Positions 1 through 64,000 of a stretch of DNA of 64,000 bases are shown one piece after another. The position numbers were made by a program, and so were the translations under genes. Source of the stretch: a bacterium (GTDB lineage Bacteria; UBA8248); the NCBI GenBank assembly GCA_965261085.1, contig OZ253442.1, positions 192,001 to 256,000 on the forward strand, given 5' to 3'. The stretch's first letter is position 1. Each line of letters starts with the position of its first letter. Below the pieces are notes generated by a model that searched no databases, was not told the origin of the DNA, and saw only the letters and a list, made by a program, of their open reading frames with translations.

Positions 1-1
1 T

Positions 2-250
2 CTGAAATGCCGCCGTGAGGAGGGTCTATCCCCGCCCGATGCGGTACGCGCCACCTTCAACACCGTAGGTCATGCGCTGTGGACGACGACTGCGGTTTTA
101 TCGTTGGGCTTTCTGGTGTTTGCTTTCTCGGGATTCGAACTCAGTTGGTCACTCGGCCTTCTGGTCGGGATCACGCTCGTCTTCGCGCTCCTGGCCGATT
201 TCCTGCTTCTGCCGACTCTGCTGATGGCTCTCGACCGGAAGGAATTATGA
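2..250 (+). CDS. MMPL/RND-family transporter, C-terminal end (gene starts before the window)
   Basis: Own translation of frame 2: ...DAVRATFNTVGHALWTTTAVLSLGFLVFAFSGF...LLADFLLLPTLLMALDRKEL*, typical last TM helices of MMPL/RND exporters. Not in the ORF track. Confidence 0.8.
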   Translation: MKCRREEGLSPPDAVRATFNTVGHALWTTTAVLSLGFLVFAFSGFELSWSLGLLVGITLVFALLADFLLLPTLLMALDRKEL

Positions 251-302
251 TGCGCGATCGTCTCACCCGCGCGAAGTGAAGGGACTGTAGGGGTCGCAGA
301 CC

Positions 303-645
303 GGGTTGTTGAAAAAGCCCTCTCCGCCTCATCCTGAGTAGCGGTGAAGCCGCGTATCGAAGGATGCCCTCTCGCCCAGCGCGAGGCGTTCGACTTTCCT
401 CGCCCTTCGATACGCCGCCTTCGGCGGCTACTCAGGGTGAGGAAAGAGGCGTTGGCGGTTTGCGGGGGTCGGAGACGGGGTTGTTGAAAAAGCCCCCCTG
501 ACAAGGGGGGTTGGGGGGGGGTTCGAAGGGAATGATGCTTCACCCGCCCCGCTCGCCCTCCCCCGGCTTGAAATCAACCCCCCTGGCCCCCCTTGTCAGG
601 GGGGTAAAAACGATGCTCTCCCCGGCAAGGAGTTTTTCAACAACC
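303..645. repeat. MITE-like element with nested REP-type palindromes
   Basis: GGTTGTTGAAAAA occurs at 304 and 479, with the inverted copy TTTTTCAACAACC at 633-645. Internal palindromes are TCATCCTGAGTAGC..GCTACTCAGGGTGA (~328-440) and CCCCCCTGACAAGGGGG..CCCCCTTGTCAGGGGG (~493-604). Confidence 0.75.
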
Positions 646-708
646 TCGAAGAGGGAGCGATTGTTTCGACTGAGGAAGGAGGAATTCTTCCGAGCGGGGA
701 GCGATGAA

Positions 709-3009
709 TCACGCACGCGCCTTCAAAAGCGCCATAGCGACTCTATCCGGCGTCAAGGGCAAATCACGGAACCGGACGCCCGTGGCGTCGTAAACCGCAT
801 TGGCGATGGCCGCCGCGGTGGGCACGGTCACCTGCTCGCCGACTCCTTTCGCCCCGTAAGGGCCGTTCGAATAGGAATCCTCCACGATGAGGGACGCCAC
901 CCGGTCCGGCACGTCCTCCACCGTCGGAGCGAGGTAGCCATGCATGTCGGGGTTTTGCATCAAACCCTCCCGCTGAACGACTTCCTCCATCATGCAAAAG
1001 CCGATGCCCATATACACGCCGCCCTCGATCTGCTGCTCCACACCCATGGGGCTTATCGCCCGGCCCACGTCGTGCGCTGCCCAGACGCCCGTGATCTCCA
1101 CCTCGCCCGTCTCTTCGTCCACCAGCACCTCGGCCACCTGGCTGCCGAACCCGTAGACTTCATACGGCTCGCCCAGGCCCGTTTCCTCGTCAATCTTCGC
1201 AGGCGGCGGAATGCTGTCCGCAGCGGCGATTTGTTTGAGTTCATCGGCGACAAACGCCTTGGCGATTTCAGAAAGGGTGATCCGGGTTTCCTCATGTGAG
1301 CGCGAGCGAATAACGCCGCCTCGCAGTTCCAGATCCTCAGGGTCCGCCTCCAGCAGAATTCCGCCGAGGCGCAACAATTCGACGCGCGCCTTGAGAGAAG
1401 CGTTGTAGACCGCCTTTCCCCCCTGCATGGTGATTCGCGAACTCGAACTGGTGCCACCGAACGGGTCGATGGCGGTATCCACGCTCTCCATCAAAAACTC
1501 CGAATACGGGATATCCAGCGTCTCCGAAGCGATCTGGCAAAGCACCGTCTTGCTCCCCTGGCCGAAATCCACGACCCCGGCGGCCACCTGCACCTTGCCG
1601 TCCGCCCGGAGAAAGACGTGCGCCTCGGCCGGGGAGTAGGCGTTGCCCGTCCCATACAGACAACTCGCCACGCCGCGCCCACGCAAACGGCCATCTTCGT
1701 GTCTCCGGTTTCCATTACCCTCGCTTCCCCAGGATGAGGCCTCCTCCACTTCCTTCAGCGTATCGAGAAAACCGACGCTCTCGGGCAAATGCTGGTTCCA
1801 CGCCGTCCGGGCGCCGACCCGCAGCCCGTTGATGCGCCTGATCTCGATGGGGTCCATGCCCAAAGCCTTGGCGATCTGATCGATTTGCTGCTCGCCCGCG
1901 AAGTGAACCTGCGGACATCCCGGCCCGCGCATCTGGCCTCCGTAGGGATGGTTCGTGTGTACGCAGTGCACGTCCACCTTCGTGTTGGGCACCTGATAGG
2001 GACCGGCGGCATGATAGGTCGCGCGCTTGAACGCGGGCGGGTTATCCCCCCCGTTGGCCGCATACGCCCCCTTGTCCAGCCATACCTCCACCTCAACCGC
2101 CACCAGGCGTCCGTCTTTCGTCGCTCCCGTTTTCGAGCGGATGAACGTGGCGTGACGCTTCGAGGAGGCGATCATGCTTTCTTCGCGCGAATACACGAGC
2201 TTCACCGGCCTGCCAGCGGCATGGGCGAGGGCAGCAGCGCGCAGGCACACATCGAGACTCGCTTCGCTCTTTCCGCCGAAGGCCCCGCCAGTGATCGTCT
2301 GGACGAAACGAACCGAACTCTCGCCCTTGAGCTCCAGCATCCGGGCGACGTTCTGCCGCACCAGAAAGGGCTGTTGGGTCGAGCCCCAGATTTGAATTCC
2401 GCCGCCGGGGTGCGGACTCGCGCAAGCCGCCTCCACCTCGAGATAGAGATGATCGATGGAGGGAGTCGAATATTCACTCTCGACAATCACGTCGGCCTTC
2501 TCGAAGCCGGCGCCGACATCCCCTTTCCGTATCCTGGCCTGGTTCAGGACGTTTCCACCGGAAAAGAGTTTTTCCGCTCCCTTTTGCATCGCCTCGCGCG
2601 GATCGGAGACGACGGGCAGGGGCCGGTATTCGACCTTTATCAGCCGCATCGCCGCCTCGGCCGCCTCGAGCGTCTCCGCCGCGATGAGGGCGACCACCTC
2701 GCCCATGTAGCGCACCCTGTCGTAGGCGATGACGGGCATGGCCCGCTCGTGGGGAATGATGCAGGGATGGTTCGGCAGGTCATCGCCCGTGAGAACGGCG
2801 ACGACGCCTGGGACGCGCAGAGCCTCGCGCGTGTCCACCGAGCGTATCTCGGCATGCGCGTATTCGCTACGAAGCGCCTTGCCCACCAGCATTCCCGGAA
2901 GCTGGAGATCGTCGAGATAATCCGCAGCGCCGGTCGCCTTTTCGGGGGCGTCCAGAAAGGGCAGAGATCCCCCTATTACGGCGCCGCCCATGTCTTTGGC
3001 TTCCGCCAT
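709..3009 (-). CDS. Xanthine dehydrogenase/CoxL-family molybdopterin-binding subunit
   Basis: KATGAADYLDD N-terminus; GGAFGGK, MRGPGCPQ, GQGSKT, QQIEGG and GAKGVGE motifs. Confidence 0.93.
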   Translation of the reverse strand: MAEAKDMGGAVIGGSLPFLDAPEKATGAADYLDDLQLPGMLVGKALRSEYAHAEIRSVDTREALRVPGVVAVLTGDDLPNHPCIIPHERAMPVIAYDRVRYMGEVVALIAAETLEAAEAAMRLIKVEYRPLPVVSDPREAMQKGAEKLFSGGNVLNQARIRKGDVGAGFEKADVIVESEYSTPSIDHLYLEVEAACASPHPGGGIQIWGSTQQPFLVRQNVARMLELKGESSVRFVQTITGGAFGGKSEASLDVCLRAAALAHAAGRPVKLVYSREESMIASSKRHATFIRSKTGATKDGRLVAVEVEVWLDKGAYAANGGDNPPAFKRATYHAAGPYQVPNTKVDVHCVHTNHPYGGQMRGPGCPQVHFAGEQQIDQIAKALGMDPIEIRRINGLRVGARTAWNQHLPESVGFLDTLKEVEEASSWGSEGNGNRRHEDGRLRGRGVASCLYGTGNAYSPAEAHVFLRADGKVQVAAGVVDFGQGSKTVLCQIASETLDIPYSEFLMESVDTAIDPFGGTSSSSRITMQGGKAVYNASLKARVELLRLGGILLEADPEDLELRGGVIRSRSHEETRITLSEIAKAFVADELKQIAAADSIPPPAKIDEETGLGEPYEVYGFGSQVAEVLVDEETGEVEITGVWAAHDVGRAISPMGVEQQIEGGVYMGIGFCMMEEVVQREGLMQNPDMHGYLAPTVEDVPDRVASLIVEDSYSNGPYGAKGVGEQVTVPTAAAIANAVYDATGVRFRDLPLTPDRVAMALLKARA

Positions 3010-3557
3010 GGCTTACTCCTGAGTGAAGAAGTGAATCCTAGAAAGTGAGGACCGATGGATGAACCGTCAATCTACATGCCCAGGTGTCGTTTGTCCACGA
3101 AATCGAAGGCTCGACATCGAAGGCTTTCCTCGCTCACCTCTCGATCGGGATTGAACTTTTCTCATCGACCGGGAATGAACCATCATGAGACGACCCCTAT
3201 ATGAGGGACGCATTCCCCCGCATTTGTGGTGGCGAGACAGGGATAGGGCGCGGGTATGGTGACGGGGCGAGCCGGTTTTTTCGGCCCAATCGTTCTGGGG
3301 GCGTGGTGCGGGGTTCGTCGGGTTCTTTCGGCATTCGAGATTCGTCATGGCGAGGCACGCTCGATTCCATAAAGAACGTTGTGGCCCAAAGTCATATCCC
3401 TCCCGCATTTACTATTCTCCCCCAAACTTGTTCAAGCCGGGGGCGAAGAAAGACCCTCCCGGCATCTCCCGAAAAGCCGGGAGTGAAACCATGTATTCGA
3501 GAATGTACGGGAATTTTCCGTTACGTATCGAAAGGCAGGGGACTTTGCTCCGTCAAT

Positions 3558-3692
3558 TCATTCGCCGCCGCGCAACCGGCGGAAACGCGTTTTGGCACTC
3601 GCGAAACTTCTCCGTCCGGCCGCGACCCAGGAGGCGACGCCGGATAGCGCCAGCGCCCCCGCGAGGAGGAACCTCCGTCTGTTCAGGCCCAT
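3558..3692 (-). pseudogene. Truncated Tat-exported protein relic (signal peptide only)
   Basis: MGLNRRRFLLAGALALSGVASWVAAG is a twin-arginine signal; the frame stops about 18 codons later. Confidence 0.4.
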
Positions 3693-3773
3693 TCTCCCAC
3701 CTCCAAATCTCCAGGCCCGGAAAGATGAGGAAGGCGAGAGTCCCCTCCCCATCCCTCTCGTTTCATCAAGGAT

Positions 3774-3941
3774 TCATATCTTCTCGATCCTTGCTTTTAC
3801 GTGCTTAAAGTCCACCTGGCCGGATACCGGATCAAAGGCCCGGTGCGTGACAGCGTTGACGAGCCAGCGGTTCTTCTTCGGGTCGGCGTTGAGAGGACGG
3901 GCAGGAACTGAAAGACGAAGACCCAATGCTCCGACAGGCAT
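3774..3941 (-). pseudogene. C-terminal relic of a DMSO-reductase-family (NapA/Fdh-like) molybdoenzyme
   Basis: Own translation ...WLVNAVTHRAFDPVSGQVDFKHVKARIEKI* resembles the N..T....DP.S...DFK....KV C-terminus of NapA-like proteins. Confidence 0.45.
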
Positions 3942-4106
3942 TCGCCGGGATGCGCGGGAGTTTTAATTCATCCGCTTTCGGTTTGATTACACGCCGCGGA
4001 AGGCGGATCCCGAACGGGACCGGGAACAATGCAAGTTTCCCAATGATTCCAATGGATAACGGGATTTCATCACAGATGAAGACCGCTCTCTGTCTATGCG
4101 GGCGGA

Positions 4107-4250
4107 ATGTCTCTTTTTCTCTCTGATAGCGACCCAGGGATTTTCTTCCGCAAGCCGATAAGCCTGATGTTTCTGGCCTTGGGCTTGATCTACCTCATCA
4201 TCGTTTTTCTGAAGAGGACTTCCCTGTTGAAGAAGCAGGGTTCCGCCTGA
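4107..4250 (+). pseudogene. C-terminal relic of TctA-like tripartite tricarboxylate transporter permease
   Basis: Own translation MSLFLSDSDPGIFFRKPISLMFLALGLIYLIIVF... matches the LSDGD..IF..RPIS C-terminal motif of TctA. Confidence 0.5.
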
Positions 4251-4299
4251 TCCCCGTTTTCATTAAAACTGGGGTTTTCCTCCGCCCGCGTCCTGGGAT

Positions 4300-6396
4300 T
4301 CATCGTCCAAGCCGCATGATGATGTTGTCGAACGCATCCCTGGTGACGCCGAAATCGGGGGGAACCAGTATGGTGGCGTCGAACTCCTGGAGGATGAACG
4401 GCCCTTTTGTCATGGTTTCATCGAGCATGGAGCGGTTGATGAGTTTCGCGGCGGCCCATCCCATCTCGGCGCCGAAATAGGCTTGCCGCTCGCCCGTCTT
4501 GGTTTTCAGGATTTCCGGGAACAGGAGCGAGTCGGGGAAACGCGGCGTTTCGGGAACGCCCGTGGCGACCAGGTGGAGGTTCACGAGTTCCACGAGTCCG
4601 TCGCCTCCCCGGTGTCCGTAGGTGCGCTCGTGTTCATCTTCAAAGGCCTCGGAGGCTTGCGCGAGCGCATCGCCGGCCGAGCCGTTCTCGGGCCAGGGAA
4701 TCGACAGCTCATGCGTTTGCCCGTAATAGCGGAGCTCCCCGCGCCTGCGGAGGCGGCATCTCTCGCCCGGGTATCCCTCCCTGGAGAGCAAATCGCGCGC
4801 CTCGACCTCGAGATGCTCCCAACAGGCCTCGACCGACTCCGGGTCGAGTTCGTCCGTTCTTCCCAAAAGGGTTTGGGTGAAGTGGTGCTCCAAATCGGAA
4901 TAAAGGAGACCGAAGGCGGAGAAAATACCCGAAGAAGGGGGAATGACCACTTGGGGGAGTTCCAGTTCTCGCGCCACGGAGGCCGCGAACAGCCCCCCGT
5001 TTCCGCCGAAGGCGAACAGGCTGAAATCACGAGGGTCCTTGCCGCGCTCGGTGGAGACCGAACGAATCGTCCGCGTCATGTTGGACGTCGCGATTTGAAC
5101 GACTCCGTGGGCGAGCGTCGTGATGTCGAGACCCAGAGGCTTCGCCACTTTCTCGCCGAGGGCGCGCTCGGCGGCGGATGAATCGAGCTTCACCGAACCG
5201 CCCGCGATGCCCTCGGAATCGAGATAGCCCAAGAGCAGGCAGCTATCCGTCAGGGTGGGTTCCTCGCCCCCGAGTCCATAACATGCGGGACCGGGACTCG
5301 CACCCGCGCTCTTGGGGCCTACCTGTAGAGCGCCTCCCTTGTCGATCCAGACGATGCTGCCGCCGCCCGCGCCGATCTCCGCGATGTCGAGGGTGGGGGC
5401 GCGCAGAAGGTAGCCCCCGCCGCGCGCGAGGCGGTTCGACTGGGAGAATCCGCCGCCGACCTCGTATTCGGGGGAGTATGTCGTCTCGCCGTTTTCGATG
5501 AGGCTCGCCTTGGCCGTGGTGCCTCCGATGTCCATCGTGATGGCGTTGTTCACGTTAATGCGCCTGGCGAGGTGATGCGCCGCGACGACCCCTGCGGCGG
5601 GTCCTGATTCGATGATGTGAATGGGCTGCGCGCGGGCCACTTCCGCTGTCATGATTCCGCCGTTTGACTGCATGATCAGCAGCGGGGCCGTGAACTCTCT
5701 TTCCCGTAAGCCCGCTTCGAGCGATTCGAGATATTGCTTGACCACCGGCATCACGAAAGCGTTGATGACCGTCGTGCTGGTGCGTTCGTACTCCCTCATT
5801 TCGGGCAGGATGTCCGAGGAAATGGAGGCGTCGACGTCCGGGCTTTCAGCGCGGATGATGTCGTACACGGCGCGCTCGTGCGCGGGATTCGCATAGGAGT
5901 TCAACAGACAGACCGCGATGGATTCCACCCCCTGGCGGGTGAGTTCGGCGATGGCGCTTCGGGCCGATTCCGCGTCCAGGGCTTCGAGCGCCTCGCCCGT
6001 GTGGCTCATTCGCTCACGCACTTCCGCGCGGAGGAACCGCTCCACCAAAGGCGGAGGTTTCGTCCAGTTCAAGTCATACTGGGTGGGGATGCGGATTCGC
6101 CTCAGTTCGAGTACGTCCCGAAAACCCCGGGTCGTGATGAGGCCGGTCAGCGCGCCTTCGCGCTCGATGATGGCGTTGGTGGCCACGGTGGTTCCATGGG
6201 CCACCTCGGTGCAGTCCCCGGCGGATAAGCGGTTCTCCGCCAGCAGATTTTCAAGCGTTTCCAGGATGCCTCGCTCGTAGGCGTCCGTCGTGGAGATGGC
6301 TTTGGCCGTGTGAACGCATCCCTGCTCGTCGATTACAACGATGTCGGTGAACGTACCTCCGATGTCCACCCCGATCCGAAAAGATTGTCCGCTCAT
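4300..6396 (-). CDS. Hydantoinase/oxoprolinase subunit A (HyuA-like)
   Basis: RIGVDIGGTFTD, HGTTVATNA, ESGPAAGV, DIGGTTAK and GAGGGSI motifs. Start placed at MSGQSF (6396); the longer ORF overlaps the opposite-strand gene. Confidence 0.93.
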   Translation of the reverse strand: MSGQSFRIGVDIGGTFTDIVVIDEQGCVHTAKAISTTDAYERGILETLENLLAENRLSAGDCTEVAHGTTVATNAIIEREGALTGLITTRGFRDVLELRRIRIPTQYDLNWTKPPPLVERFLRAEVRERMSHTGEALEALDAESARSAIAELTRQGVESIAVCLLNSYANPAHERAVYDIIRAESPDVDASISSDILPEMREYERTSTTVINAFVMPVVKQYLESLEAGLREREFTAPLLIMQSNGGIMTAEVARAQPIHIIESGPAAGVVAAHHLARRINVNNAITMDIGGTTAKASLIENGETTYSPEYEVGGGFSQSNRLARGGGYLLRAPTLDIAEIGAGGGSIVWIDKGGALQVGPKSAGASPGPACYGLGGEEPTLTDSCLLLGYLDSEGIAGGSVKLDSSAAERALGEKVAKPLGLDITTLAHGVVQIATSNMTRTIRSVSTERGKDPRDFSLFAFGGNGGLFAASVARELELPQVVIPPSSGIFSAFGLLYSDLEHHFTQTLLGRTDELDPESVEACWEHLEVEARDLLSREGYPGERCRLRRRGELRYYGQTHELSIPWPENGSAGDALAQASEAFEDEHERTYGHRGGDGLVELVNLHLVATGVPETPRFPDSLLFPEILKTKTGERQAYFGAEMGWAAAKLINRSMLDETMTKGPFILQEFDATILVPPDFGVTRDAFDNIIMRLGR

Positions 6397-6504
6397 GATC
6401 TCGATTTCTGAAGGCGGAAGCGCCCGTGAATGGCGTCCCACCGTGATGTTATGATAGCTTCCCGCTCTACTTTGATAATTGAACCATCTTGACACGGAGA
6501 ACAC

Positions 6505-8223
6505 ATGCTTGAAAAGCGTCTGGACCCTGTGACGACCTCCGTCGTGGAACGCGGATTGTTCAGCGTGGCCGATGAAATGGCCGCCGTCATCGTTCGTACG
6601 GCCTATTCCCCCCTGGTCCGCGACCTGCTCGATTTCACCGTCGCGCTTTGCAACCCGCGAGGGGAGATGGTGGTTCAGGGCGTGGGAATGGCGATCCACC
6701 TGGGCGCATTGCCGACCGCCGTGGCCGCCATGCTCAAAAAATTCGAGGGAAACCTCCGCCCGGGCGACGCCCTCATCATGAACGACCCCTACGAGGGCGG
6801 TATGCACCTGCCCAACATCGTGATCGTCACGCCGATATTCTGCGCCGATGAATTGATGGGGCATGCGGTCGCCATGGCCCACATGACGGACGTAGGCGGC
6901 CACGTGCCGGGGAGCGTTCCGGTGAACAGCCGGGAGGTTTTCGCCGAGGGTCTCAGGATTCCGCCCCTTTTGCTGGAGCGAGACGGGAGACGCAATGAGA
7001 CACTCATGGCCTTGATTGAGAAAAATTCCCGGCTTCCGAGAGATTTTTTCGGCGACTTAGAAGCCCAGATCACGGCCTGCCGCCTGGGGGAGAGGCGTTT
7101 TTCCGCCCTGGCGCGGCGCTACGGCAACGAGGTGATGCGGGCCGCCATGGCGGGCTTGCTCGACCGCAGCGAGAAGATGGCGCGCGCGGAAATCGCCGCG
7201 ATGCCCGATGGCGTCTACCCTTTTGAGGATTGGCTCGATAATGACGGCATGGATGGCGGGCCGCAGCGCCTTTTCGTTACCGTCACGATAGACGGGGATA
7301 ACCTGACCGCCGATTTCACGGGCACGGATTTACAGGCCCCCACCGCCATCAACTCTCCTCTCGCATATTCGCGCTCGGCGTTCTATCTGGCGGTGCGCTC
7401 CATCATGAACCAGGAAATTCCCAACACGGCGGGTTTTTTCCGGCCGCTTCGGCTCGTGGCGCCGGAGGGAACGCTCGTTCACCCCAGCTTCCCGGCGGCC
7501 GTGGGCGCGATGGGCGTGGTGGGCTACCGGGTGGCGGATTGTGTTTTCGGCGCTCTGGGGCAGGCGGCTCCGCATCTGGTAAGGGCGGCGAGCGAGGGCG
7601 GCACCACGCGCTATACGGTGGGCGCGACGAAAAAAGGCGCGCCCAGCATACTCAGCGAAGCGCTCGTCGGCGCCTGGGGCGGTCATCCTCACATGGACGG
7701 CATCGACGGCGTGGCGAACGTCGCCGCCAACATGGCGAACTCGCCCATCGAGATGGTGGAGAGCACCTATCCGGTATTGGTGGAGGAATACGGCTACGAG
7801 CCCAATTCGGAGGGCGCAGGGAAGTTTCGGGGCGGTCTGGGCGTGCGGCGCAAGATTCGCATTCTCGCGCCCGAGGGCGGAGTGCTCCAGGTTCGCTCAG
7901 GAAGGGCGGAACACGCCCCGTGGGGGCTTCACGGCGGTCACGACGGCACCATCTGCCAGAATGTTCTCGACCCCGACACCCCGAACGAGAAGCGTCTCAA
8001 GGGAAACGAGACGATTCACGTACCCGAAGGAACGGTGTATGTCCACGTCACTCCCGGAGCGGGAGGGCACGGTCCGCCGCAGGAGCGTGAACCGGCTCTG
8101 GTGGCTCTCGACGTGCGGGACGGGAAAATCTCCGTCCAGCGCGCGCGGGAGGTCTACAGGGTCGCGGTCGATGAAGCGGGTGCGCTCGATGAAGCCTCGA
8201 CGATGAAACTGCGCGAAGCGTAA
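6505..8223 (+). CDS. Hydantoinase/oxoprolinase subunit B (HyuB-like)
   Basis: RTAYSP, NDPYEGGMHLP, HMTDVGG, EGLRIPP, GAGKFRGGLG and TPGAGGHG motifs. Confidence 0.93.
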   Translation: MLEKRLDPVTTSVVERGLFSVADEMAAVIVRTAYSPLVRDLLDFTVALCNPRGEMVVQGVGMAIHLGALPTAVAAMLKKFEGNLRPGDALIMNDPYEGGMHLPNIVIVTPIFCADELMGHAVAMAHMTDVGGHVPGSVPVNSREVFAEGLRIPPLLLERDGRRNETLMALIEKNSRLPRDFFGDLEAQITACRLGERRFSALARRYGNEVMRAAMAGLLDRSEKMARAEIAAMPDGVYPFEDWLDNDGMDGGPQRLFVTVTIDGDNLTADFTGTDLQAPTAINSPLAYSRSAFYLAVRSIMNQEIPNTAGFFRPLRLVAPEGTLVHPSFPAAVGAMGVVGYRVADCVFGALGQAAPHLVRAASEGGTTRYTVGATKKGAPSILSEALVGAWGGHPHMDGIDGVANVAANMANSPIEMVESTYPVLVEEYGYEPNSEGAGKFRGGLGVRRKIRILAPEGGVLQVRSGRAEHAPWGLHGGHDGTICQNVLDPDTPNEKRLKGNETIHVPEGTVYVHVTPGAGGHGPPQEREPALVALDVRDGKISVQRAREVYRVAVDEAGALDEASTMKLREA

Positions 8224-8240
8224 AGATTCAAGGCGCGCTG

Positions 8241-10373
8241 CTAGCGTCTTCGTTTCGTCCGGCTCGTTTTCTTGCGCGTCATATTGAGCCGGCCCAGAGA
8301 ATCCACCTCCAAGCGAAACGAGGGCGGGATGAGCACCGTGGAATCGGGTTGCTCGATGACTGCAGGGCCTTGAACCCGGTTTCCGCCTTTTAGAAGCTCC
8401 CGTTCATAGATGGGGCAGTCGATGAAATTTCCGGCCTCCTGGAAATGCACCCCCCGCGCGCCCTTGAACGCCGCCTTGGGACTTTGGGAGCCGGCGGCGA
8501 TTTTTTTCGGGAGAATGCGGTCCGTGAGGCCGATGGCCGAGACGCGAAGGGTCACGGCCTGAACGCTTTCCGCCTCATCGCAATAGCTGTACTGGCGCAG
8601 ATGCGCGTCGTGAAACGCCCTTCGCGCCTTGCCGAGCCACGCGGGGCCTATCTTTCCGCCGGGCAGCGACACGTTGATCTCATAGTTTTGAAGCGGGTAG
8701 CGCAGGTCGGCCGAGCGCACGAGCATGCGCTTCGCCCGGGGCGCCTTCTCGGCTATGAGCCATTCGTCCGCCTCCGCTTCGAGCTCGGCTATGAGAGCGG
8801 CGATTCGCTCCGCGTTTTCTTTGTCGAGGCTTAAGCGCGTCGTGGCCGTGAAGTCCGCTCTCATATCCGCCCAGAGCAGGCCGAGGGCGGAGAAAACGCC
8901 CGGCGCCTCGGGGATGATGATGCGCGGAATGCCGAGCTCGTTCGCCAGATCGGCCGCGTGCAGGGGGCCCGCGCCGCCAAAGCTGATGAGCGCGAAATCG
9001 CGCGGGTCATAGCCTCTGGCGACCGAGACCACGCGCAGGGTGCGAACCATGTGGGCGTTGACGACTTCGATGATACCCGCGGCGGCTTCCATGGTGGATA
9101 GCCCGAGTGGTTCGGCTATCTTCTCTTCGATGGCCTTTTCCGCGTAATCGAGATGGAGGCGTGATTCTCCTCCGACGAAATAATCCGGGTTCAGGCGGCC
9201 CAGGACGAGGTTCGCGTCCGTGACGGTGGGTTCCTCGCCCCCCCGGCCGTAGCAGACCGGGCCTGGTTCCGAACCCGCGCTGTGGGGGCCGACTTTCAAA
9301 ACGCCCACGCCGTCCACCGAAGCGATGGAGCCGCCTCCCGCGCCGCATTCGGTCAGGTCGATGACGGGCGTCTTGACGGGATATCCCGTAAAGCGGACCG
9401 CCAGGGACTGGTGCATGCCCATTCCTATCTCGTATTCGGTGGTGGTCTTGTAGGCGCCGCCCTCAATCAGGCTCGTCTTGGCGGTTGTGCCGCCCATGTC
9501 GAAGGAGATGATGTCTGGTTCTTCGAGCTCTCGCGCGAGAACGGTGGCGGCGATGACGCCCGCCGCGGGGCCTGATTCGATGAGCGTGTGGGGGCGTTCG
9601 CGCGCAGATGCCGGCGACATCAGCCCGCCGGCCGAATTCATGATGAGGAGTTTTTCGGGGCGGTGCCCGAGCCTGGATACCTCATCGTGCAGCCTTTCCG
9701 TGTAGCGCGCGAATATGGGTTTCAGGTAGCCGACGAGCGCGGTCGTACTCGTTCGCTCGAACTCGCGAAACTCAGGCGTGATGTCCGAGGAGGCGACGAT
9801 GTGGCGGCCCGGAAGCGCTCGAAGGAGATGTTTTTTCACCCGAAGCTCGTGGGCGGGATTCACGTAGGAGAACAAAAGCGCGATCACCACCGATTCGGCG
9901 CCCGAGGCATCGAGCGCATCCGCGAGCCGGTCGAGTTCCGCTTTCGTCAATTTGGTGACGACGTCTCCGTTCCACGCCAGCCGCTCGCTCACCTCGAAGC
10001 TGAGCCGCCGGGGGATGAGGGGCTTGGCCTTCACCTCCTGTAAGTTATACAGACTCGGCCTGCGCTGGCGGGCGATCTCGAGAATGTCCCGAAACCCCTG
10101 GGTGGTGACCAAGGCGGTGCGCGCGCCTTTTGATTCCAAAACGGTGTTGGTGGCCACCGTAGTGGCGTGGAGGATGCGCCCCACCTCTTCGGGGGATATG
10201 CCTCGCGTCGCCCTCTGGAGTCCGTTGACGAAACAGCCCTCCAGATTTACCGGCGTGGTGTCCACCTTGTAGGAGGCGATGAGCCCCTCTTCCTCTCCCA
10301 TGAGGACGACGTCGGTGAACGTGCCGCCGATGTCGATGCCGACGCGGTATTTTTCTTTCTTTCTCGAAGCCAT
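8241..10373 (-). CDS. Hydantoinase/oxoprolinase subunit A (second copy)
   Basis: GIDIGGTFTD, HATTVATN, ESGPAAGV, DMGGTTAK and GAGGGSI motifs. Confidence 0.93.
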   Translation of the reverse strand: MASRKKEKYRVGIDIGGTFTDVVLMGEEEGLIASYKVDTTPVNLEGCFVNGLQRATRGISPEEVGRILHATTVATNTVLESKGARTALVTTQGFRDILEIARQRRPSLYNLQEVKAKPLIPRRLSFEVSERLAWNGDVVTKLTKAELDRLADALDASGAESVVIALLFSYVNPAHELRVKKHLLRALPGRHIVASSDITPEFREFERTSTTALVGYLKPIFARYTERLHDEVSRLGHRPEKLLIMNSAGGLMSPASARERPHTLIESGPAAGVIAATVLARELEEPDIISFDMGGTTAKTSLIEGGAYKTTTEYEIGMGMHQSLAVRFTGYPVKTPVIDLTECGAGGGSIASVDGVGVLKVGPHSAGSEPGPVCYGRGGEEPTVTDANLVLGRLNPDYFVGGESRLHLDYAEKAIEEKIAEPLGLSTMEAAAGIIEVVNAHMVRTLRVVSVARGYDPRDFALISFGGAGPLHAADLANELGIPRIIIPEAPGVFSALGLLWADMRADFTATTRLSLDKENAERIAALIAELEAEADEWLIAEKAPRAKRMLVRSADLRYPLQNYEINVSLPGGKIGPAWLGKARRAFHDAHLRQYSYCDEAESVQAVTLRVSAIGLTDRILPKKIAAGSQSPKAAFKGARGVHFQEAGNFIDCPIYERELLKGGNRVQGPAVIEQPDSTVLIPPSFRLEVDSLGRLNMTRKKTSRTKRRR

Positions 10374-10374
10374 G

Positions 10375-12159
10375 CTAGAGCGCCTCCTTGCGTTTCAGCG
10401 CTTCATCGACCAGAGGCGCCGGGTAGGACGCCCTGGCGTATTCGAGCGAAATTTTCCCATCCGCGAGGTCGATCGCCAATTCCTCCGGTGAATGCTCTGC
10501 CGGATCGCCGTATCCACCGGCCCCGGCCGACTGGCACCTAAGCACCTCGCCCTCTCGAAACTCGTGTGGGCCGCCCTTGCTCGGCAGCTTCGTTTCGTTC
10601 GCCTCCCCGGGATTTTTCAGGTGTATTCCACGGGCCCCCTCTTTGCCGCCGAAAAGAGGCCAGGGGGAGAAATCGTGCCGGTCGGCGTGCGCGATGAAGC
10701 CCGTGTCGCTGAGCATCCGGAAATCCTTGCGCGTGGCGAGCCCGCCCCGGTGGCGTCCCGCGCCGCCGCTGTCGGGCACGAGTTCGAAGCGCTCCACCCG
10801 GATGGGGTATTCGTTCTCTAAAATCTCGACCGGCAGGTTCGGTATGTTGTTCGTGTGGATCTGAACGGCGTCCATGCCATTGCTCGTCTCGCGACCTCCC
10901 ATGCCGCCGCCGATGCCGTCGATGCAGATGAACGGTCTTTGCCGGATGGTGTCGAAACCGTGGAGGTTGATGGAGGTGGTGCCGTGGCCGCAGGCGCACA
11001 CGCGCTCGGGCGCCACCTTGGACATGACGCCGATGAGCAGGTCGGCCAGCCGCTGGCAGGTGGTGCCGCGTCCGCCCACGGGCGCGGGCGCGTTCGGGTT
11101 CACGATGCTCCCCTCGGGTGCGACGAGCCTCACCACGCGCTCGAAAGCCGCGTTCGACCAGAGTTCGGGGTCGATGGTCGCCTTGAGCGCGTAGGCGACG
11201 GTGGCGAACAGCGCTTCATAGACGACGTTCACGCCGCCCGTTCTCTGATGGCTCGAACCCGTAAAATCGAAAACCATGTGCGGCTCGGGGCTGTGGGCGA
11301 TGGTGAGCGTCACCTTCAAGGGAACCGGGCCGGGCACATGGGCGTCGTCGTCGAGTTGGTCCTCGAAATCCCATGTTCCTTCGGGCAGTTCCTTGATCTT
11401 CGAGCGAATCGTTCGCTCGTTGTAGTCGAGCACGCCCTCCACGAGTTCGAGAAAACGCTCGGCGCCGTATTTTTCGCTCAACTCCTGGAGACGCCGGACG
11501 CCGAGCTGGTTGCACGCGGCCTGCGCGCGCAAGTCGGCCGGCCTGTCTTCTGAAAAGCGCATGTTGAGGAGAATGAAGGAGAAGAGATCTTCTTGCAGTT
11601 CTCCCTCTTTGAAGATTTTCATGGGCGGTATCCTCAAGCCCTCCTGGTATATCTCGTTGCAGCCCTCGGTCATCGCGGCGCCCGGCTTGATGCCGCCCAC
11701 GTCGGGCCAGTGGCCCATGTTCGCGACGAAGCCGATGAGTCGTTTACCCTCGAACACCGGAGAGGCCACCGTGACGTCGGCGAGGTGGGTTCCGCCACCG
11801 TGATAGGCGTCGTTCGCCAAAAAAGCGTCGCCCGGTTTGAGTTCCTCGAGCGGATAGCGCTTCAAAATGTTGCGGATGATGCTCAGCATTGCGCCCAAAT
11901 GCATGGGGATGTGCTCGGCCTGGGCGATGAGGCGGCCTTCGGCGTCGAATATGGCCGTCGAGGCGTCCTGGCGCTCCTTGATGTTCGTGGAATAAGCCGT
12001 GCGAATGAGCGCCGCGCCCATCTCCTCGGCCACCGAGAGCAGGGCGTTCGAGAAGACCTCGAGCGCGACCGGATCGGGCACCGAGGAAGCGCGCCGCTTC
12101 ATGGGTTTGCGGCGCGAGGCCGCTTTTTTCGAGCTCGCTTTCGTGCGTCCGGCCGGCAT
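10375..12159 (-). CDS. Hydantoinase/oxoprolinase subunit B (second copy)
   Basis: RTAYSTNIKERQD, QAEHIPMHLG, GGTHLAD, EGLRIPP and SGGAGRHRGG motifs. Confidence 0.93.
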   Translation of the reverse strand: MPAGRTKASSKKAASRRKPMKRRASSVPDPVALEVFSNALLSVAEEMGAALIRTAYSTNIKERQDASTAIFDAEGRLIAQAEHIPMHLGAMLSIIRNILKRYPLEELKPGDAFLANDAYHGGGTHLADVTVASPVFEGKRLIGFVANMGHWPDVGGIKPGAAMTEGCNEIYQEGLRIPPMKIFKEGELQEDLFSFILLNMRFSEDRPADLRAQAACNQLGVRRLQELSEKYGAERFLELVEGVLDYNERTIRSKIKELPEGTWDFEDQLDDDAHVPGPVPLKVTLTIAHSPEPHMVFDFTGSSHQRTGGVNVVYEALFATVAYALKATIDPELWSNAAFERVVRLVAPEGSIVNPNAPAPVGGRGTTCQRLADLLIGVMSKVAPERVCACGHGTTSINLHGFDTIRQRPFICIDGIGGGMGGRETSNGMDAVQIHTNNIPNLPVEILENEYPIRVERFELVPDSGGAGRHRGGLATRKDFRMLSDTGFIAHADRHDFSPWPLFGGKEGARGIHLKNPGEANETKLPSKGGPHEFREGEVLRCQSAGAGGYGDPAEHSPEELAIDLADGKISLEYARASYPAPLVDEALKRKEAL

Positions 12160-12751
12160 GAAATTCTCTCTCCTTCACTTGGGTGGAATTAAAAGAGCGA
12201 AAAAGCGCGTCACTCATCCGTCAAAATCGTTTTCTGTTCTTCGTACAAGGCGCGGCGTTTCGCGAGCACGCGTTCGCCGCCGAGACGCTCTGGAGGCGAA
12301 CGCACCAACTCATGCAACGCCCGGGCTTTTCGCTACAACTTCAGGGGAAAACCACACGCGCATTCCGCTTCCTGGGCGCAGCTTCAAGATAATGCGGATA
12401 TGTCGATCCGGGGTTTTCGATAGGAAGTTTTACACGAGTTTCAAGCTTTTGGGCAAAGGCCTTAGCGAAGTCGCGCAACCCATCCTGCCCAGACGCCGCG
12501 CCAATCCGAACCAGGGTTCGTTCTCCCGCCTTTTCTCGCGCTTGGTGAAAGAGGGTGGAGAGGATTGTCTTTCGGTAGTTGTTCCGGAGGCTGGTTTGGA
12601 TTGCGCGTGCACGGGTAATCGTGTTGTAATCTATCGGTCAATCACAATTTACCTCTTCATCTTTGCGGGGAATTTTCTACTTCTTCCGGTGAAGGTGTCG
12701 GAAGGCTTCCCTCGGAGAGGTTTGCGTAACTGAACCGGATTTGGAGACGCC

Positions 12752-14014
12752 ATGGAAGAGATTCCATCCTGGGTCGATCAGGACGCCATGAACATCGATG
12801 CGCGGCTGGATGAGCAGCACCGCTGGATATCCAGCCCGATGAACGCCCTGGCCGCGCCTGACGCCGTGAACGCGCAGCCCCGGCGCATCGTCTTGCGCGA
12901 CGACACGCTGCGCTCGGGCGCAAATACGCCGGGCGTTTACGCGAGCGTGGAGAAGAAGCTCCGTATTTCCGAACTGCTCGACGAGGCGGGCGTACAGGAG
13001 GCCGAGGTGGGTTACGGCTCGCTGCCCGATGATCAGAAATTCGTGAGTGAACTCAAAAAACGCGGCTCCAAAATCATTTGCGGCATGCACGCGCGCTGCT
13101 GGCTCCCGAACTGGAAATCCGACATCGACGGCATCGCCGGTTGCGGGGCCGACATGGTGAATTTCGTAGGGATGCAGGGCTACACGATGACAGAAGCGCT
13201 CCACCCGACGCTCCGGGGCGAGTCGTTTCTCGTGCGCATGGAGGAGTGCATCGCCTACGCGAAGGAAAAGGGCCTCAAGGTGGGTTTCGGCACGGATCAT
13301 CCACGCGCGGACCTGATTCCCGAGACGATTCGCCGCGCCGTCGCCGCCGGCGTGGACAGGTGGGTCTGCTACGATCCGCGCGGGTGGTTCCTCCCGCAGA
13401 CGATGGCGATGGTGGTCCATGCCGTGCGTGTGGCGAGCGAGGACAAGATAGAAGTATCCGTTCATGCGCATGATGATTTCGGCCTGGCCACGGCCATCAC
13501 GTTCGAGGGCATCAGGGCGGGCGCCATGGGGTGCGACGTGTGCATCAACAGGACGGGGCACCGCTGCGGCAACGCGGGCTTCGAGCAGATCGCCGTGGGG
13601 CTGGAGTATTTCTTCGGGTATCAGACGGGAATCGACCTGAAGAAAATCACCGAGCTCAGCCGCCTCGTCTCGGAACTCTATGAGATTCCCGTCGCCGAGA
13701 ACGCCCCGGTGGTGGGGCACAACATGTTCAGCTACGGCGGGCTCCACATTCCCGGTATTCTGCGCGGGGACTGGTTTTTGTGGGAGAACCTGAGGTCGGA
13801 GACCGTGGGCACCGGCAGGCACATCGTGTATGGACCCACTGCGCTTCAGAAAGGCTCCGACAGCCCCCTGGACGCCAAGGTGAATCAAATGGGCAAAAAG
13901 GCGGACGAGGCCCAGATGGACCGGATCATCTCGGGCGTTCGGGCGTTGATCGAGGAGAAGAGCTCGGCGACCGACGCGGAAGTCGAGCGGATTATCAGCC
14001 GCGTCATGGGGTAG
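12752..14014 (+). CDS. DRE-TIM metallolyase (LeuA/homocitrate synthase-like), divergent active site
   Basis: DDTLRSGANTPG (cf. DTTLRDGEQ), HAHDDFGLA, GHRCGNA and PVVGHNMF motifs. Confidence 0.8.
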   Translation: MEEIPSWVDQDAMNIDARLDEQHRWISSPMNALAAPDAVNAQPRRIVLRDDTLRSGANTPGVYASVEKKLRISELLDEAGVQEAEVGYGSLPDDQKFVSELKKRGSKIICGMHARCWLPNWKSDIDGIAGCGADMVNFVGMQGYTMTEALHPTLRGESFLVRMEECIAYAKEKGLKVGFGTDHPRADLIPETIRRAVAAGVDRWVCYDPRGWFLPQTMAMVVHAVRVASEDKIEVSVHAHDDFGLATAITFEGIRAGAMGCDVCINRTGHRCGNAGFEQIAVGLEYFFGYQTGIDLKKITELSRLVSELYEIPVAENAPVVGHNMFSYGGLHIPGILRGDWFLWENLRSETVGTGRHIVYGPTALQKGSDSPLDAKVNQMGKKADEAQMDRIISGVRALIEEKSSATDAEVERIISRVMG

Positions 14015-14069
14015 CGGCGATGGCGCGGCTGCTCTCATAGGCCGAGGGTAGGGCGAGAGGCGGAGTTTC

Positions 14070-15800
14070 ATGGCCGAAACAGTTGTTCAGAACCCAGGAG
14101 GGGCGCTCGAGCGGTATTTCCACGCGCCGCTCAGAAGGCTGCGCGCGGCGGGCGTCACGCCGTTCGAGGTCGTCACGGTCGTTGTGATGACCGTGGTGGT
14201 CCTGTGGTTCGTCCTGGCCCCCGTTCTCAACCTGTTCTACGGCGCGTTTCAGTCCGAGCCTCCCGGGGAGGGGGGCGTGTGGACGCTCGAGCACTTCCGC
14301 GTCGTTTTCGGCAATCCGGGCTACTGGCGCACGGTGGGCAGAACCCTGCTGGTCGGCTTCGGCGTGGTCTTCCTGGCGACGATCATCGGCTCTCCTCTGG
14401 CCTGGCTGGTCGTGAAGACCGACATGCGCGGGAAGCGCTGGGTGGAGCTTTCGGCCATTCTTCCTTTCTTCACCAGCACCTTCGTCGGCGCGCTCGCCTG
14501 GATTTTGCTGGGCAACCCCACCAACGGGATGATCAAACTCTGGACGGGGCTTCCCATCAACGTCTACTCCGTCTGGGGGATCATCTGGGTCTCGGGCATA
14601 TACATGGCGCCTTATATGTTTCTGTTCACCTCGGCGGCGCTCCGCTCGGTGGATACGACGTATGAGGAGGCTTCGTTCATGTCGGGAGCGGGCTTGTTCC
14701 GCACCCTGACGCGGGTGACGTTTCCGGTCATTCTTCCCGCCATCCTCTCGGGCATGACGCTCGTGTTCGTCATTACGATGGGGATCTTCGGCGTGGCGGC
14801 TATTTTGGGTTTCCCGGCGCGGATCGTGTTGCTGGCGACGGATATTTTCGCAAAATCGGTTTTCGCCCCGCCCCTGTACGGGGAGGCGACCGTCGCCGCC
14901 CTTACGCTGATGGCCATCACCGCCATTTGCATCCTCTTGCAGCGGTGGATTCTCAGAAAGGGTTCCTACGCCCTGGTGAGCGGACGTGGGTTTCGCCTCA
15001 AGCTCTACACTCTCGGCCGCCTGACGCCCTTCGCCTATTTGTTCACGGCGCTCTACGCGCTGCTCGCCGTCATCCTGCCCGGGCTGGTGCTCATCAAGGT
15101 CAGCATGCAGCCCTACGCCACACCCAAGTTCGGGCTGTGGACGATGGAGAACTGGGAGGTCTTTTTCACGAACCCCGATTTGCTCGATTCCTTCATCCGC
15201 TCGATGTATCTCTCCACGGGCGGGGCGACCATCAGCGTGCTCATGACGGCCGTCATCGCCTACATCATCCACAAGAGCAAATCGCCCGGTCGCGGCATTC
15301 TCGAGCAGGTGAGCGTCATGCCGGTGGGCATTCCCGGAATCGTCATGGGCCTGGGGATGATATGGGCCTATATCCAGTGGCCGATTTGGGCGACCGTCTG
15401 GATTCTCGTCGTCGCGTACCTCACCCTGTTCATGCCCTACGGCGTCCGCGCCCTGGGGGCGAACGTGGTGCAGGTTCACGGAGAACTCGAGGAGAGCAGC
15501 CGGGTTCACGGGGGTAGCTGGTTCCTCACTTTCCGGCGGATCATCTTCCCCCTCTTGCGTCCGGGCATTTATTCCACCTGGATTTTGCTGTTCATCATTT
15601 TCCTGCGCGAAATATCCACGGCGGTCCTCCTGACTACGCACGAGACGCGCGTTCTTCCGGTTTTGATCTTCGAGCAGTGGACGGACGGGGAGTTGAACAT
15701 CATGTGCGCTGGCGCATTGCTTCTGACGGCGATCATGTTCGTCGTCATTTCCGTGTTCAAGTGGGTTTTCAAGGTGGATGTGACCCCCGTCTACCGATAG
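14070..15800 (+). CDS. ABC transporter permease, FbpB/ThiP-type (two-domain)
   Basis: About 12 TM segments with two EAA motifs (EEASFMSGA, EESSRVHGG). Confidence 0.92.
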   Translation: MAETVVQNPGGALERYFHAPLRRLRAAGVTPFEVVTVVVMTVVVLWFVLAPVLNLFYGAFQSEPPGEGGVWTLEHFRVVFGNPGYWRTVGRTLLVGFGVVFLATIIGSPLAWLVVKTDMRGKRWVELSAILPFFTSTFVGALAWILLGNPTNGMIKLWTGLPINVYSVWGIIWVSGIYMAPYMFLFTSAALRSVDTTYEEASFMSGAGLFRTLTRVTFPVILPAILSGMTLVFVITMGIFGVAAILGFPARIVLLATDIFAKSVFAPPLYGEATVAALTLMAITAICILLQRWILRKGSYALVSGRGFRLKLYTLGRLTPFAYLFTALYALLAVILPGLVLIKVSMQPYATPKFGLWTMENWEVFFTNPDLLDSFIRSMYLSTGGATISVLMTAVIAYIIHKSKSPGRGILEQVSVMPVGIPGIVMGLGMIWAYIQWPIWATVWILVVAYLTLFMPYGVRALGANVVQVHGELEESSRVHGGSWFLTFRRIIFPLLRPGIYSTWILLFIIFLREISTAVLLTTHETRVLPVLIFEQWTDGELNIMCAGALLLTAIMFVVISVFKWVFKVDVTPVYR

Positions 15801-15815
15801 TGGAGGAGAGGTTCC

Positions 15816-16898
15816 TTGCCATCGCTGACCATCGAGAATCTATCGAAACACTTCGACGAAGTGCGCGCGGTGGATGACCTCGACCTGGAAGTCGAAGAAG
15901 GGGAGATGCTAACCCTCCTCGGCCCGAGCGGATGCGGCAAGACGACGACGCTCCGGTGCATCGCGGGCTTGGAACGACCGACCGCCGGGCGCATCATTCT
16001 CGGCGAGGGTGTCGTCACCGATATCGATGGCGGTGTTTTCGTTCTGCCCGAAAAGCGCGAAATGGGCATGGTTTTCCAATCCTACGCTGTTTGGCCGCAC
16101 ATGACGCTGTTCGAGAACGTCGCCTATCCATTGAGGGCGCGGGGCATGCCGCGTGGAGATATTTCCGAAAAAGTCATGAACACGCTCAAGCTCGTTCAAC
16201 TCGACGGCCTGGAGCACCGCTACTCCACCCAGATAAGCGGCGGCCAGCAGCAGCGCGTCGCCCTCGCGCGGAGCCTGGTTTCGGAACCCTCCCTGCTGTT
16301 GTTCGACGAACCCTTGAGCAACCTCGACGCGAATCTGCGCGTGCAGATGCGCCTCGAGATTCGGGAGCTGCAGGAGAGGCTGAATTTCACGGCTGTTTAC
16401 GTCACCCACGATCAGACGGAAGCCATGGCGCTCTCGGATCGCATCGCCATCATGGATCACGGGGTGATGCAGCAGATCGCCGACCCGCGTGAAATCTACA
16501 ATCGGCCCCAGAACCGCTTCGTCGCCAGTTTCATGGGAACCACGAACCTTTTCGAGGGTGCGAAGAAGGCGGGGGCGGGAGGTGAACCACTCGTTCTATC
16601 GGATGAGGGAATCGAGATTTCCATTGGCGACCAGCATATGCCGGATGGGGAGAGGGCCTACGTCTCGATTCGTCCCGAGGCGCTCCGGCTGTCCGGGTCT
16701 CAAGGTGGGAGCGATTCACCGAATCATTGGAATGGCAGGGTGATTCATTCTACTTTCCTGGGGGAGTCGACCATATTTGCGGTCGAAGTTTCCGGAAAGA
16801 CGATCGAGATACATGCGGAGCCAACGCAGGTGTTCGAAACGGGTCAGAAAGTGGTCGTCTCCGCCGAGCCGGAGCGATGCGTTGTCGTTGAATCGTAG
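15816..16898 (+). CDS. ABC transporter ATP-binding protein (FbpC/PotA-like, TOBE domain)
   Basis: Walker A GPSGCGKT, ISGGQQQR, LLLFDEPLSNLD and VTHDQ motifs. Confidence 0.95.
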   Translation: MPSLTIENLSKHFDEVRAVDDLDLEVEEGEMLTLLGPSGCGKTTTLRCIAGLERPTAGRIILGEGVVTDIDGGVFVLPEKREMGMVFQSYAVWPHMTLFENVAYPLRARGMPRGDISEKVMNTLKLVQLDGLEHRYSTQISGGQQQRVALARSLVSEPSLLLFDEPLSNLDANLRVQMRLEIRELQERLNFTAVYVTHDQTEAMALSDRIAIMDHGVMQQIADPREIYNRPQNRFVASFMGTTNLFEGAKKAGAGGEPLVLSDEGIEISIGDQHMPDGERAYVSIRPEALRLSGSQGGSDSPNHWNGRVIHSTFLGESTIFAVEVSGKTIEIHAEPTQVFETGQKVVVSAEPERCVVVES

Positions 16899-16928
16899 CT
16901 GTCTTCTCAATCTCAAAGGAGGTGCAAG

Positions 16929-17972
16929 ATGAAGAAGTGGACAATTCCCATCATGTCCCTGGGGCTGTCGGTGGGTCTGGCGGCGGGCGCCGCGCACGGC
17001 GCCGACAAGGAAACGCTCAAAATGGCGGCCGGCACCAAAGGCGGGCAGATCATCGTGTACAACATCATCTTCAAGCCCGCCCAGCGAAAACTGAACAAGG
17101 CGTTCAACAAGAAATTCGCCAAGTACGGCATCAAGGCGAAGATGATCCGGAGCCAGTCCGGAAAAATCGCCAATCTCTACAAGCAGGAGCTGCGGGCCGG
17201 GAAGGTGCGCATGGACGCCATCTCCACCGCCGATCCGGGAATGTTCCTGAGCTTCAACAGAAAAAACCAGCTCACCCGTTATTGCAGCCCGAACTACAAG
17301 GACTATCGTGACTGGGCCGTGGCGAAGGATTGCGGCTACTTCTATCACACCTCCTGGCTGCAATACATTTCCTACAACCCCGAACTCGTCAAGGGCGGCG
17401 ACATCCCCAACAGTTGGCTCGATTTCCACAAGCCCAAGTGGAAGGGCAAGATCAGCTTCGGCGACCCGAAGATCGGCGGTGGACACTATTACTTCGTGTT
17501 CACGATGTACAAGCTATTCGGGCGCGACTGGTTTATCAAGACGCGCGACAACAACGCCATGATGGTGCGCAGCCACGGCACCACGAACAACAAGGTGAAA
17601 TCGGGCGAGCGCCACTTCGGCGTGAATCTCTCCATGCTCGTTCGCCGCGACGGCCCCTACCCGGGCGGCAAGAACGCGCCCATCAAAGAGGTGTTCCCCA
17701 AAGAAGGCGGCGCACTGCTCGTCGCCCCGATGGCGATCACCAAGGGCGGCCCCAACCCCGCCGGCGCGAAAGTGCTGATCGAATGGCTATCGAGCCTCGA
17801 GGGCCAGAATGTGGTTTCCGACAAGGGCAAGTTTTCTCTGCGCAAGGATTTCACCAGCGTGGAGGGCGTGAAGCTCTCCGACCTCAAATACCACTGGTGG
17901 GACCCGAACGAGATGGACAAGATGCGGGACAAATGGACCAAAGACTCGCTCAAGATACTGACCGGCAACTAA
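16929..17972 (+). CDS. ABC substrate-binding protein (Fe3+/thiamine/polyamine cluster)
   Basis: Signal peptide; YNPELV..P.SW.D...P.WKGKI and GPNPAGAK.LIEWLSS.EGQ motifs. Confidence 0.9.
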   Translation: MKKWTIPIMSLGLSVGLAAGAAHGADKETLKMAAGTKGGQIIVYNIIFKPAQRKLNKAFNKKFAKYGIKAKMIRSQSGKIANLYKQELRAGKVRMDAISTADPGMFLSFNRKNQLTRYCSPNYKDYRDWAVAKDCGYFYHTSWLQYISYNPELVKGGDIPNSWLDFHKPKWKGKISFGDPKIGGGHYYFVFTMYKLFGRDWFIKTRDNNAMMVRSHGTTNNKVKSGERHFGVNLSMLVRRDGPYPGGKNAPIKEVFPKEGGALLVAPMAITKGGPNPAGAKVLIEWLSSLEGQNVVSDKGKFSLRKDFTSVEGVKLSDLKYHWWDPNEMDKMRDKWTKDSLKILTGN

Positions 17973-17992
17973 TTTCACTTGCTGGATGAAAC

Positions 17993-18035
17993 GGCGCGCC
18001 GCGTCCGCTCGGGTGCGGGCGCGGCGGCGCTTTTT
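17993..18035 (+). terminator. Rho-independent terminator-like hairpin after the SBP gene
   Basis: CGCCGCGTCCGC/GCGGGCGCGGCG stem followed by TTTTT. Confidence 0.6.
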
Positions 18036-18055
18036 CATCGCACCCAAGGGATACG

Positions 18056-19444
18056 ATGAATCGCTCGAAACAACTTGCCGGATTCATGTCGGGGCTGCGC
18101 CTTGAGGATATGCCCAGGGAGATACCCGATTTCCTGAAGCTCTGCTTACTTGATCACGTAGGCTGCGCGCTGGGGGCTCAGGGAACCGAGGAGGCGGGCG
18201 TTCACCTGCGCGCCGCCGAGGCGGCTTCGGGAAACGGGCCCTGTATGATTATCGGCCGGGATTTCGGGGCCGACCCGGCCACCGCCGCGCTCACGAACGG
18301 CGTCGTCTCTCACGTCCTTATCTTTGACGATCTGCACCGTAAATCCAAGCTCCACCCCGGCGTGGCCGTAATCCCGGCGGCTCTGGCCGCCTGTGAACTC
18401 GGGGGAGCGGACGGCAAGACTTTTTTAGAATCGGTATCGGCGGGTTATGAGACGGCGGCGCGGGTGGGCATGGCGGTCAACATGGCCGAGCATCGCCTGA
18501 TGGGATGGCGGGCCACGGGCACATGCGGTTCCTTCGGGGCGGCGGCCGCCGCATCGCGCGCCATGAATCATTCGCCTGAAACCCTGCACCACGCCATCGC
18601 AGCGGCGGCGGGGCAGGCTTCGGGTAATTTCGCCTTCACGCAAGGATCGGGGATGGAGCTTTACCTGGCGGCGGGAACGGCCGCCAGAAACGGCGTGGTC
18701 TCGGCGCTTCTGGCCGGGGGCGGCTTCAGAGGCTCCTCCGATCCCCTGGAAGCGGCCGATGGGGGCTTTTTCTCCATGACCACAGAGGACCCTAACCCTG
18801 AGATTCTCACCAACGGCTTGGGCGATCGGTATTGGCTCATGGACACCTCCATCAAACTCTACCCCACCTGCCACAGCAGCCAGACGGGCATCGACGCCGC
18901 ACTCTTTGCCCGCCAAAAGCATGGCCTGAAGCTCGAGGACGTCGAGCGCACCTCGATTCGGGCCGGTGAGATTACGAAAATCCAATGCGGCTGGGATTAT
19001 GAACCGGGTCCTCCCGCCAAGATGATCTTTCACATGGGATACGCCATGGCGGTTGCGCTGAGGCGGGGCAAGGTTTCACCGTCTGATTTAGAGGGCGAAT
19101 CCTTACACGATCCGGAACTTGTGCGATTCGCCAAAGCCACCCGGGTGGAGGCCGACCCGGAGCTCACGGCGATTTACCATGAGAAAAAACCGTGCGACGT
19201 GACGTTTCATCTCAAAGATGGCAGTCGACTTCATAAGCGCGTCGAATACTGCCGGGGCGATCCGGAAAACAGGCCCTCCGAGGAGGCGGTCGTCGAGAAA
19301 TTCCGTGATCTTACGGCACCCGTGCTTGTACGGGGGAGTCAGGACGCCATCATCGATTTCGTGATGAGTGTCGAGGAGCAGCCCTGTCTCTCGCGACTGA
19401 GGGAACTGACAACCCTAAAGGAAACCCAGGCGGTGGGAAGCTAA
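18056..19444 (+). CDS. MmgE/PrpD-family protein
   Basis: LLDHVGCALG, DDLH....HPG, GW..TGTCGSFGAA and KLYPTC motifs. Confidence 0.92.
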   Translation: MNRSKQLAGFMSGLRLEDMPREIPDFLKLCLLDHVGCALGAQGTEEAGVHLRAAEAASGNGPCMIIGRDFGADPATAALTNGVVSHVLIFDDLHRKSKLHPGVAVIPAALAACELGGADGKTFLESVSAGYETAARVGMAVNMAEHRLMGWRATGTCGSFGAAAAASRAMNHSPETLHHAIAAAAGQASGNFAFTQGSGMELYLAAGTAARNGVVSALLAGGGFRGSSDPLEAADGGFFSMTTEDPNPEILTNGLGDRYWLMDTSIKLYPTCHSSQTGIDAALFARQKHGLKLEDVERTSIRAGEITKIQCGWDYEPGPPAKMIFHMGYAMAVALRRGKVSPSDLEGESLHDPELVRFAKATRVEADPELTAIYHEKKPCDVTFHLKDGSRLHKRVEYCRGDPENRPSEEAVVEKFRDLTAPVLVRGSQDAIIDFVMSVEEQPCLSRLRELTTLKETQAVGS

Positions 19445-19495
19445 AAAATGAAAAGAACGTAAAATCCGAGAGGTCCATATTTCGCCGTATAGGAG

Positions 19496-20407
19496 ATGCA
19501 AATGGCCATTCGCCGCAACACCACCAAGTTCCGCGCCCTGCTGAAAAGGGGAAATTTTATCTTCATGCCCGTCGCCTACGATCCCATCGGGGGCAGGCTG
19601 GTGGAGAGCCTGGGCTTTAAGGCGACCTATACGGGTGGTTTCGTGACGGGTGGTTCGCGCTGCATCACCGAGCCGATGGTGACGATGCGCGAGCAGGTGG
19701 ACGTGGCGGGAGACGTCGCGAACGCGGTGGAAATACCCACCCTCGCAGACGGCGGAGCGGGCTTCGGCGAGCCGATGCACACCATGCGCTCCGTGCGGGA
19801 ATTCATTCGCGCGGGCATAGCTGGAATCCACATCGAGGATCAGTTCTACCCCAAGCGCGCGCACTATCATAAATACGTCGCGCACGCGATTCCGGCCAGG
19901 GAGTTCGTCGACAAGATCAAGATGGCGTGTCGCCAGCGGGATGAGACGGACAAGGATTTCGTCATCATCGCGCGTTCGGATACGGCGCGCTTCATGGGCA
20001 TGGGCGAGGCGATCAAGCGCGTGAACATGGCCGCGGACGTAGGCGCGGATATGGGTCTCGTCTTTCCCCGGAACCACAAGGAAGCGCTCGCCGCTCCCCA
20101 AAAGTCCAAGATTCCCCTGGTGTACGTCCAGAGCCGGGGCAACAGGGACGGAAGACCGCTCTACTCGGAAACCCAGATGGCCGAGATGGGCTACGTCGCC
20201 TGCATCGACGCCATTTTGTATCTCACCGTCAGTTTCCATTTCATGAAAAAGGCCTTACAGGAAGTGCGCAAGACGGGCGATTACACGGGCATGACGCATG
20301 AGGAGTTCACGGCCGCCCGCCAGGGGGTAGAGGATTTGATAGGCCTCGAGGGCTTCTATGAGATAGAAGAAGAGACGGTGGAGAAGAAAAAATGGGGCAA
20401 ACGCTAA
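19496..20407 (+). CDS. Isocitrate lyase/PEP mutase family enzyme (PrpB-like, non-canonical loop)
   Basis: AYDPIGGRL, ADGGAGFG, GIHIEDQ and IIARSD motifs; KRAHYH replaces KRCGH. Confidence 0.88.
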   Translation: MQMAIRRNTTKFRALLKRGNFIFMPVAYDPIGGRLVESLGFKATYTGGFVTGGSRCITEPMVTMREQVDVAGDVANAVEIPTLADGGAGFGEPMHTMRSVREFIRAGIAGIHIEDQFYPKRAHYHKYVAHAIPAREFVDKIKMACRQRDETDKDFVIIARSDTARFMGMGEAIKRVNMAADVGADMGLVFPRNHKEALAAPQKSKIPLVYVQSRGNRDGRPLYSETQMAEMGYVACIDAILYLTVSFHFMKKALQEVRKTGDYTGMTHEEFTAARQGVEDLIGLEGFYEIEEETVEKKKWGKR

Positions 20408-20443
20408 GGGCCGGTTTTTGAGAAGAAAGAAGGGCGTCAAACC

Positions 20444-20739
20444 ATGAAGCGCAGCACCGAGAGAATCTCACGACCCACACGGAGAGACTGCCGCTTCCGC
20501 AGTAAGTGGTCGATTTATTGCCGGCCCAGGAGGAAGACGGTGCTGATTCCGGCGATCTCGATGCCGCCGCGGCGCGCGCGATAGAAGACGTCGTGGAAAA
20601 ACAGTTGGAGGCGGGAGTCGACGTCATTTACGACGGCGAGCAGGCCCGGCCCGATTACACCACCCACGTCAAGGACAGGCTGACGGGATACGAGGGGCGA
20701 ACCGGTTCGTGGTCGAACTCGCGAATGACGACAATCTGA
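20444..20739 (+). pseudogene. Cobalamin-independent methionine synthase II family relic
   Basis: MKRSTERI / frameshift / TTHT.RLP.. / stop at 20503 / ..VVEKQLEAGVDVIYDGEQAR..Y..HVKDRLTG, then truncated. Confidence 0.75.
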
Positions 20740-20863
20740 ACGGGATGGCGATGATACCAGGGGAGGTGGTTGTTTAGATAGACAGCCAATCTTTCCTCGG
20801 TTAGAGACGATTCGCCCCTAAAAAAACCTGAGGTGTATCCTCGGTATTATTTCCCATTGACAT

Positions 20864-20956
20864 CTATATCCCCGTAATCCGTCTCGCCATATCCGTGAAG
20901 CGCCGAACTTCCTCGGGCTTAAGAGGGCGTCCATGGAGGCTGCTCTTCATCTTCAT
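20864..20956 (-). pseudogene. Possible C-terminal scrap of a Type ISP restriction-modification enzyme
   Basis: ..LHGRPLKPEEVRRFTDMARRITGI* resembles the LGRPL..EEV..F.D.ARRI end of Type ISP proteins; very short. Confidence 0.35.
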
Positions 20957-21381
20957 TCTCGTATATCATTTCTATCTCAGGTTCCGGAATTTCTCACATG
21001 AACCCATGAGGCGCGCCCCGCCGGAGGTGGTTCCTGAGTAAACGTTGTGGGGCACAAGAACGTAACCGTAAGCAAGGTGTTCGAATCAGACTTTGGAAGA
21101 TGGCTGCGCAATCGTCCGGCACGGACTCGCCGGGATGCGGCGGAGGGGCTAATTTTCCCGCATTTGCCGTCATCGGACTCAAGGCGCGCGCGTGTATGAT
21201 TGCGAAGCGCATCGCCGCGTTCGAGAATAAGGAATTTCTGAAAATATCGATAAATTCACGGGGTTTTTCGATAAATTGACGGGGTTTTTCTGGAATTAAC
21301 GAGGTGTTTTCCGAGAGATTCCCGGCCCGATTAAGGCCAGTAATGCGGAGCATCATACGCCAGCCCGGAGGAATCAAGAAG

Positions 21382-22053
21382 ATGCAAATGCGAGGAAATG
21401 CGGCGCGCGCGCTTTTCCCGGAAATCCCACAAGTCGTTGATTTATATGCGAAAGAAACGGAAGGACTCCCCGAGGGGACATTGCGGAGAACGAGAAAGGA
21501 GAAAAGTTGGGGCCTGTGGTCCATCCAGGATCAGGTGAGCCACGTGGCGTCTTTGCCCTACCGGTGGCTGCTCATTCGCTGGGGAGCTATCCTCTTCGGC
21601 GATGATCTTCCGCGCGATAAGAAGTTGTTCGAACGCTTCGATGGGCGAATGATGAAAGAGGATGATTCCCCGCAAATTCAAGACCTTATCGACGTCATGC
21701 GGGATTCGTTCGCCCTCGTCTGGGAGGTGCTGGGAGCGGAGACGACCGAATCCATCTGGGATGAGAGAAAGATTTCCGAGCGTGTGCCGCACGGCATGAT
21801 ACGGCCCGGAACCGGCGAGAATGTCCGCCAATGGCGCGAAAACATCACCCTCAAAGCCCATCGCACAGGCGTGTGGATTGACCCGGAGGATACGGAACTA
21901 TTTCATTTCAACCTGGAATACACGTTTCGCCACATGCTCTGGGAGGCGTATGCACACTTGAAAACCATCCAGATGCACAAAAAAGAGGAAGACTTGGAAC
22001 CGCTCGTCAGCATTCCGCAAGAGGGTTACATCTGTGTGCTGAAATGGGAATAA
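21382..22053 (+). CDS. DinB/YfiT-like protein
   Basis: WSI.DQVSH and RHMLWEAYAHL match the DinB His pattern; GGAGG RBS upstream. Confidence 0.65.
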   Translation: MQMRGNAARALFPEIPQVVDLYAKETEGLPEGTLRRTRKEKSWGLWSIQDQVSHVASLPYRWLLIRWGAILFGDDLPRDKKLFERFDGRMMKEDDSPQIQDLIDVMRDSFALVWEVLGAETTESIWDERKISERVPHGMIRPGTGENVRQWRENITLKAHRTGVWIDPEDTELFHFNLEYTFRHMLWEAYAHLKTIQMHKKEEDLEPLVSIPQEGYICVLKWE

Positions 22054-22120
22054 TACCCATATAAACAATCATTTCTCAGAATAGAATCATTCCCGTCCAA
22101 ACCCTGGAGGACAACCAAAC

Positions 22121-22684
22121 ATGGTGGAAAGCACAAACTATCCCTGGCATGAGAGCACCGTGCCCGGCGAGAGACCAATTGATAAACCTGAACTTCCAAA
22201 AGACGGTTATGAGATCACCATGCTCGCAGAAACCGAGACGATGGACGATGGACAACTCAAAATCGGACGCTTCCGGCATTTTGAGGTCTTTAGCGATGAG
22301 CCCTCTCGCATCGGAGGAGAGGACAGGTATCCGCAGCCTCTCACATACATCGCCATGGGAGTCGGCTTCTGACTGTTGACCCAGCTTGGGCGGTACGCCC
22401 ATATGACGAAAACCACCTTCGAGAAAGCCACCTGCCGCGTTGAATTCGATTATTTTCTACAAGGTTCCGTCCTGAGAGGCGATGTGAATTCAGGGTGCCG
22501 AAGGGTGCGTACGCATTTCAAGGTGGAATCGAGCGAAGCGGAAGAGAATATCCTGAACATCATCCGATTGGCGAAGCAAGGCTGCTATGCCGAGCAAATG
22601 GTTCAGACGGCGGTTCCACTCACGAGCACTGTCGAACTAAACGGAAAAAACCTTGAATTAGAAGGAATCACGAATACGGATTGA
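22121..22684 (+). CDS. OsmC-like peroxiredoxin, probable selenoprotein (TGA 22370-22372 = Sec)
   Basis: Two in-frame ORFs join across one TGA: SDEPSRIGGEDRYPQPLTYIAMGVGF-U-LLTQ...AKQGCYAE. The TGA occupies the OsmC/Ohr catalytic Cys position and is followed by a hairpin. Confidence 0.8.
22375..22407 (+). promoter_or_regulatory. Putative bacterial SECIS element
   Basis: TGGGCG-GTA-CGCCCA hairpin (22387-22401) with a G-starting apical loop about 20 nt after the TGA; lower stem GTTG/TGAC. Confidence 0.65.
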
Positions 22685-22711
22685 CTCGGACTAAATTTCT
22701 TGCAGACTTTC

Positions 22712-22787
<76 letters not shown>

Positions 22788-22980
22788 AGTATGTGGAGCA
22801 ATCGACAGACAACCAAGGGTTGTTCCTTATCGGCCCATTTTCCGTAAAAGGCAAGTGTTTCCATGCCTTTATCAGGAAGACGGGATTCTAAGACGCTCCA
22901 CCCCGGGCGTCAACATTGAAACGCCTTGTGCTCCATATATCTGGCTTGATGTTGCTGAACCTCCCACTTATGGTAAGAGG

Positions 22981-23994
22981 ATGACGAATAAATCTTCATT
23001 TCCCGTAGGTAAACTTCCGCCGGACGTGCTGGACGCTTTACTCAAAAACGCGAATCCTCACCCGCGCCTCATCGTTGGTCCACAGATTGGAGAAGACGCG
23101 GCCGTTATCGACATGGGAGATCGTTATCTCGTCGTAAAATCAGATCCCATCACGTTTGTGGAACATCATATCGGACGCTACGCCGTTCATGTGAACGCAA
23201 ACGATATCGTTTGTATGGGAGCTACCCCTCTGTGGTTCCTGATGACTCTCCTTCTGCCGGAAGGACGCGCTGATGAGGCGATGATAAAACGTATTTGGGA
23301 AGAAGTGGGAGATACCTGTACTGAATTGGGCATTACCTTATGCGGCGGGCATACTGAGATTACATCGGGATTGGAATTTCCGATTCTTTCGGGCCACATG
23401 CTGGGTGAAGTATCCAAGGAGAATTTGATACGAGGCGCGGACGCTTGTACGGATGACTTGATTCTGCTTACGCGCCCTATACCTGTTGAAGGAACTGCAA
23501 TCCTGGCGGATGCAAAATACGATTTTCTGAAAAGCATCATGGATATCGAGATACTGAAGAATGCAAAAAGATACCTGGTTTCTCCCGGCATCAGTATAGT
23601 GTCGCAAGCTCTGGCAGCAGCCGGAACAGGCTGCGTGCACGCGATGCACGACCCAACCGAGGGCGGTCTCGCCACAGGAATTCACGAAATGGCGGAAGCT
23701 GCAGGCTTGGGGGCAATCGTGGAGGAGAGTCAAATCCCCATCTCTTTTGAGGGCGGAAAGATTTGCGAAGCATTGGGACTCGACCCCTTGGGCGTCATTA
23801 CATCAGGAGCGCTTTTACTGGCGGTTCCAGCCGAAGGAGAAGAAATCGTGCGGGAAACGCTCATAGCGACGGGCGCGATGGGTGTTCGTATCGGCAAATT
23901 ATGCCCGCCTGAATCTGGTGTGATGATTCAACGCGGCGGAAAAACCTCTCCGCTTCAACGATTTGATTCCGATGAAATTTCAAAAGTGCTGTGA
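22981..23994 (+). CDS. AIR synthase-related (PurM/HypE/ThiL superfamily) protein
   Basis: GKLPP, GEDAAV, SDPIT, NANDI, GGHTE and MHDPTEGG motifs; start at MTNKSS. Confidence 0.88.
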   Translation: MTNKSSFPVGKLPPDVLDALLKNANPHPRLIVGPQIGEDAAVIDMGDRYLVVKSDPITFVEHHIGRYAVHVNANDIVCMGATPLWFLMTLLLPEGRADEAMIKRIWEEVGDTCTELGITLCGGHTEITSGLEFPILSGHMLGEVSKENLIRGADACTDDLILLTRPIPVEGTAILADAKYDFLKSIMDIEILKNAKRYLVSPGISIVSQALAAAGTGCVHAMHDPTEGGLATGIHEMAEAAGLGAIVEESQIPISFEGGKICEALGLDPLGVITSGALLLAVPAEGEEIVRETLIATGAMGVRIGKLCPPESGVMIQRGGKTSPLQRFDSDEISKVL

Positions 23995-24004
23995 GGAAGC
24001 AAAT

Positions 24005-24589
24005 ATGAAACGAGCCATGGAGGGTGTGTTGCTTGATTTTGACGGCACACTCACGAAACCCGCCTTTGACTGGCCCACGATGAAAGAGGAGATGGGATTG
24101 GTCGATGGGGACATTTCTATTCTGGATCACCTCCCCACACTCTCTCCCGAACGCGCGCATGAAATTTCGAATATCCTTGAAATACATGAACTTAAAGCCG
24201 CCGACATGGCCGAAGCCAACGACGGCGCGCACGAGTTGGTTGCGTATCTGCGAACGAAAAGAATCCCCTTCGGCATCGTAACGAACAACGCGGAGCGGCA
24301 TGTTCTTAAAATGGCGGAAAAAATAAATATCTCGTTCGAAGTTTTGATCACCCGGGATATAGGCTATTGGAAGCCGGACCCGAGGCCCCTGCTCGCAGGA
24401 GCCGAGGCAATCGGCGTATCACCGGGGAAATGCATCGTCATCGGGGACGGCAAATACGACATGATGGCCGCCAAGACGGCCGGAATGTTGTCGGTTCATC
24501 TGTCGGAATATTCCTTTATTCCTAGCGATTTGACCCTTCCATCCCTGCTGGAAGCGCCGGCCCTGCTCGAACAACTCCTTGATAAATAA
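24005..24589 (+). CDS. HAD-family hydrolase
   Basis: LLDFDGTL, VTNN, KPDP and IGDGKYDM motifs. Confidence 0.92.
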   Translation: MKRAMEGVLLDFDGTLTKPAFDWPTMKEEMGLVDGDISILDHLPTLSPERAHEISNILEIHELKAADMAEANDGAHELVAYLRTKRIPFGIVTNNAERHVLKMAEKINISFEVLITRDIGYWKPDPRPLLAGAEAIGVSPGKCIVIGDGKYDMMAAKTAGMLSVHLSEYSFIPSDLTLPSLLEAPALLEQLLDK

Positions 24590-24762
24590 AGACTAGGGGC
24601 ACGCCCCTAAGGACATGCCCCATTTTGGAAGGAATTCGCTCAAAAACAGCGAATCATTCGGTGAGATGTCAGTGAATCAGCATCGGGGGACCCTTCAACT
24701 GATCACCGGGGAGAAAAGGCTCCTCTATTAAAGGCGCCCATTGAGGGCAGATGGTTCACACC
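24590..24762 (-). ncRNA. Candidate sigma54-dependent small RNA (~170 nt)
   Basis: No credible ORF between a -24/-12 promoter and the terminator. Confidence 0.4.
24596..24622 (-). terminator. Terminator hairpin (best paired on the minus strand)
   Basis: Minus strand GGGGCATGTCC..GGGCGTGCCCC forms G-U pairs that would be A-C mismatches on plus; a U-rich run follows. Confidence 0.6.
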
Positions 24763-24771
24763 CCTATATAA

Positions 24772-24787
24772 TGCACGAATCATGCCA
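24772..24787 (-). promoter_or_regulatory. sigma54 (-24/-12) promoter
   Basis: Minus strand TGGCATGATTCGTGCA = GG-N10-GC, close to TGGCAC-N5-TTGCW. Confidence 0.65.
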
Positions 24788-25364
24788 TATAAGGTCTATT
24801 TCCACCGAACAATCAGCGAGTCCTGTAACTAAAGACATATCAGCAGGATATAAGACCTCCTCGGCGTGAAAAACCCAGGAAAACGCTTATGGCTTCCGGA
24901 GAATGGCCTCACACCTTGACTATTTTTCGGCAATTGGCGGCTTTGGTCTGACATAATGTCAATCTTGAAATCCGGATGAGCGCTACGAGGCCTTAAATAA
25001 TGAAAACAACACAAAAAGCCCCCGCAAATCCGCGCATTTGCCGTCATCGCGGCAGGCGCGGGCCATGGCAGAATTCCCTTGCGCTGCGAAGCGGCTGCGT
25101 CTTTTCCCAAGAAAAAAATCTTCATTTATTTATCGAAAGACACGTTCATGATTTCGTCCCATGGACAATCGTACTACCAGATACCCTGAAACATGATAAC
25201 ATGCTGTATTCAAAGCGGTAATTATCATAATTTCTTTTTCGCCTCCCCTTGCATTTACGTCAGACTTACGCTTTAATGGACGCACGTTTGATGCCGGACG
25301 TATGCGATTTGATTACGTATTGTCCATATCTTCCGGCCTGTGACACGATTTTCAGGGAGCGCCC

Positions 25365-26546
25365 ATGCCGAGAAGAAGCGAACGCAAGCTTACCAAACGC
25401 GTCGTCGACGCGCTATCTGTCGAGAAGAACGACGCCGCCTTCTGGGACCGGGACCTGGCCGGCTTCGGGGTGCGTGTCTACGCCACGGGCCGGAAGGTTT
25501 ACGTGGCGCAGTCCCGGGGACCGTGGGGGCCGAAGCGAGTGACGCTGGGCAAACACGGTGAGTTGTCGTGCGACGAGGCGAGGAAACAAGCCGCTCTCGT
25601 CATCGACCGCATCAAGCGTGGCGAGGAGCCCGAGCCCAAGCCGCCCGAGGCGGAACTCACGGTGGCCAGCCTTGCCGAGCGCTTCATGCGCGACCACGTC
25701 GAGACGCACTGCAAGCCCGACACCGCTGCGTCGTACCGCTCCTTGCTCGGAAACCACATCATTCCGGCGCTCGGCGCGATGGGGATCACCGAAGTCGGCC
25801 GGGCGGAGGTCGCCGCACTCCATCACGGCCTCCGCGCGACGCCCGCCGTGGCTAACGCGGTCTTGGGGCTACTCTCTAAAATGTTCAAGATGGCCGAGGC
25901 GTGGGACCTGCTTCCGGCCGGGAGCAACCCCTGCCGGGCGGTGCGCCGCTTCCGGACGCGTAAGCGGGAGCGGTTCCTGACGCAAGAGGAGTTCCGCCGC
26001 CTGGGCCGCGCGCTCCGTGACCTGGAGGCGGAGGGGAAGGCGTGGACGCCTGCGGTGTCGGCGATCAGGCTCCTGGCCCTGACAGGGTGCAGGCGGAGCG
26101 AGATACTGGACCTTCACTGGGACGACGTGGACCGCACGGCGGGGGAGTTCAGGCTCAGGGACGCCAAGGCGGGCCCGCGCATGGTTCCCCTGACAGCGCC
26201 CGCTCGGAAGGTGCTGGACGGGATTCCCCGCTCGCCGGACAACCCCTGGGTGATCCCCTCAAGGTACGGGAAGAACCGCCTGGGGAACCTCTCCTACTAC
26301 TGGGGGGCCGTGAGGGAGCGGGCGGGGCTCGACGACGTTCGAATCCATGACCTGAGACATAGCTATGCATCGCGGGCGCTGGCGCTGGGCGAGAGTCTCT
26401 CCGCGATCGGCAGGCTGCTCGGCCACCGTCACGTGGTGAGCACGGCGCGCTACGCGCACCTGATGCGAGACGCCGAGAAGGCGGCGGCGAACCGTGTGGG
26501 GGAGAGCATCGGCGTCCACGTCGTGAACGGGAGGATGGAGCGATGA
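25365..26546 (+). CDS. Tyrosine integrase with Arm DNA-binding (DUF4102-type) domain, copy 1
   Basis: WD..LAGFGVRV..TG.K.Y N-domain; catalytic TGCRRSE, K, HDLRH, LGH and RY. Confidence 0.95.
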   Translation: MPRRSERKLTKRVVDALSVEKNDAAFWDRDLAGFGVRVYATGRKVYVAQSRGPWGPKRVTLGKHGELSCDEARKQAALVIDRIKRGEEPEPKPPEAELTVASLAERFMRDHVETHCKPDTAASYRSLLGNHIIPALGAMGITEVGRAEVAALHHGLRATPAVANAVLGLLSKMFKMAEAWDLLPAGSNPCRAVRRFRTRKRERFLTQEEFRRLGRALRDLEAEGKAWTPAVSAIRLLALTGCRRSEILDLHWDDVDRTAGEFRLRDAKAGPRMVPLTAPARKVLDGIPRSPDNPWVIPSRYGKNRLGNLSYYWGAVRERAGLDDVRIHDLRHSYASRALALGESLSAIGRLLGHRHVVSTARYAHLMRDAEKAAANRVGESIGVHVVNGRMER

Positions 26547-27715
26547 CGAAGCCAATCATGAAAACGCTCTCGAACCGCGCGGTCGCGAAACTCACGGTCG
26601 AGAAGGACACCGTGTATTGGGATCGCGACCTCACCGGCTTCGGGGTGCGGGTATATCCCACTGGGGCCAAGGTGTACGTCGCCCAGGCGCGTGGTCCCGA
26701 GGGGCCGAAACGGGTGACGGTGGGCCGCCACGGCGTGATACATGCGGAGGAGGCCAGGAAGCGCGCGGCGCTCGTCATCGCACGAATCAAGGCGGGCGAG
26801 GAGGCTGTGCCCAAGCCGCTCAACCCCGCAGGCGGTCCCACGGTGGCCGAACTCGCGAAGCGCTATCTCGCCGAATACGTCTCCGTGCGCTGTAAGCCGC
26901 GCACCGTGAAGACGGTCCGCTCCGTGGTTTGTAAGCACATCGTGCCGGCGCTGGGAAAGCTGCCCCTCGCGTCGGTCGGGCGCAAACACGTGGTGGAACT
27001 CCACCAGCGGCTGCGCGCCACGCCCGCGGCCGCGAACCAGGCCGTCCGGGCGCTGTCCGCGATGTACAAACTGGCTGAGAGCTGGGAACTGGCGCCTGAC
27101 GGATTATCAAACCCCTGCCGCGCCATCTCCGAATACCCCGGCCGCAGGCGGGAGCGCTTCCTCACCGAGTCGGAATTCGTGCGCCTGGGACGCGCCCTGG
27201 ACGAGGTGGAGGCGAAGGGCGGCGCGTCGGTGAGCGCGGTGGCCGCCATCCGCCTCCTGATGCTGACCGGCTGCCGGAAGTCGGAGATCCTTGGCCTGAG
27301 ATGGGAGGAGGTGGCACCGGACGCGGCGGAACTGCAGCTCGCAGACTCCAAGACGGGCGCGCGGGTCGTTTCGCTCTCACAGCCCGCGGTCAAGCTTCTC
27401 GCCGCTCTCCCGCGCCTGCCCGGCAGCCCCTGGGTGATCCCCGGCAGGAAACCGGGCACGCACCTCAGGAAGCTCGATGACGCCTGGAATACCGTCCGCA
27501 CGCGCGCGGGGCTTCACGACGTGCGCCTCCATGACCTCCGTCATTCGTTCGCCTCGCGTGCCCTGGCGCTGGGCGAGGGACTCACCGTGATAGGCAAACT
27601 CCTGGGTCACGCGCGGATCGAAACCACCTCACGCTACGCGCATCTCGCGCGCGATTCGGTGCGTGAGTCCGCCGAGCGGGTGGCCGCGAGCATCGCCGAA
27701 GACATGCTGTATTGA
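26543..27715 (+). CDS. Tyrosine integrase, copy 2 (paralog, ATGA-coupled to copy 1)
   Basis: Same architecture: TGCRKSE, SKTG, HDLRH, LGH and RY. Confidence 0.95.
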   Translation: MTKPIMKTLSNRAVAKLTVEKDTVYWDRDLTGFGVRVYPTGAKVYVAQARGPEGPKRVTVGRHGVIHAEEARKRAALVIARIKAGEEAVPKPLNPAGGPTVAELAKRYLAEYVSVRCKPRTVKTVRSVVCKHIVPALGKLPLASVGRKHVVELHQRLRATPAAANQAVRALSAMYKLAESWELAPDGLSNPCRAISEYPGRRRERFLTESEFVRLGRALDEVEAKGGASVSAVAAIRLLMLTGCRKSEILGLRWEEVAPDAAELQLADSKTGARVVSLSQPAVKLLAALPRLPGSPWVIPGRKPGTHLRKLDDAWNTVRTRAGLHDVRLHDLRHSFASRALALGEGLTVIGKLLGHARIETTSRYAHLARDSVRESAERVAASIAEDMLY

Positions 27716-27754
27716 CTGCTGCGTACGGAAGAAACAACCGTGAATGCGGGTTTC

Positions 27755-30592
27755 CTATATTTCCATCAGGCGCTCGAAACGCGTCCTCTCCATCGCCGGC
27801 GGCCGCCCTTCACCCGAATGCAGCGCTTCGGTCTGCTTCTCCGTCCCGATGCTCCCGGCCTTGCCCGCTCCGAGCGCCTCCAGAGCCGCGATCCGCTCCC
27901 CCGTCGCGGCTTCCAACCGCTCGCACAGGGCCTTCGCGTCGTCCGTCACGAGTTCCGCCCGGTCCCGGGCGCGGCTGATCTCGACGTAGAGCGTCTTCTG
28001 GTTGGTGAGGTCGGGGTGGTTCGCCTCCATGGCGGCGATGACGGTATCGACCGTCCGGCCCTGGAAGGCGTGGACGGTCGAGGCCCATGCGCGGTCGACG
28101 TGGCGAAGCTGGGGATCGGCGGTCGTCATGTCGAGGACGCGCCCGTCCTCGATGCGGAAGGTGACGCGGCCGCCCCTGACGTCCGTCACCTCGGCGCCCT
28201 GGCTGTTCATGAGACCGAGGTCCGGATCGTTGCGGGTCCAGCGGACTTTGTCGCCCTGACGCAGTTCCATCCGCTCGACCTTGTAGACCTCGACACCTCC
28301 GCTTCTTGCCGCGAGACGGCCCGGCTCCCAGCGGACTTCCCGTCCATGCCTGCCTTCCAGGATGACTGCGCCGTTCGCGTGGTCCACTCCCGCCACGCGC
28401 AGTTCATCCCCTTTCTCGACGCCCAGGCGCTTGTAGGGGCGGTGGAAGGCGACGACGTCGCCGGGTGAATAGTTCGCGGCGAGCGATTTCTCGGGGTTGG
28501 TGTAGCCGCGCGAGACGAGTCGCTCCGTGAGGAAGGAGGGACCGCGTACGACGCCGTCCCTGATCAGCCGCTCGCGGACGATGGCGTTGATCTTCTCGCG
28601 AATCGCGTGGCTTGGCGCCATGAGTCCGGCATTTGCGCGCGCCTCGGGGGAGAGCGCTATCCAGCGCGCGGCGGCGGCGCCCGCGAGGTTGTCGGGCCTG
28701 ACCTCGGCCACGTTCGAGCCGAGTTTCTCGAAGGCGCGCCTGACGTCGCCCGTGAGAGTGGCCTCGACGGCCGCTTTCAAGTCCGGGTCGCGCTGGCGCA
28801 TGATCTCTTCCATCACCGCCGTCTTCATGCCTGCTTGTTGCAATTGCGCGAAGGGTTTGCCGGCGTCGACGGCGTCGAGCTGTTTCGCATCGCCCACGAG
28901 CACGACCCGCGGCAGGCGCAGGACCTCCGAGATACGGAGTAGTTCACGCACCTCGCGCGTCGAGGCGAGGGAGCCCTCATCCACCACGAGGACGGTCTTC
29001 CCGTAGCCCGCGCGCAACTGTTTTTGGGCTTTCCTCTTCAGGCGGCCCTGGGCGACATCTGCGTATCGCGTGAGGAAGCGCTGGAGCGTCTCGCTCCCGC
29101 TCCCGGCCTCGGCTTCCAAAGTCCGCGCGGCCGAGGCCGAAGGCGCCAGGCCCCGGACCTCGTAGCCGCGCTTCTCGAGAAGCGCGCGGGCGCGCCTCAG
29201 CATCCTGGTCTTGCCGGTGCCCGCGTATCCCTGCACGCCGACGACGCGGTCGGGGTCCGTGAGGATGAGTTTGACGGCCTCGCGCTGGCCATGGGTCAGC
29301 GGGCCGTTTCTGAGCGCCTTGTCCACGGCGCGGCCGCGCATGGCGGGCGCGCCCCGTCCCCTGCCGGCCTTAATCTGCGCGATGGTCTCGCGCTCTGCCG
29401 CCGCTGCCTTCTCCGTCGTGATCATATCCTTCGCTCCGGGCAAGTCCGCCGCGTGCAGGACGCCCGTTTTTTCGAGTCTCGCCACCTCGCGCTCGGCGCC
29501 CGCCATCGACACCGCGCCGGGCCGCCAGGCGAGCGCGCCCGCGAGCAGGTCCGCGCGGTCGAAGACGGCCTCGCGTTCCGCGAGATGCGCCACGGCCCAC
29601 TCCATGGCCTCGCGGGCGGGTTCGACGTCCGCCGCGCTCCGGCCGGAGTCGCGGGATAAGGCGCTCCTCGCCATCGCCCGGGCCTTGAGGGCAGCGGCGT
29701 CGAAGCCCACCTCCTTCGCCTGCTTCTCCCAGGCGGCCATGAGCGTCGCCTTGTCGGCCTCCCGTTTGCGATCCCTCGTCATGAGCGCGACCCGCTGGGC
29801 TGCGAGCTGGTTCTCCGCCGTGGCGCCAAGCCCCCGCTCGGACATCGCGGCCTCTATCTCCGCCCGCCGGGTCGAGAACGCCTCGATCACGTCTCTCGGG
29901 ACGCCCGCGACCTCGAAGCGCCCGTCGGCGTGGGTCTTCTCGACCCGGTAGCCGAACCATTCGAGCCCACGTGCGAGTTCGGTCCGGTAGAGGGCGCCGA
30001 TCAGCATCTTCTGCGCGTAGAGCTTCTCGTTGGACATCGTGCGCCACTTGCCGTCCGTCCCCCGGACCATGTTGGCGATAACCGCGTGCGTGTGGAGCAG
30101 GGGGTCGAGGTTGCGCGACGTATCGTGCCTAAAGGTCGCGATGACGCTCTTCTGGTCCCCCGCCCGGACCATGCGCCCGGTCTTAGGCTCGCTCATCCTG
30201 GTCTCGGCGACGTTTCGCTCGACCCAGTCGAGGGTGCGCGCGACGGCCACTTCGTGGGCCCTGATCGCGCGCGCGTCGCCGCCGAGAAGGGCCAGGAGGG
30301 AGACGGATTTCGGGGCCGATAGGGTGAGGTCACGGCCGGGACGGTGTTGGAACGCCCCGTCCTTCCCCGGGCGCCCGAGCCGGCGCCCCGAACCGTCGGG
30401 CACTACGCCCTCGAGGACCGCGCGGAGGATATCGGGGTCGACCGGACCCGACAGCCCCAGGTCCTCCGCGCCCCTGCCGCGCCAGGCGCTCGCCTCCCGG
30501 TGGTTCGGGTCGTCCTTCGCGTAGTAGTCGTCGCGCTCGAAGTAGGCGGCGCACTGCGCGGGAGCGGCGACGGCGCCGATAGATGCGACCAT
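27755..30592 (-). CDS. traI: MOBF (TrwC/TraI-type) relaxase-helicase
   Basis: YFERDDYY, DLTLSAPKSVS and HDTSRNLDPLLHTH (HUH); helicase QGYAGTGKT, DEGS and HAFQGRT. Confidence 0.95.
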   Translation of the reverse strand: MVASIGAVAAPAQCAAYFERDDYYAKDDPNHREASAWRGRGAEDLGLSGPVDPDILRAVLEGVVPDGSGRRLGRPGKDGAFQHRPGRDLTLSAPKSVSLLALLGGDARAIRAHEVAVARTLDWVERNVAETRMSEPKTGRMVRAGDQKSVIATFRHDTSRNLDPLLHTHAVIANMVRGTDGKWRTMSNEKLYAQKMLIGALYRTELARGLEWFGYRVEKTHADGRFEVAGVPRDVIEAFSTRRAEIEAAMSERGLGATAENQLAAQRVALMTRDRKREADKATLMAAWEKQAKEVGFDAAALKARAMARSALSRDSGRSAADVEPAREAMEWAVAHLAEREAVFDRADLLAGALAWRPGAVSMAGAEREVARLEKTGVLHAADLPGAKDMITTEKAAAAERETIAQIKAGRGRGAPAMRGRAVDKALRNGPLTHGQREAVKLILTDPDRVVGVQGYAGTGKTRMLRRARALLEKRGYEVRGLAPSASAARTLEAEAGSGSETLQRFLTRYADVAQGRLKRKAQKQLRAGYGKTVLVVDEGSLASTREVRELLRISEVLRLPRVVLVGDAKQLDAVDAGKPFAQLQQAGMKTAVMEEIMRQRDPDLKAAVEATLTGDVRRAFEKLGSNVAEVRPDNLAGAAAARWIALSPEARANAGLMAPSHAIREKINAIVRERLIRDGVVRGPSFLTERLVSRGYTNPEKSLAANYSPGDVVAFHRPYKRLGVEKGDELRVAGVDHANGAVILEGRHGREVRWEPGRLAARSGGVEVYKVERMELRQGDKVRWTRNDPDLGLMNSQGAEVTDVRGGRVTFRIEDGRVLDMTTADPQLRHVDRAWASTVHAFQGRTVDTVIAAMEANHPDLTNQKTLYVEISRARDRAELVTDDAKALCERLEAATGERIAALEALGAGKAGSIGTEKQTEALHSGEGRPPAMERTRFERLMEI

Positions 30593-30593
30593 A

Positions 30594-32495
30594 TCAGTAG
30601 TTCCTCAGGTTTTCCGGCTGCGGTTCCCCGGATACGGCGACATCACTCTCGCCGGATTCATGAGCGCTGGCCACACCTGTCTCTTCATCGGCGAGAGTGT
30701 CCACGATCTCGGGCGCTTCGGTTCCCGCGCCATCCTTCACCTCGGGAAGCATCGCGCCCTCTCTCGGGATGAAGCTCTCGGCCGTCTTGGGTCTCCTCAC
30801 GTAGTCGAGCTTGATCCGGGCCACGGGCCAGGGACCCGGGAACTTGAGGTAGCCGTCGAGGTTTTCGAGGCGCATGATCTCGGAAGGCAGGGCCAGGGGT
30901 CGCATCTCCCGGCGCTGGGTGAGCGATACGCCGTCCCTCATCGCGCTCGCGCCGTAGCTCAGCCCCTCCGCGTATTCCGTTATCTCGCCGCGACCGAGAC
31001 TCTCGGCCGACCAGCGCGCCGTCTCCTGTTCGGGCGCGGCCAGCACCACCCGGGTGCAGCAGAGGCCCGACACCGTCTCGGCGCCGTTTCGCCCGTAGAG
31101 ATCGCGCAGGGCGGAGATCACCTGGATCCCGAGCACGAAGCACCCCCCGAACTGGCGCGATTCTGCGAGCCCGGGCTGGAGGCTCGGCACCTGGTGCAGG
31201 GTGGGAAGCTCGTCCAACACCACCCAGACCCGGCGCGCGTCGTCCCGGTCGAGGGACAGGAGCGCGTTCACGGCGATCTCGAGCCAGGTCGAGATGAGAC
31301 CCCGGAGACTCGCGTGCTGATCCCCTCGCGAGGTCAGGAACAGGAAGCCCGCCTCGTCCTCGCGTTCCACCCACTCCCTGATGGAGAACGGCTTCCCTGA
31401 GTCGGGCAGGCACTCGAGCGCGCCCAGGTGCGCGGTCAGCATGGCGCGCACCGAGAGAGCGGTCTTGGGGTTCTCGGGGTCCACGATGGACTGCGCCACC
31501 GTGCCCTCCATGGCCTCCGCCAGGGAGGTGAGTTCGGTCTTGAGCAAATGATCTACCAGGACGCTGTTTTCAGTGACGCCGCGCTTCCAGAGGACGCCCG
31601 CGCCGTTCGCGAACAGCTGCCGCGCGGCCGTGACCCAGAAGGGGTCCACCGTGTCCTTCTGTTGGGGGATGAGAGCGGCCGCCATCGTGTCGAAATCCCG
31701 CGGCGTCCTGGCTTCCAGGAAAGGAGACCACCGCGGCGCGCGGGCGTCCAGGGGATTCATCAGCACGTCGCGGGCGGGGTCGAAGAAAGCCCGCGTGTAG
31801 CTCCCCATCTTGTCATAGAGAATGCAGCGCTCCCCCCGTGCGCGGATCTGGGCGACTAGGTCCGAGATCAGGACGGTTTTGCCCGAACCCGTGGTGCCCG
31901 AGACGATGGTGTGCTGCGTCTCGGCGCGCTCGGGCCAGGGGACCCCCGCGATGCGGGGCGAGTCCCCGCGCGCCGCCGGAAACAGCATCTCCGCCAGGCG
32001 GCCGGAGAGAGGCCGGACGCGTCTTGCGAGCGCCTGAGCCGTCGTCATCTCGGCGCCCCGCACCCTGTGCGCGCGGGCCATGCGCCGGCCCAGGAACCAG
32101 AAGATGACCGCGCAAAAAGCTACACCGCCCAACCCGATCCAGAGACCCAGCCACGCCTTTGCGTAAACGGTATCGAGCATGCGTCTCCTGATTCGTTCGA
32201 TCCTGGGGTCACCCGCGATGACGGCTATCCGCTCGATCGTTTGTTCGCCCTCGCGCCACTCGTAGGTCTGGCGCGAATCGGGGTCGTATTTCAGGCCGAG
32301 CTTGAACTCGGCCAATACGCCGAGTCCCAGGACGCGCCATTCATGGGCGCTCGTCGTCGTGAATAGACTCACCGCAGGCGTCAGTACGATAGTCAGGACC
32401 AGCCCTAAAATCCCCCAGCGGACGAGCTGGCCCCACATGCGGGCGTCGTGAAGCAGGGTCTGGCCGCCGCGCAGTGTGGCGTTTCCGATGGTCAT
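30594..32495 (-). CDS. traD: Type IV coupling protein TraD
   Basis: Two TM segments, GTTGSGKT, YDKMG and DELPTL; start at MTIGNATLRGGQ. Confidence 0.93.
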   Translation of the reverse strand: MTIGNATLRGGQTLLHDARMWGQLVRWGILGLVLTIVLTPAVSLFTTTSAHEWRVLGLGVLAEFKLGLKYDPDSRQTYEWREGEQTIERIAVIAGDPRIERIRRRMLDTVYAKAWLGLWIGLGGVAFCAVIFWFLGRRMARAHRVRGAEMTTAQALARRVRPLSGRLAEMLFPAARGDSPRIAGVPWPERAETQHTIVSGTTGSGKTVLISDLVAQIRARGERCILYDKMGSYTRAFFDPARDVLMNPLDARAPRWSPFLEARTPRDFDTMAAALIPQQKDTVDPFWVTAARQLFANGAGVLWKRGVTENSVLVDHLLKTELTSLAEAMEGTVAQSIVDPENPKTALSVRAMLTAHLGALECLPDSGKPFSIREWVEREDEAGFLFLTSRGDQHASLRGLISTWLEIAVNALLSLDRDDARRVWVVLDELPTLHQVPSLQPGLAESRQFGGCFVLGIQVISALRDLYGRNGAETVSGLCCTRVVLAAPEQETARWSAESLGRGEITEYAEGLSYGASAMRDGVSLTQRREMRPLALPSEIMRLENLDGYLKFPGPWPVARIKLDYVRRPKTAESFIPREGAMLPEVKDGAGTEAPEIVDTLADEETGVASAHESGESDVAVSGEPQPENLRNY

Positions 32496-32663
32496 ACGAT
32501 TCTCCTTTTTCATACTGTCTGCATGGTGGTGCTGCCGGCGTCCTGGCCTCGCGAAGCGCCGCGCGGAGGTCGAGGAGGGCGGGGCCTGAAGCGAAAGAGC
32601 GGGGTCCCGGGAGAGTCCATGGCGCCCGCAACTTATCGACTCGTAATCCGGAAGGAGCGTTCC

Positions 32664-33011
32664 ATGAAAAAAGAAATACCATCCGTCAAGGCGCGTGTCC
32701 TCGTCCTGATCGGACCCGCCATCGCGTTTCTTTTCACTCTCTACGTCATAGGCGTAGGCGGCGGCGCAAACCTGCTGTTCGCCGTCTGGTTCCTGGCCGT
32801 GATCTGGACTTTCCTGACAGCGTTCGCGGGCGCCCTTTGGCATGCGTTCAGGGGGGACCGCACCGTCTTCACCGGCTACGAGCTCCCCGAAGGGGACGGC
32901 GATCGCTTCGACTGGGCCACCCGCACGGGCCGCCATGCCTGGCGCAGGGAATACGAGGAAGGTGAACTCCACGCCCATGACGACTATCCCGGTCACGGCC
33001 CCATCACCTGA
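32664..33011 (+). CDS. Small membrane protein convergent with traG; putative entry-exclusion protein
   Basis: AAGGAG RBS, two TM helices, and a 3' overlap with the traG end, the position of eex in SXT/IncC. Confidence 0.55.
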   Translation: MKKEIPSVKARVLVLIGPAIAFLFTLYVIGVGGGANLLFAVWFLAVIWTFLTAFAGALWHAFRGDRTVFTGYELPEGDGDRFDWATRTGRHAWRREYEEGELHAHDDYPGHGPIT

Positions 33012-35927
33012 TCGCCCGAAAAGCCACTCCCGCCTCCGCTTTCTTTCTTCCTCTCCGGTTCGGGCTCGGCTTTCTTCCCATCCCCCCCGGGCGCCGCGTT
33101 CCGCGCGGTGCCGTAGAGTTTTCCCCCCAGCCATTCACCGACGATCGGAACGTCCTTGACGACGTGTTCCGAGAAGGTTTTGTTGGTCTCCGCCGCGATT
33201 TCAGGACGCCCCTCCCCGATTCGCTCCCCCGTCACGCCCCTGCGGGCCGCCCGTCCGGCTTCGCGGATGTCGAGTTCGGTCTCGATCTCCGCACGGCCTC
33301 GTTCCGCCCGTTCACTGGCGTCCCCCGCCCCAGGCGTCCCGGCGCCGCGCGCGCGTTCGCGCACCGCGGACGACCAGTTATCCCAGGCCGCGTCAGCCTG
33401 ACCCACCCCCGCTTCGCGCAATCCTTCCCTCGCATGATCGAATTCCGACCGACCCGGCGGCGGGTCAGGCCCTCCGCCTGCCGGGAAACGCTCGGCGATG
33501 AAGGCGGCGGCGTGGGTCCTGAGCACCTCGGCGTCCTCTGCCGACCGGGGCGAGGCCAGGCGCATCGCGCCCGCTACGCCTATCTCGCGCCCGTCGGCGC
33601 CCTCCCCGCGCTGCGAGCCACGAGAAGAAGGGCTGGCCGAGTTCGCTCTCGATAGCACGGGAGTTTCCGCGTACCTCGGCCGCCTGGCTCGACCAGTTCG
33701 TGGCCTCCCTACGGCTCACCGCCTCCTGCTCTGAGAATCGGCGCATCTTCGTGAGGTTCGCGCCCAGACTCTCATCCAGGCTCTTCATTTCGCTCTCGCC
33801 CGACGCCGTCGTGTAGCGCCTCGAAGCGTCGGAGACACGCGACCAGAGGTCGAGCAACCCGTGCTGGCCCGCGTAGTCGGTCATCCGGTTCCAGGCCTCC
33901 CGACCGAATGTCTGTCCCCGCCAGCTCGCCGACCCGTTGGCGCCTACCTTGACGATGAAGTCGAACCCGCCTCCCATCCTCGCCTCGCCCGTCAGGACGG
34001 CGGCCTGCTCCTTCGTGATGCCGCCGGCTTGCGAGAGTTTTTCGAGATGGGATTCGAGGCTCTGCGCGCCCTGATTCTCGCTCTCCGTCACCCCCCGTGC
34101 GTGGGTGAGGCCGCTTCTCACGTCGTTTGAGAATCGCTCGACCATGGCGGCGGAATCCGTAGCGGCGGCCGTTCGCGCGGCGGCGGCTTCCGCCGAGAAG
34201 TGACGGGCCTGCTCGACGGCGGCGCCGGCCCGGACCTCGTGGCTCTGCGCCAGGGACTCGGAGAGCCTGACGCCCGCCGCGGGCACCCGGCTCGTGGCGG
34301 AACCCGCGTCCATCACGGCTGCGCCCTCGCCGGTCACGGTGTAGGCGGCGCCGCCCGGTGCGAAACCCGTGTAGCGGCCCGCGTCTACGTTCGCCGAGGT
34401 GCGAAGCTGGTGTCCTTCCACCGACGCGAAACGGTGCGTATCTGCGCTGGTGTTTCCGAGCGAGATGTTGCCCGTGGCGCCCTCCTGCGCGGCCGATGAG
34501 GCCGCGTCCTGTCCGACCGAGAGGACCGAAGTGGCGAGGCTCGTCGCGCGGCCAACCCCGTATGCCAGGGCCGCGGCCAGGAAGGGCACCGACATCGAGA
34601 GGTAGCCCGACATCACGGCCACGTCTGCCGCCACCGCCCTGATCCCCGCCTGGGCGACGAGCGAGACTCCTATGTCGCCGCCCGGCATGAGCGCACCCGC
34701 GCTCATGCGCGTTGCCGCCTCGCCCATCGCGACACGGTGTAGGATGGCGTAGAGCGGACCCCAGCTCTGCAGCCAGACGAGGCCCGAGAAATAGGAGCGG
34801 AATATTGTCCCGCCCGCGGGCGTCAACATCAACAGGACCGCCATCGGGAACGCGCCCACGTAGAGGCACTCGAAGACGATCCGAAGCATGGGCACCCAGG
34901 TCTCGGCCTGTCTTCCGATCGCCCGGTAGGCCGATACGGTCTGCGCCTCGGCGCGAGCCTCGGTATAGGATCTGAGCGCCGCTGCGTTTCCGGCCTCGGC
35001 GCTCCACTGCTCGCCCGCGTCGTGTACGGCGTTCAGCACCATCTGCTGGCGCAGCACCTCGGCCGCAGACCTCGAGGCCCCGATCAGGTAGTCGTGAGCG
35101 GCGGGAAGCGCGGCCATGAGTTCCGCCCGCGCCAACGCCTCGCTCGCCGCCCCCGGGAAGAGCCTCATCCCGAAGACGCCCGAGGCGCGCGTGATCTCCG
35201 CCCCCCAGAGTGCGTCGAGACGCGACGCGGCCGTGGCGCACGTCACGATCCCGCGGTCCAGCGTCGTTGCGCCCGTGCCTGAGGCCGCGCCCCTGCTCGC
35301 GTATTCCACCATGCGCGCGGGCGATGCGCCGGCCGAGGGCGATCCGGAAGCAGTGACGAGCGCCCAGAGGTCCGTGCTCTCGCGCAGGTCGTCTGCCGAT
35401 ATGTGGCCGAGCAGCAGAGAGTAAAACACGCACTGTCTCGCATAGGCCCTCAGGTTCCTCCCGAAGACGGCGTCGGTCACCTCCATCCGGGTCGCGGCGG
35501 CGGCGAGCCGCGCGCCGAAGATGAACCCGTATCTGCGGTAGGCCAAATCGTCCGGAAGGGAGAAGGCCTGTTCGGTCAGACGCGTGAGTCCGTCGCCCAC
35601 CCGGCTCGTGAGCGATGCGAACAGCGCGAGCCCCAGCGGCACGTTCGCCACCACCGCAGGCGCCAAAGCGGGGTCGAGCCTGTCCACCACGCGCACCGTC
35701 GCCCTGGGGACCACCAGCGCACCCCAGACGCAGGCGAATAACAGGAGCCACTTTGCGTTGTCCTTCCACGATCCCCCGAAGGCGGTGCGGAACAGCGCCC
35801 AGGCGAGTCCCGTCACGCCCGCAATCTGGGCCAGCGTCACGAAGGCGCCCCCTCCCGTGATGGCGGCCACGGCGTTTAAGAGGTCGACCAGGTAGGTCCC
35901 GCCGCCCAGGGTGAAGATTTCATACAT
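32993..35927 (-). pseudogene. traG: TraG mating-pair stabilisation protein, single frameshift at ~33604-33607
   Basis: MYEIFTLGGG..LNAVAA TraG_N domain. After ..PFFSWLAAR the protein continues in another frame (EGADGREIG..) across a G4 run. Confidence 0.8.
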
Positions 35928-35939
35928 GGGTGTTGTCCT

Positions 35940-37352
35940 CTAGCGCGCGCCCGCTGCGCCGCGCGAGAAGGCGAGCGCCGAGCGCAAATCGGCCGAGAGC
36001 GCACCGCTAAGTTCGGTCTCGATGAGACGGAGTTTTTCGACCACGGCGAGCGCGGTGTTGAAGCGTTTCAGGCCCTCGTTCCGGTGCCTGGCGAGGGCGG
36101 TGCGGTTTCTGCGCAGCCCCTCGCGCCAGTGCGTGAGACGCTCGCCGTCCGCGACGTCCATGGAGCCCGCGCGTTCCTCGATCGTGCGGTGAAGGTCCGA
36201 GACCCAGACCTGGAGCACGTCGAGCGCCACCGCTTCGGCGAGTGCTTCCACCTCCTGTTCCACCACCGCGCCCCGGTAGGCGGCTGCCGCGTTGACGAGC
36301 CGGTAGACCGGAATCGTCGTGAGGTTCACGAGTCCCAGGGCGTCGGCCGGGGGAGCCGTGTCGGCGCGCACCGCGTCGATGAGGCTACGGAGCAGTTCCG
36401 CGACCCGGTTCCTGAAACCCCGCGCCGCGGGCACCGTGAGCCTCCCGAGCGTGGGGTTGAGACACTCGACGGGAGTGTCGCACCGGTAGACGGGCAGTTC
36501 GCCGCCCCCTTCCATCAGGACCTCGGTCACGCGGCGGTCCAAAGCCAGGGGCTCCAGCACGCGCACGCGGGGACCGGAAGGGTCCGAATCCGATAGGGGC
36601 GCGGTTACGATCACGGAGCCCGATACCGACATGGCGAACTCACCGAGGTCCCGGTCGGACGCCAGGAAGCCCGAGGCCCGCACCGCGCGCCAGGCGTAGT
36701 TCACGTTGACCGGCGCCTGTTCTTTCAGAGGGCCCGTAGCCGCGGCCATGGTCGAGTTGCGTCTGCCGTCCGCGCCGCAGCCGTGGCGCGCGGCGGCGTA
36801 GTCCGAAAAAATTCCCTGCCGCGTCCCGATAGCGGCGCATATGGCGGCGCTCGCCCGGTCGTTCTTGGACCACACCGCGCCGACGAGCGCCTGGGCCGTC
36901 TCGCATGAGTTTACGTTCTGGTTGTTCACCCACTGGGCGAGCGCTCTCAGCTTCGACATGGTCTCGGCGATCACGGGTGATATGGTCTCGAGCGCCAGTT
37001 CGAATGCGAAACCCGCGGCGTTCTGCGCGACCGCACGGGCGAAGGCGATCATCTGGTCTGAATCGATGAAGGAAAAGGCGCCGGCGAACGCGTCGATGCC
37101 GCCGCAACCGGCGCGGTAGGAGGGCAGGCTCACCGTGGCGACCGATTCGGACCTCACCGGCGCGCGCAGGTAGAGGTTCCCGAGCGTCCAGTGGCCGGAC
37201 GCCTGGCCGTCGAAGGCGGTGGGTCCGGTGGTGTTCACGGCAGCGCCCCGCCAGAAGTTCTCCATCTCCGATAAGACGTCCGCGCGCGCGGGGACGGTAA
37301 AAAGGAGGGCTATGAGCAGGGCGAAGAATGAAATTTTTTGGCTAGTAGTCAC
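35940..37352 (-). CDS. traH: TraH
   Basis: Signal peptide, PSYRAGCGGIDAFAGAFSFI and NSCETAQ. Confidence 0.93.
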   Translation of the reverse strand: MTTSQKISFFALLIALLFTVPARADVLSEMENFWRGAAVNTTGPTAFDGQASGHWTLGNLYLRAPVRSESVATVSLPSYRAGCGGIDAFAGAFSFIDSDQMIAFARAVAQNAAGFAFELALETISPVIAETMSKLRALAQWVNNQNVNSCETAQALVGAVWSKNDRASAAICAAIGTRQGIFSDYAAARHGCGADGRRNSTMAAATGPLKEQAPVNVNYAWRAVRASGFLASDRDLGEFAMSVSGSVIVTAPLSDSDPSGPRVRVLEPLALDRRVTEVLMEGGGELPVYRCDTPVECLNPTLGRLTVPAARGFRNRVAELLRSLIDAVRADTAPPADALGLVNLTTIPVYRLVNAAAAYRGAVVEQEVEALAEAVALDVLQVWVSDLHRTIEERAGSMDVADGERLTHWREGLRRNRTALARHRNEGLKRFNTALAVVEKLRLIETELSGALSADLRSALAFSRGAAGAR

Positions 37353-38145
37353 TTCCGACCTCCCTGGCGGTGAGGGCGAAGATGCGCTCGGCCAGCTGGT
37401 CCTCTGCGACGACGCCGAACGATACCGGGATCGCGCGTTTGTCCTTCGTGTCGTAGAGCACGACGGCGGGCACAGCCCTGGCATGAATGCCGAGACGCGC
37501 GGCGCGTCCCGCATCGGGGACAGCTTCGGGCCAGCCCTCTAACGCTCCTCCCGTCATTGATACGGCGAGGACTTCCAACCCGTGACGAAGCGCAAAGGCG
37601 CGAAGGAGCGGTCCGAAGACTCTGCAGGCGGGACACTTATCCGATCCCAGGTAGATGAGTCCGTAGCGCTTCCCGAGCCTGGCGAGCGAGGCGTCGCGCT
37701 CGGCGCGGCGCTCTTCCGACCAGAGCCTCTTGGCGAGCGCGCCCACCGGGCGTCTCAGCGTGTAGTCGAGACCCGGGTTCGCCCAGACCGCTCGGCGGAA
37801 GGCGTCCGAGAACACAGCGGCGCTTTGTAAGACCTCCTGCTGGAGGCGCATGTAGGCCGTTACGTTTTCAGGGCTTGGCTCCAGGATCGCTTGCGCGCGG
37901 GCTTCTTCCAGAGCGCGCCGCATAGCCATGATGCGTTCCTTGGCGTTTGGAGGCTGCACGGAAGGTGAGGCTTTCGTCATCGGCGCTTCATTGTCCTTCT
38001 TTTCATTGCGGTCGCAATAGAAGTGCCAGCCGAGGGGGGAAGACGCTCCCTCGCCGCACCATGAGCGCCACTCCCGCGCTTGTGCAGGCAGTGTGGTGAG
38101 CGTCAGGAACAGGCTGGCGAGGGCGAGTTTATGGACTACTGACAT
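37342..38145 (-). CDS. traF: TraF (thioredoxin-like pilus assembly protein)
   Basis: GWHFYC, AILEPSPENVTAY, CPAC and AVPA. Confidence 0.9.
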   Translation of the reverse strand: MSVVHKLALASLFLTLTTLPAQAREWRSWCGEGASSPLGWHFYCDRNEKKDNEAPMTKASPSVQPPNAKERIMAMRRALEEARAQAILEPSPENVTAYMRLQQEVLQSAAVFSDAFRRAVWANPGLDYTLRRPVGALAKRLWSEERRAERDASLARLGKRYGLIYLGSDKCPACRVFGPLLRAFALRHGLEVLAVSMTGGALEGWPEAVPDAGRAARLGIHARAVPAVVLYDTKDKRAIPVSFGVVAEDQLAERIFALTAREVGSDY

Positions 38146-38154
38146 TACGTCTCC

Positions 38155-39225
38155 TCACTTGTTCTTCGTATAAAAATCACTGATCCGTTCGCGCATCGCC
38201 GCACCCGCCCCGGCCGCTTCAGGGAGCGCGATGGAAGGTTCGCTCGCGCCGTCCACGAGGTCCTCGGTGAACTCCGAGAGGTCCACGGCCTCGAAGTCGA
38301 TTCGCTCCATCTCCTCCACGGTGAAGCCTCGGCAACTGCCCCAGCCGAGCCCCAGCTGTTCTCGCGCCGCCTCCTGCAGGATGCGGCCGAGCTTGGAGCC
38401 GAAGACGCACCAGACACGCTCACGGCGGATACAGACGCCCAAGATTCGCTTGGCGCACCGCGTTCCCAGGTAATGCGTGTTCCCGGCGTGGCGCTCCTCT
38501 GCCAGGAGGCGCTCCGCCTCGGTGCAGTCGCCGAGACCGATGAGGAGACCCGAATCCTTGCAGCAGTTCGCCAGTCCGCCCCACCTGATCCGGCACGCGC
38601 GCCGGTTTCCGCGGAAGAACAGCAGGTTCCCCCGGTCGAATTCATCGCCGCCCAGTTCCATCACCATGTTGAGTTTGGCGGTCGAATCAATGAACCCCGT
38701 GTTGGCCCGAGAGGTCCTGGTCTCGCAGTCAGCGCCGGCGCACCAGGCGACCGAACCGCAGGTACCGCCCGATTCGGCCCGGTCGAGGCCAGCCGCGCAG
38801 TCGGATACCGACCCCGACGCCAGGCCCGAGGCGCCGAAGCGAGAAGCCTCCGGCGCGCCCTGGATTTCACCGGCGCGTCCTGCGATGGGGTCCTCCGTCG
38901 GAATCGATTCGTCCGGTCGCGCGGTCACGCCCTCGATCACGGCGCGTCCGGCCAGACCGCCTGGGTCGTCGGGATCGGCAAGGACCCCGTTCGCTGCGTC
39001 TTCCAGGTCGGCCGCGCCCAGGCCACGTTCGGGTACGTTCGTCCCGGCGTAGCCTGGCACCTTTGACGTCGAGGCCGGATCCCGCGCGAGCGCGGCTGCC
39101 GCCGCACGTCCCGCATTGCCTATTGAGCGCGCCACGGCCTTCGGGTCTTCGGCGATAGCGTTGGCGATGCTGAAGTGCGCGAAGAGAAGCAGGATGGTTG
39201 TTTTCAGCCATGGAGTCCGGCTCAT
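38155..39225 (-). CDS. traN: TraN (short form)
   Basis: Cys-rich C-terminal domain NCCKD..CVFGSKLGRILQE..CRGFTVEEMERIDF..VDLSEF. Confidence 0.88.
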   Translation of the reverse strand: MSRTPWLKTTILLLFAHFSIANAIAEDPKAVARSIGNAGRAAAAALARDPASTSKVPGYAGTNVPERGLGAADLEDAANGVLADPDDPGGLAGRAVIEGVTARPDESIPTEDPIAGRAGEIQGAPEASRFGASGLASGSVSDCAAGLDRAESGGTCGSVAWCAGADCETRTSRANTGFIDSTAKLNMVMELGGDEFDRGNLLFFRGNRRACRIRWGGLANCCKDSGLLIGLGDCTEAERLLAEERHAGNTHYLGTRCAKRILGVCIRRERVWCVFGSKLGRILQEAAREQLGLGWGSCRGFTVEEMERIDFEAVDLSEFTEDLVDGASEPSIALPEAAGAGAAMRERISDFYTKNK

Positions 39226-39935
39226 GGGTATTCTCCTCTCAGTTTATCGAGATGACTCCGCGCCGTATCGCGACCCGGCCCGCCCTCTGCCGCGATGATC
39301 GAAAGCGCGGCGTCGAGGCCGATGTTTCCTTTGACAAGATCGTGGGGAGGCGCGGGGTCCGCCGCGCAGCCACGGCTCTTACAGGGCGGGACGCCGCCCG
39401 GGACGACGGCGACGGCAGGGACTGCCGTGACCCCGAACAGCCGGAAGGGGCGCGGGTCGATAGCGGCGCCGGCGTTTGCCGGGAGATGCGCTCCGATACG
39501 CTTCACCGTGGCTCTGAGTCCTCCCCGTGCGACGCCGCGCAGGACGAGTGGGATGCCTGCTCGCGCCGCCTCCACGCTCCACTCCCGCCAGGCCGCTGCG
39601 GGAACCGAGAGGCTCATGAAGACGATGACCTCGGGACCTCGTGGAGGTTCGGAGAGCCTGCCCGCCAGTCGGCCGGCCTGATCCTCCGCCGGGAGGGGGG
39701 CGGTAGTTTCGGAGGCGTTCCTGCCCGCGCGACCGAGCGCGCGCTCCAATACCGAGCGCGACCAGGAACCGAGGTCGGCGGGTGGGGATTTTTTCGTATT
39801 CCGTAATGCCCTTTCCACCATATCCCGGGCAGTCTCTTCGGCCGTTTCCTGCGCGAGAGCCGGAGCGGACAACGCCACGAGGAGGAAGGAGCAAAAAAGC
39901 GCCATAACAGTCATATTGATCACTTTGCAGCCCAT
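39222..39935 (-). CDS. trbC: TrbC (F-type pilin assembly)
   Basis: VFMSLSVP, LVLRG, IDPRPFRLFGVTAVPA and GNIGLDAAL. Confidence 0.88.
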   Translation of the reverse strand: MGCKVINMTVMALFCSFLLVALSAPALAQETAEETARDMVERALRNTKKSPPADLGSWSRSVLERALGRAGRNASETTAPLPAEDQAGRLAGRLSEPPRGPEVIVFMSLSVPAAAWREWSVEAARAGIPLVLRGVARGGLRATVKRIGAHLPANAGAAIDPRPFRLFGVTAVPAVAVVPGGVPPCKSRGCAADPAPPHDLVKGNIGLDAALSIIAAEGGPGRDTARSHLDKLRGEYP

Positions 39936-39946
39936 TATGAATTTCC

Positions 39947-40948
39947 TTAGAGGAGGCAGCAGTTGCGCTTGCGCCAGAGGAGGTACCCGAAATTCTCCCC
40001 CGCGACCGGAAGCTCGCGGAGTGATTCCCAGAGCACGGTGGAGCGGCCCGTGGGGTTGCAGCCGGTCAGGGCCGAGGTGGCGGGGACCGGCTGGGTCATC
40101 TGCCAGCGGTACTGAGATTTCTTCATGATCGGCATGGGGTAGCGGCCGCACAGGGCCGCCGATCCCGAAGTCCCCCACGCGAGCAGGGTCCGGTGCAGGC
40201 GGAAGACGAGACGTTGCGCGGCGAGCAGCGAGGCCTGCACGCCGCCCACGTGGGCGCCCACGTTGCCGGTCAGGGGATACATCGCGCCCTGACAGCCCGC
40301 GCACCAGTACAGCGGATCGAGCGGGAGTCCCGCAGAAGCCGCCGCGCAGTCCGCGGCGCACGCCGCCTGCGCCGGCAGGTCCGCGAAGAGCGCGGCTTCG
40401 GGATTCAGCAGAAACGAGAGTTCGTCATCTCGCCAGGCGGGGTCGAGCTCCGAGACCCAGGCGATGTCGAGTCCGCCTCCTTCCAGGCAGCCCAAGTCAA
40501 TCAGCGCCCCGATCCAGGAGAGCAGCGGGTAGACGTAGTAGTGGACGTGCCAAGTGGAACCCGCAGCACCATCACCTCCAGAGGAACCAGTGCGCCCGCG
40601 ACCGGCGGGGAGGCCTGCGTCTATGGTCATTCCGCCCAGGTTCGGGAAACACCAGGGTGTCCTGCTCGCGTCGATCAGCCGTGCCGGCTCCCAGACGCCG
40701 AGCGAGAGGCCGATCCGTGGGATGGGACTCCCGCAAAAACAGATGGGAGACCCCGGGTTGGGCGTGTCCGGCGCGCCTGCGGCCGCGCCTATCCGGATGG
40801 GGCCTATCGATATCGGGAACAGACACTCCCAGCACACGTCCGCTATGGGGTTCACGAAACGACCCGTGCAGGACTGTGCAGAGGCACTCTGTGTCGAGAG
40901 AATGCAGGAGAGGAAAATGATTGGAATGATAAAAATTAGGGGCCTCAT
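39947..40948 (-). CDS. traU: TraU
   Basis: CTGRFVNPIADVCWECLFPI, WCAGCQG and WRKRNCC. Confidence 0.95.
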   Translation of the reverse strand: MRPLIFIIPIIFLSCILSTQSASAQSCTGRFVNPIADVCWECLFPISIGPIRIGAAAGAPDTPNPGSPICFCGSPIPRIGLSLGVWEPARLIDASRTPWCFPNLGGMTIDAGLPAGRGRTGSSGGDGAAGSTWHVHYYVYPLLSWIGALIDLGCLEGGGLDIAWVSELDPAWRDDELSFLLNPEAALFADLPAQAACAADCAAASAGLPLDPLYWCAGCQGAMYPLTGNVGAHVGGVQASLLAAQRLVFRLHRTLLAWGTSGSAALCGRYPMPIMKKSQYRWQMTQPVPATSALTGCNPTGRSTVLWESLRELPVAGENFGYLLWRKRNCCLL

Positions 40949-41613
40949 GGGCGGCCTCCTTCGTTCTCGGGATTCCCTTCGTCTTCCAGGGGGACTTCCG
41001 TGATCCGCAAAACCGGCCCCTCCGCTTCGAGCAGGGACGGCGTGGCGGCCAGGCCAAAACGCCTCGCGAGACGTCCGCCCTGATCGAAGTAAAACGCCCG
41101 GCCGTGCTCCCTTGCCAGGTCCAGCGGACGACCCGCGAGCAATACGATGACCGAGGTTTTTTTATGGCTAAGCGCCCATGCGACCTCGACCGGACGCGTC
41201 CCGTCGATGAACAGGAGAACGCGGGTTAAGGGGTGTTTTTCGAGGGGATTGATCCGCGTCCCCCGAGCCGCGAGCAGCACTCCGTCCGGCGCAAAGACGT
41301 CTTGTTCGACCATGACCGATGGATCGAAAAGCCGTGTCCCGTGTTCGCGCGCGGGCGCAATGCCCGATACGCGGGGAGGCGTCTCGATCCGCGCCCGCGC
41401 CAGGACGAGCGCCTCGCGTTTCATGCGTGCGAGTTCGCCCGAAGATTTCATATTTCCAAGTCTTTTTTCTATCTCATCGAGGAGGTTCGGTTCCTCGACC
41501 GGCCAGACGGCGCCGCGAACGCCCAAATCCTTCGCCGCAGCTGTTCCCGCCGCGAGAGAGAGGGTGCAGGCGAGCGCCGCCGCAAAGAACCTCCGGGGAG
41601 GAAGCCGTTTCAT
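40945..41613 (-). CDS. traW: TraW
   Basis: DLGVRGAVWPVEEP, FDPS, GTRINPL and YFDQGG. Confidence 0.93.
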   Translation of the reverse strand: MKRLPPRRFFAAALACTLSLAAGTAAAKDLGVRGAVWPVEEPNLLDEIEKRLGNMKSSGELARMKREALVLARARIETPPRVSGIAPAREHGTRLFDPSVMVEQDVFAPDGVLLAARGTRINPLEKHPLTRVLLFIDGTRPVEVAWALSHKKTSVIVLLAGRPLDLAREHGRAFYFDQGGRLARRFGLAATPSLLEAEGPVLRITEVPLEDEGNPENEGGRP

Positions 41614-42164
41614 GGCCGCGCCTCCTCGGGTTTCGCGAGAGGGCCTTCGAGCCCCAGCCAGGGGAGGTCGGGAAGCGGAAGGGCGCGGGCCCGGATGCGC
41701 TCGCGCGGCACCAGACCGATCTCCTCGTAGCGGCTGTCGTGGCTGTCCTTGTGATCGGCGTGGACATAGTAGCGGCCCGGCGGGATGACGCCGGGCTCTA
41801 TCGCTTCCAGGGCGCGGCCGTTCAGCGCGCGCCGCTTGGCGATTCCGATGAATTCTCCCCTCACGAAGACGCGACGCTCCGGGTCCACCGCCACGCTATC
41901 TCCCGGCAGGCCGATAACGCGCTTCATGTAGGGTATAGGCGAGCCCAAGTCTTCTGGCGGGTCGAAGAGGACGAGGTCGCCGCGTCCGGGCGCGCCCATC
42001 ATCGGCAGCGCGAAATACCCCCATGCGCCGTCCGAGGTGCTCGCGTTCACGTGGACGCGCGAGGCCGCCGCCAGCCACAGGCTCGAGAGGACGGCCATAC
42101 AGACCAGGAGCCTGAAACCCCGGGGGTTGGCACGGCCCTTCACGGCATCATCGGTCATCAGCAT
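41610..42164 (-). CDS. trhF: S26 conjugative pilin peptidase (TrhF-like)
   Basis: NASTS, KRVIGLPGD and DSHDSRY..IGLV. Confidence 0.85.
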   Translation of the reverse strand: MLMTDDAVKGRANPRGFRLLVCMAVLSSLWLAAASRVHVNASTSDGAWGYFALPMMGAPGRGDLVLFDPPEDLGSPIPYMKRVIGLPGDSVAVDPERRVFVRGEFIGIAKRRALNGRALEAIEPGVIPPGRYYVHADHKDSHDSRYEEIGLVPRERIRARALPLPDLPWLGLEGPLAKPEEARP

Positions 42165-42525
42165 TTTTCTTCTCCTTGTTCGGTGATGCGCTCTCCGCCA
42201 TCACAGCCTCGACCTCGGCGGTGACGTCCACTGCGCCCGCGGCGACCGCTCCGGCGCTCAACAGGACAACGCCTCGGCGCGCCGCCACTTTCGCGAGTGC
42301 TTCCTCGAGCCGTTTCGCCCAGTCGCGGGCCGCGGCCAGCGACTTCTCCGAATCGCCTCCCGCGCGCAACGACCTCGTCACGTAGTCCGCCGTGAGGCTC
42401 GACAGACGCACACTCGCGATCCGCGGGGGATTTTCGAGGGAAAACCTGAACGTGACGGCCGATACGGCGGCGGCGACACCTGCGGCGAGCAGGAGAGCGG
42501 CCGCGAACGCGGAAACTCCGTTCAT
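42148..42525 (-). CDS. trbI: TrbI (F-type)
   Basis: N-terminal TM, VVLL..AVAAGAVDVT, and position upstream of trhF/traW. Confidence 0.75.
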   Translation of the reverse strand: MNGVSAFAAALLLAAGVAAAVSAVTFRFSLENPPRIASVRLSSLTADYVTRSLRAGGDSEKSLAAARDWAKRLEEALAKVAARRGVVLLSAGAVAAGAVDVTAEVEAVMAESASPNKEKKNADDR

Positions 42526-42833
42526 GTTCGTTCCCCCGCGGCGCAAAGCGCATCTTTCATCTCGACCCACTCCGCGGCGTCATGACGCCTGAACCAGGCC
42601 GTTCCCTCCTCGTCATGGAACATGTAGTGGAAGCGGCCCGCGTAGAGGCGCTCATTGGCGTCGGCCGAGAGCACGCCCGAAGCGATAGCCGCGCGGAACA
42701 CGGCGTCGGTGTCCTCATACACCCGGATGAAGCGCCCCCGTTCCGAGCGCCGCCTACGCTCAGGCCGCATCGCGCGAACCTCCCGCCTGAGGCGTTCCTG
42801 TTTCTTCTGTCGCCGTTTGTGCTTGCGTGGCAT
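42522..42833 (-). CDS. Hypothetical basic protein within the tra operon
   Basis: GGAGGA RBS; ATGA overlap with trbI. Confidence 0.6.
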   Translation of the reverse strand: MPRKHKRRQKKQERLRREVRAMRPERRRRSERGRFIRVYEDTDAVFRAAIASGVLSADANERLYAGRFHYMFHDEEGTAWFRRHDAAEWVEMKDALCAAGERT

Positions 42834-43503
42834 GTGGTTCCTCCTGCCGCCTCGAGTGGTCATCTTCGCCCGGCGCATTCGTTTCGGATGCGCCCGAGCC
42901 GGGCGTTTGCCTGAGCGCGCTCAGGCGCTCGATCCAGAGCTTCGCCGCACGAGCGGGGGGAAGGGACCTGATCCTTCTCTCGAGCGGTGGAAAGGCGACG
43001 ACCGGGGGTGCGTTCCCGCTTGCTCCCGGCACGTCGCGCACTTCTGAGGCCTCCGCCATCCGCGCCACGAAGCACACGAGTTCCGCATGCGCAGATGTTG
43101 GTTTCGTACCGAGTCCGGCCGCCTCGCGCACGGCCCGGTCTATTTTTTCACCGAGCCGTCTAAGGCGCGGCGTCGGTCGCCGCGAGGGGGCGGCGTCGGG
43201 ACCAAGCCACGCGACGCTCGCCTCATAGAGCAGGGCCAGGAGCGCCGCCCCCCGGACGTCCTCGCCCCCGGGGCCGCCCAGCTCCTCTATCGCCTCGCTC
43301 ATCGTCACCGCATGGGCGGCCAGGGAATGGAAGCGCCTGAGCCGCCCGTCCCGGCGGCATGTGTTGGCGAGCACGTGAGCCAGGGCTTCGAAGTCGACGG
43401 CTTCGGCCGTCAGCGATTCGGGGTCCCCCGGCCAGACGAGCGGCCTTTCCTCCGCACTGCCTGGGTGCGCTCTTCTTTTCGCGTTCATGTGGTTTCTCTC
43501 CAT
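42760..43503 (-). CDS. Degenerate HD-domain (YfdR/YfbR-like) protein
   Basis: LAHVLANTCR..G..FHSLAAHAV..ALLYEAS.AWLG versus family IAHAL...CRF.G..YSVAQH..ALLHDA.EAY.GD. Confidence 0.65.
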   Translation of the reverse strand: MERNHMNAKRRAHPGSAEERPLVWPGDPESLTAEAVDFEALAHVLANTCRRDGRLRRFHSLAAHAVTMSEAIEELGGPGGEDVRGAALLALLYEASVAWLGPDAAPSRRPTPRLRRLGEKIDRAVREAAGLGTKPTSAHAELVCFVARMAEASEVRDVPGASGNAPPVVAFPPLERRIRSLPPARAAKLWIERLSALRQTPGSGASETNAPGEDDHSRRQEEPHATQAQTATEETGTPQAGGSRDAA

Positions 43504-43545
43504 TCGGGTTGATGTTCGTTTTCAGGTGTCAGGTGATATGAAGCC

Positions 43546-46047
43546 TCACGGCGCGCCCTCTTCGGCGACCCGCGCGACGGCCTCCTCGGTGGTGAGACCC
43601 TCACTTTTAAGTTTCTCGATGGCGGCGAAGGCGGGTCCGCGCGAGGAATAGAGCGCCTGCGACCAGCGGTCTAAGGCGAGCCGCGCCACCCGCCAGCCGT
43701 CCGGGCCGTGCAGAACCAACTCGGCGTGGCGCCCGTCCACGGTGGCGAGGCTCTTTAACGCGCGCTCCATCCCGGGGTCGCAGTGGATGCGTTTTTCCTG
43801 CTTGAGTAACTCGACGGACTCGTCCTTTTGCGCGAGGAATATCGTCCAGTCGGAGTTGTCCCAGGCCGCCCGCGCCGCAGGATTCGCGTAGTAGTCGTTC
43901 ACGCTCTGCGTGCCCGTGACGAGCGCCCCCCGGTACTTGCGCGCCCGCCTAGCGGCGCCCTCCAAAAACGCCTTGCTGTCCTCGCCCGAGAGCAGGTCCC
44001 ATGCCTCGTCAATAACGATAGCCTTGGGCCGCGTCCTCGGGCCGTGGTACATGCGCTGGGTGGCGAGGAAGACCACCAGCATGAGCACGACGCCCTGGAG
44101 ATCGCCGCGTCCCTTGAGCTCGGCGAGTTCGAACACGGTGAGCGCGGCATCCAGCGCCGGCGTCCCGCCGCCCTCGAAGAGGCGCCCCATGGCGCCGCCC
44201 GGCCGCCAGGGGCCGAGCGATACGCTTAAGTCCGACGCGCGCCTGTCGCCCACGGCTTCCAGTCCTTTCTGCACAAGGCCTAAGTCCGCATCGTTTCCGG
44301 CTTCCTCCCAGGCGCGCGCGATGGCCTCATCAATGAGCGCCGCCTCGATGTCGTCGATCCGCCCGCGCCTCCTGCACATGCGCCCGACCACCGAGGCCAG
44401 CATCGCGAAGCACTCCTCCCTGTAGTCGCCGTCTCTCGCGGCGGTCTCGGCGTCTATCATGGCGAAGGGGTTAAGCCTGGCCGGGTCCTTGCCGAAGGCG
44501 ATGAAGGCGCCGCCCAGGGCTTCGGCCGTGTGCTGGAAGGATCGCCCGTCGTCTATCACGACGGCCTCTCCGCCCGCGCCCGCGATGCCCGCGACCAGTT
44601 CCTGCATCAGCACCGACTTGCCCGATCCTGACTTGCCGGTCACGGCCACGTTGTAGTTTCCTGCCTCGTTAGCGAAAGGAGACCAGGGGGCGGGCTGCCC
44701 GCGTCTTCCCAGCAGCAACAGTGCGGGCGGCGCGTCCGGTCGCGCCCTCTGGCCGCGCCACTCGCCGTGCACGGGCGCCAGGTTGACGGCGGATGAGGTG
44801 AGTAGCGTCTTCATCCGGCCCATCCGGGCGAGGTCGGCGTCGAGTCCGCCTGCTGCGACCATGGGCAGGCAGGAGAGCCAGGCCGGCAGGTGCGCGTAGC
44901 GCTCCGCCCCCAGCCGCCAGCCCTGGCCGTGGTAGATGGCGCGCACCGCCTGTTCGGCCTCGTCTATCGCGTCGAGCGGTGCGTAGACCGCCGCCATATA
45001 GGAGGCCCGTACCAGGCGCTCGCCCTCTTTGAGCCGTTCGGTCACGAAGCGCCAGTCGCGCGCCTTCTCGGGAAGGCCGGGCAGATAGCGCGCGATCCCC
45101 GTCCCCGCCTGCTGCGTCGCGCGGGCGGATTTGAGAAATGCGCGCTCCCCGTCCGAGGCCTCGCCCATCATCACGGTGAGCGCGGTCAGAACCGGCGCGC
45201 CGGGTTGTAAGAAGTCGCGATAGAAATCCCCGATCAGCGCGCCTCCCCGCCAGCCGGGCCAGACTTCAGGGTAGGCGCGCGCCGAGAGTACCCGCACGGC
45301 CACATCCGTGCCGTCCGGGTGGTGGAAGACCAGTCCCGCCGGCGCCACGCTCATCGCGCGTCCGGGCGCCGCGCATTGCAGGTGAATCGGATCGCGGGGC
45401 GACCAGCGCCTCTCGGGGCGCTTAAGCCCGCCGTCGTGGACGCCTTCCGTATCGGGCGAGGCGAGTTCAGCGGCCAGCGAGAGCAATTCGTCGGGCTCCA
45501 TCCTCCGCGCCCAGGTCCCGATCGAGGCGAGCGCGCCCTCGATCGCCCGGCGGAAGCCGCCGAGCGCGGTCTCCGAAGCCGGTCCCGGCCGTCCCGGCAG
45601 GCTTGCCGCGAGGAATACCCGGCAGTCGTTCAGGGTGAACGGCGGTCCGCCCGGGTGGAGCGGCCGCCAGCCCGCGCCCGTGAAGAGCGCCGCGCGGCGT
45701 TTCGCCATCACCGCCTGCAGCCCCCCCGCCCCCTCCCTCGGCCCGGCCCACTCCGCGATCGCGGCGCCGTAGCGCGGGCTCGTCCAGTGGATCACCTGCA
45801 CGATGGAGCGATCGGGCGCAGAGTCCGCGAGCGTTCCCGCCAGGGCGTCCAGCGTCCCCTCGTCCACCCCGGCGAAGGGCGGGAGTTCCAGGACGAAGCC
45901 CAGGCTCCCCGCGTTCACGTAGAACTCGCCCGCCTCGTCCCAGGCCCGCCAGGGGAGGAGGTCCACGAGCGGGGCCGGGACGGCCGGAAGCGTCCAGGGC
46001 GTAAGCGCGTCGGCGCCGCCGAACATGTCCTTCAGACGCTCGATCAC
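43546..46047 (-). CDS. traC: TraC (VirB4-like ATPase)
   Basis: GRRGQ, NYNVAVTGKSGSGKS, IDDGRSF, IDEAWDLL and RRARKY. Confidence 0.95.
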   Translation of the reverse strand: MIERLKDMFGGADALTPWTLPAVPAPLVDLLPWRAWDEAGEFYVNAGSLGFVLELPPFAGVDEGTLDALAGTLADSAPDRSIVQVIHWTSPRYGAAIAEWAGPREGAGGLQAVMAKRRAALFTGAGWRPLHPGGPPFTLNDCRVFLAASLPGRPGPASETALGGFRRAIEGALASIGTWARRMEPDELLSLAAELASPDTEGVHDGGLKRPERRWSPRDPIHLQCAAPGRAMSVAPAGLVFHHPDGTDVAVRVLSARAYPEVWPGWRGGALIGDFYRDFLQPGAPVLTALTVMMGEASDGERAFLKSARATQQAGTGIARYLPGLPEKARDWRFVTERLKEGERLVRASYMAAVYAPLDAIDEAEQAVRAIYHGQGWRLGAERYAHLPAWLSCLPMVAAGGLDADLARMGRMKTLLTSSAVNLAPVHGEWRGQRARPDAPPALLLLGRRGQPAPWSPFANEAGNYNVAVTGKSGSGKSVLMQELVAGIAGAGGEAVVIDDGRSFQHTAEALGGAFIAFGKDPARLNPFAMIDAETAARDGDYREECFAMLASVVGRMCRRRGRIDDIEAALIDEAIARAWEEAGNDADLGLVQKGLEAVGDRRASDLSVSLGPWRPGGAMGRLFEGGGTPALDAALTVFELAELKGRGDLQGVVLMLVVFLATQRMYHGPRTRPKAIVIDEAWDLLSGEDSKAFLEGAARRARKYRGALVTGTQSVNDYYANPAARAAWDNSDWTIFLAQKDESVELLKQEKRIHCDPGMERALKSLATVDGRHAELVLHGPDGWRVARLALDRWSQALYSSRGPAFAAIEKLKSEGLTTEEAVARVAEEGAP

Positions 46048-46544
46048 GGCAGCCTCCAGACAGCGGGTTCAATCACCGCGCGCACCCAGCCCCCCTCGCG
46101 GTAGACGCCGATCGAGTCCACGTAGGGCGCGATCCATATCCGCGCGACGCGTTCTTTCGTGCGGAGGTTCTCATTCGGCTTGGCCGGAGTCTCTTTCGTC
46201 GACTGTGGAACGATCAGCGGCTCGGCCGTGGCCACCTCCACGTCGTCTTCGCCTGGCGAAAAGAGTTCCACGAACCAGGCGATGATACCGTTCAGGAACG
46301 AGGTCCCGGTGGTTTCCGTGGAACGAACCGGGGAGGAGGGAGTCTTTTCCAGCGATTCTCCCTGCGCCCGAACCGCGGGGTCCGCCTCCGAAACGCTCGC
46401 GCACGCCGTCCCCTGCGCGATGGGGCACTGCCAGCTCTCGCCCACGTGGCTCCCTCCCGCGCAGCCCGTGAGTAGCAGGACGGCCAAAAGCGCCGTCGGC
46501 AAATGGAATCTTCCTGTCGATAATGGATGGGTATTCGTTCTCAT
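46044..46544 (-). CDS. traV: TraV lipoprotein
   Basis: Lipobox LTGC, C....G..C.SV and RIWIAPYVD..G. Confidence 0.9.
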   Translation of the reverse strand: MRTNTHPLSTGRFHLPTALLAVLLLTGCAGGSHVGESWQCPIAQGTACASVSEADPAVRAQGESLEKTPSSPVRSTETTGTSFLNGIIAWFVELFSPGEDDVEVATAEPLIVPQSTKETPAKPNENLRTKERVARIWIAPYVDSIGVYREGGWVRAVIEPAVWRLP

Positions 46545-47743
46545 CTGCTCCTCCCGTGGTTGTTGCTCTTCCTGTCTTCTCTCCCGTCGATTCGGGCGCC
46601 CTCGATGAACACGACCGTGACCCGCGTTCCCGTCTGGAGCTGGATCACCGGCTGGTACTGCTCGGCCCGGCGGATCAGGTAGTCCGCCACCCGGCGGCCG
46701 GCCGATCCGGCGCCCGCCCCCAGTCCCGCGCGTCCCAGGTCGCTCAGGCTCGCCGCGTTCTCGGCCCCCGCCGTCCCGGCGGGCGCCTGGAGCACGTTGG
46801 CGGCGGTCTCGCCCACACCCGACACCAGGCCCGCGAGGAAGGCCTTTTCCACGAGCGCTCCCTCGCGGCTCACCACCGGACCCCGCACGCCGGCCTTGCC
46901 GCCGCCCGCCACGAAGCCCGAGACTTTTGTCTCGATCACGGTCCCCGCATCGGATCCTGAGCAGGTCATGGTCTGAAGCCGCACGTATACTTTTTCGGAC
47001 GAAAGATCCCCGTAGGCCGCGCCCGTCAGCGTGCAGCCCTCGACGTCGGCTTCCATCGCTTTGCCTTCCGTCGCAGCGCTCCGCGCCTTGCCCGTGAGGC
47101 GAAGCAGCACCGGCCGCGGGTCGCCCTGGGAGGAGACGCCCGCCGAGGCATCCACGCCCGCCAGCACCACCGCCTCGGCGTAGGCGCCCGCGGGCAGCCA
47201 GGAGGAGAGCGGCCGGGGACCCGTCACAGGAACACGTTTATCCGCCTCTCCTGCGCCGGCCTGAAACTCCCGGATCATGGGCCCGGTCGGGGCCGTGGAG
47301 GCCTTACCGGCAGGAGCCGCACGCTTCGCCCGGACGGGCGCGACGGGGCGGGTCTCCAGTTTTTTGCGCAACTCGTCGATCGCCGCCGCCTGGCGGTCGA
47401 TCACCATCCGTCCGTCCGCCGCGCCCTTCGCGAGGCGCGCCCTGAGCCGCGCGTTCTCCTCCTCCGAGCGCCGGCTCTTCGTCTCCATCTCGCGGAGCCG
47501 CGCCTCCATCTGCCCGATCCGGGCCTCCGATCGCCTGACCCAGACGGCTTCCGCGGACCTTGCGCCCGCGAGCTCCGCTCGGACCCCGCCCCGGGTCGGC
47601 GGCGCCTCGCCACCTCCCGCCGAGAACCAGACCGCGAAGGCGACGAGCACAGCAGCTGCCAGGCCCGAGAACAGGAGCAACTGCCGGCTCCGGATCTTCC
47701 GGCTCTCGGGGTCCATCGTCGTTTTGTCCGCACTACTCATCAC
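46541..47743 (-). CDS. traB: TraB (VirB10-like)
   Basis: TM plus coiled coil; LPAG, GVDA, AYGDLSSE and GVRGPVVSR. Confidence 0.92.
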   Translation of the reverse strand: MMSSADKTTMDPESRKIRSRQLLLFSGLAAAVLVAFAVWFSAGGGEAPPTRGGVRAELAGARSAEAVWVRRSEARIGQMEARLREMETKSRRSEEENARLRARLAKGAADGRMVIDRQAAAIDELRKKLETRPVAPVRAKRAAPAGKASTAPTGPMIREFQAGAGEADKRVPVTGPRPLSSWLPAGAYAEAVVLAGVDASAGVSSQGDPRPVLLRLTGKARSAATEGKAMEADVEGCTLTGAAYGDLSSEKVYVRLQTMTCSGSDAGTVIETKVSGFVAGGGKAGVRGPVVSREGALVEKAFLAGLVSGVGETAANVLQAPAGTAGAENAASLSDLGRAGLGAGAGSAGRRVADYLIRRAEQYQPVIQLQTGTRVTVVFIEGARIDGREDRKSNNHGRSR

Positions 47744-48471
47744 GGCCTCCCTCTACGCCCGACCTCACGCACCGTCACGACGAGCCGTCCGTCCGAGGGA
47801 CCGCTCGCAGGCTTCCCCGCCCAGAGCGCGGCTGCGCCCGGCGCCATGCCTTGCATGAGGGCCTGGGGGTCGTCGCCCTGGGTCGAGTCCATCTCGTAGA
47901 CGCGCGCGGTGAAGCGCCGCCCGCGCCAGGTTTCCAGGAGCGCGAGGCCCTCTGAACGTGACGTTTCGGATGCCGTGTGAATCACATAGCCGGGGAGAAC
48001 CTCGCGCAGCACGACCGCGCGCACCAGCGCCACGATCGCTCCCACGCGGCCCTCGCGGGGAGCGGGGCTTTCCGCCCGGGGCGCCGCGGCGGCGTTTCGG
48101 ATCATGATCTGCGCGGAATCCCGCGCGGTGGTCCTTAACGTCAGCCGGTAGGTGAAACCCTTCGCCGTCCCGATGAAGAGCGTCAACGGCGCCCGCGCAG
48201 GGGCGGTGGGTTCCAGGGGCCGCAGGTAGAGGTCCCCGCGTGACTTGTCGTGTTCCACCGCGAAGCCGTCCGGCCCCCGGATCACGCGCGCGACACGATC
48301 GCCGGCCAGCGTTATCCGGCTCACCGCACGGTCGGATATCTCGGCTTCGAGTTCCGCGTGGTCGGCGGCGTCCAGTATCTGCATCGCAGACGCCGTGGAT
48401 CCCCACGGCAGGAACGCCGCTACCAGAATCAAAGTGGTCAGAGTCATCGAAATTCTTCTCGTTCGCATCAT
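47740..48471 (-). CDS. traK: TraK
   Basis: Signal peptide, SRI..GDR, GDLYL, TLFIGT..GFTY; position between traE and traB. Confidence 0.85.
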   Translation of the reverse strand: MMRTRRISMTLTTLILVAAFLPWGSTASAMQILDAADHAELEAEISDRAVSRITLAGDRVARVIRGPDGFAVEHDKSRGDLYLRPLEPTAPARAPLTLFIGTAKGFTYRLTLRTTARDSAQIMIRNAAAAPRAESPAPREGRVGAIVALVRAVVLREVLPGYVIHTASETSRSEGLALLETWRGRRFTARVYEMDSTQGDDPQALMQGMAPGAAALWAGKPASGPSDGRLVVTVREVGRRGRP

Positions 48472-48472
48472 C

Positions 48473-49030
48473 CTATTTACGATCCTCCAGTTCCTCGAAA
48501 CGAAGCAGGCCGATCCGGCCCGCGTCCACGCGAAAGGACAACCGGTAGCGCTTCCGCTCGCGCGAGACGGGCTCGCGCCCCACCCAAGTCGCGAGCTCCC
48601 CGCCCACGACGACCATCAGCCTTTCGGGGTCCGCCTCTATCCGTCCGGGATAAAACGCCGTCGAGAGGTCGCGCCGCGCCATGCGTCCGGCCTCGGCAGC
48701 GACCCAGGCGCCGATCGCGCCGCGCGCGGAGGCGTGAGCGAGCCGCGCCGCCGCCTCGCGGGCGTGCTCCGCATTCTCGGGCGTCAGCGTCAGGAGCGTC
48801 ACGGCGACGGTCCGCCCCATATCCTCGAGATACCTTCGCCCGGCGCTCCCGCCCCCGACCTCCCACGCCGGCCCCGCCACCGCGGGCACCAGCACCGTCA
48901 TGCGCTCCACAGAGGCGAGGCCCATGCTCAGTCCCAGATTGGCCAGCAGCGAGAAGCCGAGAAGTATTGCCAGCGCCGCGCGCCCGTCCCTCACCTGCCG
49001 CCTCTGCGCCTCCATCAGTTCTCGTTTCAT
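48473..49030 (-). CDS. traE: TraE
   Basis: TM, TVLVP, YLE M..LLTLTPEN and G.L.TWVG. Confidence 0.87.
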   Translation of the reverse strand: MKRELMEAQRRQVRDGRAALAILLGFSLLANLGLSMGLASVERMTVLVPAVAGPAWEVGGGSAGRRYLEDMGRTVAVTLLTLTPENAEHAREAAARLAHASARGAIGAWVAAEAGRMARRDLSTAFYPGRIEADPERLMVVVGGELATWVGREPVSRERKRYRLSFRVDAGRIGLLRFEELEDRK

Positions 49031-49044
49031 CCCCTAAAGCCTCC

Positions 49045-49338
49045 TCATCCGATAAAGCGGCGCAGGTGGCTCGGCGGCGCGCCCTTGATCCCCAGCGCGA
49101 AGCCGGGCAGGAACCAGTAGAGCGCGCAGATTGCGACATCCGCTCCGCCGCCCCGCTTCGCGCGGCGCAAGAGCGCCCAGCCCGCGAGGCCGATTAACAA
49201 CCCCGTCAGGAAGGCGTTCGCCGCCAGGCCCAGGAGAGCCGGCCCAAGCAGGGCCGCCGCTTCGTCCAGGGTCCAGAACAGCCAGCGTTCCGGGTCGTCG
49301 AGGCGAGAGGGGATTGCGTGTTTCGCCTGATCGCTCAT
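49045..49338 (-). CDS. traL: TraL
   Basis: IP.RLDDP.R..FWTLDE..YWFLP..PPSH.R.FIG. Confidence 0.92.
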   Translation of the reverse strand: MSDQAKHAIPSRLDDPERWLFWTLDEAAALLGPALLGLAANAFLTGLLIGLAGWALLRRAKRGGGADVAICALYWFLPGFALGIKGAPPSHLRRFIG

Positions 49339-49347
49339 CCGTCCCCC

Positions 49348-49647
49348 TCATATGATCGCCGTGCCGACGAGGCCCGTGACGACGCCGGTGCCTGCGCCCG
49401 CCGCGATGCCCACCCCCACCGCGCCCGCGAGTTGGGCTGCGTTGAAGCGAAGCACCGAACCCACCAGGGCGGCGCCCACGGCGAGCGCCGCCGCGAGCTG
49501 TCCACCCGTGCCCGAGACGATCCCGGTCACCGTCCCGAGCGGACCCGAGAACGTCGTGTCCGTCGTCGCCCAGGCTTGGTCGAATCCCCACAGCGCCCAG
49601 AGGAGCGCGGTGAGCACGCATCTGCTCAGGAAAGAAACTCTGTTCAT
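49348..49647 (-). CDS. traA: Conjugative pilin TraA
   Basis: Leader ending AWA, D.TF, two Gly/Ala-rich TM helices; first tra gene. Confidence 0.8.
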   Translation of the reverse strand: MNRVSFLSRCVLTALLWALWGFDQAWATTDTTFSGPLGTVTGIVSGTGGQLAAALAVGAALVGSVLRFNAAQLAGAVGVGIAAGAGTGVVTGLVGTAII

Positions 49648-50396
49648 CGCGCGATCCTCCCTCCGTCGTCGGACGTGGACGCCCGCCGACGCGCCGAGGC
49701 CCAGTCCTCGATATCCGCGAGCAGGTAGCGCACCCGGGAGCCGAAGCGGTGGAAGACCGGCCCCCCGCCGCTCACGCGGTAGCGTTCCAGCGTCTTCGGC
49801 GAGAGGCCGAGCCACGCGGCCACCTCCCGTGTGCTCAGGTAGTTCCCTCTGTTCCCGTTCATCTGTATCTCTCCTTCCCGTTCGATGTCGGCCCCGGTAG
49901 AGGGGGCCTGTGCGTTGAATGCGCCGGGCGCAGCGGGCCCGGCGGGTGGAATCATTTCGTTCGTCATCTCCGTCACCTGCGTCTGAATGGCCCTGAGCTC
50001 CTTTTCGCTCGCATGAGCCTCCATCCAGGCGCGCACCCGCTCGACCGTGCCGAGCCACGGCGAGACGCCCCGGCGCAGCTTTCCTACGAACGAGGGGTCG
50101 CCTGTGGTCTCTTCGCCCAGCATCGTGTGCTTGGTCCCCGTCACGGCCAGGAAGGCCTCGACCTCGCAGCGGAAGGCCGGACCCAGCGCCGGCTCTCCCA
50201 TGAAGGCCAGTACCCGGTCCGCCGTCTTCAGCCGTATCGAACGGCCCCGCATCAGTGAGAACACGAAATCCGGATCGCGCATCGCGGCCATCCCGAAGCG
50301 TCTCGCGCTCACCCAGTGGCGCGCGCGCCAGGCCGCAACGCTGCTTCGCAAGTGATCGTCGAGGGGGATGTCTTTATGGTGGGTGAGCGTCTTCAT
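49644..50396 (-). CDS. Regulator: two tandem Cro-like domains fused to an excisionase/AlpA-type HTH
   Basis: Repeated G....DP.FV..L.RG.S..L.T..RV.A.M units, then YLSTREVAAWLGLSPKTLERYRVSGGGP.F.RFG.RVRY. Confidence 0.8.
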   Translation of the reverse strand: MKTLTHHKDIPLDDHLRSSVAAWRARHWVSARRFGMAAMRDPDFVFSLMRGRSIRLKTADRVLAFMGEPALGPAFRCEVEAFLAVTGTKHTMLGEETTGDPSFVGKLRRGVSPWLGTVERVRAWMEAHASEKELRAIQTQVTEMTNEMIPPAGPAAPGAFNAQAPSTGADIEREGEIQMNGNRGNYLSTREVAAWLGLSPKTLERYRVSGGGPVFHRFGSRVRYLLADIEDWASARRRASTSDDGGRIAR

Positions 50397-50820
50397 GCGA
50401 ATGAATATATATAAATATATTATTTTTATCAACATCTAATTATACCTAGTTTCCAACGGCTCATGCCCATGCATGGTCTAACCTGCGACCGGCTACGCGG
50501 GGATGCGACAAAAAAGGGGGATTTTCCGCGGCGATGGAATGTATGGGAGCAGGGTGGACCCCCGCGAAATCGCACGGGAGAGAGTCTGTCCGGGCTTGAC
50601 CCGGGAAGCGGCGCGCCCTCCATTCGGGACTGCATGAAATCCGCAACGTGGTTCACCCGACCCCGAACGCCGGCAAGCCCGTGCGGCCCGCGCACCGCCC
50701 ACCTCCCTTGAGCCCCGCCCCGCTCCGGCAAGAGGCCGAGCCGAGCGTGGAGAGGGCGGATCCGGGAAGTCCGAGAGGGTTCCCGCGACGTTCCCATCCC
50801 ATCCACAGGAGGAGACACCC

Positions 50821-53800
50821 ATGACCCATCCTGAACCAACCGTCCGTAACATCCCGCTGAGCCGGCTGGAACTCGCGCCGGAGAACGTCAGAAAGACGCC
50901 GGAAGACCCGGCCGCCTTCGCGGAGCTCAAGGCTTCCATCGCGGCCCACGATCTGCTGGAGAACCTGATCGTCAGGATAGAGCACCCCGGAGGTGACCCC
51001 GGATCGGGTCCGGGGCAGGCTCATGTCGAGCGTTGCTCCGTGGTCGCCGGCGGACGCCGCCTCGCCGCCATGAAGGCCCTCCTAGAAGAAGAGGTGCTGG
51101 ACGCGGACCACCCCGTACTCTGCCGTGTGATCGGCGCGGCGGAGAACGCAGGAGAGTTTTCACTCGCCGAGAACGTGGTCCGGGTCGCCATGCATCCCGC
51201 CGACCAGGTGGCCGCGTTCACAAAGCTCTCAGAATCGGGCGTCTCCGTCTCCGCCATAGCCGCGCGTTTCGGACTGGCGGAACGCCTGGTCGAACAGCGC
51301 CTGAGTCTCGGCGGCGTGGCGCCTGAGTTGCTCGACGCCTACCGGGAGCAGGAGATGGACCTCGACACCCTGAAAGCCTTCACGGTCACGACCGACCACG
51401 CCCGCCAGAGGACGGCCTGGGAGGGGGTGAAGGAGCAGGGCTACCGCCCGAGCGGCTGGCAGGTGAGGCGCATGCTGACCGAAGAGAGCGTGCCCGCCGT
51501 CTCGGCCGTGGCGCGGTTCGTGGGCGTAGAGGCCTATGAGGCGGCGGGCGGGACGCTCACCCGGGATCTCTTCGCGGGAGAGGACGGGAGCGGGACATGG
51601 TACGACGATCCCGCGCTCCTGAACGAACTCGCGACGGAAAAGCTCCATGCGGCGGCGGACGAACTTAAAGTACGCTGGAAGTGGGCCGAGGCGGTCCTCG
51701 ATACCGACTGGAGCGCGCTCGCGGGCTTCGGGCGGATATCCCCCGAGCCGGCCGCGCCCACCGAGGAGGAGAAGGCCGAGCGGGAGAGCCTGCGCGTCCG
51801 CCAAGACGAACTCGCAGATCTGGATGACGACGAGTGGACCGAGGAACTCGCCTGCGAGGTCGAAGGGATCGAGGGGCGCCTCCGTACGATTGATGAGGCC
51901 GTGGAGGCACGGGCCGCGTTCCGCGAGCAGGATTTCGCGATAGCGGGCTGCATCGCCACGGTCGGCCACGACGGCAGGCTCAAGGTCGTCGAGGGTCTCG
52001 TCAGACCCGAAGACATGCCGGAACGGACGGACGCAGGCGGCGAGGGTGATGGAACGGACCCGGGCCGCGTGGACGCTTCGGCGATCACGGAACCCCTCGC
52101 GGCTCCCCCCGACCCGCGCGCGAGGGTCCGCGAGGAGACAGGGATCGGTATCGGACTCGCCGACGATTTGCGCGCCGTCCGCACGACGCTCGTCAAGGCG
52201 CACTTGTCCGGGGATTTCGAGGCGGCCTTCGACCTGACGCTCTTCCAGCTCGCACGCGCCGTCCAAGCCGATCTCGATGCCGGCCGCTCGGCCGTGATCC
52301 AGCTCGTCTCCACGGGAGAGGCCCTGATGGAGCGGAGGATTGCGGAGATCCCGCCATCCGAATGGGACGACCTGTCGATCGACCTGACGCCCAGGGAATA
52401 CGTGCTCGACTTCCTGGCGCACGCCTTCCCGGTCCAGCTGCAGGAGCCCTTCACCGACGAGGAGGGGAACCTCATGAGCCGGCCCGCCGTCGATGAGGAC
52501 GGGAACCCCGTGCTATCCCAGGAGGCCCTCGCCAAGCGCGAGGCGCTGATCGGGAAGCTGGCCTCCCTCCCGCCGGTGCCCACGGCGCTGGACCAGGTCG
52601 TGCACCGCTTCGGCCACGACGCCGTGGCCGAGGTCACCGGTCGCTCCCGGAGGGTGCTCCGGATGGAGGACGCGCAGGGCGCGCGGCTCGCGCTCCGCCC
52701 GCGTCCCGCATCCGCAGGCCTCGCCGAGACGGCGGCCTTCATGGAAGGTGAGAAGCGGATCCTAGTCTTCTCCATGGCCGGCGGCACGGGTAGGAGCTAC
52801 CACGCCGACCTGGGCTGCGCCAACACGCAGCGAAGGGTCCACTACCTGCTGGAGCCCGGCTGGCGGGCGGATCAGGCGATCCAGGGACTCGGCCGCACCC
52901 ACAGGACGCACCAGGCATCTGCGCCGCTGTTCCGGCCCGTGACCACCGACGTCAAGGGCGAGCGGCGCTTCATCGCCACCATCGCGCGGAGGCTCGACTC
53001 CCTGGGCGCCATCACCCGGGGGCAGCGCAACTCGCAGACCGCCATGTCCGGGAGCGAGGCGACGCTGTTCCGCGCGGGCGACAACCTCGAGAGCCCCTAC
53101 GCCCGGGCGGCGCTCCGCCAGTTCTACGGTGCCCTGTGGCGTGGAGGTGTCCCCGACTGGCCGCTTGCGCGCTTCGAGGAGGCGACGGGCCTCAAGCTCA
53201 CGTACGAGGGAGCGCTCAAGGAGGACCTCCCTCCCATGCCTAAGTTCCTGAACCGCCTGCTCGCGCTTCCCATAGAGGAGCAGAACGCGCTGTTCGCAGA
53301 GCTCGAATCGCGCGTCGAGTCCAATATCGAACAAGCCGTCGAGGCGGGGACCTACGAAGTCGGCGTCGAGACCCTGCGCGCGGACTCGCTCACCGCGGCC
53401 GGGCACGAGACCCTCTACACCCACCCCGGGACCGGGGCTGCGACCGGCCTAGTCGAAATACTCCGCCGCGACCGGCTCGTGCCCGTGACGGCCGACGCCG
53501 CGCTCGATATGGCCGGGAAGGCCGGGGAGCCTGCGCTCGTCGTCAACGCGCGCTCGAAACGGGCGGCCTCCCTCCTGCCGGCGCCCTTGATGATGTTCGA
53601 CGACGGGGGCGTGCAGGAACGGGTGCGTCTCCAGCGGCCCGCCGCCCGGGAGGGCATGGCGAGAGCCGAACTCGATGCCTCGAACTGGCGCGAGGCGGAA
53701 GAAGCCGAATGGCGCGCCCTCTGGGAGGAGGAGGTCGCCTCGCTGCCGGCGCACACCGAATCGCGATTCTGGCTCGTCACCGGGCTCCTCCTGCCGGTCT

Positions 53801-54192
53801 GGGACCGGCTGGGCGCCGAGAACATGCGAGTGCGCCGCCTCGACACCGACGACGGTGAAGCGATGATCGGGCGCGCCTTGGACGCCGCCGGTGTCCGCGC
53901 CGTGCGCGCCGCCTTCGGTCTGGACGGCGGTCCCTCTCTCAGCGCCGGGGAGGCCTTCGATGCCGTCATGGGACGCGGCGAGGTCCTGACCCTCGCGAAC
54001 GGCTGGCGCCTCGCGCGCCGCCGCATCATGGGGGCGCAGCGCCTGGAGATAGAAGGACCCGACGACCGCCACGTCGCCGACTTGAAGCGTGCGGGCTGTA
54101 CGGTCGAGATCGTCTCCTGGAGCGCGCGGGTCTTCGCGCCCGACGCAGCCGTTCTCGCCCGCGTCCTCGAAAGCCGTCCCCTCGCCGACTGA
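50821..54192 (+). CDS. ParB N-domain fused to strawberry-notch C-terminal helicase domain
   Basis: NVRK, VVAGGRR and SLAEN (ParB); then AEVTGRSRR, AGGTGRSYHAD and QGLGRTHR (strawberry notch helicase C). Confidence 0.85.
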   Translation: MTHPEPTVRNIPLSRLELAPENVRKTPEDPAAFAELKASIAAHDLLENLIVRIEHPGGDPGSGPGQAHVERCSVVAGGRRLAAMKALLEEEVLDADHPVLCRVIGAAENAGEFSLAENVVRVAMHPADQVAAFTKLSESGVSVSAIAARFGLAERLVEQRLSLGGVAPELLDAYREQEMDLDTLKAFTVTTDHARQRTAWEGVKEQGYRPSGWQVRRMLTEESVPAVSAVARFVGVEAYEAAGGTLTRDLFAGEDGSGTWYDDPALLNELATEKLHAAADELKVRWKWAEAVLDTDWSALAGFGRISPEPAAPTEEEKAERESLRVRQDELADLDDDEWTEELACEVEGIEGRLRTIDEAVEARAAFREQDFAIAGCIATVGHDGRLKVVEGLVRPEDMPERTDAGGEGDGTDPGRVDASAITEPLAAPPDPRARVREETGIGIGLADDLRAVRTTLVKAHLSGDFEAAFDLTLFQLARAVQADLDAGRSAVIQLVSTGEALMERRIAEIPPSEWDDLSIDLTPREYVLDFLAHAFPVQLQEPFTDEEGNLMSRPAVDEDGNPVLSQEALAKREALIGKLASLPPVPTALDQVVHRFGHDAVAEVTGRSRRVLRMEDAQGARLALRPRPASAGLAETAAFMEGEKRILVFSMAGGTGRSYHADLGCANTQRRVHYLLEPGWRADQAIQGLGRTHRTHQASAPLFRPVTTDVKGERRFIATIARRLDSLGAITRGQRNSQTAMSGSEATLFRAGDNLESPYARAALRQFYGALWRGGVPDWPLARFEEATGLKLTYEGALKEDLPPMPKFLNRLLALPIEEQNALFAELESRVESNIEQAVEAGTYEVGVETLRADSLTAAGHETLYTHPGTGAATGLVEILRRDRLVPVTADAALDMAGKAGEPALVVNARSKRAASLLPAPLMMFDDGGVQERVRLQRPAAREGMARAELDASNWREAEEAEWRALWEEEVASLPAHTESRFWLVTGLLLPVWDRLGAENMRVRRLDTDDGEAMIGRALDAAGVRAVRAAFGLDGGPSLSAGEAFDAVMGRGEVLTLANGWRLARRRIMGAQRLEIEGPDDRHVADLKRAGCTVEIVSWSARVFAPDAAVLARVLESRPLAD

Positions 54193-54344
54193 ACCCGCAC
54201 GTGCGGCCGGCCCGCATACGTATGGCCGGCCCATCTCCGTCCGGCGGGGGGCCGTTCCGCAGTCGTTATCCGTATCGCCGGCCGCCCGGCGCCTGTCGCC
54301 GGGGGCGGCGACAAATTCCGCCATCATTCAAGGGAGTTCGTTCC

Positions 54345-54605
54345 ATGACCTCACAGACACTGCCGAAAGTTACCGACTTCGCCTTCTGCCCGTCCTACGG
54401 ACCCGATGACGAGCCGCAGGAAATACGCCTCGTCATCGACGGAATGACCGGGAGCATCCCCACCGCCCTGGTCGCCCTCACCCTGGAAGACGCCGAGCGC
54501 TTCTGCGACAGGCTCAACGCCCGGCTCGGAATGGACCGGGAGGCCTGGTCCGCTCTGGCCGCGCGAACAATGGGCCCGGCGCAGGACGACGAGGCCGCCG
54601 GTTGA
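54345..54605 (+). CDS. Hypothetical protein
   Basis: AGGGAG RBS, element-like codon usage, 86 aa. Confidence 0.6.
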   Translation: MTSQTLPKVTDFAFCPSYGPDDEPQEIRLVIDGMTGSIPTALVALTLEDAERFCDRLNARLGMDREAWSALAARTMGPAQDDEAAG

Positions 54606-54697
54606 GCCGCCCTCATTGCAATGCAGCCGCCCCGGTGATGTCGGAGGACGCTCACGCGCCGGCTCTTTTTTTGCCCGTTATCCAGAGGAGGTCCGCC

Positions 54698-55672
54698 ATG
54701 TCCCGAACACCATCTCCCGCGGCCGGGATCGCCGCCGCGCTCGCCTCGCGCGCCGAGGAAGTCTGCCGCCGCTATCTGCCCCGGGGCAAAAAGCAGGGCC
54801 GCTACTGGGTCGCGGGCGACGTCGACGGCTCGCCGGGACGCTCTCTCTTCGTCCGCCTGAAGCCTCCGGGCGCGCCGGGCAAATGGACCGACGCGGCCAC
54901 CGGGGAGCACGGCGACCTGCTCGACCTGATCCGCAGCCGTTACGCCTCGCCCACGCTCCGCGCGGCCATGGACGAGGCCCGCGCCTTCCTCGCCCTGCCT
55001 GCCCCACATTTGCCGGCCGGGGGGCCGCCATACGACGCGAGGGAAGCGGCGCGGCGCATCTGGCGGAGTTGCCGCCCGATTGAGGGCGGCCCGGCCGATG
55101 CCTACCTCCGCGCCCGGGGCATCACGCGGTTCCGCTTCCCCTCCCTGCGCTTCCACCCGGCGCTCTACCACCGCGAAGCCGACCGCCGACTGCCCGCCCT
55201 GGTCGCCGCCGTGACCGACTCGGGAGGTGCGCTCCACGCCGTGCACCGCACCTGGATCGATTCCGATGCGCAGACGAAGGCCGGCGTCCTCCCCTCCCGC
55301 AAGGCGCTCGGCCGGGTCTTCGGACGCGCCGTGCGCTTCGGCGCACCCGGCGCCACCCTTCTGGTCGGGGAGGGCGTCGAGACCGTACTCTCGATCGTCA
55401 CCGCGGCGCCCCGGGTCCCCGCTGCGGCCGCACTCTCCGCAGGTAGCCTCGGCGCCTTCGTCCCGCCCGAGGGGGTCACCCGCCTCGTCATCGCTCGGGA
55501 CAACGACGTGGAAGGGGAGGTGGCGGCGGAACGCCTGGCCAAACGCTGCGCCGGGATCGGGGTCGGCGCCCGCGTCATCGTTCCGGAACGCGGCGACTTC
55601 AACGACGACCTCGCTGCGCTCGGCGCCGCTGTCCTCGCGGCACGGCTCGGGCCGCTCTTCCACTTCGCGTGA
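54698..55672 (+). CDS. Plasmid/ICE-type primase-like protein (Toprim)
   Basis: GKWTDAATGEHGDLLDLI, YLRARGI, VHRTW, GEGVET and ARDND. Confidence 0.88.
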   Translation: MSRTPSPAAGIAAALASRAEEVCRRYLPRGKKQGRYWVAGDVDGSPGRSLFVRLKPPGAPGKWTDAATGEHGDLLDLIRSRYASPTLRAAMDEARAFLALPAPHLPAGGPPYDAREAARRIWRSCRPIEGGPADAYLRARGITRFRFPSLRFHPALYHREADRRLPALVAAVTDSGGALHAVHRTWIDSDAQTKAGVLPSRKALGRVFGRAVRFGAPGATLLVGEGVETVLSIVTAAPRVPAAAALSAGSLGAFVPPEGVTRLVIARDNDVEGEVAAERLAKRCAGIGVGARVIVPERGDFNDDLAALGAAVLAARLGPLFHFA

Positions 55673-55770
55673 GTCGGAGAGGAGCGGGCCTGAGCAGGAA
55701 GGGAGGGTTTGACAACCGCCGCCCTGCTGCGCAGCCGGCCTGCCGCCGGTGGGAGGGAGCAAGGTGGAAC

Positions 55771-56562
55771 CTACGGGCCTTTGCCGTATGTCTGGCGCGC
55801 CAACTCTCCCACTCGCCGTTTCTGCATATCGCTCAGCGAGCCGAACGGCGTCTGGGCCTTGGCGCCGTATACGAACAGCGAAGGTTCGCCCGTTATCGCG
55901 TACCACCTCGCATCGACCGGGTACGGGCGTTTTCTGAGCTCCCCGCTTATCTTGCGCCGGAACTCGTGAATCCGCCGCCAGTCGTTCAAGGCCGGGAAGC
56001 GTCCCTCGATATACTCGCGGTCTTTCCTCTTGACGCTCAGCAGGACGATTTCCGGCTTCAGGATTTCCAGCAACCGGCGCCACAGAATGCCGCCTTTCCC
56101 CTGCAGCGCACGGTGTTCCGCTTCTCCAAGCCCGCTCCACGTCGGATTCGTGGCGACGGGCGAACCAAAGTCCGTATGCAGGGCCGTCGAGGGTTTCCGG
56201 CCCGGATAGTAGCTGGCCTCCGCTCCTCCCAGCGCGACGTCGTAGAACCGGAACCATCTGCGATAGGGGTCAGCGTCGAAGTAGGAACACAGGCCTCTCA
56301 GGTAGCGCTCGCCCTCGGTCGCCGTGATCCCGGCGCATCCCGGAAACCTCCGGAACGGAGAACCCTCGGGGAATTCCGCCGACGAAGGATTCGATCCTAC
56401 GGTCACCACCCGAACTGACGAGGCGGAGTATGCCTCCAAATCGCCGAAGAAGAGAATCGGCATGGCGGGATGGACGCGCGAAGACGGAGCAGCGCATTCG
56501 AACGCCTTCCAGGCCTCCGCCACCAGCGAATTCAAACCGCCCCTTTCGATACGCCTGTCCAT
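55771..56562 (-). CDS. Uracil-DNA-glycosylase-like fold hypothetical protein
   Basis: PILFFGD....VVTVGSNPS..EF resembles UDG-superfamily motif 1; LLEILKPEIVLL; GGAGG RBS. Confidence 0.5.
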   Translation of the reverse strand: MDRRIERGGLNSLVAEAWKAFECAAPSSRVHPAMPILFFGDLEAYSASSVRVVTVGSNPSSAEFPEGSPFRRFPGCAGITATEGERYLRGLCSYFDADPYRRWFRFYDVALGGAEASYYPGRKPSTALHTDFGSPVATNPTWSGLGEAEHRALQGKGGILWRRLLEILKPEIVLLSVKRKDREYIEGRFPALNDWRRIHEFRRKISGELRKRPYPVDARWYAITGEPSLFVYGAKAQTPFGSLSDMQKRRVGELARQTYGKGP

Positions 56563-56749
56563 ACCTCCATCTGACACGGACCCGGGGCAAGGGCAAGTCC
56601 CGGCGGTGTCGGCGAGTGGTCCCCACCGGATGAGAACCTCCCCCCGAGAGTAAGAGCGAAGCACGGAACCGGGCAAAGGCCCGGTAGGGAGAGGGAGACG
56701 GTCTTCCGACCCTGATGCCGGGGGCGACAACCCGAGAGGAGGCTGGACC

Positions 56750-56881
56750 ATGTATGAGAACGACTACGACATCGAGATGTTCACCAGTGACGAACTGCTC
56801 GCCGAGATCGGACTCGACGCGTACACGATCCGCAAGTTGCGCAACGAGGCGGACGGCGAAGTGGAGTTTTGTAGCGTTTAG
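56750..56881 (+). CDS. Small acidic hypothetical protein (43 aa)
   Basis: GAGGAGG RBS; MYENDYDIEMFTSDELLAEIGLD... Confidence 0.5.
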   Translation: MYENDYDIEMFTSDELLAEIGLDAYTIRKLRNEADGEVEFCSV

Positions 56882-56955
56882 GACGAACCGGGTGGAGAGA
56901 AAGACTCTCTCCCTCCCATCACTTTTTCACACTCACACCACGAAGGAGTACTACC

Positions 56956-57402
56956 ATGGCATTCGGACTCAACAGAGCGGAACTGATCGGGCGTCTCGGC
57001 GCCGACGTCACCATCAACCATCTCTCGAGCGGCGGGCGCGTCGCGAATCTATCCATCGCCACCGACGAGGGCTACGTCGACAAGCAGTCCGGCGATCGGG
57101 TGGAGAAGACCGAGTGGCACCGGGTCGTGACCTTCCAGCCGGGCCTGGTGGATATGTTTGAGAAGCACGCGAAGAAGGGCCGCCTGGTCTACGTGGCGGG
57201 TAAGCTCCAGACCAGACGCTGGAAGAAGGACGAGGAGGATTCCGATCGGTTCTCGACCGAGATCTTACTCGCCCCCGGCGGGCGGGTGCAGTTCCTGGAG
57301 AAGATGAACGGGAACGGCAATGGCAACGGAGGCGGCGCGCACCCCGAGACGGCCGATGTGGCGGCCACCGCGGGCGTAGTAGGCGAAGATATTCCATTCT
57401 GA
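56956..57402 (+). CDS. ssb: Single-stranded DNA-binding protein
   Basis: LNRAELIGRLGAD, TEWHRVV, KG.LVYVAGKLQTR.W and acidic DIPF tail. Confidence 0.96.
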   Translation: MAFGLNRAELIGRLGADVTINHLSSGGRVANLSIATDEGYVDKQSGDRVEKTEWHRVVTFQPGLVDMFEKHAKKGRLVYVAGKLQTRRWKKDEEDSDRFSTEILLAPGGRVQFLEKMNGNGNGNGGGAHPETADVAATAGVVGEDIPF

Positions 57403-57410
57403 TCACGTCA

Positions 57411-57443
57411 GGGGTCGGCGTTACGGCGCCGGCCCCTTTTTTT
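57411..57443 (+). terminator. Rho-independent terminator after ssb
   Basis: GGGGTCGGCG-loop-CGCCGGCCCC followed by T7. Confidence 0.85.
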
Positions 57444-57535
57444 GCTCGTTATCCAGAGGAGGTCCGCCATGCCCCGAACACCCTCTCCAGCGCCGGGATC
57501 GCCGCCGCCCTCGCCTTTCTCGCCCTGCCGGCCCT
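57426..57535 (+). repeat. Duplicated RBS/5' end of the primase gene (copy of ~54656-54745), truncated
   Basis: Near-identical ..TTTTTTGCYCGTTATCCAGAGGAGGTCCGCCATGYCCCGAACACC..GCCGGGATCGCCGCCGC. Confidence 0.85.
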
Positions 57536-57795
57536 CTCATCTACCGGGAACACCCGGGAAATCTCCGGTTCCGTGAACGATAAACCATGTTCACGGAAGA
57601 TCGGCATGCACCTGCAATCACCGCATACCCTGGACAGTGGTTCGGTCTACCCCCCGCTGCGGGAATTTTGGGCCGGAAAAAACGGCCCAAAATGACCCTC
57701 TCCGCAGCATGAGAGATTGTTTCACGATGAGCTTCGCCTTCATCGTGAAACAACCGGAAGCTCTTGTGTCCCGGTGGCGATACTACCCTCTCTCT

Positions 57796-58023
57796 CTTAG
57801 CGTCCTCATTTTAGCACGAACGGCGAGCAATAAAGGGTGGCCGCTAGCGGCCATCATTTGCCGGTACCCCCCAAAAAACGTCGAGCGGCAAAAAACGAAA
57901 GCGCCGCTCTATGAAGCGTGTTTTTCGGGAACCCCCCGGAAAATGACGAGCCCTTGATTCGCTCGCCTACGGGCATCGGGAACACCACCCGATGCCCTTA
58001 CGTGCTGAAAATGGGGCGCTAAG
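57796..58023 (+). promoter_or_regulatory. Frpo/ssi-like single-stranded DNA promoter (large fold-back)
   Basis: Nested inverted repeats over ~230 nt; the outer arm carries TGnTAAAAT on the minus strand. Confidence 0.7.
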
Positions 58024-58059
58024 AAGCGCATCCGTTAACTCTCTGGAAAGGAGAAAGGC

Positions 58060-58434
58060 ATGGAAACCACCGTGGTGAACCTGAACGACTATGTTGCGCC
58101 CCAATTCGGAAGCGGCTGTCTCGTCGTGATTGACAGGACGACGAAGTGGGGAAATCCCTTCCGGATCGGCCAGGACGGCGACCGCGCCGACGTGATTGAA
58201 AAATACCGGCAATGGCTCTGGAGAAAAATCCAGCAGGAGGAGATCAACCTCTACGAACTCGCCGACCTTCATGGCTGCGAACTCGGCTGCCACTGTCATC
58301 CCCTTCCATGCCACGGCGACGTCCTCGCACGCGCCGCCGCGTGGGCAGCCGACTACCTCGGCGACATGCCCAAAGAAGTGAAGCGAGACGATCTCGGCTA
58401 CGCGCTGCCCCAATACGACTATTCCCTCGCTTGA
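58060..58434 (+). CDS. DUF4326-family protein
   Basis: R.TKWGNPF..G..G.R..VI.KY; LGCHCHPLPCHGDVL. Confidence 0.85.
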   Translation: METTVVNLNDYVAPQFGSGCLVVIDRTTKWGNPFRIGQDGDRADVIEKYRQWLWRKIQQEEINLYELADLHGCELGCHCHPLPCHGDVLARAAAWAADYLGDMPKEVKRDDLGYALPQYDYSLA

Positions 58435-58497
58435 GGACAACCGAACCACTGGCCGAAAAGCCCGGCTGGAAAACCCAATCACTGAAAGGAGTGAACG

Positions 58498-59454
58498 ATG
58501 ACTGCCACCGCGACACACGACCACAAGGAGAGCATCATGCACGAGCACACAGAGCACGAAGCACAGAATGAATCCTTCACCGCCATGGTCTGCGAGCAGG
58601 CAGCGCTGTTCGGCGCAACCCCGGGACCCGATGAGTTCGACAACCGACCCGTATGGGACCAGAACGAATCCACAGACGCCGTCACTCAGGCCTTCCGCAT
58701 CCTCGCGCAAGCCGCACCTGACGGCACGCAACTTGCGGATGAGCGAGCGAATCTCCTCTGGGGCTTCGTCAACACCCTGGACGCCCAGACACAGCGCCTC
58801 GACCGCGCCGCCGACAGGCTCATCCCCGGCATACGCGAACTCCAGCGCGAACAGGACGGCTCCGAGATCAGATCACGCGAACTCGAACTCACGACCGACC
58901 GCGCGCAAAACCTGAGCGACCGCCGAGACGCCTTCGAAGGACTGCGCGACACCGCCGCCGAGGCTTATCGCGTAGAGACCGGCGAGGTCTGGCGGCCCAG
59001 GCGAGGCTCCCACGTCTCCCAAACCGGCAAGCTGACCTCTGCGGTGATCGAGGCGCGCGACTTCCAGCGCGCCAGAAAGGACCGCGAGAACACCGCTCAT
59101 CTTCCCCAGGGAACACTCGTCGCCGTCGCGGGCGGCAAGGAGGCGAACGACGTAAGCAAAATCATCGCGCATCTCGACAAGCTCAAGGCCAAGTACAAAG
59201 ACGTGGTGCTCGTCCACGGCGGCGGCCCCGGCGCCGAGAAGATTGCAGCGGGATGGGCGGAGCGAAACGGCGTCCACCAAGTCGTCTGTAAACCCGACTG
59301 GGACGCACACGGCAGGGCCGCTCCCTTCAGGCGCAACGACGACTTGCTCGCACTCCTGCCCAAGGGCGTCATCGCGTTCCCGGGCAGCGGCATCACAGAC
59401 AACCTCGTCGACAAGGCCCGCACCCTCGGAATTCCCGTCCAAAAAGTAGCGTGA
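58498..59454 (+). CDS. DUF2493/YspA-type SLOG domain protein
   Basis: C-terminal VAVAGG..LVHGG.PGAEKIAAGWA..PDW..HGRAAPFRRND..AFPGSGIT. Confidence 0.85.
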   Translation: MTATATHDHKESIMHEHTEHEAQNESFTAMVCEQAALFGATPGPDEFDNRPVWDQNESTDAVTQAFRILAQAAPDGTQLADERANLLWGFVNTLDAQTQRLDRAADRLIPGIRELQREQDGSEIRSRELELTTDRAQNLSDRRDAFEGLRDTAAEAYRVETGEVWRPRRGSHVSQTGKLTSAVIEARDFQRARKDRENTAHLPQGTLVAVAGGKEANDVSKIIAHLDKLKAKYKDVVLVHGGGPGAEKIAAGWAERNGVHQVVCKPDWDAHGRAAPFRRNDDLLALLPKGVIAFPGSGITDNLVDKARTLGIPVQKVA

Positions 59455-59699
59455 CGTGAACGCTCAACGGGTCGCGTCGTCGCCGCCCGGCGGCGCGGCC
59501 CGTTGCGTCTCGTCGACCAACGCTCGCGCCACTTGCGCCGGCATCGATGATGACTCCGCTGGTCTTGCCGCAGGAACAACTCCCCGCATTGCTCCTCCCG
59601 CTCAATCGCCGCGGCGGCTCCCGCTCGCCATTATCATCGGCAAAAATTTCCCCGACTTGCGTTTCAAAAAATCCCTGCGCTAGCCGCCCTTCGGCGTTT

Positions 59700-59730
59700 C
59701 GTTCAGTACACCCGACGCAGCGGGCTGCAC
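59700..59730 (-). promoter_or_regulatory. Predicted oriT (MOBF nic between 59708 and 59707)
   Basis: Minus strand GTGCAGCCCGCTGCGTCGGGTGT|AC: hairpin GCAG/CTGC plus TGCGTCGGGTGT, 11/12 identical to F TGCGTGGGGTGT|. Confidence 0.7.
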
Positions 59731-60137
59731 CGGCTCCAGAGGCTGCGAATGACCGCGATCTCCTGCGCCCGGCTGTTATGGTTCATCCCCCCGCGCATCC
59801 CCGTCATGCCGGAAATAGTGCGTCGTATTTGCGACGATCCCCTGATTTTGATAATTATATCAACAGGTTAGAGAGAGGCTGGATGCGGTTTTTGCGGTAG
59901 CGTTTCTCCTGCAGATACCAATTGCGTCGCAGACGGGGGTGCGCACGAATATGATCCCACTCGGCCTGCGTCGCAAATGCGACGCAGGACACGGATGCGC
60001 AGGACCATGATCGACCGGCGCAACCCGGCCCGGGAATCCGGTGAGCGCCCGCTGTTTCGGCTTCCGAAAGGCGCAGGCGGGAGCCGGAAACATCTCACAT
60101 GAACGACCATTCAGAGGATAAAACGGGGGAAAACGGC

Positions 60138-60443
60138 ATGGGAAACACGATCAACAAGCACATCCGCGTTGACGAAGACCACTGGAAACGGATCGAAAAG
60201 GCCGCTCATGAGCGGGGGATTTCACCGAGCCGGTTGATGATCTCGGCGGCGCTCGAGGCGATCGAGGGACGGGAATGGCCTCGTACGGAAGCGGAAATCC
60301 ATCTGTTGCGCTCCGCAATGTTCGCCGCACAGGCCATCATCCGCGACATGGAGAGGGCAGGGCGAGAGGAAGAGATCGAGCAAATCAGCAGAAATATCTC
60401 CGAAGTCGCGACCGAATTGCCGGGCAAATCGGGGCGGGATTAA
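60138..60443 (+). CDS. Ribbon-helix-helix protein (probable relaxosome accessory)
   Basis: KHIRVDEDHWKRIEKAAHERGISPSRLM RHH pattern next to oriT; alternative start 60099. Confidence 0.7.
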   Translation: MGNTINKHIRVDEDHWKRIEKAAHERGISPSRLMISAALEAIEGREWPRTEAEIHLLRSAMFAAQAIIRDMERAGREEEIEQISRNISEVATELPGKSGRD

Positions 60444-60642
60444 GTCGGCTTCAAAAAAATTTGCGGGTGATGCGGGTAAGTTTCGGATGAGAATAGTAGT
60501 GTAGCTGACGGAAAGACAACTTTAAACGTTCGGGTTCGAGACGAAAAAGGATGAACTTTTCAAGGCAAAATCGGTCAAATAGATGCAAATTTAGGGAATT
60601 ATAAACTTAACTATGCAAATTAGCTCAAGCCCTTCAATATCT

Positions 60643-60858
60643 TTAACCTGTTTGAATTTTCGAAAGGCTTTCTTTGATATCTTCAAGTTGTCTGATAATT
60701 CCCGGATTTTCTTCCGTTCCATCCAGCAATCTATTCAAATCTTCTCTTAACAATTGATTACTTTTATCTATTCTGTCTGCCATCTTTTTTGCTAACATTC
60801 CAACCTCCTTTTCTAATTTATTCAAACGTTTCTTAATTGTATTTATATTGTTTGTCAT
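60643..60858 (-). CDS. Small coiled-coil hypothetical protein (IS passenger)
   Basis: GGAGAGG RBS; heptad pattern. Confidence 0.6.
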   Translation of the reverse strand: MTNNINTIKKRLNKLEKEVGMLAKKMADRIDKSNQLLREDLNRLLDGTEENPGIIRQLEDIKESLSKIQTG

Positions 60859-60984
60859 AACCCTCTCCCTAAAAAGAAATTCAATTTAATCTTTTTCAAT
60901 AATATCCATTCCGGTATAAACCTTCAATCACTCCAACAAAATCAATATTTCTTAAAATAAAATCAAAATATCTTATAATAACAC

Positions 60985-61013
60985 TTGACATATATTGCAT
61001 TATTTGATATAAT
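60985..61013 (+). promoter_or_regulatory. Perfect-consensus sigma70 promoter of the transposase
   Basis: TTGACA-N17-TATAAT exactly; AGGAG RBS before ATG 61041. Confidence 0.85.
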
Positions 61014-61040
61014 TTTATTATTGAATAGGAGATACACTCA

Positions 61041-61985
61041 ATGGCACACAAAGCACCCGGCAAGGCATTCAGAGAAGGTATTTCACTAATCGACCTTTTC
61101 AAGATGTTCCCCGATGAGGAAACCGCCACCGCATGGTTTGAATGCTTGAAGTGGGGCAAAGACCTTGAATATCTTTGTTGTCCTCGTTGCGGTTGCATGG
61201 ACAAAGTAAGTGTAGTCCCTTCAAAAAAACCTATGCCCTACTGGTGCGGTGATTGCCGACGCAATTTTAGTGTTCGAATTGGAACAGTCATGGAAAAATC
61301 AAGGATTCCCCTTCAAAAATGGGCAATCGCCATGTACCTGAATGTAACAAGCCTTAAAGGTGTTTCTTCAATGAAACTTCATCGAGACCTTGATATTTCC
61401 CAAAGGTCTGCTTGGTTCATGGGCCATAGAATCAGGGAAGCTATGAATAATGAAGAAGGATTGTTTGAAGGCCCTGTTGAAATCGATGAAACTTATGTAG
61501 GTGGTTTGGAAAGGAACAAACACGGGAAGAAGAAACTCAAGGCAGGACGCGGTGGAGTAGGTAAGGAAATCGTAGTTGGAATCAAGGATCGCAAAACCAA
61601 TAAAATTCATGTCGAAGTGGTGGAAGATACCAAGCAGGAAACATTACATGAAGTGGTGAATAGAAACGTTGATGATGATGCTGATAAGTTCACTGATGAA
61701 AATCGTTCATATAGGGGATTGAAGAACCACAAGAGAGTGAACCATAGCATGGGCAAGTGGGTTGATGAAATGGCTCACACAAACGGCATTGAATCCTTCT
61801 GGTCAATGTTCAAGCGGGGATTTCATGGAACCTACCACCGGATGAGCCGCAAGCAGTTGCATCGCTATATCAATGAATTTAGTGATAAACACAATATCCG
61901 ACCAATGGATACTATTTCCCAAATGGAAACTCTTGCCGGTAACATGGACGGCAAGAGACTAACCTATGAAGATTTGGTTGCTTAA
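61041..61985 (+). CDS. IS1595-family transposase
   Basis: Zn ribbon CPRC..CGDC, KGVSS..LHRDL, EIDETYVGG, FTDE, VNHS, HTNGIESFW and YINEF. Confidence 0.95.
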   Translation: MAHKAPGKAFREGISLIDLFKMFPDEETATAWFECLKWGKDLEYLCCPRCGCMDKVSVVPSKKPMPYWCGDCRRNFSVRIGTVMEKSRIPLQKWAIAMYLNVTSLKGVSSMKLHRDLDISQRSAWFMGHRIREAMNNEEGLFEGPVEIDETYVGGLERNKHGKKKLKAGRGGVGKEIVVGIKDRKTNKIHVEVVEDTKQETLHEVVNRNVDDDADKFTDENRSYRGLKNHKRVNHSMGKWVDEMAHTNGIESFWSMFKRGFHGTYHRMSRKQLHRYINEFSDKHNIRPMDTISQMETLAGNMDGKRLTYEDLVA

Positions 61986-61987
61986 TC

Positions 61988-62122
61988 ATGACGAAAATAG
62001 AAAACGATAAGAAGAAAGAAGAACAAAAGAAAGCGCGAGATTCTATCCCTTCGGAAGTGCATGAACAAGTAGAAGCCGTAGCAAAAAAGATTCTTGGAGT
62101 TCATAAAAAGAAGAAAAAGTAA
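61988..62122 (+). CDS. Small Lys-rich ORF directly after the transposase (44 aa)
   Basis: Starts 2 nt after the transposase stop; MTKIENDKKKEEQKK...VAKKILGVHKKKKK. Confidence 0.5.
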   Translation: MTKIENDKKKEEQKKARDSIPSEVHEQVEAVAKKILGVHKKKKK

Positions 62123-62144
62123 GATTTTCTTGTATAAATAGAAA

Positions 62145-62254
62145 CGGCGACACCCGGCAGTGGGAATTTTCCCTCGGTTGCTCTAAGGCTTGGAGGTAAG
62201 GCCACATCCCAACGCGGTGGTGGCACGTCCCTTAACCTGCCGGGTGTCTCGCCG
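62145..62254. ncRNA. Structured element A (long closing stem)
   Basis: GACACCCGGCAG/CTGCCGGGTGTC 12-bp perfect stem plus CGGC/GCCG; GC-rich island in AT-rich DNA. Confidence 0.45.
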
Positions 62255-62513
62255 CGCCGTTCCTTATCTTAATCATGTTATCCACTTCAAGTCAATTTCT
62301 TATACCCAACACAACCACAATGACACGAATCACAAGAATGATAATGAATGAAAAGAGACAACATGATATCCATGAAGAAGCAATGGAATGGGTTAATGAT
62401 AGTGTGATGTCTTGGATTCGGAATGGGGATGTTCTTGAGGAAATAATCAATAGAGGCTGGTTGTATTATGGAATCGTGGCGTATCGTGTGAACCATTCAA
62501 ACGAGGACAAAAA

Positions 62514-62723
62514 TTGAAAATCTTCCGTGAAAAAATTCGAACAACAAATGAAAAACGATGGGTTCAGGCATCCATAGAAGATAAGCATTGCATCAAGATA
62601 CGAAGCAAAAGGAATATGGTACGACTTCCCGATGATCGTGATGATATGTATTCAAGTCGTCTAGGCGTCAGGACATGGAAAAACTACCGGAAAAACCAAT
62701 GGAAAATGATTAAATTAATTTAA
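62514..62723 (+). CDS. Small basic hypothetical protein
   Basis: GAGG RBS, TTG start; RTTNEKR..IRSKR..LPDDRDD..RTWKNYRKNQWK. Confidence 0.5.
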   Translation: MKIFREKIRTTNEKRWVQASIEDKHCIKIRSKRNMVRLPDDRDDMYSSRLGVRTWKNYRKNQWKMIKLI

Positions 62724-62890
62724 TCTTGACTTTCTAATTTTTGTTTTTTCGTCAATTCTTCTAATTTTTTGGTATTTTTCAAATCGCCAACAACTCCCTT
62801 CTCAATAATATAGGTCTTTTATGGTAAAAATGCAAATTGTTCCGCTTCCGACTTCTCCCGGTTGAAATTGAGTCCATAATCGTAAATAGT

Positions 62891-62986
62891 GGGGATTACC
62901 CATCGCTCTTTTTTTCCAGACAGGAGGACTCAACTCTAATCTGGAACGACACTTCTTTCCACGAGGTTAACCGATGGGTAATCCCC
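62891..62986. ncRNA. Structured element B (long closing stem)
   Basis: Perfect 15-bp inverted repeat GGGGATTACCCATCG/CGATGGGTAATCCCC; inner TTCCAGA/TCTGGAA stem. Confidence 0.45.
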
Positions 62987-63057
62987 TGTCTACTTATTTC
63001 GCTACAGCCCTTGGATTGTTGTGTTGATATGGTGGTTGATTCAATTTCTCAATGCTC

Positions 63058-63312
63058 TTAACTTATAGCCTTAAAACCATTAACTACATTATTGTTGGTG
63101 GTCTCAACGAGCTTGCACACAACTTTAAGGCCGTTGTCCAATTGATCAATCCGGCCATCCATTTTGTCGAGCCGGCCATCCATTTTGTCGAGCCGACCAT
63201 CAATCTTGTCGAACCGAGCATCGTGCTCATCAAACCGACCATCAATCTTGTCGAAGCGATCATTCATATCACCGCGAAATTCCTTAAATGTTTGTCTTGT
63301 TTCATCGTCCAT
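63058..63312 (-). CDS. Small coiled-coil protein with 7-aa tandem repeats
   Basis: (F/L)DK(I/M)DGR heptads encoded by 21-bp tandem repeats at ~63151-63275; GGAGG RBS. Confidence 0.7.
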   Translation of the reverse strand: MDDETRQTFKEFRGDMNDRFDKIDGRFDEHDARFDKIDGRLDKMDGRLDKMDGRIDQLDNGLKVVCKLVETTNNNVVNGFKAIS

Positions 63313-63393
63313 AGATCAAACCTCCTTTACCTTCCTCCATTCTGTTTCATGGGTGCGAGGCTACACAATGTATAACCCCGCACCCAATAATTC

Positions 63394-64000
63394 TTATTTC
63401 TTTTCCGCGCCGAATGCGCCAGCAACTATTCCATTCACAAAATTACCATTGAACTCGCCGGTAGCCATAGTGGGAGCATCATCCCCACCGCCGCCGTATA
63501 GCATTCCTTCATAAGGCGCGTCGGTCCCGCCACCGTTCGTCATGCCGGAGAAAGCACCCGTGCCGGGGGTAATTTCTCCCTGTTTTAGCTTGAGCACCCA
63601 AGCGTTCATTTCCCCACCCGAGAGGTCGAAATTTGTGACCATGCCCTCGATAGTGTCCGCTTTGTTCACCGAAACGTCGTTCCCTCCAAATGATGCGGTC
63701 AGTTCCACATCAGCCATGAACGAGCCAGCCGTCACCTTCTCCTTGCTGCCATCCGCCTTGAGTGTGTCATAGGTGTAAACACCCGCCGCATTGCCTTCAT
63801 AAGTCGCCGTTCCCTCAACGTTGCTGTAATCAGGAGTAGTATCTGCATCCGCAAGAGACACGGCTCCGTGGAAGGTCTGAACGGCGCTGTACCCTTTATC
63901 GTTCTTCTTGAGCCAAAAACCGTAGTAATGGTAATCGGTATCCGCCACGTCAACCGTTGCGCCCGCGTCCGGCGTAAATCTGAACGTGCCCGTGAACGCC
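63394..64000 (-). CDS. Transferrin-binding-protein-like / Slam-dependent lipoprotein, C-terminal beta-barrel (starts beyond the window)
   Basis: YYGFWL, GTATYEGNAAGVY, F.ADVELTA.F, GEFNGNF.NG.VAGAFGA; frame open to the window end. Confidence 0.8.
   Translation of the reverse strand, partial: AFTGTFRFTPDAGATVDVADTDYHYYGFWLKKNDKGYSAVQTFHGAVSLADADTTPDYSNVEGTATYEGNAAGVYTYDTLKADGSKEKVTAGSFMADVELTASFGGNDVSVNKADTIEGMVTNFDLSGGEMNAWVLKLKQGEITPGTGAFSGMTNGGGTDAPYEGMLYGGGGDDAPTMATGEFNGNFVNGIVAGAFGAEKK

Follow-up and report, generated by a model that had tools for sequence, protein, structure and literature searches.

Here we describe an uncatalogued family of three-stem-junction RNAs with covarying stems. 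Their loops match ribosome-binding sites in genes for surface lipoproteins, which these RNAs probably silence, a function read from complementarity. One copy, element B, is carried together with a second hairpin, element A, by an IS1595 transposon in the 64,000-nt stretch of bacterial DNA analysed here (the window, G000:C1:192001-256000, where G000 is the window's genome). A preliminary description had treated A and B as one family; we find that they are unrelated passengers of one IS1595 transposon. On our best reading, B is a chaperone-independent antisense repressor that would act in the manner of phage C4/CI RNAs but does not belong to C4, and A is a phage-leader remnant—an explanation that, taken as a whole, we favour with modest confidence.

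Transposon and cargo

Both stem-loops sit within an IS1595 element of ~5.1 kb, as the preliminary description had proposed; the transposase, the terminal repeats, and the target duplication were all found (Table 1). The terminal repeats agree over 33 bp at 97% identity, target duplication included, with an identical 8-mer on both sides; target duplications of the IS1595 family are 8 bp long. From the left the element has a divergent coiled-coil ORF, the transposase, a micro-ORF, A, and two small ORFs, and the strand opposite to the transposase carries a cassette that runs from a leader RNA, 'G', through the lipoprotein gene and a small ORF to B. A sister element (L021) has a transposase 88% identical to the window's; because it differs in its cargo and has another RNA in A's place, we regard A and B as passengers. 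Homologs of the 80-aa ORF were found in another island of relatives with no A adjoining. The stretch is covered in two pieces by contigs of one sequencing run, maybe that of the window's own sample, with zero differences.

The lipoprotein has no sequence match in Pfam or PDB. A language-model look-up suggested a TbpB-type C-terminal barrel (score 0.95), which has low recognition value and serves as a lead only; single-sequence structure prediction of the barrel reached a pLDDT of 33.

Table 1. Features of the IS1595 element in the window, with two promoter examples from other loci
Feature	Position	Strand	Remarks
Left copy of 8-bp target-site duplication	60586..60593	+	same 8 bases after right terminal repeat, beyond window, G000:C1:257688-257695
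Left terminal inverted repeat of IS1595 element	60594..60619	+	partner right repeat G000:C1:257662-257687, 1.7 kb past window
71-aa coiled-coil passenger ORF	60643..60858	-	divergent from transposase; Pfam matches sub-threshold only
Perfect sigma-70 consensus (12/12)	60985..61013	+	upstream of transposase
IS1595 (ISXO2-like) DDE transposase, 314 aa	61041..61985	+	PF12762, E 3.5e-39; zinc ribbon PF12760 below cut-off
44-aa basic micro-ORF	61988..62122	+	sister element L021 also has one after its transposase
Element A, multibranched hairpin	62135..62261	+ (provisional)	
Promoter-like site (9/12)	62266..62295	-	aimed into A from right
Passenger ORF, 80 aa	62275..62517	+	homologs start near residue 24
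69-aa passenger ORF	62514..62723	+	3 homologs, 85-89% identity
Target-like word pair (ACGA, GGACUCAA)	62868..62884	-	just 3' of B in B's sense; a trait of this copy, not general in the B family
Element B, diverged three-stem-junction RNA	62890..62987	-	same sense as cargo lipoprotein gene
B second loop and adjoining arm (GUUGAGUCCUCCUG)	62921..62934	-	complementary to Shine-Dalgarno and spacer of chromosomal lipoprotein genes
B first loop (UCGUG)	62959..62966	-	complementary to CACGA in lipoprotein leaders
84-aa coiled-coil ORF	63058..63312	-	between lipoprotein gene and B
543-aa lipobox-CGGGG lipoprotein, 3' part	63394..64000	-	gene start beyond window, G000:C1:257025
Opposite-strand promoter examples at B copies	L014:3688, L015:4747		

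Other elements lie nearby. The region of the window that adjoins the transposon (50821-60443) is GC-rich and integrative-element-like, and encodes a ParB-like/helicase fusion, a toprim protein, Ssb, a NikA-like protein (PF21983), and a product that we take to be a DUF2493-type protein. The leader RNA G belongs to a third uncatalogued RNA family, ~125 nt long, with the words GCUGAAUACAA and GAAUAGGCG and no Rfam match. Its copy just past the window lies at G000:C1:257222-257340 (minus); there are 10 more places in G000, and copies occur at L021, L022, L029, L031, L126, L127, L184, L185, L190, and L191, as well as in records titled Acidobacteriota and Vicinamibacteria. G usually stands directly after a TTGACA-type promoter, ahead of lipoprotein or other cargo genes, and its word CGGG(U/C)C has a complementary site immediately 3' of the G closing stem. 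In another IS1595 element, the cargo includes a tRNA-like sequence within a long inverted repeat (L185:5225-5367).

Relationship between elements A and B

Most of the features on which the preliminary description relied are real. The closing stem of B is a perfect 15 bp (62891-62905/62972-62986), and that of A has 12 perfect base pairs (62149-62160/62237-62248) and extends beyond a bulge to 62143/62261; TAAATAG (62135, 62883) and TTAAC (62232, 62967) are where they had been placed, and both elements are richer in GC (A 0.64, B 0.49) than the DNA in between (0.36). Both folds also beat dinucleotide shuffles, with z of -3.3 (plus) and -3.8 (minus) for A and about -7 for B.

The kinship drawn from these features does not stand. 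CTCTAA and GGAGG, named among the shared motifs, come in reversed order in A and B, and they are hardly conserved—among 51 other B-family members CTCTAA occurs in 3 and GGAGG in 1, and the TAAATAG flank is found in one of 93 copies, namely the window's own. From the series AACG..CACG..TTAAC, CACG (43/51) and, in part, AACG (35/51) survive as traits of the B family; TTAAC (1/51) does not. Under a covariance model from which it was left out, the window's B (minus strand) scores 67.9 bits; A reaches just 4.4 bits (E 2.4), for the closing stem only and with the second loop, UGAGUCCUC, absent, and a true distant B member retains both loops and has 47 bits. The mean alignment z against the 51 members is -0.96 for A and +6.4 for B, and six scoring schemes for a direct alignment of A to B gave P values of 0.04-0.16, which are at most borderline. 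The sole support for kinship is a set of six shared words of ≥6 nt, five of them collinear, where 2.2 are expected (P 0.016), and these are not the conserved words of the B family. A common family for A and B, with stems that changed and motifs that stayed, is largely refuted, and we regard it as very improbable.

The B family

A profile search gave four B copies in the window's genome besides the window's, making five, and covariance models found the family in 16/22 genomes of the same genus and 1/28 other genomes of the phylum. From 30 fetched loci and 60 further regions around listed hits we obtained 93 distinct copies, 52 of them below 95% identity; the alignment and model comprise 51 copies, with the window's left out. 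The fold is a three-stem junction of ~105 nt in which 95.9% of cells are paired, 15 of 29 pairs show double changes, and covariation is seen in all five helical segments; no shuffle out of 500 matched the family's covariation, although relatedness inflates such counts. The preliminary description had proposed a structured RNA family and had suggested a search for further copies, covariation, and Rfam matches: for B such a family exists, with 93 distinct copies and covarying stems, and the Rfam scan gave no match. The window's B is without most of its first stem and, judged by its sequence, may be a degenerate copy.

Searches for known relatives were negative within their scope. Rfam gave nothing above the gathering score in positions 56000-64000 of the window or in six loci that contain copies of B, G, or C, and the Rfam C4 model matched neither there nor, at E ≤ 1, in the genome (150 of 1105 candidates scored). 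No paper on the B RNA family was found in a search of largely open-access literature. Outside the phylum, B was not found in 10 genomes reached via transposase loci; two viral pattern hits have a fold unlike B, and 20 further regions, 19 of them other IS1595 elements, yielded no B.

Several observations bear on which strand is structured. Among non-canonical cells there are 117 G-U on the minus strand vs 27 on the plus strand (counted as sequences, not events), and the junction words GUAC/GAAC, which resemble a sarcin-ricin/loop-E motif, are read on the minus strand. This structured strand is the mRNA sense of the upstream lipoprotein gene.

B is not intrinsic to IS1595 elements; it belongs to the 3' region of lipoprotein operons and here travels as transposon cargo. 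Within 700 nt upstream of 63 of the 93 distinct copies there is a lipobox-CGGG lipoprotein ORF or a typical lipoprotein C-terminus. The leader word AGGAGGACTCRMWAAR has 64 matches in 51 genomes, with a same-strand B 1.6-5.6 kb downstream in 55 and upstream in 2, co-occurrences and counts that are not independent, since the leaders as well as the B copies are paralogs and are duplicated jointly. The order transposase, lipoprotein, small ORF, B-like RNA, and terminal repeat, as in the window, recurs in a distant IS1595 element (L140) whose genome belongs to another family; its lipoprotein is 41% identical to the window's and its RNA keeps both loop words. At a conserved locus behind a glyoxalase-like gene (L013, L035-L051, L124) there are one to three tandem B copies, ~180 nt apart, with a lipoprotein gene in two genomes (L039, L049) and none in the others read.

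Candidate targets of B

Two loops of B are conserved, UCGU(G/C) in 49/51 copies and UG(A/G)GUCCUC in 42/51, and a word in two parts at the lipoprotein ribosome-binding site, CACGA…GAGGACUCA, is the complement of the loops UCGUG and UUGAGUCCUC. In 100 distinct lipoprotein leaders GAGGACTCA is exact in 28, has one change in 6 and two changes in 1, and is absent from 65. All six one-mismatch leaders (five A>G, one C>T) keep the predicted pairing by G·U, so that by sequence the second seed fits 34/100 leaders. The first-loop site, ACGA, lies adjacent, ≤8 nt upstream, in 19/49 leaders; a further 22 have a weaker word of 5-6 nt at 25-30 nt upstream, and 8 have none. In the window's genome GAGGACTCA precedes 2/5 lipoprotein-like GGAGG starts vs 0/944 others. 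Half of the main B seed is anti-Shine-Dalgarno, fit for many genes.

The window's B has a longer seed, UGAGUCCUCCUG. Ranked by duplex energy over 1,789 ORF starts, three chromosomal lipoprotein starts take ranks 1-3 with this seed, and its own cargo gene takes rank 618; with the seeds of chromosomal B copies, those same lipoprotein starts rank 2-35, high but never first. Natural variants also match—the loop variant CUCGUGAU fits the leader variant ATCACGAG at another locus, and CAUCGUCG fits CGACGATG, whose leader is conserved across 12 genomes including G000, where the fitting gene (68700) has no B downstream. An overlapping site for GACCCAA-type copies (CACGAGGACCCAAC, G000:C1:804345 minus, before a lipoprotein pair) occurs in 1/51 genomes only, and a 20-nt match to a B4-type arm precedes a sugar-transferase-like gene at G000:C1:4008308 (minus); the target-like words at these two places are longer, and stand in or just behind G elements. 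Within 200-250 nt of B copies target words are only scattered.

At one locus (L015:2250-3100, that is G000:C1:2082250-2083100) an 800-nt lipoprotein leader has a G-like RNA, then three hairpins, then the true start. The three hairpins and the start, four units in all, carry ATCACGAG…GAGGACTC target words, and every hairpin could base-pair through its 3' arm with the unit that follows; the leader hairpins are possibly decoys or an attenuator.

Proposed mechanism and alternatives

We propose that transcription of the lipoprotein operon runs into B as its last, 3' segment, and that the long closing stem of B leads to its release as a stable RNA of ~100 nt. The loops would dock on CACGA and GAGGACUCA, the 3-bp apical stem would open and cover the Shine-Dalgarno sequence, and translation of lipoprotein mRNAs would be lowered in trans without Hfq; neither Hfq nor CsrA (PF02599) was found in the 96%-complete window genome. 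The small-RNA role suggested in the preliminary description agrees with this best reading of B, and nothing was found that speaks for its other suggestions, an antitoxin or a cassette-capture site. The transposon's B would act on host chromosomal paralogs, not on its own cargo gene. We put forward only tentatively, as a doubtful possibility, that its seed, grown to 12 nt, hits the ribosome-binding sites of these paralogs while its own lipoprotein gene escapes.

B might act in cis only: its structure in the 3' UTR could stabilise the end of the mRNA or mark it, or B could fold onto the ribosome-binding site of its own transcript. Its location in the 3' region of lipoprotein operons fits such a role, as do the 25/47 cognate leader/B pairs with a common word of ≥8 nt at the ribosome-binding site. 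However, the window copy fits other genes and not its own, loop variants fit leaders elsewhere (the CAUCGUCG type even a gene with no B behind it), and tandem copies persist at a locus whose lipoprotein gene is gone in most genomes; we consider purely cis action unlikely. It is also conceivable, if quite unlikely, that the opposite strand does the work from its own promoter, as a leader-word mimic that, in the way of CsrB, sequesters a repressor, be it protein or RNA. A conserved sigma-70-like site (TTGnnA-17/18-TATAAn) ends 6-8 nt outside the closing stem at 16/84 B flanks on that strand and at 0/84 in the sense direction; against this, wobble pairs favour the mRNA-sense strand, the host's CsrA was not found, the window copy has no promoter site at that spacing, and an antisense transcript could equally inhibit B. 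Shared ancestry, the partly generic anti-Shine-Dalgarno seed, and these opposite-strand sites keep both the cis-element and the sponge readings alive.

Alternatively, B could serve DNA recombination as a single-stranded hairpin that ends lipoprotein cassettes on their 3' side, much as attC does in integrons; we regard this as highly unlikely. B does follow variable genes, tandem arrays without genes exist, and the strand bias does not speak against a DNA hairpin, because G-T wobble is tolerated in DNA too. The attC core runs in the order RYYYAAC…GTTRRRY, and compared by eye with this core the order in B is reversed; moreover, the conserved bases of B are the loops that match ribosome-binding sites, and no joint at B was among those listed for three DNA runs (contigs drop rare variants). 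The antisense repressor remains our preferred reading, and it is testable with simple reporters because the seed and its target are short, well-defined words with natural variants.

Relation to known RNAs

B resembles C4 of phages P1/P7 (RF01695) and P4 CI in being a three-stem junction of similar size. C4 is released through RNase P processing. The two seeds of C4/CI (a', b') match a two-part target, and the two loops of B are predicted to be complementary to a two-part site; two seeds on a three-stem junction are described for C4/CI (PMC2864571, PMC4825925, PMC8198154). The P4 CI RNA is cut out of a longer transcript (PMC4825925), and full repression of ant requires C4 (PMC8198154); in machine-read figure labels the C4 seeds come as a' then b', and the P1 rows show b'/b1 complementarity only. 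B is unlike C4 in that the neighbours in the loci read are lipoprotein genes and not a phage immunity operon (icd, ant, kil), that its predicted targets are kilobases off or at other loci whereas C4 targets flank the RNA in the same operon, and that, unlike in C4/CI, both seeds are in apical loops. Membership in C4 was rejected, as there is no model match, no flanking targets, and no phage context.

Small RNAs of the MicL type are 3'-UTR-derived envelope regulators, cut or transcribed from the 3' region of a unit and repressing a lipoprotein mRNA. B would likewise originate in the 3' region of its operon and has lipoprotein mRNA as its predicted target; unlike MicL, it is highly structured and multicopy, travels with its target gene family, and has a host in which Hfq was not detected. 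A transposon-borne RNA that pairs in trans with a host mRNA has a precedent in the IS200 tnpA-derived sRNA that regulates invF (PMC5435999). B, too, is carried by a transposon and has predicted host mRNA targets in trans, but is a passenger with a lipoprotein cassette and not part of the transposase mRNA, and its predicted targets are paralogs of its own cargo gene.

Element A

The 5' half of A has the order TAAATA, GGAA/TTCCC hairpin, CTCTAA, GGAG, as in phage endonuclease leaders, with ATC where those leaders have ATG, 8 nt after the Shine-Dalgarno word and 9 codons before a stop. Searched as an ordered pattern (TAAATA, GGAA/TCCC hairpin, CTCTAA, Shine-Dalgarno), with ranges set in knowledge of A, it has A as its only match in the 4.27-Mb genome, none in 12.8 Mb of shuffles, and covers 58/62 phage leaders. 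A viral pattern scan gave at least 122 loci, 100 with TAAATA upstream, 80 with a Shine-Dalgarno word and ATG, and 70 with an ORF of ≥80 aa; 10 of 20 ORFs drawn from those 70 have HNH, NUMOD3, or I-TevI domains. The phage leader motif (L256-L335 and further viral loci) reads TAAATA, stem, TCGCGGA…TCCC, CTCTAA, GGAG, CAGC ATG; it is abundant before diverse HNH/GIY-YIG-type endonuclease genes, and 13 of its loci had no Rfam match.

A also aligns in its 5' half (P 3e-4 to 7e-4) with an element C, which was chosen from 12 TATAAATAG sites. C is a phage-type leader hairpin inside a mini-element of ~560 bp (L016:544-1102 = G000:C1:3220043-3220601) with the same IS1595 terminal repeats as the window's element, and it precedes an internally deleted tnpB (PF07282, E 1.6e-25). 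C fits the profile of 62 phage leaders (E 9.6e-5, 23.5 bits); A gets no score from this profile, which is biased against it because the leaders were selected on TCGCGG, and A has no TCGCG word. A is like the leaders of homing-endonuclease genes in T4-like phages in its TATAAATA word, hairpin, and Shine-Dalgarno sequence, and unlike them in the missing TCGCG and nuclease ORF, in ATC for ATG, and in extra sequence on the 3' side with which it forms a long closing stem. Late-promoter/RBS hairpins before endonuclease genes of T4-like phages have been described in two papers, which may already show the leader motif (PMC2988022, PMC2677866).

Because ATC replaces ATG and no ORF follows, we lean towards reading A as what is left of a phage-type leader with late promoter and RBS hairpin that has lost its nuclease ORF; today A may do no more than keep convergent transcripts apart as a structured spacer. 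BLAST and a single-sequence covariance model gave no homolog of A in 51 genomes of the phylum (best E 0.003 over 26 nt, 0.03 per genome); none was found either in 5 genomes reached via transposase loci, in GenBank phages or PLSDB plasmids, in the retrieved loci that were searched, or with two exact patterns in viral contigs. Its loops, searched against 3,575 ORF starts, gave no target above chance. Membership in the G family was rejected by eye, as A is without G's invariant words.

A weaker rival is that A acts from the minus strand as an antisense RNA against the transposase mRNA, transcribed from the promoter-like site at 62295-62266, and we think this unlikely. Three words of 9-10 nt are common to A and the transposase transcript (P 0.001-0.003 against shuffles; 0/214 AT-matched windows), two of them 3 nt apart (P 0.02). 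These words were, however, seen before testing; one lies in the closing stem and another fits the opposite strand. The promoter-like site is weak because 13 such sites were found vs 7.5 expected, a match at chance level, the sister element L021 has another RNA at A's place, and no A homolog is at hand for testing conservation. The leader remnant remains the reading of A that we prefer.

Significance

On the doubtful reading in which the transposon silences host paralogs while its own gene escapes, one insertion would swap the surface coat of the cell; more widely, each lipoprotein operon would emit an RNA that silences others, and multicopy C4-like RNAs that cross-repress lipoprotein paralogs would form an RNA-based exclusion network for surface variation. 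If the pairing is real, an RNA mechanism in the style of phage immunity would have a new job—choosing which proteins of a large surface-lipoprotein family are made—in a bacterium without detectable Hfq, and a transposon would change the surface proteins of its host in trans, beyond the addition of genes.
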